64,000 nt of DNA from Oikopleura dioica (GCA_907165135.1 OU015567.1:2108001-2172000); one strand, 5' to 3'; shown: positions 1 through 64,000, counted from the stretch's first letter. Notes: generated by a model from the sequence alone, not told the origin. Program-made: numbers and translations.

Positions 1-2
1 AA

Positions 3-3000
3 ATCGAAGTCGTTACGACGAGTAGTCCACAATCAGAAGATGTCGATCCCATTATATTCGACAGCGGCAGTATATTTACGACAGCAAACTACTATTATGG
101 TGGTGAATCTGAAACTGTTGCTCCTATTGTCGAAGAACCAGAGCCCAACGAAACGACCTCAACGACAAGTACAACTAGAACATCGACAGCAACAACCACA
201 ACCACAGAAAAAACAACAACATCAACAACTTCTTCTGCTTCGACGACAACAACTCCAAAGAAAACAACCGCCTCAGTTATCGAAGAAATTGATGCGGACG
301 AGACAGAAGCTGAAGATACATTCAGTAGCTCAAGCTCATCCTCGATCTCATCATCCTCGGAATCATCGACAAGCGAAAGCTCTCAACCTTGCGAATGTTC
401 TGAAGAGTCTTCTTCTCCTTGTAGCTGCGTTTCTGAGTTCATTGAAGAACCAGACCCAGACCATTCGGCTCCGATTCTTGACTGTGATATCCTCAGTGGT
501 GAGCGATGTGCCCCTGAGACGACAACGGAGATTCCAGAAATCGAGACAACACCAGAAGACCTTGAAGCGACCACTGAAAGCTCTCCAGATTATTACACAG
601 CCACAGAAGTGATTTGTAACACAACTGAAATTGAGGAAATCGATGAAACCACAATGGAACTCGCTATCGAGACCACTCCCGAACCTCTGATCGAGACGAC
701 GACGAAAGAATCAGGTCCTGATTTCATTACAGTTCTCGATTGCAACACCACGGAATCTCCTGAGAATCCAGTTACAACACCGATGACAATTGAGACCACA
801 ATGGCAGAAATAATTGAAACCACCGTCGCGGAAATAGCCGAAACGACTCAACCAAAACTCGAAACTTCCTTCGTCACGGAGCTTGACTGCGACACAATTG
901 AGCCTACAGAAGCTCCTGACTGTAATTGTGAAGATGACGAGTGTCCAAATGTTTGTCCACCAGAGTGTGATAGTCCGCAGTGCGCACCGAAGCCAAACTG
1001 TGATAATTCTCCAAATTGTAATCCCGAGGATATTGAATCTACAACCGAGCCTGACAATGGTTTAACATTCGAACTGACAACTGCTGAGCCAGCTGGACCA
1101 TATGTAACTTACTTCGACAACCAAGGACCGCTTGTTACGACTGAAGGTCCTCCAGGTCCACCAGAAGAGCCAGAACTCTGCGTCGAGCCATGGTCGGAAT
1201 GGTCTCCCTGTGATTGTATTGAAGAAAGATCGATGCGATCAAGAGAGAGAATTTGTTTTTGTGAACTTTGTTTGGAAGATCTTTTCGAAGAAGAAATTTG
1301 CACTGAGCCTTGTGAGGTAGGAAAAGCCTCCAAAAATAAAAAAAGAAATTCATCAGTTTCAGGAAGCCAAGCCAACAACAGCAAGTCCAAAGCCAAGTAC
1401 GAGTGAGCCCAATCCAACCACTTCAAAATTAGAACCAATTAGAACAACTATTAGCATGGGAACGAGTATAACTACAAATCGCATGGAATTGCCCGTCAAT
1501 TCAGACTTACCTACCCTAGCAAAGTTAACCACTTCTCACACAATTAGCACCAGTACTGAAGACGATTCCACCACTCGGCAAAGTACCAACGTAAGTGCAA
1601 ATCGTTTACCGCGCTGATGACAGGTTCGGTTAGAGCTTGACATTCAACTTCTTTTTTTAGCACGAAACATGGACAGCCAATTCGAATGATGATTTATACG
1701 ATGCTTCGACTTGGCCGTCGTCCAGTCCTGAGACTGACGCCTTGTCCACAGTGACGGAATATTGGACAGAAAGTGGATTAACAAGTTCGCCCGACACGAC
1801 CTTTGCGCCCTTGATGGAGACAACGATGACTCACCTCGATGAGTTGGAAGCAACGACAAAAATAGCCACAACTCCAAGTCCAAGTTTTTCGCTGGAAACA
1901 ACCCAAAAGACGATATTGGAAAAGACTGATCGATGGTCAACGGAGGCAATCACAGATGATGAAGAGGATGATTGTAATTGCGATGATTTCGAAGCATCCG
2001 GAGATGACGAGTCTGGCTCTGGATACAAATCATGTTGTAAAATCAGTCCGACAATTTTACCTAGAGAGCCCATTATTGAAGAGTCGACTACTGAGTTGGA
2101 TGTTTTTGCAGAAACAACTGAAGGATTTCAAACTGAGTCTCCCTTCGTTGAAATAACGACTCAAGACATCAGTTTTACTACGCAATCTGCTTTAGAAACT
2201 TCACTGCCAAATGAATCTACAACTGAAGAATACATCACTGTTTGGGACTGCAATACAACTGAATCCGCCGACGATCAGACACCGTTTTCGGATGAAACAA
2301 CCGCATATTCTACAACTGAACTTGAGTTCAGTTCGGGTCAATCTATTGAGCAAACAACGATCCCAGTTCAAACAAGTTCCACCATTCAGCCCACTGGAAA
2401 CTGCGATGGGAAATGTGGAGAAGAAATTCCATTACCAAAGACGACGGAAATCCCTGATTGTCAGGAATGCGAAACAGAAGATGAAGACAGCGAACCAAAA
2501 ACGTCTTCCGCGGAAGTGACAACATCGATCACGACAACGGATTCTGATTGCAATTGTGATGAAGAAGAAAATTGCATCCATTCAAACTCATCATCATCTT
2601 CAACGTCATCTCAGAAAATATCAACTACAACAGTAACAACATCAACAACAACGCGTTCAACTAAGTCAGAATCAACAACATCGACATCAGCATCAACAAA
2701 ATCCCCGCTCACCGAAAAATCAAAAGACTGCGAATGTACTGAGAAACATGGATGCGACGCTGCTCCTGATAAAACATCAACATCAACTGTTCACTCAAAA
2801 GAGGAAACGTCGACAACAACCTCAACGAAGCAAATGTCAACAACGACATCAGCAACAATCTCAACTCCAAATATATCAGAAGACTGTGATTGCAAAAATA
2901 ATTCCGACTGCGAATGCCAACCCGTCACAACTACAGATTATATCGAGATTACAACGACTCCGACAGAAGAAAGTTCAACAACAACAACAACATCAACTAC

Positions 3001-6000
3001 AACATCATCAACTACAACATCATCAACTACAACAACATCAACAACAACCACAACAAAGCCTGAATTGATATCCATCCCTGGACGCCCAGACATCATTATT
3101 GGAAACAACAACAACGAGCAAGTCACAAGTGGATCCAATCTCATAAGTCCACCTCTTGAGCCAACTGCAAGCGCTCCCGAAGGTGTCGGAATCAAAAAGA
3201 TCCAAGCTTCCTGCTCCTGCCTGGCTCTGAATGAAAAATTCCTTGGCTGATACAAATACCAAATCTCATAAATTCGCTCCGGTTCATCCCAATGCAGCAA
3301 AATCGCAATACTAGTGCATGTTTTTACTAAAAACCAATTTCACCTTTTTCAGTCGATCAAACATTTTCTAAAGATACATTTAGCGTGCGACAAAGGCAAT
3401 TGGGAACCATGGGGTCCTTGTTCAACAACTTGTGGTGAAGAGGGAACTCGAACCCGTAAGAGACCATGCGGAAGCGGTTGTGACGCGGATAAAGAAGATG
3501 AAAGGCCGGAGGAAACTGGGCCTTGTGATGCAAGGTAAAAAAGACTCACTTAGCATAGGATACAAAAAATATTAGCGATTGCGCGCCCTGTCCTAAGAAA
3601 GAATGCGATTGCTCTGTTCCTGCTTGCGATCGGCCAAAGGTTGTTTTTTCTTTCTTTGTGAAAGAGATATTAATAGCTCTTAGGACTGCGAATGCCCCGA
3701 TGAGCTGAAAGAAATGTGTGCATGGACTGAATGGTCCGGCTTCTGCGGCTGCAGTGCATCCTGTGATGAAGGCATCCAAGCTCGAACGCGAAAATGCTTT
3801 TGTGGAGATGAGGAAGCCATCGGTTTGCCCCAGCCTGGTTGCGAAGGAGAACCCCAAGAGGAAGTTCCTTGTAATGAGGGACCATGTGACCCAACCGAAA
3901 ATTGCTTGGAAAATGGTCTTGTTTGCAGTCCAGGTAAACTTTTCCTTTCAACCCCGTTAATTTTTGGAAATTCGTCTCGAGAACTTGATATTACGCAACA
4001 GTTATCAAGAGAACGCACGTTCTTTTCGCGTTTTTCCTCACAAAAAAGAGCTCTCGAGAGTTCTAGACCAAGCATTTTTCATAATTCTGACATAAACCTT
4101 TCTTACAAAAATTTTCGTAATTATTTTTAATCGATGACTATACCCTTAAAGGTCAATGGTCTGATTTCGGCCCTTGCGATGCTCCTTGTGGCGAAACTAG
4201 ACAGCAAACTCGAGAACGATCTTGTGAATGTCCCGAAGGAATCCCAGCTGATCACGAAGAGTGTGGCTGTGGAGAAACCTCCGAGTGCAAAACTTGCCGT
4301 GGCGAATGCGACAATAATCCCGAACCCTGGACAAGTTGGTCTCCTTGTGAGTGCGAAATGGAGAACCCTGAGCGATCGCGCTTCCGAGAATGCGACAGTT
4401 GCGATGACTCTGTGCCTCTTGTTGAGACTGAGACCTGTCCACCGGTAAATAAATAATTCTGTCGTCTTGTCGATTTACTTTTAACCTATCAGGGCGAGTG
4501 TGTTCCTGAAATGAGTCTGGACGACTGCTTGGGCGATTGGGAAGATTGGGGACCATGCGATGCTGTTTGCGGCGTTGGTACTCGAACACGAGAACGTCCT
4601 TGCAAGTGTGGCCAACCAGGCTGCCCTGGTTGTGAGGAAACGAGCGAAGAAGAAGAATGTATCGGTGATCAAGAACCTTGCGAAGCCGGGCCTTGGTCGG
4701 AATTCGGCGAGTGTGATGCTAAATGCGACGAGCCTGGCCAGCAGTTCCGAAATAGAGAGTGCTTCTGTCCACCCGGAATCGACGAGGACCATCCCGATTG
4801 TGGATGTGAGAGCACTTCTGAATGTAAATCGTGCATTGGCAACTGCAACTGCCCAACAGAGTGGGAGCCATGGGGCCCCTGCGACGGTGTTTGTGACGGA
4901 TTTTAGAAAGACTGGGAATTAGATTTATTATAACTTCCCGGGTCTTTCTAAATCCGATTCTAGCGGATCGGGATACCGCGAGCGAGTGCGATACAACCCT
5001 TGCGACCCGAACCCAGATGCTCCTCCAGAAGTTCTTACTGAACCCTGTGCCGAAGAGCCAATTATGTGCGTTGCTTCTGAATGGAGCGAATTCGGCGAGT
5101 GCGATGCTGAGTGCGACGGATTTGGACAAATGACCAGAAGCAGAGAATGCGCTTGCCCAGAAGGAGCAGATGAGGATGATGAAGAATGCGGCTGTGGGTG
5201 AGTTTGAACCTGTTTTTCACTTTTTATTTTGTTGAATAGTGAACTGACCGAATGCAAATCTTGCCAAGGCAAGCCATGCAACTGCTGGGGCGAATGGGCT
5301 CCTTGGTCTCCATGTGACGGTCCATGTGGCGGTGGAGTTAGAACTCGAGAATCTCAAAACATTTGCGATGAAGGTGTCGAGCCAAAGATTGAGGAAGAAG
5401 AGTGCGAAGAAATCAGTAAGTTTCCATCATTTACGCATTAAATTCAGACGCTCTTTAGTTTGCACGCCTGGAGAATGGTCTGAATGGACTGAGTGCGATG
5501 CCGAGCCTGGCGAGTACGGTCAGAAATTCCGTGAGCGCGATTGCACTTGCCCACCTGGTGGCGACGAACTCAACCCCGATTGCGGCTGTGGAGATTTGAA
5601 AGAATGCTTGAGCTGCAAGGGTGAGTCACTTTGTGAATGGTCACCCTGGTCTGAGCCCAAAGCGCCATGCACTGCTACTTGTGGTGGCGGAACTCAACCA
5701 CGTGATCGAACTTGCAACGAAAGACCAAAGTCATTCGAGTCGCCAGAGGCCCCTCGACGAACCTGTGAAAAAATCCCCGATATTGAAGAAGGCTGCCCTG
5801 GTGCTTTTACTGAACAGACTCCCTGCTCATTTGATGCTTGTCCTCCAAAATGCGAATTTGGAGAATGGAGCTGCTGGTCTGAATGCAGTGCTACTTGCGG
5901 CGGTGGAAAAATGTCACGTGAACGACCATGCAACTGTCCCGAAGGAGTTCCAGAATCTGAATGCGAAAACAATGGGCAGTGCGATGGCGAGCCTATCGAA

Positions 6001-9000
6001 GGTTAAATTGAAAAAAAATGTTTCACTCTTTATTTTTTTAATTCTAGAGCAAGATTGCAATACAGATGTCACTTGCCCTCCTGACTGTGAATTTGGCGAC
6101 GACTGGGCCCCATGGGGTCCATGCACAACCACTTGCGGCCCTGGATCTCGTCAACGAGAGAAAGAATGTGACTGTAAGAGCTCAGACAGCTGCGACGGTT
6201 GCGAAGTACCCGAAGGATCCAATCCTGATGACTTCCTCGAGACTGGTGACTGCCCGAACGCTCCATGTACTTGCTGGGGAGACTGGGCTCCATGGAGCGA
6301 GTGCCCCAACAGTTGTGGAACTGACACTAGAACTCGAGAGCGACCTTGCATTTGCGAAGATGAGGACTGCAACGAAGAAGACAACATCGAGCAAGAACTC
6401 TGTCCTGGTGACTCTTGCATGTGGTCTTGCTGGTCCGAGTGGACCGAGTGTCTCGGCGGCGTGAACTCGTTGGAGGGACCTCCCTGTGGCGAGTCAACTA
6501 AGAAGAGAACTCGAACTTGCGACTGCCCACCTGGTGTCGATGAGTCCGAGTGCGGATGTGAAGGACCTTCGGAAGAAGAAGAACCTTGTGATCTTGGATC
6601 TTGCGAAGACCGTAAGTAAAACACTAGATAATATGCATGAGACCGAAATGAAATTGACTTTCATTTGCTCTTACTTACCATGACAATAGTCTGCTACACT
6701 CAATGGAGTCCGTGGTCGCCGTGCGGCGAGTGCGGCGGCCTTAGCACGCGCGAACGCGAATGCATGTGCGACGCCGAGTGGTGCCAGTTCACCACTACGG
6801 AGATGAACGAGTGCCCTGATTTTAAGTGCAAACCAGGCACGGGCTCACTTCACTTTATAAATAATAATGAACATATTATTTATAATCTCAAACATTCAAA
6901 AAGCCTCGTAAACAGGTCAGTGGTCTGACTGGTCACCTTGCACGGCCACGTGTGGTCCGCGGGCGATTATGACCAAAACCAGGGATTGCAATTGCCCCGA
7001 GGGCGCGAATCCCATCGCCTGCGGCTGTGACCAAGATCTGGTCAAAGAACGCAAATGCCCTAATGTTCCGGATGAATGTCCCCCAGGTGACATTTTTGAC
7101 TGCATGTTTTCGTAATCCTTGTTGATTTCAATTAACAGTCCATTTCATTATAATAACAAAACGATAAAAAACTTGTGGTTGAAAGAAAATTGATAAATAA
7201 AACTTCTCAATTTTTATTCAACAACAATGAGTTTGTAAGTATAACCTTTAGAGTGCACCGACTGGTGCAACTGGTCTGAGTGCGAGTGCAAGACCGGTCA
7301 GCAAACTCGTGTTCGAGAATGCGATGAGAATGTCTGCCAAGGCCGTGAAGAAACACCAGAGTGCCAGGAACGCGAGGATCGAACTTGCCCAGATGGATCT
7401 TGCGACAAGCCCAACTGCGGATGGACTGAATGGTGTTCTTGGTCCGATTGCGATGTGACATGCGGTAGTGGTGGAACACGCGTCCGCACTAGAAACTGCG
7501 ACTGCGAGGACGAGTGCAGCCAAGACGAGCGCGACGAGGGATGCCCAGGAGATGCCATTGAAGAGGAGCCTTGCGTCGAGGTAAAAAGACTACGACTAAA
7601 ATGGCCTTTTTGACACATAAACTTAAGGTTCCTCCCTGCGATTTCGGTAAGTTCACAGAACGCGAAGAACTGCGCCGCAGTTGCCGCGGTGCTCACTGCG
7701 CACGCAGCCCCTAATAGTCTCGCCACCAGCTCCCTAACTCGTCGCTCACCAATAAAAAAAATCGCGTAAAAGCTAAATTAACCCAGCACCAGAACATGAA
7801 TCAAAGATCAGAAATTTGAATTTCATTTTATGCACCGTCTGAATTTACCATCTCACTATCTCACTGTACTTCTATTAGTACGGATTATTCACACCGTCAC
7901 TGTAAATATCTTCTAACAAATTAGGATTCATCAATTTTTGTAAAACTGCATGCTCTCGAAGCTCAAATCTCAAGAATTGAGCTTCACTATCATCTCATAT
8001 CAGTATCTCATGTTTTACAATCATCACCCGAAGGATTTCATATCCTTATTCAAATTAATTCCTAACCAAAGAACAACCATCTGACGCCCCATAGTTTTCT
8101 CTAACCTGAGCTCATTTTCAGAAGGATCGGGTGGCAATCCGCCAGTCATCGGTGAGGGAACACCAAATCTCGGACCCACAGGAAGTGGTGACGGTAATTC
8201 GCCGCTACTTCGCTAATACTTTTCTTAGTCCAATAATTTTAATGCATGGCAACAAAAATAACTTATAATTTACCCAAAAATAGAGAGTAATATTGCTTAT
8301 GCGTTTGAAAACTGGACAAAAGTCATGACTCATGCTCATATCATTTGAACTCATGATCATGAACTCACTAATATCAATAGATGAAGACGTGTATAAACTG
8401 TATTCTCAGACTCAGGTGTGGATTCTGAATGTGGAGAAGACGAAGATTGTAATGGCGACAGTGAGTGTACTGGACCTGATTGCTCTGGCACCACCAATTA
8501 TGACGGCAATCCACCTCTAGGTACTACTAGCAATAATTTTTAACAGAAACAAACAAAAAATCTAAACAACTCAAAACTCAAAACTCAACTCCTAACAAAA
8601 GCATCATAAAACTGAAAAAACAACACGAAATAACGGCATGAATCAATCAACAACTGAAATCTACTGAAAACGACCATATCGCTACTGAAGAAAAGATCTT
8701 CAAAAGCAGCTAAATCGACCAACTAAACCAATAAACGAGAAAAATCCTTCTCAACTCACTTCTAAGAACCTGAGCCTGAGTGCGAAGAAACACTTGGCCC
8801 ATGGTGCGATTGGTCCGATTGCATGGAGTACGAAGATGACAATCCTTACTTTGAAGGACAGTGCTTCCAGTCGAGATCGAGAGAATGCCTCTGTGGAGAT
8901 TGCGCAGATGAGGAAGTCATTGAGACGGAACCCTGCCCTTGTCCAGATGATGATGCCCCTGAGTGTGAAAACGATGATTGTGCACCAGAAGGATCTGGAA

Positions 9001-11962
9001 GCGAACCGTGTCCAGATGACAATTGTCCTGAAGGCTCTGGAGAAGCTCCAGAAGAAGCCCCAGAAGACTGTGATGATGAAAAGGAAGCACCACCGGTTGA
9101 TGAGTGTCCCGAGGGATCTCCATGCAATGATAAAGAAGAGTGTCCAGAAGGATCTCCTTGCGATGAAAATGATGAGTGTCCAGAGGGATCTCCGTGCGAT
9201 GATGATGATGAAGCTCCGGAACTCCCATCAGGTGATGGCGGGGATGAAGAATGCGACGAAAACACTGGTTGTGATGAAGGCAGTGGAGCACCACCGATCA
9301 TCGATCTTGATACAACCCCTCTTCCTCCACCAACTACAACTTCGGCTGAAGAAACTGAGCCTCCCTGTGACAACAACGATAATGGAGGCTGCTCGTGGAA
9401 CGAATGGTGTGGTTGGTCAGAATGCGTCGGAGGTGGGCCACCTGATTGTTTCCGCGTAAGAGTTAGAACTTGCGATTGCCCAACGCCTTGCCCTGGAGAA
9501 GATATTGAGAAAGAGCCGTGTCCGTGCCCTGAATGCTCAAGTGATAATCCAGACAGGCCGCCTGATTGCGATGCTGACTGTACTCCGGGTCCAGCTACTG
9601 AAGTGACACCGGAAGACTTGACAACTCCTCAAATTCAAGAATACCTCTCCACTGTTCCACCAACCATGCTCACTACAGCTCCCCCAACCGACGATTTCGA
9701 CGGATCAGGAGACTGTGATGATGATGATTGTACGATGGAGGGATCAAGTGATATTCCTTGCAGAGATTGCCCTGATTGCGAAGGCTGTGTGCCCAGCAGT
9801 GGAGATGGAAGTGACAACGAATGTCCATCAACTCCTTGGGCTGAGTGGACAGAGTGCTCTTGCGAGAATAACCAGCGAGAGCGTTTCCGAGGATGTGTTG
9901 AAGATGGACTCTGCACTTGCCCGGATATTGTTGAGAGCGAGCCGTGCCCAGAGGAGGAGTTGACTGAGTGTACTTTTAATAGAAATAATTTTTCTCACGT
10001 TCTTATTTGTTTTTCAGGCACTTGCGAGTTTGACGAATGGTGTCCTTGGAGCGAATGTACAAAACCATGCAATGGGGGAACAATGACAAGATCTAGAAAT
10101 TGCCCTTGCGGTAATTGCGATGGAGACGCTTACGAAGTGCAAGATTGCAATACCCAGTGTTGTCGTAAGTTTGATGAGTTTTAATTCAATAGAGCAATAG
10201 AGAGCGATGCGCTTGTTAATTTTATTTTTCCATCAGTAACAGTGGCGCATTAAAAATACACAAAATTGCGAATTTTCTGTAAATTTATGGTTGTTTTTAT
10301 TGAAATTGTCTCAATCAATATTTTAGCGGATCTTCCAGAAGCCCCCGAAGATGGTCGCTACTGTTCTTCTCGAATCAACTACAGAACAAAAGAACCAGCT
10401 GTCTGTTGTGATGAGCGAAATGACGACTGTACTTTTGACATGGGCGATGGGGTGAGATAACTTGAAAAAAAACTAATCTCAAAAAAAAAATTCTAGCGTA
10501 AGTGCTTCTGTGACAACTATTGCGCTCGTGAAGAGTCCGACTGTTGCCCCGACTATGCCGAGACCTGCCTAGATATACCACCAACAGCTCTTCCACCTCC
10601 TGTCTACACAACTCGCGAGCCATGTAGGAATTCGACAACGAGTGAATCTATGTGTGACACGAACGCTTGAGATATTGACTTCCTTTTTTAATCCTCCAGT
10701 TGCTCTCGATTTTGAGAGATTCTGACGGATTAAAATAGGATCACTTTTGTGTGCTTTTGTGTGATAACGACTTGAAATTTGCGGTAAGATAATTTACAAT
10801 TACAAAAAGAAACCATTGATCCGTTTAACCCCGCAATTTTGAATGCATGACCTTGATTTTAACTATTTTGAAAACATTTTTCAAAATGTGTCTTCCATGA
10901 TCTCAAACCATTTATAAATCCAAATCATTTTTAGCTCTTGACCTCGATTCCCCTACCGGCCCCTGTTACGATTCAACAGGCACGCGCATTGTGCCTATCT
11001 CTACTGAAACCCGCGAAAACTGCAACTCCTGCCGTTGCCGCTTGCAACCAGACGGTTCGCTCCGCTTCTCCTGCGATACCAACATCTGCCTCATCGATCC
11101 TGAACTGATTGCAACCGTCAACGCTGCTGACCGCCAAGACGCAACTTCTTGGACGGCTGGCAATTACTCTTTCTTTTGGGGAAAGACCTTGAACCATGGA
11201 TATCGCAATTATCTTGGAACAGCGCCCCCAAGCGACTTTGCCGAAGCTTGCGAGACTCTCGAAGTTACCGAGCTTCCATCTTCTTTCGACTTTACTTCTC
11301 CAGCTGATCACGTGATCCCTCAAAACCTCCACCAAGAAGACTGCGGCGCATCATTTGCTTTCTCATTCTTCAATCTCGTGAATTTCAAACTCTTATCGAC
11401 GAATCAGCGCGCTTTCCACGGCGATGTTCTCGAGGTCTTAAAATCTTGTGGAAATGGCTGCATTCCTGGTGATGTTCTCGACATTCATCATGCTGCCAAG
11501 ACTGGTTTCTGGCCTGATTCCGACGGAAGCAACGTCTGCCCGATGTTCGATTCCTGTGTCCGAGTTTCGGGTGCAAAACGACTCGCCTGCGTTGACGACA
11601 TCAAACGTGAGGTCCTCACCGTTGGCCCCGTCATTGCGTACTTGAACGTGTCCCGCGACTTCTTCGTCTACCAGGATGGAATCTACTCGCCAACAGTTCA
11701 AACACCCGCCACTCAAACTAATAGCCAACTCCACAGTGTGGTCCTCGTTGGCTGGGGCGAGGGATACTGGCTCGCGCGCAACTCCTGGGGTGACGACTCA
11801 CGTGACAACGAGAGCGCCTGGGGCATGTGTCTCAACGATGGCGGGCGCGAGCGATGCGGCTTTGTCAAACTCGCCAGTGGCATCATCGATTCTAGTTACG
11901 TCGTGACAATTCCAGTGGATACAAGCGATTGCGATCACTCTGGAGAATACAACGAGTCGTAA
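3..11962 (+). CDS. Giant multi-exon extracellular protein, 5'-partial: Thr/Ser/Glu mucin-like tracts, ~24 TSP1-like repeats, C-terminal SMB + TINAG-like inactive papain domain
   Basis: Frame is open from nt 3 to the donor at 1317. Successive exons join in phase by short introns (e.g. 1317-1362, 1591-1660, 3183-3383, 9970-10017, 10165-10326, 10624-10934). Repeated WxxWxxC...CG.G...R.R motifs. Terminal exon 10935-11962 has papain motifs and ends at TAA 11962. Confidence 0.85.
10327..11962 (+). other. TINAG/TINAGL1-like module (somatomedin-B-like Cys domain + cathepsin-B-like pseudoprotease) at the end of the large gene
   Basis: CC.ERNDDC...KCFCDNYC...SDCCPDY..TC; ENCNSCRC...CDTNICL.DP; W.AGNYSFFWGKTL; QEDCGASFAFS (catalytic Cys replaced by Ser, codon 11351-11353); HSVVLVGWG; WLARNSWG. 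Confidence 0.9.
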
Positions 11963-13716
11963 AGAAACTCTTACAAATCAACAAAAAACAAGCTCTCCCT
12001 CAGTCTGGTAGACGATTCCGCCCTTCTGAAGTTCAAAAAACCCACAGCTGTGCGCGAGCGCGAATTGCGACAACCATAAAAATGCGAGCAAGGCGAATAA
12101 AAAAAATGCGAATGACCCTCTTTGCGAAAAATCAAGGAAGATAACATGGACGAAAATGGACATTTCTATCGCCGTTCTTTTTTTCCGAGCGACTAACATG
12201 TGTCTCAAAAACAGTTATTTTTTTCTGTCTAACCAATCAACTGATCCTCTTCTTTTCTGACCTCCAACCTTTACCATTTTTAACCTTACCAAGCGACCTC
12301 AACGCAGCGCCGAGGTCCCTTTGCGCCCCGTTTTTTTACCCCGAGCTATCTGCGAAAACTCGACTACTGTATATTCCTGTACAATTCGAATGAAAACCTA
12401 GACTGTTCAAAAGTTCTGCTTCTGTCCGCTTGACGGCGCCCGCGTGTCACCTGCATCTGCCAGCGATTACTGTACATTCTTTTTCTACTTTCCAAAATAG
12501 GTGACACGCAATGCGATAACCAAAACAAACAGCATAATACAAACTTAAACTTATCAAACTTATTGAAGTTATTGTCGTTTTTTATTATATAAGTTGAATG
12601 CAAGTTTATCTCCGATACGACTATTTTCTCGATATTTATGATTTTCGGATAATTCGGGCGGAATCAGCGAAGATTTTATCGATTTGTTTGACAATATCGG
12701 GAATCGTGGCCAGTTTAAAAAGTCATAATATCGCCGGTTAATTCTGAACAGAATGACGTAGGAACGCGATTTTAAAGAAAATCTTGCATTTTTCTCTTTA
12801 AAATTTCATTTTAGCAAAGGTAGCACTCTTGAAAGATAAAATATCTTCGTGAACGTGCGGGCTCGCTGCACAAATAATAATCATGGCCGGGATACGAAAA
12901 GTGGCGAGAAGCTGCATCTTTTACTTTTTCTGTTTTCCTGGCACGGGCTAGAATAAACACGATAAGCACCAAAAAGAGAGGCCGCCACTTATTTTTCGCC
13001 ACTCAGAATAGTCGTTAGCTGGCTCACCTTGAAAACAAAACGTATTCAAAAATTTTTGAATGTCTGGTCATTTATGAAGTAGACATTCGTTTATCATCGC
13101 AAAAAAACAGTCAGAAAATCATCTGTTTTTGGCCGGTCAATGGGCGGCAATTTTGACGCGAGCAATACGCTTCTAAAATGTTTTGTAATTTCTGCATGCG
13201 ACTTATTTTGGTTGAGGTTGTAATTGCGGGCGAAGGCAATGTCTGAGACAAATTCTTTCGGTCGCAGACGATCCATGTGGTCGGCTCAAGCGTTGTAACA
13301 ACTCGCGCCCAAACCCTCTTTTTAGTAAAATGGAAAGTGCTTACAATTGGTTTTTGGAAAGATCTCTCTTTTTCCCAGAATTTAACCTTTCAAAAATTAT
13401 CAAAAAAAATGTCTGACAAGTGCATCTCTAATTGTATTAGGCGCGAAATCTGTCGACGGGCGGCGCGAAATTCCGATTTCGAAAGGGTGAATCTAACCGC
13501 CGAACACGGATACCGCGGCGCCCCTTCTCCTCTTTTTGGAGATTTCGCACCGGAAGTGGCATTGACCACTCTTGGACAATGTCGGGCGGTTACAAAGTGT
13601 TAAAACACAAGTCTTTTAATCGATACACAGCGTGAGGGCTTTAGCAAACCACAGCATCGAGGGTGAAACTCGGTGTCATAAGGGAACATACTAAACCACT
13701 ACTGTATGTCTCCGTC

Positions 13717-13958
13717 AAAAAAGACCCCTGAAATATTGGGGTCCCCAATTTGGGGGGGTGTCAGGAACCGACAAAAAATTTCGACAAAATTTGCGTGGGC
13801 GGCTAGTCCGCTGCTGATTGGCCGGTTAGCCGAATCCTGGCTTCTGATTGGTTGAAAATCTCCACGAAAAATTTGTCGAAATTTTGATGTCTATTCAGAA
13901 TAGACTATTGAATAGTCACTATTCTCGGCATCTCCCCAATATTTCAGGGGTCTTTTTT
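13717..13958. repeat. MITE-like nested inverted repeat
   Basis: Perfect 25-bp inverted repeat AAAAAAGACCCCTGAAATATTGGGG at 13717-13741 / 13934-13958. Inner imperfect IR (AAAATTTCGACAAA...). Two CTGATTGG boxes in the centre. No clear TSD. Confidence 0.6.
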
Positions 13959-15933
13959 GTCTCCCCAAATATTTTCCAGTTTGAAAAGGGCCCCGATATT
14001 TCCTTTTACAACTCGGTTTCGTCGACAAGAAGCTCAACTCTATAATTCCATCCCCTGACCATCTGGATGCTCTTTTTTTCCTTGTGTTGAATACCGCGTG
14101 TGTTGTGTACTGTGTTGTTGTTTACACTTTCTGTCCAAAAAATCTGCGCCCAAAGCTTATTAGCCGCACATTTAGGGAGAAATTAGCGCTGCACCTGAGG
14201 TTGATTTTTTGCGCTTCAGGAAACACTGCTTGAAAATGTTCCCAGACAAAATGAATGTCTTCTTTGATTGATGATTTGAGGCGATGCTGCATTGGGACAT
14301 GTTTTTTGCTAATTGGTAATGGAATTTGTTGTAGAAGCGGTGCGTGTAAAGCACAAGTGCGAAAAATAAACTCGCGAAAGTGCAAATTGAATTTTTGATT
14401 TTGCATCAGGAGGCTGTTTTTAGAGGGCTCCGCCTGCTGCTCGCCGCCTAGTCCGATTAAAGTCCGCTCGGCGTCATGATGCAAGATTACGTCGTAAACC
14501 CAATTTGCACGATGCTCTTGCACTCATCGCCAAATGCACGCAGCACCTTTCTCAGACGATTGCTTCTAAATTCCCCTACTTGTTTGTTTTACCATCTAGT
14601 AGGGTCTCTCGAGTTTAGCAGGTTCGTCAAAGGAACCCCTCTCTAGTTATTGTGGCTCTCAAAAATTATCAATTGCTTATCGATAAAAAATAATTGAACA
14701 AGGAACCATCAAGATTTACATCGAATTATTTCAGTAAATAAAGTTTACATCTGTGGTCCCTAAACAGTTTCGAGGGTTTCAGAAACATACGGTTTTTCGA
14801 TGATAAATGAATTTTATATTGACGCTTGCTTGGAGAAGATAGATTAGGGATTCAAATTGGATATCTATTGATTATCTATTAACTACCTGTTACTTGGACA
14901 AACTTATCAATAAACAGCTTTCTCAAAACTTAGAATTTGAAGAGCAATTGAGGTGTAAAATGCTCGAATCCAAACTTCCGGTCCTCTGATTCCAGAAATT
15001 GCACTGTATCAATAATTAACCCCCCTTTTTTCTCGCGTGGCTGAGCCCGGTCAATTGGAAAATTTCGAGCTGAGGAGAGAGCTGAGATTATTTTGTTAGT
15101 GATTAGGGACTTTGTCGGGGGACGAGAAGGAGCGGCGCCTTTCGATTGATCATTTTTAGGAGCGTGCGTGACTATTTCGCGCTCTTTTGGCTTTCCAAGC
15201 ATCGGAAACCGCCGCGTAAGATGCAAATGCAAATGGAACATGCCTAAGTTGTCGAGTTATGTCTTTCTTGTGCTAATTAGGTGCGAATAGTTCTAGAATA
15301 CAGACATTCGAGCATTATTGTTTCGACTCGATACACAAAAAAATCGTCCTGACAAAGAGCGAAAGAGAGCAAAATGGTTCGACACAGGAATGTTCAATAA
15401 AATCATCCCTTTTAGAAAAAAAAGTTTATTTCAAAGAACAAAAAAAGTTTGATGCGCGCTCCGCTGGAAGAACTCGAACGACTTGAGCGAAAATCTTCGT
15501 TCACAAAAGAAGGAGATCTTCTGCAGGAAAGGGTTGATGAACATTTCTTCTGATGATTTTATCGCAAGTTTTGACCTTTTTTGAGACATCAAGCGCCGAA
15601 AAAATTGATAGAAAGGATTACTACGTTGCTGTTGCTTTGGTTGGGCTCATCATTTCTTCCTGCATTCTTGGTACGATGCTTATTTTTGTTCTAGAGAAGG
15701 GACCATATCTGGCCTTGTCAATAGAATCGTCGAAATTGGACCCATGATCGTCGATATTTTTGATTGTCGGACAAAAATCTTCATTTTTGGGTCCAATTTT
15801 CACAATTTTTTAAATTTTTTTGACTCAATTTTTAGGTGTCATCGCATTTTACCTGAACTCCAGCGCCAAGTAAACTCTTCTATAAGCTGTCTCGCCCAAA
15901 TTTTCCGATTTCGTCATATGTATTCCTTTTTTT

Positions 15934-17061
15934 GAGTCAGGAGGGACTCGTCTGCCCTGCTATCCGGCGGGTGACCAGAATGGCCGGACCAAGCGGGTGA
16001 CAAGTCCGCCCTGGCCGGACTGCCCTTCTCCGCAGGGGACTGCGAGTCTCGGAGGGAAATTGCTAAGTGACCGTGCAAAATCCTGATCACAAGGGTGTTC
16101 CGATGATGGAGCTTATCTGCACTAGGTTCATTTTTCAGAGGATCAAGAGCATTTTTCTTCAAATATTTTCAGGAAAAAGGCTATTTATACAAAAACGAAT
16201 ATGAAAATTCCGAAAATCGAGGTTATAACTTCTGAAAATGAAAGTTTCTTCATGAAAACATGCATCAAAGAACATCCTCTTCTTATCTAATTATATAACA
16301 GCTGTCTTATGATCTTCTTTCCTGTTTGAATTTCCTTAAATGTTCTTCCAGCTGATCTTCTGACACTTATTCTTACCGTCATGGTGAAAACAAGTGAGCT
16401 GTACGCTATCTTTGTAAGCGCCCCTGACTGTAAAGATGAATCGTTTATTACTGGGATGTGGCAAAATCTCTGAGCCTGCTAAAGTAAATACCAATTGGCA
16501 AAGCTTTTTTGAGTTTCGAAAATATCTCACTCATTTCTTTTATTTTCTGGTTGAACGAGAAGGAGAGAACAATTAAATAGCTTTCCGTTAGGTGAAAACA
16601 TAAACGAAGCATCTGTAATTACTCCGACAAAGTCAGAAGATCAGCTGGAAGAAAGTTAAAGGAAATTCAAACAGAAAAGAAGATCATAAGACAGCTGTTA
16701 TATAATTAGATAAGAAGAGGATGTTCTTTGATGCATGTTTTCATGAAGAAACTTTCATTTTCAGAAGTTATAACCTCGATTTTCGGAATCTTCATATTCG
16801 TTTTTGTATAAATAGCCTTTTTCCTGAAAATTTTTGAAGAAAAATGCTCTTGATCCTCTGAAAAATGAACCTAATGCAGATAAGCTGCACTGTCGGAACA
16901 CCCTTATGATCAAGATTTTGTAAGGTCACTTCGCAATTTCCCACCGAGACTCGCAGTCCCCTGCGGAGAAGGGCAGTCCGGCCAGGGCGGACTTGTCACC
17001 CGCTTGGTCCGGCCATTCTGGTCACCCGCCGGATAGCAGGGCAGACGAGTCCCTCTTACCC
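15934..17061. mobile_element. Non-autonomous Mutator/foldback-like element with ~420-bp terminal inverted repeats
   Basis: 15941-16364 is a near-perfect inverted copy of 16632-17055 around a ~270-bp spacer. The ends start with G. Candidate 9-bp TSD CCTTTTTTT at 15925-15933 and 17062-17070 (low complexity). Confidence 0.7.
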
Positions 17062-17690
17062 CCTTTTTTTTCTTTCACCTTGAATTCCGCAAATAAACAC
17101 ACGCACTCGAAAAAATGGTTAAAGATATGCTTTTATTGCAAGAATATGCATTCTGCATGAAAAGTGCCAGTTCACTTAAAATCACTTGGCCAGTCGACCT
17201 CTCCACTTCCGGAAGCACTTTTTCGAAGACATTTTAAATGTTTCTTCTCTTCTTTTTCTAAAGAGGGCTTTTTATGAAAGCATTACAGGGTCCGCTTTGG
17301 AGCGCGTTAATTGCAATTATTTGCACCACCAAGAGGGATAATCTCATTTTCAGAGTTGTCACAAAAATGAAGAATAATTTTGTCCTGATAATTGCCACGG
17401 CAAGTTCACCCACACGTTGGACATTTCCGCGGCCAATTGATTATTGACATTTTATAGAGACTCCGACTTCTGAAGCGGAAATAAAGGAAACTTTTCAATA
17501 ATTTTATTTTCAAAAAAAAATTAAGGGTTTTTTAATGTTGATAAATTATCCTAAATAGCGTTTTGAAACTGATTTTTAACTGATAATATTCCTTAAAATT
17601 GTCCGTCTTTAGAACCCCCGATCGAGAATCACGAAAATGAGCTTCCTAGGAGAAGTTTTTCTCAAAAAACAATTTTAGATACACCCTTAA

Positions 17691-17959
17691 CCCTAGCCGG
17701 CCAAAAATGATTTTTCTCGGGTACCGGTCAAGATACTCCATATTTGGCGCCAGGGATTTACCTGCAAATAAGACTATACAAATGATAAAGGTCAAATTAT
17801 ATGGTCTTGGGGAAATAGATTAAACCCTGCCTATCAAGATGCAATAGAAAAAAAACCGCTCCAGAATGAGTTTCTTAGAAATTATACGTTAAGTATTGTG
17901 AGGTACTTGGAAATCAGTAAAAACCTGCTTCATATTTGGAGTACCTTGACCGGCTAGGG
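17691..17959. mobile_element. piggyBac-like MITE (269 bp)
   Basis: TTAA|CCCTAGCCGGCCA...TGACCGGCTAGGG|TTAA. 13-bp TIR with one mismatch. 17-bp internal inverted repeat at 17724-17740 / 17937-17953. Confidence 0.85.
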
Positions 17960-18608
17960 TTAATTCTAATTTGAACTTTTAGATCAAACCCTCTGCAATC
18001 GTTTGCCTTATGATAATCTCTCGATATCAAATTTAAGGATATACAGGCCGTGAACGGTAAAGTTGCTGGGAGCAGGTTTTTTCGGATTTTTTATTGAGGT
18101 ATACCCTTAATTTTTACAGGCTAAAATTAAGGCCCTTAGTTACGACCATTTCTTTTTTGAGAGCTTTGAGTCAATGAACTTGAGGAGGACAACCCCTTTA
18201 AATTTTATCAGTCGATATTTCTGATCTTGGTCAAAAAGACTTTTCCGTTAACTAGATTACTTTCTTTCTAAAACGCTCCTTCCTAAAGCCAATGTTTTCA
18301 GTGTAATCTAACTCATCCAGTTATGCTTCTTTTGGGTAACGTGTTGGATTTAATGCGGACAAGCAGCGCAACACTCCAAACGGTGTAGAAAACGGCGCGC
18401 TGTAGCGCTCTACGCTCTGATCAAGCGCGTAGCTTTAGATTTAGAGGTGGCGCTGTTTTCGGAAATTCGCTCTATACGGTCCCGAGACTTTTTGATATCG
18501 TCTATCAAAAGGAATTTCAGAGAAAAGAAGCTGCTATTCCGAGATTTACAAAGAAATTAACACAACGACTTTTCGATTTATTTTGAACAAGAGACTAATC
18601 CGAAGAAG

Positions 18609-20400
<1,792 letters not shown>

Positions 20401-20619
20401 CGAACTTTCAATCGACTCGATTGCATTTATCCTGAGCTGTTAACGTTGTTACTTGTCACTTCCTTGTACATTCACTTTTTTCTTTCTATTTTTTGTCTAT
20501 ATAAATCAACATTATTAAAAAATTAAGAAAATGAGATTAATTTTTTTTTTTTGAATTTTTATTGATATGAAAGTTTTTACAATCAAATTTGTACATGAAT
20601 ATTTTGAACAAAAAGAGCT

Positions 20620-20925
20620 TCATCTTGAGTTTTGATGGTTTCTGATGCTTCTCTGGCTCAATTTTCTTTGAAGAGATGCTCGTTTCGCCCGTTGCATGAC
20701 TTCCAGAAATTCCTTCTTTTCGCTTCTCTCTTCGATTTCTTTCCCAAAGTTGAACTCAAAGTCGGCCGACTCGAATCCTGATGAATTGAGGCTCTCTTCG
20801 CTGCTTGCTGAATGAAGTTGGTTGACGAGAAATCGGCGGATGGCTTGAGGAGTCGACATTTTCGACGATTTGCTGGACGATTTTTGCTTCTTGGACGACG
20901 ATTTGAGGCCGAAACAAGCGAACAT
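20620..20925 (-). CDS. Small single-exon protein of unknown function (101 aa), convergent with ovo
   Basis: ATG-started ORF MFACFGLK..., AATAAA and an A-run downstream on the minus strand, possible upstream AG acceptor near 21120. No family recognised. Confidence 0.4.
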   Translation of the reverse strand: MFACFGLKSSSKKQKSSSKSSKMSTPQAIRRFLVNQLHSASSEESLNSSGFESADFEFNFGKEIEERSEKKEFLEVMQRAKRASLQRKLSQRSIRNHQNSR

Positions 20926-22021
20926 TTTTGAGTGTTTTTGTTTGTCTGTTGAAACTGACTGTATGAAGAGTTCTGCGAAGGCAGGCTATTTATCGGATCG
21001 GACAGGAGCGCCACCGGGGAGTGGCAAATGTGGCAAGCATGATTCCAGCTGGGATGAAAGCGATAAGATCAGAGGGAGGAGATCCGGATCTCGAGGGTGT
21101 GCAGCAGGCCAAATGGCGACCTAGTTGCACACAGACTAATCAGAACTAACACGACACACGCGGCCTAGATTTTATGATGACTTTGGACCACTTCAAAGCG
21201 TTTCTCACACGTGTTCCGCCTCACTATTTTGTTTTTTTTTTTGCCATTTTGAAATGCAAAAATCAAAAATTAAAGGATTTATAGGATACCGAGCTCCGAA
21301 AAGCGATCTTTAAAACGGTTCTTGCCCGTTGATAATTTCATTAATTATTTCGACACTTTTCATTTTTCTCAAACACTGGCGCATTAATTTCATTAACTTA
21401 ATGACTCTGGAAAAATAATCTGCTATCCAGAAATTACCCCGCTAATCTGGAGTCTATCTAATAATTGAATTAAGTACCCACTGCGTACCGACAAGCATCA
21501 AGTGTTTATCCTTCGACTGTTATTGGTTGGTCGTAGAAAGCTGTTGCCGTGTCTTGCGGTAAATTAGAGCAGCGAGTTATGAAACATTAACATTGTAAAA
21601 CATTGCTCTAAACATTTTACCATCCGCCGAGCGGGACCGCTCTAAACCAACCCAACATGCCAAGACTCATTCCGCCATTCCAAGCCACATTCAAGCCGCC
21701 ACTTTTTAATTGCAATTTGATAGAACACGCGTTTCTCTATGCACCTTTGTTTTTCCTGTCAGTTTGACTTTATGATAAGTGGAAATTGGAGATTATTATT
21801 GTTGCTTATGATAATTGTAAAGCCGCTTTTACTGAAAATAGGCTACTAAAAGGGAGTTGGAGTTGTAATTCAATGGGTCCGTGTTTACTTATAAATAGAC
21901 CCAAATTATCAAGCAATTTTCTTTCACGAGGTTTTCCTCAGAAATAACGAAGGATGTCTATTGATAAATTATGCTTTGCTTTAGTTGTTTATTTTTTCTA
22001 GACGCGCTCTTAAATCTAGAG

Positions 22022-24382
22022 TAGGGTCCGGCATGTGGTTTTGGGTGGTCAACTTGAAGCGGTCATATATATACCCACGTGATCCCCATGATCTGTGGAT
22101 TCTAAAAATGTATGACTCATCACCATACGAGTTGGGAATAGGATTCTAGAGCCGTTTAAAGTTCCAAAAAATGAAATTTTTAGTTTTTTCTTTTTGTTAA
22201 AAATGAATGCCCAATGGGGTTTTAAGGCACGCACATTTCAAAAAATATTGTCTCAAAAGCCCCCTCCCCTGGCTTTAAATTTAATTTGGGCTTGACGGCC
22301 CGAAGGGCCGTTTCCCCCCCTCCCCTGGCTTTAAATTTAATTTGGGCTTGACGGCCCGAAGGGCCGTTTCCCCCCCTCCCCTGGCTTTAAATTTAATTTG
22401 GGCTTGACGGCCCGAAGGGCCGTTTCCCCTCCCCTGGCTTTAAATTTAATTTGGGCTTGACGGCCCGAAGGGCCGTTTCCCCCTCCCCTGGCTTTAAATT
22501 TAATTTGTGCTTGACGGCCCGAAGGGCCGTTTCCCCCCCCTGGCTTTAAATTTAATTTGGGCTTGACGGCCCGAAGGGCCGTTTCCCCTCCCCTGGCTTT
22601 AAATTTAATTTGGGCTTGACGGCCCGAAGGGCCGTTTCCCCCCCCTGGCTTTAAATTTAATTTGGGCTTGACGGCCCGAAGGGCCGTTTCCCCCCCTGGC
22701 TTTAAATTTAATTTGGGCTTGACGGCCCGAAGGGCCGTTTCCCCTCCCCTGGCTTTAAATTTAATTTGGGCTTGACGGCCCGAAGGGCCGTTTCCCCTCC
22801 CTGGCTTTAAATTTAATTTGGGCTTGACGGCCCGAAGGGCCGTTTCCCCTCCCCTGGCTTTAAATTTAATTTGGGCTTGACGGCCCGAAGGGCCGTTTCC
22901 CCTCCCCTGGCTTTAAATTTAATTTGGGCTTGACGGCCCGAAGGGCCGTTTCCCCTCCCCTGGCTTTAAATTTAATTTGGGCTTGACGGCCCGAAGGGCC
23001 GTTTCCCCCCCCTGGCTTTAAATTTAATTTGGGCTTGACGGCCCGAAGGGCCGTTTCCCCCCCCCTGGCTTTAAATTTAATTTGGGCTTGACGGCCCGAA
23101 GGGCCGTTTCCCCTCCCTGGCTTTAAATTTAATTTGGGCTTGACGGCCCGAAGGGCCGTTTCCCCCCCTCCCCTGGCTTTAAATTTAATTTGGGCTTGAC
23201 GGCCCGAAGGGCCGTTTCCCCCCCTCCCCTGGCTTTAAATTTAATTTGGGCTTGACGGCCCGAAGGGCCGTTTCCCCCCCTCCCCTGGCTTTAAATTTAA
23301 TTTGTGCTTGATATAGGCAGGAAAGTCTCACCTTTCAAAATAGGAAGGTACAAGACTGAGTTGATCAATTTCAGTTTTGTCCCCAACCCCACCCTCACCC
23401 ATCATTTATTTAATTTAAATTGTTCCTTTTTAAATTATTATTATGGTTCGTTTTCAATTGAAGATCTTTTTTTCTTTATTTGGGATAAAATATTTGGGAT
23501 AAGACTGGCCCTTCAGAAACCCAGAATGCCAATATTTAAAAAATGGAGTTGATTATTAAAAAAGATTTTTAGTATTGCACCACCAAGTTTGCACCAAAAC
23601 ACCAAAATAATATGCATCACTTATTTTTATTTTTAAGTTAATTTAATTTTGTTTTTAATTAAGGTTACTTATATTATGAATTCGAAGTTCATATGTTTTA
23701 AGTAAGAGCACCACCAAAAATGCATTATTACACCATAAAATCCGGTTTTTGGAAGATTTTTTCTTGAAGAAGGATTCAAGACTGAAGTAATCTGAGGTCA
23801 TTGAATTAAAGAGTAAACGCTTTCTAAGCAAGTATCTTCAAGCAAAAGTCCTCCGGAGGACTTTCCCAAGGCTGAAATATCGTATTTCAACCTCGAAAAC
23901 CTTAAATATCTTACGATTCCCAACTCGGCAAAGAGTGATTGACACTTCTATCTGTAGATAAGCGTCTGCGCTATTATAATCAAGTAAGTTTTTCGCTTCA
24001 AGTTGAGGTTTACTGCATTAAATTCTTGATTTATACTTATGGAAAGGTGAAATTTTGGCGTTTCTTGAACTTTGACTTGGAAATTTTCCAAGAAAAAACT
24101 GATGAAATTCCATCAAAGACCCCTATAAATGAAGCTCAGAGTCTATTCTTCAGGTTTAATAATCAAGCAATCAAAAAATTTGACCACAGTAAAATTTTTC
24201 TTAATAAAAACAATGATAACCCAAAATAACTCTTAAAAATCCTAAAAATTGCCTGTAAATTTTTTCTTGTTGGGTTTCAAGCTTCACTGTAATGGAATAA
24301 AATATGTTTTTTGACCTAGGGAATTCGATAAAAGTGAAATGGGCTTATAAAAAAATCTGACCCTGATCCATGCCGGACCCTA
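22022..24382. mobile_element. Non-autonomous hAT-type element (2361 bp) containing a tandem hairpin array
   Basis: Perfect 14-bp TIR TAGGGTCCGGCATG (22022-22035 / 24369-24382). Perfect 8-bp TSD ATCTAGAG (22014-22021 / 24383-24390), fitting the NTCTAGAN target preference of hAT-Charlie-like elements. Confidence 0.85.
22261..23311. repeat. Tandem array, 19 full + 1 partial copies of a 51-57 bp unit
   Basis: Near-invariant core GGCTTTAAATTTAATTTGGGCTTGACGGCCCGAAGGGCCGTTT plus a variable C-run (CnTCn). Each unit has the stem-loop ACGGCCC-GAA-GGGCCGT. Confidence 0.97.
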
Positions 24383-24506
24383 ATCTAGAGCGTTGTGATG
24401 TTTCTTTTCTGGAGCGAAGTTCGTCTGTTCGAGCCGGCAAAAATTTTTTCTAGAAGCGTTGCTTTGCAAAGCTCCTTCCTTCATTACGAAAAATAAATCG
24501 AAAAAA

Positions 24507-26526
24507 ATGAGCTCACGTGACTACAGAGAAAATCCCCAAGATTTTGGAAGGTCATTTAGTAATAATGGTAAGTTCTTTGTTCATTTTCCGATATAAATTA
24601 TTCCGCTAAAATTTGCCGATAGAAAATGGAAATTAAAATTAATAAACCCTTGATTTTAGGTGGCAAAATCCTCAAGCCCAAACGACTTCGGCGTCTGAGT
24701 TCGTCGACAATCTCGTCAAGAATGAGTGAAGATGAATTTAGAGCACAACTGGTCGGCGCATATCGAATTAACCGACAAGATTCTTCCGTCAAAACCCACA
24801 TTGATGCACATGAGCAAAACCGAGTCTACTCTGAAAGAATAGAAGAAGAAGCCTCTGATTCGTCGGAATCGTCAGCATCACCGAGTCCTCTTCCGATTTC
24901 TCCAGAAAAAGTGGCTAGCACGAGGCTGATTTGCCCTCCGAACGATGAAAATCGACAAGAAGCGGCCCCTGGTCAACTTGGATTCGACAACTTCTCTTCT
25001 GACAATGTTGACGACGATATTCCTGTCTTCGAATCTGCTCGAACCTTCACTCAAGCTTCAAACGACTCTGCCTTCGTCTTGCCAAATCCACCAGCTTCGC
25101 ATCCGGGCTTCTCAAGTCCCGATCCGATACCGTCGAGCAGTAATGAAGAAATACCAAGCACGGGCACAAGTAATGACGAAGTAGAGTTGAGGAAAGTCCC
25201 GTCCAGAAATCGTGGTCGGAAAACTACTAGGACGTTTCAATCCACTCAGGGCAGCGAGATTCCTCTTCCCAAACAGGTTAAAATTGCAATCAACAACGAG
25301 AACGAACAAAATCAGAATCAGCCGATTACGAATTTTTCGAAGAAAAAGGCTCCCTTCACCTTCCGAAAAACGCAGTCAGAGACAACTTCGACATCAACAG
25401 ACTCAGCTGATCGACCGAAAACTGCACCCAAGGTCATCAGAACAAATTTCATCCGAAATTACGACAGCACAGCGTCCGAAAGCGAGAACAGCAGAATTGG
25501 AATTGTCAAGCTTCACGGTAAAAATTGGCACGGAAACGAATGGTCAAGCGAAGTTCTTCAAGAAGAAGGAACTTGGGTCGAATGTGTTGATTGCAAAAAG
25601 TGGCGATACTTACCAAATGTTCAAGGTAAATAAAAGTTTTAAAAGATAGGCTCTCATCAATTCATAGACCCTGCACTGCTACCGGAAGACTGGATTTGCA
25701 AAATGAATCCAAATGAAGAATTCAACGACTGCTCGAAAGCTGAATATGAGCCTGCGCAACCGGTAAGCAATCAGCAAAGTCGAAATTCCTCAGAGACAAA
25801 TTTGTTAAGGGTGCCTTCAAATACTGGGTTTACTATGATTGGCGATGCACAATCGGCTCCGTCGTCTGGATTGGAGTCAACTCGCAACGACTGCCATGGC
25901 CAGCCATAGGTTCTTGGTTTGAAATTTACTTTTATGCCGAAAATTTACGCATATTTATTTCAAACCATGGAAGTTGAAGTTGAACCAGCAATAGGCGAAT
26001 TCATGAAGAAAAATAAACACTTTGACAGGTAGCTTAAATTCCAAACAACTGATGTGAGTGACATGAAGTCCTCAATCGGTCTCCCGTTGAGCTTAGATAG
26101 ATAATGCCTATTTCACGAAAATTTTAAGCATTCACGTGACGATGATGCCAACTGAGCTGGGGAAGTTCCAACGACCAGTTACGAAATGGGTTCCTCTGCA
26201 TCAAGTTACACCCTTCAACGATTACGGGCCAGAAGATGCAAAGAGTGTCTTACTGAAGCAGCCAAGCAAAGATCGCACTAAGGTAAGTTGACTTGATTTT
26301 CTCTTGCAAAATGTAATTTTAGTGGCGGGCTGCATTTTTATTCGCCAAGCACGCTAGCATGCAAGAAAATTCAACGAAGCGCTTGGAAAACTACGGCCTA
26401 GAGTTTCAGATCCAAAGGTGGTCCGAACATGAAGCTCAGCCGGGAAAGCAGATCGACTACGAGTCCAACGAGACCGTCATCGCAAGACTGGAGTTTTCGC
26501 TCAAAAAGATGAAGCATAAGGCGTAA
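24507..26526 (+). CDS. ZCWPW1/2: Zinc-finger CW + PWWP domain protein (ZCWPW1/2-like), multi-exon
   Basis: Spliced reading gives WVECVDCKKWRYLPNVQDPALLPEDWIC..N...FNDC (CW), then IGSVVW....RLPWPAIVEVEP..GEF...IHVT...KWVP (PWWP), then a helical tail ending KMKHKA*. All introns GT-AG and in phase. Confidence 0.85.
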
Positions 26527-26703
26527 AGAAACGCTTTATTTCACTGTTTTTTTTTAAGTTTTTTATTTTTCATTTTGCCACAATAAAGAAAAAACACGAG
26601 AAAGATAAACTCTGTTTCATATTTATTGGAGGTCGCAATATTATATTAAAATTGAATTATTTGGAATCAGAGGCGAATTTCAATAGTTGCATTTTCAGCA
26701 AGA

Positions 26704-28347
26704 TCAGGATCGAGCACTCGGGGCTGAGCTTCTGTAAGGATCTTCTGAAAACAATGAAATGAAAAATCAAAGTTGAAAGATGAAAAACTGACCTTCGTAT
26801 TCAAGAGAGTAGCCAGAAGGATTCGATGCTCGTTCGCTCGAATAATCTTCGTAATCTTCATCGTCGTAATCTTCGTCATCGTCGACTCTGTCGCCAGAGG
26901 ATTCTTCATCACCGGAAGCTTCTTCGAACAGATGAGCACACGCTTCCCGGCAGTCAATCACTTTTTCTTTCGACATGTTTTCACAACCAACGCCGAACGC
27001 TTCGAGGTAGATAGTTTGCAGCGGCTCGAACGGAAGAGCACAAGAGCAGAGTTCCTCTTCGTTGCCGAATTCGTAGGTGCATTCGACTGGCTCAAGCTGA
27101 GAATGAGTTTTACTCTCTTCGTTAATTTATGATTGATTTTTTACCTCGGGCTCAATAACTTGAGGTTCGAAGATATTCTCATCAGGCTCAGCTTCAGTTT
27201 CTTCAACCGGGAGGAAATTAATCGGTGGCGACTCGGTTTGATCTTCGCTTTTGTTGCTGTCCGACGAATCAGAGTACTCTGGTTCGATGGAAATCACTTG
27301 CTTTTTGGTAGTTGTTGTTGTCTCGGGCTTTTTAGTTGGAGGAATGGGTGCGTAAGCCTCGGTTGGTTCCGGCTCGTATCGGTCAACTGCTGGTTCGTCG
27401 AAATCGGCTTCTTTACTGTTGACGCTTTCCATTCGGATGACGTCGGTGATGGTATTCAAGCTCTTCGAGTAGACATTGCTCACTGAAAGATAAAACTGTA
27501 GGAAAGGCTCTTGGGGAAGAAGTTACCTTCTCTTCCAAGAACGAGCTTTCCATCGACAACATCGCCGAAGAGAATTTTCGTCTGGTCCTGACGAAAGTAG
27601 CGATGGAGGTTTGAAGCATCGAGAGCATCGACAACGTCAGTTTCGAAGCGGTCAATGTTCTCCGTTTTCTTGATTTTGTCTACCAGACTCGCGCCTTAAA
27701 AGATATGTTTCAAGAACAAACAAAGAAGATGATTCTCTTTGTTGACTACAGGACGGATTAAGTTCATATGATTTATAGCGCGTTGGATGCGGCGCCTGTC
27801 AGATCAAAAAATGAACAATAAAAACGGCTTTGTTAAAGAGAATTGTGAATAGAAGTACCTTTGTAGACGTGCCAGGCGGCGAGTTTTCGACATTGGCCTT
27901 GCGAAAACGTGAGACAGGTGCCGGTGAGCACTATCGGATTTGATTTGGTCGACTCTACTACGGTCTGGCAAAGAGTCCTGAAGGTGAAAAGGTTAACGGC
28001 TTGGTTGAAATGATTTTTGAATAGGTCAAAAAGGCCGACTGATGAATCACAAAAGTGAATGGCTTGACTCTAGTCAATGTCAAATTCTTGCTTTCTTGAA
28101 AACTTTGGGGATAAGATCTTCATCTTCGTCCTTGCTTGAAATGATTTTTTGTCGATAGAAACTTAGAATTTAGTGGAAATGCTGAAATTCCGTCACTTCT
28201 TGAAATAAATAATAAATAAAAAATGATTAATTTCACATCCAAGCCGAGAATTCCGGTAAAATTCATAATTTATAAAGTTTTTTTTAAATTTATGGTTTCT
28301 CTTAAAAATCGAATTTACCCAGCAAAGAGCGCGAAAAGTATCTTCAT
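26704..28347 (-). CDS. Probable secreted acidic protein with small Cys-containing domains and a Thr/Pro/Glu linker; exon structure partly resolved
   Basis: MKILFALFAG start at 28347. In-phase exons at ~27860-27980, 27530-27695, 27145-27485 and 26790-27105. The 5' exon joins are unresolved. Confidence 0.55.
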
Positions 28348-30325
28348 CGTGGTTCTTCTCCTCTTCTTATTATCTTTATTCTTCAAAGCTCTTTTCCGAT
28401 GATGTTTTCTCTAATTCCGGGGCTCTAGTTGCGGAGCTGGCGCGAGAGCGATTGATCGTAAATGAGCACGAAGCTACTTCAAACCTGCATCGACTCTAAA
28501 AAATGTTAACGAGCGCGAGAAACTCTTTTATGATTTCTCTGATCAAAGCAGTCAAAAAGCAGGAATGCTCGAATGTCAGAAGCTATTTGGATAAATCAGC
28601 TGATTCCTCGGAGGTTATTTCCTCTTGTCTTTCATCTCTTCCGGTTGAGTGAGCACGAACGGGCTTCCGGCACGAAATTTCGCCGCCTTGTACTGTGTTG
28701 TAATTGAGATTCGCCTGGCATGGCGAGTATTAAATTCTAATGCGCTAATTGAGAGACTGATTTGGGAAAATCCCTCTTTTTGGCGCCACGCCGGAAAATT
28801 GAGTCAAGAAAAAGGAAAAATCCTACTTTTGAAATCTTGCTGTTTTAAGTTGCATAGTTGATTGGAATTCTCTGAATTTTGGATTTTAATAATGAGGAAA
28901 AATTTGGTTTGTGGGCTTCTGTTTGTTTGCAAAACTTCAAATTCTCCGGTGATAATTGTCTTTGCTTTTCTCTTATGGCTTTTTCTTTTGGAATTGTTGG
29001 CCAGTTCCGAAGTTCAAACTCGTCACTTTTCACAAAAACAAATAGTCCCTCTCTTTTAAAATTTAGGATTCCTCAATCAAATGAGCCTGAAAAAAAAATG
29101 TTGAAAATGTTCAATCGTCTATTTTTTCTTCTTTCTTTTTAATCTTTTTGAAAGAAAAGTTCGAGCGCTGAGATGCGATTGCACGGCTTTGTTAAATATT
29201 CAGCATTGAAGCGACGCCAAGAAGTGGGACTTACCTCAAAAGTGAAAAGGCTTTTGTCCTACTCAAGTTATTTTTCGAAGGAGGTACATATTCTCTTCTC
29301 GATGATTCGTAGTTAGAATAACCGAAAAGTCCACTAAACTATTTTCCTCCTTGATTTCAATCTTCCCCGAAATGTCACCAGCTGTCATCATTACTAGAAA
29401 ATCACTATCCCTCGTTTCCGTCCATTTGTCCAAAAGGCACGCTTTCGGAAGCTCACTTCTTCCACCGGGAAATCCGCCGCGCGCCGATTTACGCCGATCG
29501 CTCATCATTTGCCCTTGCGTGAGAAACAATAAACATGTTTCGACTCTAATCATCGTTTTTTTGGCATTTTCACGATTTTACGACAGTTTAAAAAACGGTC
29601 AACTAAGATAAAATTGGCTGCTTCTGAGTCTGAAAATCTAAGATTCAAGATTGTTGTTAAAAAGCAGCAATCAAGCAGAATTATCGTCGTAAAAATGGAT
29701 TCATTTTCGACAATACTAAAGCATAGCAGACTAATTTTATTGGAATATGAAAAATGAAACTAAGAGTGAAAAATAAAAATTTTGATGCATCAAGCTACTG
29801 ATACAGAATAAAGTGATTGCCGCTTTTAAGGTCCTCTTCATTTGTTATTTTCAATCTTCCTGTCAAAATAAAGGTTGACTGGGAGTATAGATGATTTTTG
29901 ATGATTGACCCGAAAATATTAGCGTCACCAAGCGAGCATATATTATTTTTTGTCCCTGGAGGACCCCCCTACTTGAAGAATTTTCACTAGAAGAAGAATC
30001 TCTTTGCGGACCATTCCTGACTCGCCGAACTCCCTGGTCTCGTCCCCGGTCTTGTTCTTGGCTTTGGCTTCGGAGATTTGCAAGTCGACATGTATCTCAT
30101 TCTTATGCACTAGAAAAACTGACTCATCAATTGATTTTGATTTTTATTTTGACAGTGATCAATATATTTATCTGTTATATATTGATGATTCGCGATATTT
30201 TTAAAGGACAGGAAAAGATAAATAAATAAGGTATAAAAAAGAGTTATAAAAGAATTTTCACTCAATTGAGCAATCAATATTCGAAATCGTTTCAGATTTA
30301 GAATAGATTTTTTTCTGATAAAAAA

Positions 30326-31976
30326 CTAGACTTCATTAGTCCAGGCTGATTTGAGTTGACAATTCCAAAGGTCGGCTACTACCGGCTTATCGGGATCGTG
30401 AGCTTCAGGTTGAAGAGTGACGGAGAGAAAGCGTTTTTCAGATTTGACTGAAGCTACCGCGCGTTTAACTACGTCTTCGCAACTGTAATTGACAGTATCT
30501 AGAAAGGACAGTCCTTAGAATTTTGGACATTTCTTTTAATTTACTTATGACGACATGAGCGGTTAAAACCCACTGCTGAGGAGTTAACGCCCACGCATGC
30601 AGATCGTGTACTTTGAGAACCCCATCAACGGAGATATCCTTCTTGACTTGTTCCAAGTTGAGCCCTGCTGGCGAGCCCTCCATAATAAATCTGATCAAGT
30701 CTCTGGACAAAATAAGGGGGTTAAATATTCAGCGAGAAGAAGAACGACTCACTTGACTACTGAAAGAGTCGTCATCAGGGTGATGACGGAAAACATAAAT
30801 GTGCATATTGGATCGACGATCTTGTACTCGGGGTTGATGTAGATGACGATGGAGGCAATCAGTACTCCACAGCTCTAGAATTAGTAGAGTAATACGGGAG
30901 AAAAGATATACTGAAGAAACGAAAGTAGTCTACCTGTAATAAATCGCCGATGACATGAATGATGGCAGCACGAACATTAAGAGGCGTTTCGCCATCTCCA
31001 GAATGACTGTGGCCGTGACTAAAGTTCATTTAGAAACTACAGTAGTCAGATAAACTAACCTGTGAGTATGGCTCTTTTCACTCGAATCGCCGTGAGAATG
31101 ATCGTGTCCACCGGAAAGTCCGCCGTGCGTGTGGCCATGTCCACTGCCCCAGAGAACATAGAACATCCTGAAAGTTGTTGAAGCCAAAAGAGAATCGACT
31201 GGCTCAACTTACAGTATATTTACAAGAATGGCACAGGCGCTCAAACCGACCATAGTTGAGCTATGAATTTCAAAGTCCATCGTTCGTATCCTTTGAACTG
31301 CCGAATAACATAAAATTGCTTCGAAAAGATTCAAAAACTTTCATCACAGAAAACGCTCAAAAACAAGCTTGCTAGATAGAATCATGCCTGTAAGAATCCA
31401 AATGGCCTCGACAGATATCAGAGCTCCAAGAACTTCTGCCCTGTGCCATCCATATGTGAGAGTTTTCGTCTTAAATTGATCAAAATGAATAATGAATCCG
31501 CGCAATGCGACTTACAGGAGGCCGTTCCGCCAAGTGGATCGCCACCAAAGAGATGACAAAACTGCTCATGTCGGTTAAAAGATGCGCCGCATCCGTCAAA
31601 ATTGCCAAAGACCCCGAGTACATTCCACCAAGAAGCTCTAGAATCGTCAGTTTTCTCTTTCAGAGCTCATCTAATCTACCTGCGACAAAGAAGACTGCGC
31701 AAATGCCAGTAGCGATTATCAATTGTCTTCTCCCCCGATCTGGTTGAGGACCTGTTTTCCGACTCGAAGAATTTGTGTAGATTTTCCCGTCGACATCTTG
31801 CTCGAGGAGAGTGTCTGTGTATCTAGGAAAATTGTTTGTTTTTGTTCAAAAGAGGCGGAATTGACCATTTGAAACGATTTTTGTATATAAACTGTATATT
31901 TTTGATGTATTTACTGGTAGCTTTCCATTTGATAGTAATCCACGTCGATACCGTTTTGAAGCTTATATTCCATCAT
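30326..31976 (-). CDS. SLC30A2: CDF-family zinc transporter, ZnT2/3/8-like (SLC30A)
   Basis: [26 protein letters not shown], His-rich loop, [39 protein letters not shown]. The HD/HD zinc site is intact. Confidence 0.9.
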
Positions 31977-33816
31977 TCTGAAAGCGAAAAGAATTATGTT
32001 CGAGTTTTCTCAACTTCTCTAAAAAATAAAAAAAAACTATCGAAAATTTTCCCTCTTTTTCGCCGCAGCTGAAGATTAAAATTATCTTTCTCGGCTGATA
32101 AAAGAGAAAAGGCTTAGATTCTTGAGGCCTCCCTTTCAACCTCTTTTTTTCTGTTTGTTTGATTCAGCAGAAAATGGATGCGACTAAGTATTGTCTTAGT
32201 ATCGGTGAGTGGCAGTATCAATAATGCAAAATAATTTTGCGGTTATTAGTTAACCAGTCGGAAAAGGATTATTTCTTCCTGACTGAAGGCAAAGTGTTCC
32301 CGAGAGACACACTTATTGTAATTGCTCTCAATCGGTACCAATTTTGCGGTAATATCGCGTCGGAGGATTTGGACACGAGTATCCAATACTAATCAAAATA
32401 TGGCCAAGTTCGAACATTCATTTTTAATATTGAGAAAAGTAATTTAGTAGTCAGAGCTGGAAAGAAATCAAAAAATAATTTATTTGCAGAAGCTAAAAAT
32501 TTACAGCGTGTTTTTTTTCAAACTAAAACCAATTTACCGTATAAACAGAAACGAAAAACAAAAACAAAATATCTGAGAAGTCTTCCTTGATTTCAATTTT
32601 TTTTGCTTGAAGCTTCATTTTCGTGTTTTTTTCTCTTTTTTCCGTCTCTCTTTTGGCGTTGATTGTTTAGATCTCGAGAAAGTTAAACGGGCTGCCTTGT
32701 GTCGGCTATAATTTTTGCATATAACAATCCAAAAGTCTATGCATTTTTAAACTAGAACCTGTTTTGGCGCCACCTGCGCGAAAAAAAAATCGTCTCTATT
32801 TTCTTTACATTCCTCCAGATATATTGTTATTGACTTGGCGGCAAGTGTTATTTGCAAATAATTCAATATATTTGTACCGCGAATAAAATATGAGTTCGCT
32901 TCTTTTAATTTAATCTTCAACTTGAGGTCCTTCGTGTCCTATTTTGGACCATTTTTCAGCTCAAGAAAAGTCTCTTTTGTGTGATTTTTTCAGTGAAAAT
33001 GGATTGAAAGACCCTCTTCTTTTTTAAAAATGGACTTCTTTGCCGACCCCTTATTTTGCGGCTAAAATATTAAACTTGCAAAATGCAATGATTTTCTATT
33101 CTCCATGCACTGATCTGGATAAGTGCCGAATCATGAAGGCGATCATCTGTTGTAAAGAGCGATTGCGATATGCGCAGATTCCGACAACTTCTCCGCCGAT
33201 TATCTTCTATTTCGACGCCATCAATTATTCAAAGAGAGCTCCAGGCTCATTTTCAAATGGATAACTTCGGACAAAAATAAGGATACAAATTAAAGTACAG
33301 ATATCTAGGTCAATAACTTATTGACAATAACTTATTGACAATAAGGGTCTTAGGCTTGTATGAACTTTGTTATAACATCTATTAAGACATAATCAATGGG
33401 TCACCTAAAGATACCCCAAAGTCTTCGTTGATTTCACTTGCAAGCTAAAGCTGAAGTACTTACTCATAATAGCTGTCATCAGAATTGGAAAACGACTCCG
33501 CACTGGTCATCTCTGTGAAAATGCCAGACTTTTCTCATTATGCCTCCCTTTTTTACTCTCTCGGAAGGGAGAAATTATTCAAACTTTAATCGGCCACCAA
33601 ATGGCACCAACAGCCCCAGGCCCAAGAAAATAGAAGATCTTTCTTAGTTTCAACTAAACATATGTTATCCCATTATTTTATTAGAGCATTCGTTAAATGA
33701 TTGTCGGATGCAGATGATCAATAAATATTTTTTGCATAGCTTAGCGACGAGGGCAAATACGACTCTTGCCAATGTGTACTTACGCGTTAAAACCCGCGTG
33801 AAATTACGAAGAGAAA

Positions 33817-35090
33817 ATGAATGAAAACAAAGTTTATCCGGTTCCGCCTCAGAGCAGGTATGATTTCGAATCGAAAGTGATCTTCATTTTTATCAGCGTT
33901 ATGAAAACCTACGACGATGACGGAAAGCTTGTCTCAGAAGTGCCTGTAACTTACGGCGCCCAAACGTTACCAGGATACCACTGGGACGAAGTTTCTCGGT
34001 TTTCTTCAAGTTCTGATGATTCATCTACTCCGCCAAATTACTACAGTAGCCATGGCGGTGCTGCGGCTACTGTTGGTTACATACAAAGCAATATGCACAA
34101 TCCAATTTCGCGGCGAAATTTCATCATCAAAGTTCTATTGACAGTTAGCGCCATGGTCTCAGTTATGGTCGGAATGACCTTTTGGTTTTTATACGATTAC
34201 AATGTTGGCTGCACTTTGACTTCAGAGTGGTACTTGTACTATGTCTTTACGCTTCTTGTCCCGCTAGTTGGGTTGGTTATTTTTTGCTCAGATACGCTAA
34301 CGAGAAGGTGGCCATTGAATCTCTTTGTGCTGATTTTCTGGACTTTTATCATGTCAGCCGGCTATGCTTTTCTAGCGAATCTTTGGGCGGTCAACAGTTC
34401 AACTGGAAATACCGCTATTTGCAAAACAGCTTTTTGCTGTAGTGTTTCTTTGGATAAGCCTAACTGTATACATTCATTAGGCCAAGAGTTTTATCAAGAA
34501 AGTGCCGCAATTTGCAGCGCAAATGCTGCTGGTAATTAAGGAAAGATCAAAAAAATAATCTGATTATTTCTCAGGTACTATGGGAATTTCTCTTGGGGTC
34601 GTTGTTGCAGTTCTGCTTATTGGAGTTTGCTTAGCTCTTGCTGGAATAGGTAAAACCGGTATTGCTTTCGGAAAGTACGCTTTTCATTCAGATTTATTTA
34701 ACATCAGTACCCTCCTTACTGTCATTTTCCTACTTCTTCTTCTACCATGTGGATTTCTTGGCTATTTCTTATTGCCTTATGATTGGTACTTTGGCTTTGT
34801 CTGGTAAGAATCAAGTTTTACGCCACTCTCCATTAATTTATCAACAAAGTGCTTTGATGATTTACACGGCTACGATTGGAATATGGACATCAATACGCCT
34901 GATGATCGACCCTTATTCCGGCTTCCACCCGGATGAGTGGGTCAGAGCATCAATGTATATTTTTCATCTGGGACGGTCTTCTAATTTATTTCAAAAAGAT
35001 GATATCGAAAGAGCTATTAAATTAAAGAGACCTTAAAAGATTGGAAACTTGTTCACATATATGACTGGTTGTATCGGCCTTTGTGATTGA
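33817..35090 (+). CDS. Divergent TMBIM/lifeguard (Bax-inhibitor-1 superfamily) multipass membrane protein
   Basis: Pro/Tyr-rich N-tail, RRNFIIKV, RRWPLNLFVL, HPDEWVRAS, IFHLIGNLF (equivalent of LYLDIINLF). Introns near 33857, 34533, 34804 and a GG-AG intron 34971-35039. Confidence 0.75.
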
Positions 35091-35315
35091 ATCGTTTTTT
35101 AAAAAATATTTTTGTAAAATAAACTTCGATAAACCATTTCTTCTTTTTTATTAAAGATCATCTCAATTTCAACAGACCTTATCGGTATATCCTTCACCGG
35201 ACACGAATTCTTAACTCGTCAGAATGTCACGTTCCAAAAAGAACACGCGTAAAAAGCTCATTATCGACAAACAATCCTTATCTCGAAATCTTTTTCAAAG
35301 AAGAAAGAACAAATT

Positions 35316-36690
35316 TTATTCAGTGTCAAGGCATCTAGGGCAGCGATCACAGTAACAAGAATAATTGCACTGTTCGCATTTCGACTTGTAGGTTTCGCAC
35401 GTGACCAGATTTTCCAAGTTAGCGGCCTCGAATCTGAATTTTTAAATTATTAACTTCTCAATACACGGGCGCGCGACTAAGCGCTCAATACACGGGGTCC
35501 AATTATTGGACCACAATGCATTATCCAGCCCCGCGCGGCGCGCCAAATTCAGAGTGTGAAAAACAGCGCTCAGGACTTTTGGCTCTAATTGACGTTTCCG
35601 TCGGGTAAAAAAGCTCGTGAATATATTGCTAGAAAGCTTGAACCCTCTTCTATAAATGTAAACAATTGTAAATCGAAAAATCCGTTCCGATTTTTCACCA
35701 GAGAGCGAAAGAGAAATCTGGCGCAAAACGCCACCACTTTTGAGTTTTCATTCGAAACTTCACAGAGTGGTTCGTTTTTGTCTTGTCAGCTCACATTACA
35801 TAATTCAGGTCAAACAGATAACAACAACGGGAATTACAGGGGGTCAAAGTCGCCGTGGTCCAATGATTGGACCACGTGCATTGAGAAGTTAAGAATGAAG
35901 CTGAAATTCTTCAAACTTTTGAATTCTGAAAACAAGAGTTTTGAATCGTCCGTTTCCTCGAATGTATTTTTGGTCGATTTCGCAGTTTTCATCGCAGGAA
36001 GAAACTTGTGATCTGAGATGATTAAGCTGGGCATCGCATTTTTCTAGCGACTCGAAGCAGTTGTTGTACGCTTCTTTGTATTCTTCGTAGTGTTTCAGCC
36101 CAAGATCTAGTAATTTGACGACCTTACTTTCAAGAAAACGAGCTTACCGTATTTGGCCATAAGCATTTCATACTGTAATGGTTTTTAAGAAAAAATTTTC
36201 TAGAGACAAAAATAAAGAAAAGTTATCATGGGCAGGAGAAGCGGTAAAATGGCGAAAACACTGATAACAACTGATAAAATAAGCATTGAAGCGTCTTCTG
36301 AAACGTTTTCGCGTCTCAATAATTCTTGCGCCAGTTTTTATCGCTAAATAAATTACAGCGAAAATACTTGATTAAATCAAGGGAGATCATAATTGAACGC
36401 AATTTTCTAGACAGAAATGTGGGGTTCTCGTAGAAACGAAACATTTTAAAATTGCTCTTATCGTTTATATACCCTTAATTTTTTCGTTAAAAACCGTGTT
36501 CCTGTTGAGAAATCGCCCAAGAATTCTCAATCGCTGTCTTTAATCCCGGTTGTCATTTGAGCTCTAGAACCAGCTCTAGAAAACGTGTCGACCGGAGCCT
36601 GAAATTCCTCGTTCAGTTTTTGATTTTCCTCGGCGAGCTTCTTGTACTCGGATTTGATACATTCCGCATCGCTTCCGCAGGTTTTCAAGG
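35316..36690 (-). CDS. Multi-exon gene of unknown function, helical region plus a Cys-rich last exon (partial model)
   Basis: Open exon VVKLLDLGLKHYEEYKEAYNNCFESLEKC... (~35960-36120). Last exon ...CETYKSKCEQCNYSCYCDRCPRCLDTE* stops at 35316. Upstream exons unresolved. Confidence 0.45.
35454..35888. mobile_element. MITE flanked by TTAA (or TA), inside an intron of the minus-strand gene
   Basis: TTAA|CTTCTCAATACACG...CGTGCATTGAGAAG|TTAA. Each end carries a GGTCCAATnATTGGACC palindrome. Confidence 0.65.
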
Positions 36691-37880
36691 GAACTTTTTA
36701 AACTCAGAAAAAGAACGAATATCTAAGTGAAAAGCCGAAAATCTCGCCTCTCGAGAAATTTTATCGCATTTCTAAAATGAGCCATCTTTGGCGAACTGCT
36801 GCGATTTCCTGAATTTAGGTTGATCCCGGGATCGTATTTGATTTCATTATTCGGATAATAACGGCTCGAGATTTATGATTATGCATTCGTTATGGTGGAG
36901 CCTTAAATTTCCGGAAGAAGATAAATTCAATTTATTTTGATAAATTCAGGTAGTTCAAATCATTTCCAAAAAACTATATCAAAAAAAAATCCTTGAAAAC
37001 CAAGCCTAGAATATCGAGCAACGTCAAAAGTCTGGGCTCAGAAACCTGTCTAAAAGCCTGACTCAGGCCCTGAGTCTCAGAGTCCTCAAAGAACCTGAAA
37101 AAAAGGCGCTTCTTTCGGCTCAAAAGTACCAGTAGTGGGTTTTCTCATTTAAAAAACGGTTTTTAGGACCCTGAGTCAGAGTTCAACACAGGTTGCTGAG
37201 CCCAGTCAGACATCCACGGCGTAATACAGTCAGTTCTGCAGACAGGGCAGTCGCACTTTTTGCATTCTTGGCACTTTTGCTCATAGCATCGTCTTAATCA
37301 TCGTTTTAACACCCTTTTTTAAAAGTACAAAACTAACCGTTGCCCAGAAGATCTCATCGAACTCAAACTCGTTGACAGTCCAAAACGTTGCTCGCAACGT
37401 TCTTGCAAGCTAAAATTCAAAATGTTTGAAAGCCACTTTTTAAAAACATCGAAAAGCTAAAAAGACAAGATCGTCTTTCTCGCTTTTGACAATGTAATTA
37501 TATACCAAGAGTGGATTTTTCGCGGTAGAAGATTCGTTTGTTCGTGACATCTGCGCACCATTCCTAAATTTTATCTTTTTAGAAAAAAATTCTAGCGGCG
37601 CTAGAAAAATACAAAAAAACCAAAAGACGGTTTCTAAAAAATCAGAAGAATTTTTTAGGTGCATCACCAACTGGATTGGATTTCTTAAAAGTCTCGAGTG
37701 TGAAATTCTTTAACCGCAGCAATTATAAACGCATCGCAAATCCGAAAACGCTTTAGATCTGATATTTATTGAGTCATCTTTCAAAATCCGCCAATTTTCC
37801 TCTCGACAGCTTGCGAAGAAAACCTGAGTCAGGGCTCGAAAGACCTGAATTAAAAGACCATTCAGAGTCAGGTTTTAGAT

Positions 37881-38418
37881 CCTGACTCAGGTTTTCAGAC
37901 CCTGACCCAGGTTTTTAGACCCTGACTCAGGTTTTATGACCCTGACTCTGGTTTTTAGACCCTGACTCAGGTTTTCAGACCCTGACTCAGGTTTTAGATC
38001 CTGACTCAGGTTTTCTGACCCTGACTCTTGTTTTTAGACCCTGACTCAGGTTTTCAGACCCTGACTCAGGTTTTTAGACACTGACTTAGGTTTTCAGACC
38101 CTGACTCAGGTTTTTAGAGCCTGACTCAGGATTTCAGACCCTGACTCAGGATTTCAGACCCTGACTCAGGTTTTAGATCCTGACTCAGGTTTTCTGACCC
38201 TGACTCTTGTTTTTAGACCCTGACTCAGGATTTCAGACCCTGAGTCAGGTTTTTAGACACTGACTTAGGTTTTCAGACCCTGACTCAGGTTTTTAGAGCC
38301 TGACTCAGGATTTCAGACCCTGACTCAGGATTTCAGACCCTGACTCAGGTTTTTAGACACTGACTTAGGTTTTTAGACCCTGACTCAGGTTTTCTGCTCC
38401 TGACACAGGTTTCAAAGC
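37881..38418. repeat. Minisatellite of ~27 x 20-bp units (CCTGACTCAGGTTTT(C/T)AGAC) with a 9-mer, 179-bp higher-order repeat
   Basis: Units counted by eye. Variant order of 37981-38159 is repeated at 38160-38338. Scattered related copies at ~37030-37200 and ~37820. Confidence 0.95.
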
Positions 38419-39113
38419 ATGCGACTGGCACGCGATAAATGCATATGTTCACTTGGAAAGCGGATTTCTATCACACGCTTGTAGTAAATAGCGATATTCT
38501 AGCCCTCCTTTATCAACCCGTTTACGTTGGTAATTTTATCGCGAACACGTTTTTGCCGCAGTCCGGCCCCTTGGAATTAACAAAAAAAGAAAACCGAAAT
38601 CATGACTTTAGAAAACACCACGGAGGACAATGCGTAAGGGCCCCGAACGCTAGAATTACTAGTTTTTTAAGGAGAAAAGTGGAAATTTACCTGAGCAGCT
38701 TTTGTAATGATCTTCCATTTCGTGGAGCTGGATGGTCAGGTTTCCGACGACTGGAAGCATTTCGTTGTATTTTTGAGAAAAGTAGCGAGCTTGATCCTTG
38801 AAAGAAGAAGAATTAATATTTTGACACCCTTAAATTTTATCTTTTTGAAGCGATTCATGATTCTAGTGAGCTTTCTAAACACCGCGAACCCGAATTCCTG
38901 GACTGGCGTAATCATAATCGCTAACACAAATACGGTCATCTTTAATCCCGGCTTCAGAGATAAACCAGATCTCCAAGCTCACCGCAAAAATATGAAGATT
39001 CGATGGATTAAGGGGACACGTCCGAGTCACCCTTTCGAGGAAGTACTTTTTCGTTGAAAAAATAATTAAGAAACGAAGTAAAAATGATTCATAAGCCGAT
39101 CAATCAGGGTTCT

Positions 39114-39290
39114 TTATTCCAGCTGCAGTGAGTTCTTGAAACTGTTGTGTAAAGCCTTAATTACCTCAAACTCAAATTTTCGTTTGTATTTTCCTCTGAT
39201 TACTCTGTCAAACTGCGCCAATTTCGGGTGGAAGCAAGTTTCCTCTTTTGCTTGGGCAAAGATTGCTAGAAGTCCGAAGGAAAGCTTCAT
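39114..39290 (-). CDS. Small secreted protein, first exon(s) only
   Basis: MKLSFGLLAIFAQA signal-like start. Downstream exons unresolved. Confidence 0.35.
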   Translation of the reverse strand: MKLSFGLLAIFAQAKEETCFHPKLAQFDRVIRGKYKRKFEFEVIKALHNSFKNSLQLE

Positions 39291-39460
39291 TGTTTTTTTT
39301 TCTCTAGGAAAAAATCTCAGTTGCGATGAACTACAAGATTCTGCCCTGATTGACAATTTTCAATTGTTTACAAAAGAACTTAAATTCACAAACAGAGGGA
39401 ATTCCAGCCTCTCCCTGGCCAAAGTCAACAAGAGCCCCTTTTTCTCCTTTATCAGGTTTT

Positions 39461-40635
39461 TTATTCCTCGAAATTTCGAACAGAAAAATCTTCTTCACGA
39501 TTTCTTGATCTGCATCTTCCTCTGCCTCCTCTTCCTCGATGATGAGGTCTTCCATGGTGCGGGGGTCCTCCGTGCGGCCCTCCCCAGTGGTGGGGATGTC
39601 CTCTTCGATGATGAGGGGGTCCTCCACGGTGGTGAGGAGGGCCTCCTCGATGATGGGGAGGACCAGGAGGTCCATGATAGTAAGGGAAATGCCCTTGCCC
39701 TTCCGGCCCGTGGCGGTAATCCATCATCGTTTGTTGTAACATCTGATTGTATTCAATTTGGTCATCGTGAGTTGGAGGGCAGATTTGCGCTCCGGGAGGA
39801 GGATTCTTGAGAAGAGGGGTTTTTTTCTTTGACTTTCTGCCATCTTGAGTAGCGGTTTCATAGGATGGTGGTGGTGGAATCGAGGAGTCAATTGAGTTGG
39901 CCTTTGTTTCGTTCAAATTATCGGATTTCTGGAGGGAGCCGCTATTTTCGTCGTTCTTTTTATGGTTTTTACAAATGCATTTTATGGGGTTCGATGTGTA
40001 AATATAGCATTTTTGCTAACCCAGGCCTTTGTGGTTGATTTCAAATCAGATTTTTGAGCTTCAACTTCTTTTTCAGCGTTTTTTTGTTTTTCGCTTTTTT
40101 CCTCTTTTTGTTTCTTTTTTGGTTTTTCGTCCGATTTCTCGGCTTTTGACTGTTTCTTCTCAGTTTTCTTGGCCTTTTGCTTTTTCGGCTCTTCGTTTTT
40201 TGATTTTTCAGCTTTCGGCTTTTCAGAGTTGGTTGTTTGTAGAGTTGCTTCTTTTTCCTTGATCATGGCATTTTTCTTTTTGATGAATTCTTCTGATTTG
40301 TGGTAGAAAACGGATTTGTTTTGATTGAGAGTTTTGGAGTCGAGAGGTGATTGAACTTGAAGGGTGATATCTGCTTCTAGTTTTCGGAATTCGTTTTCAC
40401 TAATAAAAAGTATTTTTTGTTTATTAAAAATGAGGAACCTGAGTCCAAACGTCGTGAGTAACAGTCCAATCGTGCTCAGAATCGGGGTGAATTCTTCTTT
40501 TCCTCGAAAGAACAAGTCGTCTCCTTCGATATCCGGAAATTCGAATCCTTCTTGGTCTTCGATGAAGAATTCGTCGAGGATTTCACGGAAAGATCGGGCT
40601 TTTTCGAATGGCATTTGGTTTTTGTTGAAGATCAT
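39461..40635 (-). CDS. Probable single-pass membrane protein with Lys/Glu-rich linker, PPxY motif and His/Gly/Pro-rich tail
   Basis: ORF 39982..40635 can splice in phase 0 (TGG|GTTAGC...CTCCAG|AAA) into ORF 39461..39916. Hydrophobic ILSTIGLLLTTFGLRFLIF, PPPPSY, (GGPPHHR)n. Confidence 0.5.
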
Positions 40636-40699
40636 TTCTCGTAAAAATTGTCTTTATAAAGAATACTCAAAAAGATAATTAAAATTTAGTCATTCAAGG

Positions 40700-41309
40700 T
40701 CAATTTCGTGCTTTTTGATATCCTTTCCTTAATTTTCCCAATCTCGTCTGATTTGGAGCATTTTTCGCCCCCTCGGAATTCAAATTCTGCGCTTTTTGAG
40801 CATGAGCGTATAGCTGCGTCTTGAAAACCTGGTAAGACTCGATTTTTCCTTTCAAAAACTGGCCAGCGAATTCCTTGGGCGCGTGTTTTCCCAGAAGAGT
40901 TCTTCCAGCTGCCATGGCGGATCGGATTTTGTCAGAGTTGACAAAGTAATGGGTCATTCGGGCTTCAAGGTATGCTCGTGAGTCGGCTGATGTCAAATAC
41001 TGAACACATGATTTTTCATCAAACCCTAGCCTTTACCTGAAAATATTCTTCTTTCGTATGATCATCAGCTTTTCGAAACGCTTTTTTCTCGACCAACTGC
41101 TCCAACTCCTCGACCGAGCCCGGAATTCCAAAATCATCATTCGCAACTTCGGGGTGTTTTGCATCTGGAACCGTCCATTTCCACGGATATTTTCGAAAGT
41201 AATCTTCCTCCCCGATCGATAGCGCGTCAAGTTCCTTCTCTAAGTTTTGAAAGAAACTGTCGAGATTCCAGTTTGAGGGATTTCCCTCGAGTTTCTTCAG
41301 CTTACTCAT
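40700..41309 (-). CDS. Two-exon protein of unknown function
   Basis: MSKLKK... ORF with a donor after EEYFQ and a second open exon 40700-40996. Confidence 0.5.
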
Positions 41310-43565
41310 TCTTTTTGAAGCAAGAAAAAGAGCAAGCCGGAAAAAGTGCGACCGTTTTGTGCAAATATTAACCATTCAGCGACTCGCTGTGCAATCGATT
41401 TTTGCACTCACATGACTTTCACGGGGATACCCTTATTTGAATGGCGAAGCCCTTTTTGATACTTAGTTTTGGTTGGAATACACAAAAATTTAGAATAAAG
41501 CAGACGAAATATTCAAATCAATAAGCTTTAAATTCCTGTTTGATACACAAAAAAGGCCATTTTCCCGAACAGGTTAAAATATATTTTTTTTCTGTTATCG
41601 GAAATTTGAGCAAAAACGCGTCTCTGTTCAATCGAAAGTTGTCAAAACTGGCTGCCACTTGATTGGAAATCTGAATCGAGTCCAAAGTCGCGAATAAAAT
41701 CAGGGAACGTGCGAGATAAGAAATTCTAGAGACCAAGAGGGGCTCTCATCGGGCGATGGAGCCCTAATCTAATCAGCTATTTTTTCATTCAATGAATGGA
41801 TTGGCGGCTTTTTTTCGTCGCCACCTTAGATTAAAGTGAACTTAAAATTTAATTCACTGTTTTGAAAATAAGAGTTTATACCGAATTTTCAATCAATTAA
41901 TTTTCTTGTATCGTAAAGTTGAAGCTTTCAAACCCCTTTTCTTGCGGTAAAGAATACGGTTTTCGTAAGCGTAAAATTTTAATAAAAGATGTCCTTTTCA
42001 ACTCCTTAACCGCGTGGGACGAATTGTACATTTCAATGTAGTTTAAGACTTTGCAGTGCCCTAGCTCAAAAACTACTGATCGTATGAATCTGAAAATTGA
42101 AATGCGCCTTAGCACAACCTTATTCTCTCGTTCTTTCAAATTTCAGCGAATTATCGCGCACCACCAGCGCTCTGCGCCGGATTAAGTCTGACCTACTTCG
42201 CGCCGCGCTCTTTCTCTCACTCATAACTCTCGTTTCAGTTGGGTATTTTTATTATTTTCAAAGTGAAAATATAGGTTTTCAATACCGGAGATTTCAAATT
42301 TTGAATAATATTTGCAAAAAATCATTGCACAATCACTGCACTCGGTCAAAATGAGAGCTACAAGTAATATGAAAATGATTTTGTTTCGGAAATTTAAGTT
42401 GAAATTATTAAAGCTCATATTCGAATTAGTATTGTCTGTAAATTTGCCGAGAATCGGATGGGCGAGTCGCGAGTTATTCAAGTTTTCGCTTAAACTACAA
42501 TGAAATGTACAATTCGTCCCGCGCTCATACGCGCGGATTCGTCCCACGCGGTTAAAAAACGTCATATTTTCGCAGCTTTTAAAAAAATTACAATGAAATT
42601 TACGCTGACACCTCTTTAACCTCCTTGAGCTGGTCATCCGTTTTCACGCCGAATCTAATTTGTCTTTCATGTTCTGAGCAATTTATTTTCTCTCGCCATT
42701 TTCCTGTTTTCAGTGCTGATCGACCTTTTTAAATTTGGAAAATAGAAGAACACGTCATTTCTAAAGACCGGCAATTCTTTACAACACTGTATTTTTTTTT
42801 AATTATTGAAAAAGAAATATTTTAAGTGGTTTCAATTTGATCGATTTCTGACAGAAGAAGTTTGAAAGAATCTTTTTTCGGTTCAGAAATTTTCGAATTT
42901 GTCATGATTTTTTTAATAAATATTAAAATTTCTTGACCAAATCAAAAGTAATTTCATCTTCATTTTTCCCTTCAGCTGAATTATTCGCGACTTTAATCAT
43001 TTGCTTCGCATCATCTCTATGGCAGGCCAGACCGAGTTCGTCTTCAGACATGTTCTACTTGAAAATGATGACAGAGTGTATCACAGCAGGAACATGTTCC
43101 TAGGGTCGTCATTAATTCGTCAATTGAAATTTTTCCGTCGCGATTTCGATCGAATTCTTGAAAAATTTGAAGACTATCGTCATTTTCGGGAAAGAAATTG
43201 TCTTTTTCATCCTTCTTTTTACGCTCTTTTCTACTGTAAAAAAATTTTCATATTTAGTTTTTGTTATTTTTAAAAAGCCTCTTTCCTCGTTGGAATTTTG
43301 GATCGGGACGGGCGCACTCTAAATAATAATTTTCAGCAATTTCGAATTTTCAATTTCGTCGAAATAAAAACACTGACCGAAATCGGCTGGTCGGGAGAAA
43401 AGCTCAAGGCGGAAACAGTTCTTTGGAGAAATTCTTAATTAACGATTTCAAGCTGATTTTTGATTTCATGCAGACATGGCTTTTCTTTGGAATTTTGTTC
43501 ATCAACGTTCACTTTTCTTGTCAATGTGAGCTTTTGATTGAATCTTTTTGAAATTAAGGCTCTCC

Positions 43566-43957
43566 CAGGGCCAGACTATTTGCATTCTCAAAGTTATTCT
43601 TTTTGCCGAAGATTCACTATTTATTGCTGTATGAATATTCACGACGCGAAAATATTCAAATGAATGGAAAAGAATATCTTCCGTGAATTTTTGAAAAATC
43701 CGTGAATATCTCAAATATTCGCGAATGCTGCGCGCTCTGATTGGTCGAGCTCCGAGCCGGCGGCGGAATCAAATCGGGCCCTTAGGCTCACGGCTCGTGG
43801 GCGCCACCCAAATCGAAGCCCCGTCCCTGTCCGCTCAAAAGTTCGTGAATATGCACGAGAATAGGCCAAAATGAATATGCATGCATTCTTTTTTCGAAAA
43901 AGAATATTCAAAGAAAATTTCGTGAATTTTTTCGAGAATGCAAATAGTCTGGCCCTG
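43566..43957. mobile_element. hAT-type MITE (392 bp)
   Basis: Perfect 24-bp TIR CAGGGCCAGACTATTTGCATTCTC. Perfect 8-bp TSD GGCTCTCC (43558-43565 / 43958-43965). Subterminal GAATATTC/CGTGAAT repeats and a GC-rich core with CTGATTGG. Confidence 0.9.
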
Positions 43958-43982
43958 GGCTCTCCACAATGTTATGAAGGCC

Positions 43983-44253
43983 TTCGAAAGTACCATAGTA
44001 ATCATGGTATATTTTCGTTCGAATGGGGACCCCCTGTTTTCTGCTCGAAAATATGGGTGTCACAATTATAAATTTTTAACTATAAATTTTAAATATATGA
44101 TTGTGACACCCTTATTTTCGAGCAGAAAATAGGGGTCCCAATTCGAACAAAAATAAACCATGATAACTATGGTACTTTCGAAAATAAGGGTGTCACAATT
44201 ATAAATTCAAAATTAATTGTTAAAATTTTATCATTGTGACACCCTTATTTTCG
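43983..44253. repeat. Compound foldback: ~200-bp hairpin with ~85-bp arms, followed by a duplicated inner hairpin
   Basis: 43983-44067 is inverted against ~44099-44182. CGAAAATAAGGGTGTCACAAT at 44179-44199 pairs with 44233-44253. Confidence 0.9.
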
Positions 44254-44902
44254 TTAATTTTGCTTATACAGTATAAAGTATAAGACTTATACTATAAGTT
44301 ATACTTCAAAAATAAAATTTCAAAAATTCTATCTCTAGAATTTCTTTCCTGTGTTCATCTGGCACGACAAAGGGAACTTGCGAAACACCGCCAACCATTT
44401 CGACGAAGAGTCGCGCTAGAATTATGTTTTCGTTAAAAGCTGAGTCAATGCCCTTTTTCGCAAAAGATTAAGAATGAACCGAAAGCGGAAGGTTTGGGCG
44501 AACGAATTTTCGGGGAGCGGATCGTGTTCAATTTATCCGGCATGCTCTGGAATCGCTTCAGCGAAATGTCCTTTTTGCGAATTCTCATCTTTTCGAGCCG
44601 AATCGACACTTTTCTCTTTGGCGAATTCGGGCGCAAGAAATCCATGCCTTTCAGACATTAATTATGGGCTATTTAAAGCTAGCGGCTAAAAACTATCAAA
44701 AGAGGATTTAAATATTTTTAATCAATCAATTCCTAGCAGTAACCACTGCTTTAGCTTATTGATCATCAAGTTGTTTCCTAGCAATTTATCCTTTGAAAGC
44801 AAGGTTTATTTTTTAGAAATTTCTAGGTTCATTTTTCCCCGAAAATTTTGGTTGACCCTTTATAACACGAAAATTGGGGATAAGAGATTTCAAAGAGATT
44901 TT

Positions 44903-44991
44903 TGATTGGCTGCCCGGTCAAAAAAGGGCTTCTGATTGGCGGACAACTTCAACTCCAATCAGAAGCTTTTTATCGGCCTTATAGCCAATCA
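44903..44991. promoter_or_regulatory. Palindromic cluster of four CCAAT boxes
   Basis: TGATTGGCT..GCTTCTGATTGG..CCAATCAGAAGC..AGCCAATCA, arranged as nested inverted pairs. Regulatory role is inferred only. Confidence 0.5.
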
Positions 44992-45909
44992 GAAACGTCT
45001 TCTAGATTAATTCTCCATTTTCTGGGGTCTGGAAAGATTCTAAAAATTGGGGTTATAATAAAACTGACGAATCATAACCATTTTTGTCAAAAAAATACAA
45101 AAAATATTTTAAAAAATCTGAATTAGTTTGATAATCCGATTCCTCGAGATCTCGTCTTTTTTCCTTTTCTCTGACCATTTTTGTCATTTAAAACAGACAC
45201 TGTTGGAAAAAATGGGCCGATGATTATTTTTTTGAGGTGATTAAATATATCATTAATGATGGTATCTTAAAAGCATTTTCTCTCGACGAATGACCGACAA
45301 AATGCCTGCCTGTCAAATAAATCAGAATATTTGATAAAAACAGGTGTTTTTTGATGATTCGGTTTATTCTGCATTATTCTTATTTCAAGGTTTAAAAATT
45401 GAACTTTACCTGTCGACGAGTTTTTCTTTTGATTCGACTTTCTTTTTCCCATTTTTTTGGCTTTTTGGTTTTTGAAAAATGAACGTTTTCGATTGTGGTT
45501 CTCAGAAGACATCATTTTTCAGCAGAGTTTAAATTAAATTCTGCTGCTAAATAACAAGATAAATAATCTCGCGCATGCTAGACAAAATCTGAGTCTTCTG
45601 GGAGTAAGAAACATTCTTCATTCTTGTTAATTAAGATTTGCTACAAAGGTTTATTAAGGAAGATAGACGGCTTCTTGTCAGAGGAATGCTGAACTCTGAG
45701 TTCAATAAGAAAATTGGATAACTGATGCCTACCCCCTTAAAACTCCGTCTCCGCGCGCTACCGCTTGGTGGCGCATTTTATGCGCATGCGGCGGGGCGCG
45801 CGCGGGCAATCATGAAATTTCACTATTTAAGCTGCTCTCAGCATTCTAGCTCTCATCAAACTCTCCAGGTCCAAATCGAGAAAGAAATAGCTTTAGAAAA
45901 AATCGCAAA

Positions 45910-46516
45910 ATGAAATTTTTCGCTGCTCTCCTCGCCGCCGCTCAAGCTCAAACTGACGCTGCTGATCGAATGGCTGTTATTCAGGACAATATTGCTGTAA
46001 GTAAAAAAACAAATTTTAAAATGAAAAATATTTTGAAAATTTTTCAAAAAATTCCTTCAAATTTTGAAGAAAATTTCTTTGAGTCAAAATTTTTACTAAA
46101 ATTTTTCTTTAGAATTTGACAGCGCCAATGCCAACTGTAAACAGCGGCTCTCGATTCACAGCCAAATTCGTTAACCGACTCGCAAAGCTTACCGAAGAAA
46201 TGGTCAACAACACCAACGCTTGGGGAACTGCCTGTGATGAAGGATCAGGAGCAGGATCTGGAGATGGAGCTCAAGGGGATGATATCTTTGCGTAAGTACT
46301 TCATTTTCGGAACTTAGAAAACGGGAAATTTGTAGTTTCAACACTGGAGACGCGCCGGAAGACAAATGCCAGTTGAACAAGCAAATCAACCGGGCTTTGA
46401 ACTCATACGTCCGAAACTACGTTTGCTCTGGCCGAGGCAACTACGTCTCCCGAACTATCCGACGACTCCGAAAGGTCAAAAACTGGTACAACACCAAGTA
46501 CGACTGCGCCATCTAA
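45910..46516 (+). CDS. Small secreted 4-Cys helical protein, homologous to the pair at 59.3 and 60.7 kb
   Basis: Three GT-AG-joined exons give MKFFAALLAAAQA|QTDAADRMAVIQDNIA...KCQLNKQINRALNSYVRNYVCSGRG...YDCAI*. Confidence 0.8.
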
Positions 46517-47123
46517 ACTCAAGAACACCGACTTGAAACTACAACTGCAGTTGAAATGCCCTCTTCTCTTTTTATATAGCTAATTTCTTTTTACTTTTTA
46601 AAATTGCCACTGTATAAAAATTCCTTGAAATAAAAAAATGCAAAAAAAAATAGAAAATACTTTATTGGAAAATCGAAAGAGAAAAATTTTTGCTGGGTTT
46701 TTTGAAGTTAATTGCATGTTTTTCTTGCACGTAGATATTCGGAGAATGAAAAGCTTTGAAAGTGGAGTCGATTCACCGCCACCTAATTTTAATTGCGGCG
46801 AAGTGGATCTAGAACTTCTCTGACAATTATCCACTTGAGTTGTGGGCTCTTGAGTCATTACACGAAAGATGCACATCCGCGCAGCTTTTTCTCTATTTTT
46901 GAAATCGGAGATTTTTAACACGTTTTTTTACCTTTTAGAAAAAAACATGTTTTTAAAAAGTCTTCAGAATCAATGAAATAGTTCGCCGATTTGATGCGCG
47001 AACTCTTAGTTATCCTCTCATTAACCCTGACATTTTGAATTAATCGCACCTTGATTAATTACTGTAGCTAAATAGCTGGTACCTCTCTTTCCTGATGACT
47101 AGCACTAAATCGAGAAATCAACA

Positions 47124-47880
47124 ATGAAATTCACTTTTATCTTGCCTTTTGTCAACTCCCAATTTTGCAAAAACGACAGTCAGAAATGCCCCGAAAAAAT
47201 GAGTCTCGAAAGCATGAGAGAGCAGAGAATTCAGTCACTGAAATTTCAAGTCATAAAAGAGATCAGCAGAAGATACAACCTTTCCGACCTGATTGTGAAT
47301 TACTCTGGCCCGGCTCCGGAAGATCATGAGGTGAAAATTGATGCAGAGGATGCAATTGAGCTCGAAAATTCAAAATGTGAGGTGGCTAAAACAGGCGAAA
47401 AAAGTAAAGTCATCATTCATTCACCGCAAAAATCATATCAAGGTAAAAAAAATTATCATAAGTTCTGCAGCAAAGATCAATTAAATCATTCATTTAACTC
47501 TAGAATCGGCTCAATTTACGAGCGCCCGGCTCGCAACCGAAATTCCCGGCCACCTCTGCGGCCATATCTGGCTGAGTTTCAGCTCTCGTGACATCTCATT
47601 TTTCGAAAACGGCCACGGTAGGGCGTTTTTTTCGTTGATTTCCGCCTCATATTCTAGGAAAAGTGAAAAGCGCCCATTTGATGTTCTACAAGTTGCCGAA
47701 CCCGAACAACCATCAAAAGCGATTTCCCGTGAGTGTTTTCCAGGAACGGTACAAATGAGAAAAATCGAAAGCAAAAGAGAGAAATCTTGTTATTGCGCTG
47801 GGCTGAGAGAAGTTTATAAACAGAGATGGTTTAAAGTTCTGACCGCGCGGTTTAGACCAGCGCGCTTTTTGGAGACATAA
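47124..47880 (+). CDS. Secreted protein resembling a TGF-beta family propeptide, with no mature domain visible
   Basis: Signal-like MKFTFILPFVNS. SLESMREQRIQSLKFQVIKEI resembles the straitjacket helix. Spliced exons 47504-47617 and 47658-47748 give VKSAHLMFY..FPVSVFQ; a probable last exon gives RWFKV. Confidence 0.55.
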
Positions 47881-48020
47881 AATTCAGAAGAAAGCGAATG
47901 AAAATTTAGTCAGGAAACTTCATCTTAACATCAAGGTACGTTTTTGAGATAAGAGATTATTTTTATTGAATTTATAATTTGTCGTCCTTGATTTCAATTT
48001 TTGCTAAGAATCTCATTTAG

Positions 48021-49049
48021 ATGAAGTTACTCGCCGGGGTTTTGGCCGGGTGGGTCTCTGCCCAATACCCGTACTACGATTACGATCAAATCTACACCGG
48101 CAAGTCGCAGGCCGATCAGTCCGGAGGAGCTCTCTTCACCGGGCATACCAACTCGCCCGAAGTTGCCTCTGTCGCCCGAGCCCTCGGAAACGGACGAATC
48201 TGCTGGTCGTGTCTTGAGGAGTCATACGCCAATTGCTTGGGTGCCTCCGCTGTTCGAGGCGATAGCGAGCGACACGGCGCCGTCTACTGCCAAGGTGAAG
48301 ATTACTTCTGCTACATCTCCGAGCGACGAATCATCCGTCACGCCGAGAACGAGTGGAACTACGAGCAAGGAGCTCCATGGCAAACTGTTAGCGCAGTTGA
48401 TCATGGAGAGCTTCTCAATGGCGCTGCTTCAGGCCCAACTGAGGTTCGAGTCCAGATGGGTTGCCAGCAGCCGCTGAGCTGCCTCCGTCAGCAATGGCAA
48501 AACTACCAGATCCAGATCGGTGTTGCTTTCCATCAGGATAACCCAACACAGGTTGACGCCCAGTACGTCCCTGTTGGTTCCCAGACCGAGGTCAGATCCG
48601 GAGCTTGCCGACACCATTACGCCTGGAACGATCACGAAGACGGTACCTTCACTGTTGACGACGAGTGGCGAGCGTTCTCCTGGATGGAGGCCGACACTCA
48701 GAGCGGCAACAGCAAGGCTAGCGCTCAAGGATGGGGCGATCGACGATTCGGAGCAACTGAACGTCATTTCCAACGAGGCAAGGGTACCGAATCCGTCTGC
48801 CACTACTGTTGCGATCCATACCTGGAGTACGACGCTGAAGGATGCAACCACGTCGCTGCCGAGGGCTTTGTCGATAGCGGAGCTGGTCAAATCACCGATT
48901 TCTCCGCTGGTGTCAAGGACTCCAACATCTTCCTCAAGCGGCCCGCCAATGATCACTCCAAGGACTGGAGCTCCAACACCAACTTGCCCCAGTACCACGG
49001 TGCCTTCCGAAACCCCCACACCCAAGTGGCCAAGGGTATCCTCGCATAA
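48021..49049 (+). CDS. Secreted Cys-rich protein (342 aa) with a three-finger/LU-like Cys pattern and long insertions; possibly oikosin-like
   Basis: Intronless ORF with a signal peptide. CWSC..C..C....C..GC...C..C..CHYCC......CN pattern. Strong coding-type composition. Confidence 0.85.
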   Translation: MKLLAGVLAGWVSAQYPYYDYDQIYTGKSQADQSGGALFTGHTNSPEVASVARALGNGRICWSCLEESYANCLGASAVRGDSERHGAVYCQGEDYFCYISERRIIRHAENEWNYEQGAPWQTVSAVDHGELLNGAASGPTEVRVQMGCQQPLSCLRQQWQNYQIQIGVAFHQDNPTQVDAQYVPVGSQTEVRSGACRHHYAWNDHEDGTFTVDDEWRAFSWMEADTQSGNSKASAQGWGDRRFGATERHFQRGKGTESVCHYCCDPYLEYDAEGCNHVAAEGFVDSGAGQITDFSAGVKDSNIFLKRPANDHSKDWSSNTNLPQYHGAFRNPHTQVAKGILA

Positions 49050-52000
49050 CCGATTCAAATGGCCCTGGCGCGCTCGAGAACCAATCCCGTGCTCAAGAAC
49101 AACAGAAGACTGCATTCCACAACTTACCATTCTTCCAGCCCTTCTTGTTTTTCTTCTGTACTATGATTACGGTCCAATGCTAATTTGAGCTTTCTCCTTG
49201 GCTGATTATTTTTATCAACCCCCACCCTGACTCAATTCTGATAGAAAAGCCACCGGAGAGAGGGCAAATTACAGCGCGCCTTTCTTTTCCATCTTCCTTA
49301 TTTTTCTGCTGTGCTCCGATCGCGAATCGTAAATGGACTCGATCCTGAGCCGACAGTGAATAAACTAAAAAAGCAAGAAAAAAATCTTTGTTGATTTGAT
49401 AATTTCTTTGTACCGATAAAAGATATCCGACCATCCTTTTCGAAGGGATCTTGTGAAGACGATTGATGTGGAAGATGAAGGGTCTGGGTGGCATCATGTC
49501 GAGGTATGAAGAATTCAAGGGGGTATGTTTTTATTGAATTCTTAAGATAACCGATCACGTGATAAATTGGATAGACCAAGATTCTTTTGAAAACCTCTCT
49601 CTCGAACTAATTAGTTGGAATTATCCTCAACGATCGAATTCTGATTGCTCAAATGATCTCTGGATTCTCGGGACGCTAAAAGATCCTGCAAACGATGCAT
49701 CTTACTTACCAAGATTGTTGATTTCTTATGATGAGATTTACAAAGAAGAAAGGATGAGAAGAAGTCGGGGAAACGGGTCATTACAGAGTTGATATAATTT
49801 TTAGTCTTTTCTAGAGTTTTTGACCCTAGAAAAGAGGAGAATGATCCAATGGCATTTGCTGTTTGTCAAATGCATCCTCTCATAGGCACTTGTTCTTCAA
49901 AAACATTATGATTTTATTACAGCTGAATGATTTTTTGTAAAACAAGGAAAAAGTGAATCTTCAAAAGGAAATCACAGAATTTTACATTCGGAGCCCGCCA
50001 GTTTACGTCAATTTCTGCAGAGGCGAATGCTTTGACTACAGTTCTCTTTGTAAGATCTGTTATTTCATTCAATGCAATGACTGATTCCGCTTTTAGATGA
50101 AAACAAGCTGCTTCGATCTAGTCTTAAATCTTCAATAGCAAGTATCCGTGACAGAGATGTTGGACCAGTGTCTTGTTGAATTCGGATTTTATCATAAATT
50201 CTATAGACCTTCTTTCACCTTCATTATCTTGATCAAATAATATCCGAAAAAAGCCACCCCAAAAAACTTTACCCCGTGGATATCATCATTGGCTTACGCG
50301 ACGGGGCAGGAAGACCGAAGTGGAAAAAAGTCAAACTACGAAAAATACGCGTCGAAGAATGCGTCTGCTACAATTGAATAAAAATATCCAAAAAATATCG
50401 CGCTATTTTTAATTCATAGTCTTGTAAAGATCGTTCAGCAGACTTTTGAAGGTGATGGGCATTCTTTTAGTCCGGCAGCCGCTCATTGTCGCTCTCCAGT
50501 TTGCTAGAAACATAAATTTTAACTGCTAAGAGATAAATTTACCAACCTGGCATGATTTGGCAATTTAAATTGGACAAAAAGTCCAGCGCGCCTCTTTTTT
50601 GGTCACTTTCGAAATCTTGACCGTTTGCGAAAAATGACGCTGCGAGAAGAAAAATTGCAGTTTGGAAGATTCTCACAAGCATTTTAATTGTTTGCGAGCT
50701 AAACTGATCACTGACGTCTTTTTATAGATGAAAACATTAATAATTAAGTGGCTGGGGATGATGGATCAGCTGTAATAACAGTCTCAGTCCAAGTAACCCG
50801 ACAGCTCTGGGTTATCTTCAGGAAATCACTTGAATAACCAGTAATTCTTTAATAAGAGCTGTATAAGAACGTATTTTATTGATAAATATACCCCTCCGAG
50901 GTTCCAAGACTGAACTTGGCTTTCTTCAGGATAAAAAACTTGCTTCTGCTTGCCTTTTGCAAATCTGAAACCTGAAATTAACTTGCGAAAAAATGATAGA
51001 AGACATGAAAACATCATCTGGAAAGATGGGCGCAAGAAAGATTTCGATGAAAATGAACTGTAAAACGGGGATGAAAATGATCGTGACTGTTCGACGAAAT
51101 ATTAATGCTTCAGCGGTGAAATTGAAAGAGCAAAATTGGATGCTCTTCAAAACCACGAATCAGTCACCCGTCAACACTTTTTCGATACAGAGTTTTAATG
51201 ACAGAATAAGATCACTCAGAATGTGAGTTTTCTCAACAATTCTCAATAAACTTTTTCCATTACGACCTAGAAAAGCCCTAAAATGACTTTGAAAAACATT
51301 GCAACAGGAAGATGCGGTTTTTGTTCGCTGAAAAATTCAGACTGAGTCAATTAATGCCAGGTTTGGTTTGGTTTGTTATTTTCAGCGGTTTTCGATATTG
51401 AAGAAAACAAGCAATCAAAGCGTCGATTTTGGCTCAATTCAAAGTAAGAAATGCCGAAATGAAAGAGTATTTATTCAAAAATCTTTAGTGATAATTTTGC
51501 CGCTTCTTAGCTCAATAAACGAATTTGACAGATTTGAACTTGACAACTCCGAATCTTCTTTTATGTCGACATTTTCTTCGCTGATTCCAGAAGGCTTGAT
51601 TTTCGTTGTTTTATTTTCTTCGCTTGATTTTAATCGGTGAAGAAATCTCAGAATATGAAGAATAACAATATTGCAGAAACTCCAGTATTTTGAAAGAAAG
51701 CCTTCTCGTCTCTTTATTTCTCCTCTTTTTTGGATTTTCTCTCCTCTCTTTTTGATAAAGGGACTGTGCATTTTTGTCAAGGACTAACTAAGTAATGAAT
51801 GATGAAAAGTATTTTGCCAATCTGGCTGGGCCTAATCAGCAGATTTCTTCAATCAGCAAACTGACTCGTCAACTTTGAGGATCTTGCGTCACAACTCGTT
51901 AAATTTTCGCAGAATTCTTTCGCTTTGAAAAGTGGCCTGCTAATTTTTCTTGCTGACAGCATCATAAAATAGGCCAATAATTAGTGAAAAATAGTTGTTT

Positions 52001-52077
52001 TTCTTCATTACAAAGTTTGAATAATTGATAATTTTCGTGGATATAATTCCGGGTTGCAAAAATCATTATTTAAAAAA

Positions 52078-52308
52078 ATGCAGATTTTTAAGATTTTTCT
52101 ACTTTTTAGCTTTATTGAAGCTACAAAAAACACACCTGCAGAAAATTTAAAGAATAGCGACGTTCATTCGTGGTTGCAAAGCCCGAAAATTACTGCTCTT
52201 TTGAATTTCATGAACAAATATTCAGGCGACTACGAAGATCATCGAACTCAAGAGTATTCAAAAAAAGACAACGACGATTCTTTTGAATCGATAATGGACC
52301 TCTTTTGA
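52078..52308 (+). CDS. Possible small secreted peptide (76 aa)
   Basis: MQIFKIFLLFSFIEA signal-like start in a single ORF. No homology recognised. Confidence 0.3.
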   Translation: MQIFKIFLLFSFIEATKNTPAENLKNSDVHSWLQSPKITALLNFMNKYSGDYEDHRTQEYSKKDNDDSFESIMDLF

Positions 52309-53597
52309 TAAGATTCTTCTGAGCGACTTTATTTTTATTCAATAAATTTACTGCAAAACGTAGCTAAGAGAAGATGGCTTAAAGATGTTGCTGCAGAACA
52401 GATGGTAGAGCCCATTTTGTGATGCGCTTTTGACAGGATAAAATAGAAAACTCTTTTTTGAAAAGCCAAAATAATATTTTCATCCGTCTCAGAAGTCTTT
52501 CTTTGGGGCTGCAGATCGTTTTGTAAAGTAAACTGGCTGCTGGTTGTCGATGAAGTCGAAAAGTGCTCGAAAATCGTCACTGTTCATTATTCTTTTAATG
52601 CTATCAGCGAAGTTCTCAGAAGCAGCGTCATTTCTATTCAAATAATATTCACGAGATAGGGTTAGGGTTGAGCTCAGGTTAAGGATAAGGGTTTGAATAA
52701 AAAAGGTCTTTCATCATTTTCCTGGCAGCAAAAGTGCAAACGAAGAAAATAAAATATAAAACTTTCATTTTTGCTCTTTTTTCCTTTGTCTTCCATCCAA
52801 TTTATATCTGCAATTTTTCATCAAGTAAAGTAAGCCATAAAATATTCAAGTGTTGAACGTCCATTTGCGAATGAAACAAAGAAATTGAATATTGCCGACT
52901 TGATCTATGGTCCATAGACTATGGAGCTCTGGAAAAGAAAATAATCGAGCCATTTTTTTTTTAATATTTTTGTGTTAGGAATTCATTTAATTTTCAGACC
53001 ATCGCAGCGGAACTCGGAAAAATTGACAACATGGCATCTAGTTCGACTAGTATATGGTAGTTTGAATGCTGTTTGCTTCATTCATATTAACGAGCTGCCC
53101 CTTTTAAAAGATAGTTTATACTCAATTTCGTCATTCACAAGATGCTCGTTTTCCATTTTTTCTCGTTGATTTCTGCACTTGTGCTTCCTCCCTGGCCAAC
53201 TTTATTCGAGCTTAAAGGCAACGCTGCGAAACGGGATTATCCAGAGCTCGCTGAAGTTATAAACAGGAATTGAGTTTTCGATGATTTTTTTTTTCCAAAA
53301 ATACACTTTTCGTTTATTCGGACAAGTTTGCAAAACTCGCTAAAAGCCCAGAAATGGCGAATATTCTCCAGCAATACAACAAATACGACGGGGCTGGGGA
53401 AGATCACCAGATGGCTGAGTTTCGGAAATGAAAAAAGAGAAACAAACTGACTCTGATATATTTAAATATATATTTGTTTTTCTACTCTCATATCAGTACG
53501 GTAGTTTTATGAGAGCTAGCAGTTACTTATAGTGTTGAATTTTTGACTACAGAAATTTTAAGGGTGATTGTTTTTTGTTGATAAAGCGAGATAAGGA

Positions 53598-54839
53598 TTA
53601 TTTCTTCTTCTTTTTCTTCTTGTTGTTCTTTTTCTTTGGCGCCTGTTTGGGTTCTTCCTTTGGTTTTGCTGCGGGTGGGGCTTTTTCTTGAACGGGTTCA
53701 GGGGTTGGTTGAGGAGCTGGTTCTGGAGCTGGTTCAGGAGAGGGATCATCAATTGGCTCAGGAGATGGCTCTTGGGTTTGTTCAGGAGTTGGTTTAGAAG
53801 CTGGCTCTGAATCTGGTTCTTTTGGTTCCTCAGCCGCTTCCTCAGAAGGCTCTGGAGTTTGCTCGGCAATTGGCTCTGAAGCTGCTTCAGGAGCTTGTTC
53901 TTCCGTCTGTTCAGGTTCAACAGCGGCTTCGATTGGTTCGGCAGTTTCCTCAACTTTTTGGTTCACTCCTTCTTGTTCTGGTTTTTGCTCTACCTCAACA
54001 ACTTCTCTTTCGGGTTGTTCTGGAAGAACTTCCTCAGCTGGGACTTCTTGCTGCTCGGCAACTGGTTCGGGAACGGCTTGTTCTTCAGTAACGTCCTGAG
54101 CTTGCTCAGGTTGTTGTTCGACGACTGGTTCAGGCTCTGGTTCCTTGACTGCTTCAGAGTTTTCGTCTTCAATAGGTTGAGCTTCTGCCTCAGTAATTGC
54201 CTCTTCAACTGGTTCGGATATTTCTTCAGGTCCTGGCTCTTCAGTCTTGACTTCTTCAACTTGAGGTTCGGGCTCGGGCTCAGCTGGCGGCTCATCTTCT
54301 TGCTTTGGTTCGGCAACTGATTCTTGTTGAGCTTCTTGAGCAGGAACAACGTCAACTCGGAGTTCTTGATATTCTTCTTTGGCATCGATTTCTCGCTCCT
54401 TTTCCGGCTCGGGAACTGGTTCGTCATCTGGCTTCTGAATCTCCGGAACTCGTTGTTCATTATCATTTTCGTCCTTGCTTTTCGCAACCTTCTTCGTTTT
54501 AGATCGAGATTGAATAGGGTCTTTCGAGTCTCGATCGGTGCAGATTTTGCGGATTGCTTCTGGAGTCTTCAACCATTTTTGAATCGGCCAGGAGATGTCG
54601 GAAGACTCAATGTAATAGAAATCAGGGTCGACACCGGCGGATTCGAAGGAACCTTTTTGAGTTTGAAAATAGGAGTCATAAAGTGATTTTTTCTTCTGTA
54701 AGTGAAGTTTTTTTTCAATTCGAAAATTCGATTGTGTTGAAATTCGACAGTTACACGGTAGACTACTATTTCGATAAACTCTTCCTTTAGGTAATGTCAC
54801 ATCTTGACCAGTAATAATTCTGATAAACAACTTCAGCAA
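53598..54839 (-). CDS. Glu/Pro/Gln-rich low-complexity protein with a poly-Lys C-terminus (true start probably in upstream exons)
   Basis: 1.24-kb open frame with EPE/EQ repeats ending KKKNNKKKKKKK*. Confidence 0.6.
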   Translation of the reverse strand: MLKLFIRIITGQDVTLPKGRVYRNSSLPCNCRISTQSNFRIEKKLHLQKKKSLYDSYFQTQKGSFESAGVDPDFYYIESSDISWPIQKWLKTPEAIRKICTDRDSKDPIQSRSKTKKVAKSKDENDNEQRVPEIQKPDDEPVPEPEKEREIDAKEEYQELRVDVVPAQEAQQESVAEPKQEDEPPAEPEPEPQVEEVKTEEPGPEEISEPVEEAITEAEAQPIEDENSEAVKEPEPEPVVEQQPEQAQDVTEEQAVPEPVAEQQEVPAEEVLPEQPEREVVEVEQKPEQEGVNQKVEETAEPIEAAVEPEQTEEQAPEAASEPIAEQTPEPSEEAAEEPKEPDSEPASKPTPEQTQEPSPEPIDDPSPEPAPEPAPQPTPEPVQEKAPPAAKPKEEPKQAPKKKNNKKKKKKK

Positions 54840-56035
54840 AATCAGCTCATCGCATGGGTCAAAAACGCCGTCAAAATTCTAAACCAGGGATGCTCAAAAA
54901 TCTTGACAAGCCGCAAATTTAAACAAACATGACTCAGCTCTTTTGAAAGACTAATGCTATTCTTGGAGGTGAAAACTCGTAAAAAAAGCTTGATAAAAAT
55001 AGGAAAATATCCCCGTTCCTTATTTTCATGGCGGATTCGCACCCTAATCCGTTGCATCTTTTTACTTATCGGGTTGTTTCTTTTGGGAATTGTCTCTGGA
55101 AGGCAGTTTTTTGCAATTTTTTCCGCGCTAGTAGCGAAACAAACCCGGCAGAAGGGCTTCGCGGGCCGCGGGCCACATCAGCTCAGAGCTTTTTTTCTCA
55201 GGACAATTGATTTCAGAATTCATCTAGAACATTTTTCATTAGCAATATAAAAATATTGATCTTTGTAAAAAGAATGCTATTTGATAAATGGCTTTTTCTG
55301 CTTGCGACTCATCCTTTTTAAGATCAAGTTTATGTTCTGGCGTTTTCTCAAGTCACGTTCATTCGGACAATTCGAACAGATGAATAAGGTCCATAAGGAT
55401 CTGTCAATATGATGCGATTAAATTGAATCAATACCTTTAACCATAATTATCATCTGAATATTAGGACTGCGAAAATCTTCTTCTTTGATCAGGAATTTGA
55501 AACAAACCAAGATTTCTTTTCTGAAAGTCCATTGATTACTATGAGAAACACTAGTTATAGTACCATAATCATACCGTAATAGTGTTCATTATAATATTAA
55601 ATATTTATTGATTCGTATAATTTATACGAATCAATAACGGTATTTATACGGTATAAACAAACCGCAAAATAATAATAAGCAAATCCCTAGTACACCAAAA
55701 GAATCTTTCTGAAAAACGATAAGAAATTAAATTCAAGTTGATTTATCAGCATTTGAAAAGTTTTATTCAAATTTTAAAACTCATCCCCGCGACATTTATC
55801 GTTTTCGATTTTCAGAGTCCAATTGGGCGCTGGAGTCGCATCAGTGAACTGAAGCGCGCGCCAGGGCGGGCTCGGGCCCGGTCACGTGGCGCTCCGACCC
55901 AGAGCGCTACTCTCCCTCTCTCGACATCCTCTCTCTCTCCAAAGCTCATTCATTCGAAAAAGTTGCCCCTTACAGGTCACATATCTTTTTCTCGAATCAT
56001 TCCTGTTTAACTTTTCAACCTTTTTTACCTGCAAT

Positions 56036-58214
<2,179 letters not shown>

Positions 58215-58714
58215 GCTCTGAGTGGCACTGCTAGAACTGCTTGCTAGTACAATTGTTTTTCTCTCAAACATGTCCTTTTTCCCCCTCTGATATTTGACAG
58301 ATACTTATGATGTGCTTACATGTTTGTTTTCAACTGGCTACTTCATCAAGTTTTTGTTCAATAAAATCATCCGCTAAAAATCATTCTAGAATTTATATTG
58401 TAGCAGTAACTTTATGATCTTTCCAAAACCACAATACTGAATAATTATTTTTGGATATAGATTTTGGCGACCAGTGTGAATTAATTTGACTGCATTAAAA
58501 AAGAAAAAAGGTTGACCAACTCGAATGTAACTTAAGTTTTTTAATATCTCTAAATCAGCGGGGCACTTGAATCCTCAAAAAGCCTCTCAACAAAAAGACC
58601 CCGTGCCTATTCATGCTTTACTTAATTCAAATCCATTCCAAGAAAATTCGCCCTGGAGGAAGAAACAGTTTCAAATCAGAGGCGAAAAACCTGGCTAGAA
58701 CTGCATTTTACAAA

Positions 58715-59201
58715 ATGAAGATTTTTTATGCACTTTTTCTTTTGATCTCCGCAGAGCCGCGGTTGAGAAGAGAGGATTGTGGTGGTTGGTGGTGTAAGAA
58801 TATGGCGGTTTTCGTAAGTCTATTTCTTAAAAGGAAAAAATAAGATTTCGAAGGGCAAAAATGTCGATTGGCTCGTGAAAAAAGGAGCTAAAGGAATCGA
58901 TGCTGCAGTAGAGACTGGTGAAAGAGCTGTTAAAACAGTTGGTGAAACGTTTTCTACCGGAGTTCAGTATTCAAAGGACAAGCTTGCTGAAGGAAGTAAA
59001 GCAATCTCCGAAGTCGGCTCTCAAACTGTCGAAGATGCAAAAAATACAATTATCGGAACAAACGGAGCCATCAAAAATGGAATGGAGCAAGGAATCATCT
59101 TCACAAATGGAGTTGTTTCAGAAGGAGTAGCGAAGATCAAGACCAAAGGTCAAGAAACTATCGACTATATTTCTTCCTGGTACTCGCAATTTTTCGGTTG
59201 A
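58715..59201 (+). CDS. Secreted protein with an RLRR site, a CGGWWC loop and nine 11-residue amphipathic repeats
   Basis: Exons 58715-58813 and 58854-59201 (40-nt GT-AG intron, phase 0). Signal peptide MKIFYALFLLISA. Confidence 0.75.
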
Positions 59202-59305
59202 AATAAACAGAGAGCAAAATTTTCGCGTCATTTAAATGTCTTTTTTTATAAAATTTATTTTCAGAAAGAAAATAAAATGATGATCAGAAAGTTCTTCCAT
59301 CGAAA

Positions 59306-59824
59306 TTAGCAGTTCATCTTGTCGTTGTAGAAGTTTCGGATCTTTCGGGCAGATCGGATGACCTGTCGGTAGACCTTGCCTCGTCCATCGCAAGCGTAGT
59401 TGCGTGCCCAGCTGTTGAGGGCGGCGTTTACCTGGCCGTTGAGCTTGCAGAAGTCGTTTTCATCGAAGACCTGGACGTCATCGGCGCTGTCCTCTCCACC
59501 GAAACCATTTTCTTCGTAGCAGCTTTCGCCGTTGCCGGAGTCTCGGGCTTTGCCGGCAGCTTTGTTGAATCGGGCGACGTATCGATCAGCCCAGTTAGCG
59601 TCTGGGAGAGATGCGGCGAGTCTCTGAAAGTTGGTTTTATCGAGATTCGACCATATTTTTTGCTACTTACATCGAAGTGGTACTGGATGACGTCAAGTCG
59701 GTCATTTGGGTCGAAAGGTTCAGCAGTAGTATACTCGTAGGAGTAGGCAGATGCGACGATCAAAGAAAAGAGCTAAAATAAAGAGTTATCTTCATCATTT
59801 TATCTTTTTGAAACATACCTTCAT
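59306..59824 (-). CDS. Small secreted 4-Cys helical protein, tandem copy A
   Basis: Three exons (MK|LFSLIVASAYS...FD|RLAASL...MNC*) joined by GT-AG introns. Confidence 0.85.
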
Positions 59825-60711
59825 TTTCTCGATTATTCTCAGATATTCTGATGAGTTTTAACGTATTTCTCCCGTTTTTATGCGCAATATGACCTGTTGC
59901 GACAGCTAGGTGGCGATGTTGTTTTACCAAGAGGTTATTCGTTATATCGCCGACGCGCGTAACAAAACGGATTTCGTACGAATAACAACAATCTTCAGAC
60001 TGCAGAAATTATCCTTGCATATTTTCTCAAGAAATAATAGTGCGAAAATAAGTAAAATCATCAATGAAGAGGGTCATCTTTTCAGTTTGAAAGTTTTTTT
60101 TCCGAATAGAAAACATATTTTTAGAATTATTCTATTTTAACCTCAGGGCAATTAAGGAGGTTGTTTAGGTCAAAGGTCGTCACGTGGTAAAAATGAAGGA
60201 TTTTTTTAAAAAGCTCTTCTCAAAAGTAAGACCTAGGATAGATCTTCAATTCTAGCCCTTAAGGACATTCTCACAATTTACAAGTGCAGAGGAATTCAAG
60301 CTCAAAGTAGGCCTGAGCGATTACTATACCCTTAATTTAGACTCGAAATTTTTGAATGATGCGAGGAACAATATTTTTTTCGCGGACAGATACGGTACCT
60401 TTCTTGGTAAAATTTTGGAACTTATGCAAAGGATAACCTCTTGCGAACTTATGAAAAGCATAAACAAACGAGTAAGGCCTTGTGAGTTGGCCCCATGTGC
60501 TAATAGCAACTTTTCAAGTTGTTGCTACTTGATTATTGGTCTGGACCCAAAGTGCAATTTGTCAGAGTCGGCAGCAGGAAACGATCCGGAATAAGACAAA
60601 GTATGATACAATTCATTTATGAAACAAAAAATAATATCGTAAGTGTTCTCGTTTCGTAATTTATTCTCAGAAAGAAAATAAATTAGTGACCAGAAAGTTC
60701 TTTTATCGAAA

Positions 60712-61231
60712 TTAGCAGCCCATCTTGTCGCTGTAGAATTTTTTGGCCTTTCGAGCGGATCGAATGACCTGTCGGTAGACCTTGCCTCGTCCGTCGCACG
60801 CGTAGTTTCGCGCCCAGCTGTTGAGGGCGGCGTTGACCTGCCCGTTGAGCTTGCAGAAGTCGGTTTCGTCGAAGACCTGGACGTCATCGGCGGTATCTTC
60901 CTTAGGGAAACCATTTTCTTCGTAGCAGCTTTCGCCGATGCCGGAGTCTCGGGCTTTGCCGGCAGCTTTGTTGAATCGGGCGACGTATCGGTCAGCCCAG
61001 TTAGCGTCTGGGAGAGATGCGGCGAGTCTCTTGAAATTAGTTTTATCGAGATTTCGACCATATTTTTTGCTACTTACATCGAAGTGGTATTGGATGACGT
61101 CAAGTCGGTCATTTGGGTCGAAGGGTTTTTCAGTAGTATACTCGTAAGAGTAGGCAGATGCGACGATCAAAGAAAAGAGCTTAAATAAAGAGTTATCTTC
61201 ATCATCGTATCTCTTTGAAACTTACCTTCAT
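60712..61231 (-). CDS. Small secreted 4-Cys helical protein, tandem copy B
   Basis: Same exon structure as copy A, ending YSDKMGC*. Confidence 0.85.
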
Positions 61232-61606
61232 TTTCTCGATTATTTTTAGATATTCTGATAAATTTTCACGAGATTCTCCGGTTTTTATGCGGAACATGAC
61301 CTGTTGCGACAGCTAGGTGGCGATATTGTTTTACGAAGAGGTTATTCGATATATCGCTGACGCGCGTAACAAAATGGATTTTGTGCGAATCACAACAATC
61401 TTCAGACGGCAGAAATTATGCCCGCTTATTTTCTTAAGAAATCATACCGCTAGGGCCGACGAGCAAAAAATCACTTCGAAGAACCCGTTGAGGTAAAGGC
61501 CTGAACCTTATAATAAAAAAGACGAAACTTTATTACGGTTTCTGTTTTCTGTATTTTCCATGACATGTTAGAAAGAGAGAAATTTTGAACTTGATTTTAT
61601 AGTTCT

Positions 61607-62518
61607 CTAGAGACTGTTGACATCATCATTGATAGTCGTTGCATCGTCGTCTGCTCCTTTGACTAGAAGAAATTCAACTCAGAGGTAGAAATTCTGTCTT
61701 TACCTAGGTTCAAAATTGCTTCAGCTTGAAGTTCCTCCAACTTATCTCCATTAATCGTCAAGCATGGTCGACAACCTTAATTTTTATTGTCTTCTGTATC
61801 TGAATTATGATTTTCGAACCTGCTGGGCAACAAGAAACCATGAACCAAATCAAGCATCGCAGCAAAAAAGAAATCATGATCGCCCAAAATCCAAAACCCA
61901 AATTTTCTGCGCCAAATGGATACTCAGCCAGTCGCAGGGTTTGCTGGATATACGCGGCGAATGTCAACTTATCCTGGCTTTCTCAGATTTAATGATCGGC
62001 AAATTATTTTCTTGAATAGCCATTCCAGAGCGCAGAGATGCAGGTAGACTTGGACAGTGATGATTGAGCTCATTTTAGCCCAATAAAACACCTAGATTGA
62101 ATAAACAAGAGATTTTTAAGTTATGAATTGCCTTCTTGAAACCACATTGAGCGAAACAGTAGACTGCGGCGACAATGTCAACGACCAGGGAAATAATAAG
62201 CAGTCCAAGAGGAACTCCAACTCCAATATCGTAATCAACTCGCGCATCAACTCGGTCGATCTCGGTCGGATTTGGTCGAGTCTATTCAGTTTTTCGACGA
62301 ATAATTTCTCCCTCGATTTTCTTTTATCAAAACTGTGCCTGAATGAAAATCAGCGTTTGTTTCTTCAACATTCCAGCGGAGAATTTTATGTTGATGTCAT
62401 AATCGGTCGTTAAATTTTTCGAATTGAGGACGTTCAAAAGCTCTTGGCTGAAATCTTCCTTCTTCGTCAAATTCTCCCCAGAGTACCAAAAGAACCCGAA
62501 AGCTCCAAAGCATGTCAT
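61607..62518 (-). CDS. Four-TM claudin/PMP22/clarin-superfamily-like protein (approximate model)
   Basis: TM1 ending GFFWY, long loop, TM VGVPLGLLIISLVVDIVAAVYC, later GFGFWAIMISFLLRCLIWF, acidic tail. The 5' end is uncertain. Confidence 0.5.
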
Positions 62519-62816
62519 GATCGTTGCGATCCTAATAATGGCTTTTTCGCGCTCTAGAATGCTTATAACTTACGCTAGGGGGATGAAAACCCCTGTATTC
62601 ACAATCATTATCTCTTTCTCTCTTCTTTTCAAAAACAATAATTCTGCCTCTCGCTTAAAATAAAAAATCGCCTCTGAGACTCAAAATCCGAATCAGAAGC
62701 TAATGATCTTCATACTCCACTGGAGCAGTTAATGAATAACACCTCCAGAGAGCATTCCTGAAAGGAGTCATAAAAAAATTCCCAAATTGATGTTGAAGTT
62801 GATGATTCAGTTTTTT

Positions 62817-64000
62817 TTATTCTTGTGGCAGTGGAATTCGTTTTTCTGATATTCTTTTGAAGAAGAGTTGTTTCGCGAAATCGTAGAACTCGACGTCCAA
62901 GGCATTGTCGCTCTAGAAAAGAGACCATAATGATAGCATTTATGATTTTGTATAAGAATTTTATGATTGGGCTAAAAGTCGAAGGAATATTCATACATGA
63001 AAGCCGCACTCATGAAACCTTAATACCCGATTTTCTTAGACATAGAATCAATCGGCCCATTACCTTTATTCTTTCAATAATATCATCGGGTATCTCGACA
63101 TCATCTTTGAATCTCTCCGTCTTTGTCTTGTGGTACTCCCAGTCTTCCGAAAACTTCAGCCTGAAAGTTGCTTCGAAGAGTTGCTGCGATTCTTTTTGAT
63201 ATTCAAGCATGCTGAAGAAGTCGATATTTTCAAGGTTTCTTTTTGCAGACTCGAGTAAGTGCCGGCCGAGATTTTGGTCTGGAACTCGCATGTCGTAGTT
63301 TTTGAAGCCTTCGTAGCATCCGATCGACTTTAAAGATCATTAAAACATTTATTGAACTGCTATGGACATCAATTCATTTCTACTTCGTATTAAGAATGTT
63401 TAGTTATCAACAAAATTATCCTTGAAAAGTAAATAAAAGATAAGAAAAAGTAAAAGAAATCACTTTTGATTTCTGCTTTATTTTTTCTAGAAGAAAATTT
63501 ACCTCGAGATCAGCAATCATCCTCGTCTGCCGATTAAACGCCATGTTCGTCTCACAAGCCATAAAATCTTCGAGTTCTACTCCCAGCCACTTTTCAGTCT
63601 GATAGCACTGGGGAATCGTGTTTCTCCTGGAGTCGCAGAGAAGATGTTGTCTTTGTTTAGGGATCATACATTTTTTAATTACTAAAACTAGTTCAAGGCG
63701 GATTTTCGGTGATGAAATCAAGGAAGAGCGCTCTCGTTTGAATGAACCCTTTCTACTCCAAGTGGCCCCACGCTGAACATGACGCCACTCAGATAAAAAT
63801 CGATCTATTGGGTCTCTCAGCGTCTAGAAACACTTTCAGTCGCGACCGGCAAAAATGTACTTACAGTTACATGAAACAGCTTTCTTCCTTCATACGAGGG
63901 GCCATCTAAAGATCGTAGCTTTCTTCTTGCGCAGTCCTTAAATCGGTTTTTAGGGAAAACACCTTGAATTGAACCTTCAAAGCGGTCCAATCAGGGTGCA
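62817..64000 (-). CDS. HS6ST: Heparan-sulfate 6-O-sulfotransferase-like, 5'-partial
   Basis: TLRDPIDRFLSEWRHVQRGATW, PQCY..EKW.GV.LEDFMAC..NMAFNRQTRMIADL, LLESAKRNL..IDFF..LEYQ..SQQLFEATF.LKF, NALDVEFYDFAKQLF. Confidence 0.92.

What the first reader, a model, noticed from the sequence alone, without database searches (positions are those of the whole stretch)
3..11962. Giant mucin-TSP1 array fused in frame to a TINAG-like pseudoprotease
Seen: about 24 TSP1-like repeats and long Thr/Ser tracts splice in phase (intron 10165-10326, CC-P|DLPE) into an SMB domain plus a papain fold with catalytic Cys replaced by Ser. Known: vertebrate TINAG/TINAGL1 are ~470-aa matrix proteins with only SMB plus the dead protease domain. 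Inference: a roughly 3000-aa-scale fibrous scaffold with a matrix-binding tip, possibly a house or basement-membrane structural protein with an undescribed architecture.
Basis: partly seen in the sequence, partly recalled or inferred. Interest (0 to 1): 0.75.

Follow-up and report, generated by a model that had tools for sequence, protein, structure and literature searches.

The report
Giant mucin-TSR protein ending in TINAG
In the tunicate Oikopleura dioica the only copy of the basement-membrane protein TINAG (a dead cathepsin-B-like protease) has no start of its own and is spliced onto the end of a thrombospondin-repeat protein, which is probably one mucin-like gene of about 3,400 amino acids.

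Summary
The window holds about 1,100 aa of Thr/Ser/Pro-rich sequence and 24 TSP1-like repeats. These are followed by a TINAG-type SMB domain and a papain-fold domain with Ser in place of the catalytic Cys; His and Asn are kept.

The key claim, in-frame splicing across 10165-10326, is now supported by evidence from outside the window:
- **Orthologous contig.** In a contig from another O. dioica lineage the same interval is a 48-nt GTAAGT...AG phase-1 intron. It carries an in-frame stop and no ATG, so the TINAG part has no room for its own start.
- **Public gene models.** Two Norwegian models (CBY23416.1 = UniProt E4X1U9, and CBY39206.1) already join ...CC-P-DLPE....
- **Transcript-like ORF.** An ORF from a third lineage reads without interruption across all three junctions of the TINAG part.

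The gene starts about 2 kb upstream of the window, with a signal-peptide exon and 4 more TSRs. My curated model has 30 exons and about 3,440 aa. Continuity of the whole array is inferred, not shown; the weakest junction lies at 7580-8122.

No TSP1+TINAG architecture appeared among the 150 closest representative relatives or in the papers searched. A role in the house is untested. Verdict: a new architectural variant of the TINAG family, partly visible in unnamed public models. Interest is moderate.

The parts
1..1316 (+). Window part of a 1,561-nt exon that begins at -244. It encodes an acidic Tyr-rich stretch, a Thr/Ser/Pro-rich (mucin-like) region and one degenerate TSR near 1188-1265.
   Evidence: The frame is open from L004:9751 into the window. 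Composition is given and the TSR hit. The exon has no Met or signal peptide of its own.
1363..1590 (+). Thr/Ser/Pro-rich exon (51% T+S+P).
   Evidence: Coding-score map and exon chain; composition.
1661..3182 (+). Main mucin-like exon (44% T+S+P, Thr/Ser run of 28 residues). Its Thr run at 2976-3056 is encoded by an ACA/CAA microsatellite.
   Evidence: Pfam finds nothing here.
3384..7580 (+). TSR array. My model has 12 exons: 3384-3534, 3576-3642, 3684-3933, 4152-4444, 4493-4888, 4923-5197, 5240-5415, 5459-6001, 6048-6611, 6690-6836, 6916-7086 and 7252-7580. Together they carry 19 TSP1-like units.
   Evidence: Pfam TSP_1 and the self-built HMM. Exon chain. Norwegian model P0159 confirms the splice 7086/7252. 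Some boundaries are approximate, in particular 4888/4923.
6837..6915 (+). Probable non-canonical GC-AG intron (79 nt, phase 1).
   Evidence: No canonical GT donor is available in the required phase. This choice keeps the best-scoring TSR (6912-7007, E 5e-17) intact.
7628..7646 (+). Putative 19-nt micro-exon with a GTAAGT donor. It is the weakest link of the model.
   Evidence: It is needed to pass from the phase-0 donor at 7581 to the phase-1 acceptor at 8121. The Norwegian model bridges this gap in a different way.
8122..8193 (+). Small Gly/Ser/Pro linker exon (EGSGGNPPVIGEG...).
   Evidence: 77% identical to residues 159-189 of the Norwegian model P0159. Phase 1 on both sides.
8410..8520 (+). 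Small acidic Cys-containing linker exon.
   Evidence: 70% identical to P0159 residues 192-231. Phase 1 on both sides.
8767..9969 (+). Acidic, Cys- and Pro-rich exon (30% Asp+Glu, 12% Cys). It holds 3 degenerate TSRs and a 36-nt tandem repeat (9098-9211) that encodes CPEGSPC units.
   Evidence: Orthologues at 71-91% identity: P0157, P0158, P0159 and L008.
10018..10164 (+). Last TSR exon. It ends ...CNTQCC plus one base (phase 1).
   Evidence: Pfam TSP_1 and self-HMM E 6e-14. Against L008, 24 of 30 mismatches fall at third codon positions.
10165..10326 (+). Junction intron (162 nt, GTAAGT...TTTTAG, phase 1). It contains the stop at 10182-10184 and a chance in-frame ATG at 10287.
   Evidence: The orthologous interval in L008 is a 48-nt GT-AG intron without an ATG. 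Nothing aligns beyond GTAAGTT. It is spliced out in P0163, P0162 and P0165.
10327..10451 (+). First half of the TINAG-type SMB domain (P-DLPEAPEDGRYC...).
   Evidence: Aligns to residues 42-62 of spider TINAG-like P0003. Against L008, 23 of 26 mismatches fall at third codon positions.
10497..10623 (+). Second half of the SMB domain plus a Pro-rich linker. The donor is 10623|GTAGGA.
   Evidence: Pfam Somatomedin_B at 21.5 bits. Aligns to P0003 residues 70-105. The donor position is fixed by P0163 and P0165, which read ...TTREP-S-....
10676..10743 (.). Conserved hairpin inside intron 10624-10934. This is a side observation and is not shown to belong to the gene's function.
   Evidence: Folding z-scores are -4.8 (+) and -6.6 (-) in the window, and -4.9 and -6.9 in L008. 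The flanks 10624-10700 and 10751-10805 are 84-87% identical between lineages, against 74-80% for the exons. Rfam gives nothing significant.
10935..11962 (+). Last exon: Cys-rich linker (NCNxCxC...), then the cathepsin-B-like pseudoprotease domain and the stop at 11960-11962. Ser replaces the catalytic Cys at 11351-11353; His is at 11732-11734 and Asn at 11780-11782.
   Evidence: Peptidase_C1 E 2e-16. 32% identity to spider TINAG-like over 309 residues; alignment. The PDB sequence search hits cathepsins. A model of the orthologous spliced module matches procathepsin B. The exon is single copy in the genome.

Best explanation
This is most likely one large gene for a secreted extracellular-matrix glycoprotein of the tunicate Oikopleura dioica.

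**Extent and layout.** The gene runs from about 2 kb upstream of the window to the stop at 11960-11962. My model has about 30 exons and about 3,440 aa. In order, the protein has:
1. a signal peptide and 4 thrombospondin type 1 repeats (TSRs), all upstream of the window;
2. a mucin-like spacer of about 1,100 aa, rich in Thr, Ser and Pro;
3. about 20 TSRs;
4. acidic Cys-rich linkers with a few degenerate TSRs;
5. one last TSR;
6. a complete TINAG module: a 10-Cys SMB domain, a Cys-rich linker and a cathepsin-B-like domain whose catalytic Cys is Ser.

**What is shown.** The TINAG module has no start or signal peptide of its own. It is joined to the last TSR exon by ordinary cis-splicing of a phase-1 intron, which is 162 nt here and 48 nt in an Atlantic lineage.

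**What is inferred.**
- All upstream exons belong to the same transcript.
- The fusion arose by exon shuffling. The signal-peptide exon of an ancestral TINAG gene of about 450 aa was replaced by a TSR array whose modules are bounded mostly by phase-1 introns (17 of 29 introns in my model).
- The protein acts without catalysis. From my own knowledge of vertebrate TINAG/TINAGL1, which bind laminin, collagen IV and integrins, the dead protease tip would serve as a matrix- or integrin-binding end. The glycosylated TSR and mucin parts would form a long extended tether.
For: **Domains.**

**Splice geometry.**

**Orthologous contig L008.** It is identical to Norwegian protein P0159 in the overlapping part.
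- It has a 48-nt GTAAGT...AG phase-1 intron at the junction. The intron contains an in-frame TGA and no ATG, and the split codon again reads Pro.
- In the flanking exons 23-27 of 26-33 mismatches fall at third codon positions, while the introns do not align.

**Database proteins.**
- Public models CBY23416.1/E4X1U9 (786 aa) and CBY39206.1 read ...CNTECC-P-DLPEAPEDGKYC....
- Logan ORF P0165 (445 aa, on a 1,998-nt contig, third lineage) is uninterrupted over all three junctions.
- P0159 bridges 6983-9500.

**Gene model.**
- A stop-free chain of 3,443 codons exists with GT-AG introns, one of them GC-AG.
- The internal exons lack an ATG or signal peptide. The only convincing start exon is L004:8000-8057.

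**Copy number.** The C1 exon is single copy in the genome.
Against:
- Continuity upstream of about 6983 rests only on frames, phases and the lack of alternative starts.
- The step from the phase-0 donor at 7581 to the phase-1 acceptor at 8121 needs an unproven 19-nt micro-exon.
- The public Norwegian models are fragmented rather than giant.
- P0165 begins at an internal Met, so it says nothing about upstream exons and could reflect a shorter transcript.
- In this lineage an in-frame ATG at 10287 encodes a weakly signal-peptide-like MVVFIEIVSINILA just before the SMB exon.
- The function is wholly inferred.
Confidence: 0.7

Rival explanations
1. There are two adjacent genes. A TSR/mucin gene ends at the TAA at 10182. 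An independent TINAG-like gene starts at the ATG at 10287, using MVVFIEIVSINILA as its signal peptide, possibly as the downstream gene of an operon.
For: - A stop lies 18 nt after the donor.
- The ATG at 10287 is in frame and has a hydrophobic 14-mer with a Kyte-Doolittle mean of 2.7.
- An ATTAAA and an acceptor-like CAG lie between the stop and the ATG.
- Canonical TINAG proteins are about 450 aa and have their own signal peptide.
Against: - In lineage L008 the whole interval is a 48-nt intron without an ATG. The first downstream Met lies inside the SMB domain, so no secreted product could start there.
- The tail after the donor (RKFDEF* here, RKLTSNLQI* in L008) and the ATG region are not conserved, whereas both flanking exons are under purifying selection.
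- Three database proteins are spliced across the junction.
- The candidate signal peptide has an acidic residue in its core and no basic N-region.
Confidence: 0.05
2. The TINAG module is fused to TSRs, but the array is more than one gene. The TINAG-bearing protein would then be much shorter, about 1,000-1,300 aa, starting somewhere in the low-coding gaps 7581-8766 or further upstream. The mucin part would belong to a separate gene.
For: - There are long stretches with little or no coding signal at 7581-8766, 3183-3383 and -641..-245.
- The phase mismatch at 7580/8122 needs a micro-exon.
- The public models are split: CBY23416.1 starts at an internal Met, and CBY39828.1 is partial.
- The word search with the mucin exon found nothing that bridges the gaps.
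Against: - Norwegian model P0159 runs from the exon at 6983 across the 7581-8766 gap into the exon at 8767.
- No intron holds an ATG with a signal-peptide-like peptide in a usable frame, other than the one at 10287.
- The exons after each gap lack start codons.
- All exons lie on one strand at uniform density, and a stop-free chain exists.
Confidence: 0.2
3. Both forms are made. The locus produces the giant fusion and also a short TINAG-only or last-TSR+TINAG isoform, from an internal promoter or an SL trans-splice site. The short form would restore a canonical-size TINAG.
For: - P0165 starts at a Met inside the last TSR exon, although its contig has about 500 further bases.
- The lineage-specific ATG at 10287.
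- From my own knowledge, O. dioica uses SL trans-splicing widely.
Against: - A product starting at the Met of the last TSR exon would lack a signal peptide, yet it carries about 30 Cys that need the secretory pathway.
- No such start is possible in L008.
- There is no direct evidence for any 5' end.
Confidence: 0.1

Closest known systems
TINAG / TINAGL1 (tubulointerstitial nephritis antigen family; non-peptidase homologues of cathepsin B). Arthropod 'SMB domain-containing' and TINAG-like proteins such as P0003 and P0005 belong here, and from my own knowledge so does Drosophila Swim.
   Same: - The same colinear module: a 10-Cys SMB domain, an NCNxCxC Cys-rich linker, the NYSFFWGKTL motif, and a cathepsin-B-like domain reading CGAS(W/F)AF, with Ser for the catalytic Cys and His and Asn kept.
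- The nearest ESM Atlas clusters are all TINAG or TINAG-like.
- A model of the orthologous module matches procathepsin B.
   Different: - It has no signal peptide of its own; the module is the C-terminal 12% of a protein of about 3,440 aa.
- Identity is only 29-32%.
- The protease domain has deletions and an extra Cys-containing insert (WG.C..DG...CG) near the C-terminus.
- Known family members are 400-480 aa.
Public O. dioica gene models CBY23416.1 (UniProt E4X1U9, 'SMB domain-containing protein', 786 aa) and CBY39206.1 (partial)
   Same: They are orthologues at 77-79% identity and carry the same TSR-to-SMB splice junction, CC-P-DLPE.
   Different: - They come from a different cryptic lineage.
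- The models are truncated: CBY23416.1 starts at an internal Met of the exon at 8767 and skips the acidic repeats.
- They carry no functional name and appear in none of the papers searched.
- Pfam sees only Peptidase_C1 and a sub-threshold TSP_1 in CBY23416.1.
Large TSR-array matrix proteins (SCO-spondin, hemicentin, papilin/ADAMTSL, THSD7). This comparison is from my own knowledge.
   Same: Long tandem arrays of TSP1 repeats with WxxW and CSxTCG motifs, in secreted matrix proteins built from phase-1 modules.
   Different: None of them is known to end in an SMB plus dead-cathepsin module, and the domains that define those families were not found here by Pfam.
Mucins and oikosins (house proteins of Oikopleura)
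   Same: It has a long Thr/Ser/Pro-rich region. Some oikosins carry TSP1 repeats; oik23 is one example (PMC3390340).
   Different: - No VWD, CysD or cystine-knot domains were found.
- There is no tandem repeat structure in the PTS region apart from a short microsatellite.
- The house-proteome paper mentions no somatomedin, peptidase or cathepsin protein.

Membership tests
TINAG/TINAGL1 family | N-terminal SMB-type Cys-rich domain (10 Cys in TINAG proteins) | tested here: met
   The domain is split over two exons. Pfam SMB scores 21.5 bits on the second half alone, against a cut-off of 23.1. BLASTP aligns the halves colinearly to P0003 residues 42-62 and 70-105. All 10 Cys align.
TINAG/TINAGL1 family | Cathepsin-B-like Peptidase_C1 domain | tested here: met
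   Pfam PF00112 at E 2e-16. The PDB sequence search hits cathepsins. Foldseek matches the orthologous module to procathepsin B at E 5e-13.
TINAG/TINAGL1 family | Catalytic Cys replaced by Ser, with His and Asn retained | tested here: met
   The motif reads CGASFAF, with Ser at 11351-11353. HSV is at 11732 and NSWG at 11780. The same is seen in all Oikopleura orthologues and in arthropod TINAG-like proteins.
TINAG/TINAGL1 family | Cys-rich linker (NCNxCxC...C..N.C) and the NYSxFWGKTL motif between the SMB and protease domains | tested here: met
   Alignments.
TINAG/TINAGL1 family | Stand-alone secreted protein of about 400-480 aa with its own signal peptide directly before the SMB domain | tested here: not met
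   The SMB exon is spliced to a TSR exon. Relatives are 400-480 aa. This is an architectural difference; homology of the module itself is not in doubt.
TINAG/TINAGL1 family | Binding to laminin, collagen IV or integrins; location in basement membrane | not testable with these tools
   Needs protein biochemistry or in situ data.
Thrombospondin type 1 repeat (TSR) proteins | Repeats with the WxxW, CSxTCG and RxR layers and 6 Cys that match Pfam TSP_1 | tested here: met
   TSP_1 scores at or above its gathering cut-off on 10 of the open stretches tested. The self-built HMM finds 28 units. The model contains 24 WxxW motifs. Several units are degenerate, with E values of 0.01-0.8.
Gel-forming mucins | PTS domain flanked by VWD, CysD and cystine-knot domains | tested here: not met
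   PTS-like composition is present, but Pfam finds no VWD, CysD or CTCK domain. The region is mucin-like only in composition.
Oikosins (house structural proteins) | Detected in the house proteome and expressed in the oikoplastic epithelium | tested here: inconclusive
   The main text of PMC3390340 mentions no somatomedin, peptidase, cathepsin or TINAG protein. The single-cell preprint mentions none of these terms either. Supplementary gene lists were not checked against this locus.

The most novel reading that the evidence does not exclude
The ancestral basement-membrane protein TINAG no longer exists as a free protein in Oikopleura. It survives only as the C-terminal tip of a giant mucin/TSR tether. 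That tether would be made by the oikoplastic epithelium and would anchor the secreted house (or its rudiment) to the epithelial surface. If so, an old matricellular adaptor was captured by exon shuffling for the larvacean-specific house.
Probability: 0.12. Interest if true: 0.7.

Novelty: new variant of a known kind. Interest (0 to 1): 0.45.

Why it matters
TINAG/TINAGL1 proteins are small matricellular adaptors whose dead protease domain is poorly understood. Here the only TINAG copy of a chordate is a terminal module of a giant glycoprotein, which amounts to a natural experiment: it suggests that the module works as a portable binding tip and does not need to be free.

The locus is also a clean example of a signal-peptide exon being replaced through phase-1 exon shuffling in a fast-evolving, compact genome.

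In practical terms, the public O. dioica gene models for this locus found here are fragments and could be merged and named.

Tried and rejected
- **The look-up of encoding contigs.** I tried it on P0001 and P0002 to get their contigs. As a result the contig behind the transcript-like ORF P0165 could not be read.
- **Word search with the C1 exon.** It found only single-exon ORFs and arthropod TINAG-like proteins, because the length limit hid the 786-aa model. That model surfaced only through the cluster look-up.
- **Exhaustive search with the C1 exon.** There was no long relative with a C-terminal C1 domain plus TSRs. The 37 longer hits I scanned carry no TSP_1.
- **Word search with the mucin exon.** Nothing was found; low-complexity candidates swamped the search.
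- **My exon-chain program.** It is crude. It invented an intron inside the C1 exon, chose the wrong acceptor at 10503, and cut a good TSR at 6912. I corrected these by hand from the orthologous proteins and with a GC-AG intron.
- **A coding exon inside intron 10624-10934.** I considered this because of the high conservation and rejected it. The indels between lineages are not multiples of three, and the mismatches show no codon periodicity.
- **Rfam on that intron.** Nothing significant.
- **The joined spliced model.** It was never sent to any search or folding tool. It was used only inside local scripts to check frame, length and motif counts. For the spliced TINAG module I used the natural database proteins P0163 and P0165 instead.

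Full report
**What the window is.** The window is G000:C5:2108001-2172000. That fits my results: the exons here are 71-91% identical to proteins that NCBI labels Oikopleura dioica and to marine metagenome ORFs. The sequence is not human.

**Checking the observation.**
- Stop-to-stop translation and a codon-bias map show one densely coding + strand locus broken by short introns.
- Pfam finds TSP_1-type domains on most open stretches between 3272 and 10181. It also finds a Somatomedin_B half-domain at 10497-10667 and Peptidase_C1 (E 2e-16) on the last exon.
- An HMM built from the repeats themselves counts 24 TSR units in the window and 4 upstream.
- The exons covering -244..3182 are 37-51% Thr+Ser+Pro, with runs of up to 28 Thr/Ser.
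- The proposed intron is exactly as described: donor GTAAGT at 10165, acceptor TTTTAG ending at 10326, phase 1 on both sides, and a split codon C|CG that reads Pro.
- The protease motif reads CGASFAF, with Ser at 11351-11353 where papain has the catalytic Cys. His (11732) and Asn (11780) are kept, as in arthropod TINAG-like proteins.
- The three C-terminal exons align colinearly to residues 42-62, 70-105 and 124-419 of a spider TINAG-like protein.

**The rival at the junction.** Within this window alone the fusion is not proven.
- The TSR frame reaches a TAA only 18 nt after the donor.
- An in-frame ATG at 10287 would encode MVVFIEIVSINILA directly before the SMB exon. That peptide is weakly signal-peptide-like.
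- O. dioica also has operons and SL trans-splicing (my own knowledge).

Two adjacent genes was therefore a serious alternative.

**Evidence that decides it.** A scan of JGI metagenome contigs with the C1 exon returned L008 (2,155 bp). In the overlapping part L008 is identical to the Norwegian O. dioica protein CBY39828.1 (P0159), and it covers the last TSR exons, both SMB exons and the start of the C1 exon.
- In L008 the interval between ...CNTECC and DLPEAPEDGKYC is a 48-nt intron, GTAAGT...AAAG. It is phase 1 on both sides, the split codon again reads Pro, and it contains an in-frame TGA and no ATG. Nothing there could start a secreted TINAG protein, because the next Met lies inside the SMB domain.
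- The alignment of the window to L008 shows mismatches concentrated at third codon positions in the last TSR exon (24 of 30) and in the SMB exons (23 of 26 and 27 of 33).
- The introns, by contrast, differ in length and barely align. The tail after the donor is not conserved.

The cluster look-up for the C1 ORF then revealed three spliced proteins:
1. CBY23416.1 (UniProt E4X1U9, 786 aa, 'SMB domain-containing protein').
2. CBY39206.1 (partial).
3. P0165, a Logan ORF of 445 aa on a 1,998-nt contig from a third lineage.

All three read ...CC-P-DLPE..., ...GDG-RKCFC... and ...TTREP-S-... without interruption. These junctions fix the donor of the second SMB exon at 10623. The fusion of the TINAG module to at least the last TSRs is thus real and conserved across lineages.

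**Extent of the gene.** The open frame at base 3 continues upstream.
- The upstream 2 kb holds four more TSR exons.
- It also holds the only convincing first exon: ATG at L004:8000, peptide MKKIDLKDRISILTVIACM, GTAAGT donor, phase 1.
- An exon-chain program plus hand curation gives 30 exons and 3,443 codons without a stop. 17 of the 29 introns are phase 1.
- One intron (6837-6915) has to be GC-AG to keep the best-scoring TSR intact.
- Exons after the larger gaps have no ATG or signal peptide, and the only in-frame intronic ATG is the one at 10287.
- Norwegian model P0159 runs from the exon at 6983 across the low-coding gap 7581-8766 into the exon at 8767. Its small linker exons are 70-77% identical to 8122-8193 and 8410-8520.

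Two weak points remain. Continuity upstream of about 6983 is inferred only. The step from the phase-0 donor at 7581 to the phase-1 acceptor at 8121 needs an unproven 19-nt micro-exon.

The joined spliced model was used only in local scripts for frame and length. It was not sent to any search or fold tool; searches were done exon by exon by reference or with natural database proteins.

**What it is and how it probably works.**
- The C-terminal module belongs to the TINAG/TINAGL1 family by every sequence feature tested (see the membership table).
- It is the only such gene in this genome.
- A model of the orthologous spliced module (P0165; mean pLDDT 76) matches procathepsin B structures.
- With Ser at the nucleophile position it is very probably non-catalytic.
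- The upstream part is a secreted array of TSRs, a mucin-like spacer and acidic Cys-rich linkers.

I infer a long, glycosylated matrix tether with a TINAG binding tip. I also infer that it arose when the signal-peptide exon of a TINAG gene was replaced by a TSR array through phase-1 exon shuffling. The tissue and the binding partners are unknown. The house-proteome paper and a recent single-cell preprint do not mention such a protein.

**Novelty.**
- The exhaustive search lists the 150 best representative relatives of the C1 exon. None combines a C-terminal C1 domain with TSRs, and the 37 longer ones I scanned carry no TSP_1.
- The nearest ESM Atlas clusters are TINAG-like families of 400-480 aa.
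- No paper mentions the public accessions, and a search combining TINAG, TSR and SMB terms returned nothing relevant by title.
- The junction is nevertheless already present in unnamed, truncated public models from 2010-era annotation.

I therefore rate it a new variant of a known kind with moderate interest, not a categorically new system.

Noticed in passing
window 10624-10934 (hairpin 10676-10743); L008 1690-1980: The last intron holds stretches that are more conserved between lineages (84-87%) than the flanking exons (74-80%), with no codon periodicity. It also holds a stable hairpin in both lineages (z -4.8 to -6.9, stronger on the minus strand). The inner stem differs in sequence between lineages but still pairs. 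It may be an intronic miRNA precursor or a regulatory element. Rfam gives only a weak mir-7973 hit (E 0.24).
   Followed up: partly
window 6837-6915: A GC-AG (non-canonical) phase-1 intron is needed to keep the best-scoring TSR intact. No GT donor is available in the right phase.
   Followed up: partly
window 4888-4964: The TSR at 4856 is split by an intron whose exact borders are unclear. The canonical GT-AG choice (4889-4922) leaves a 14-aa insert in the repeat. The borders that would give a clean repeat have no canonical donor.
   Followed up: partly
window 9098-9211: A 36-nt tandem repeat (3.2 copies, 83% match) encodes acidic CPEGSPC units. The Norwegian orthologues have a different number and sequence of these units, so the linker evolves quickly.
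   Followed up: partly
window 10165-10326 versus L008 1337-1384: The junction intron is 162 nt in this lineage and 48 nt in the Atlantic lineage. The extra sequence creates a chance in-frame ATG with a hydrophobic peptide that mimics a separate gene start.
   Followed up: yes
proteins P0007, P0008 (marine metagenome ORFs, 334-336 aa): These are single-exon TINAG-like ORFs, 36-37% identical to the C1 exon. They share the Oikopleura-specific Cys-containing insert near the C-terminus (WG.C..DG..CG), so they probably come from other appendicularians. Their upstream context could not be read.
   Followed up: no
public models CBY23416.1, CBY39206.1, CBY39828.1: The Norwegian O. dioica models found for this locus are fragments. 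One starts at an internal Met and skips the acidic repeat region, and two are partial models on small allelic scaffolds.
   Followed up: partly
L004 1282-3357 and 3600-7300 (upstream of the window): An aquaporin-like gene and transposon-like ORFs lie upstream of the gene start. About 4.6 kb of repeat-like sequence lies between the aquaporin gene and the TSR gene's first exon.
   Followed up: no
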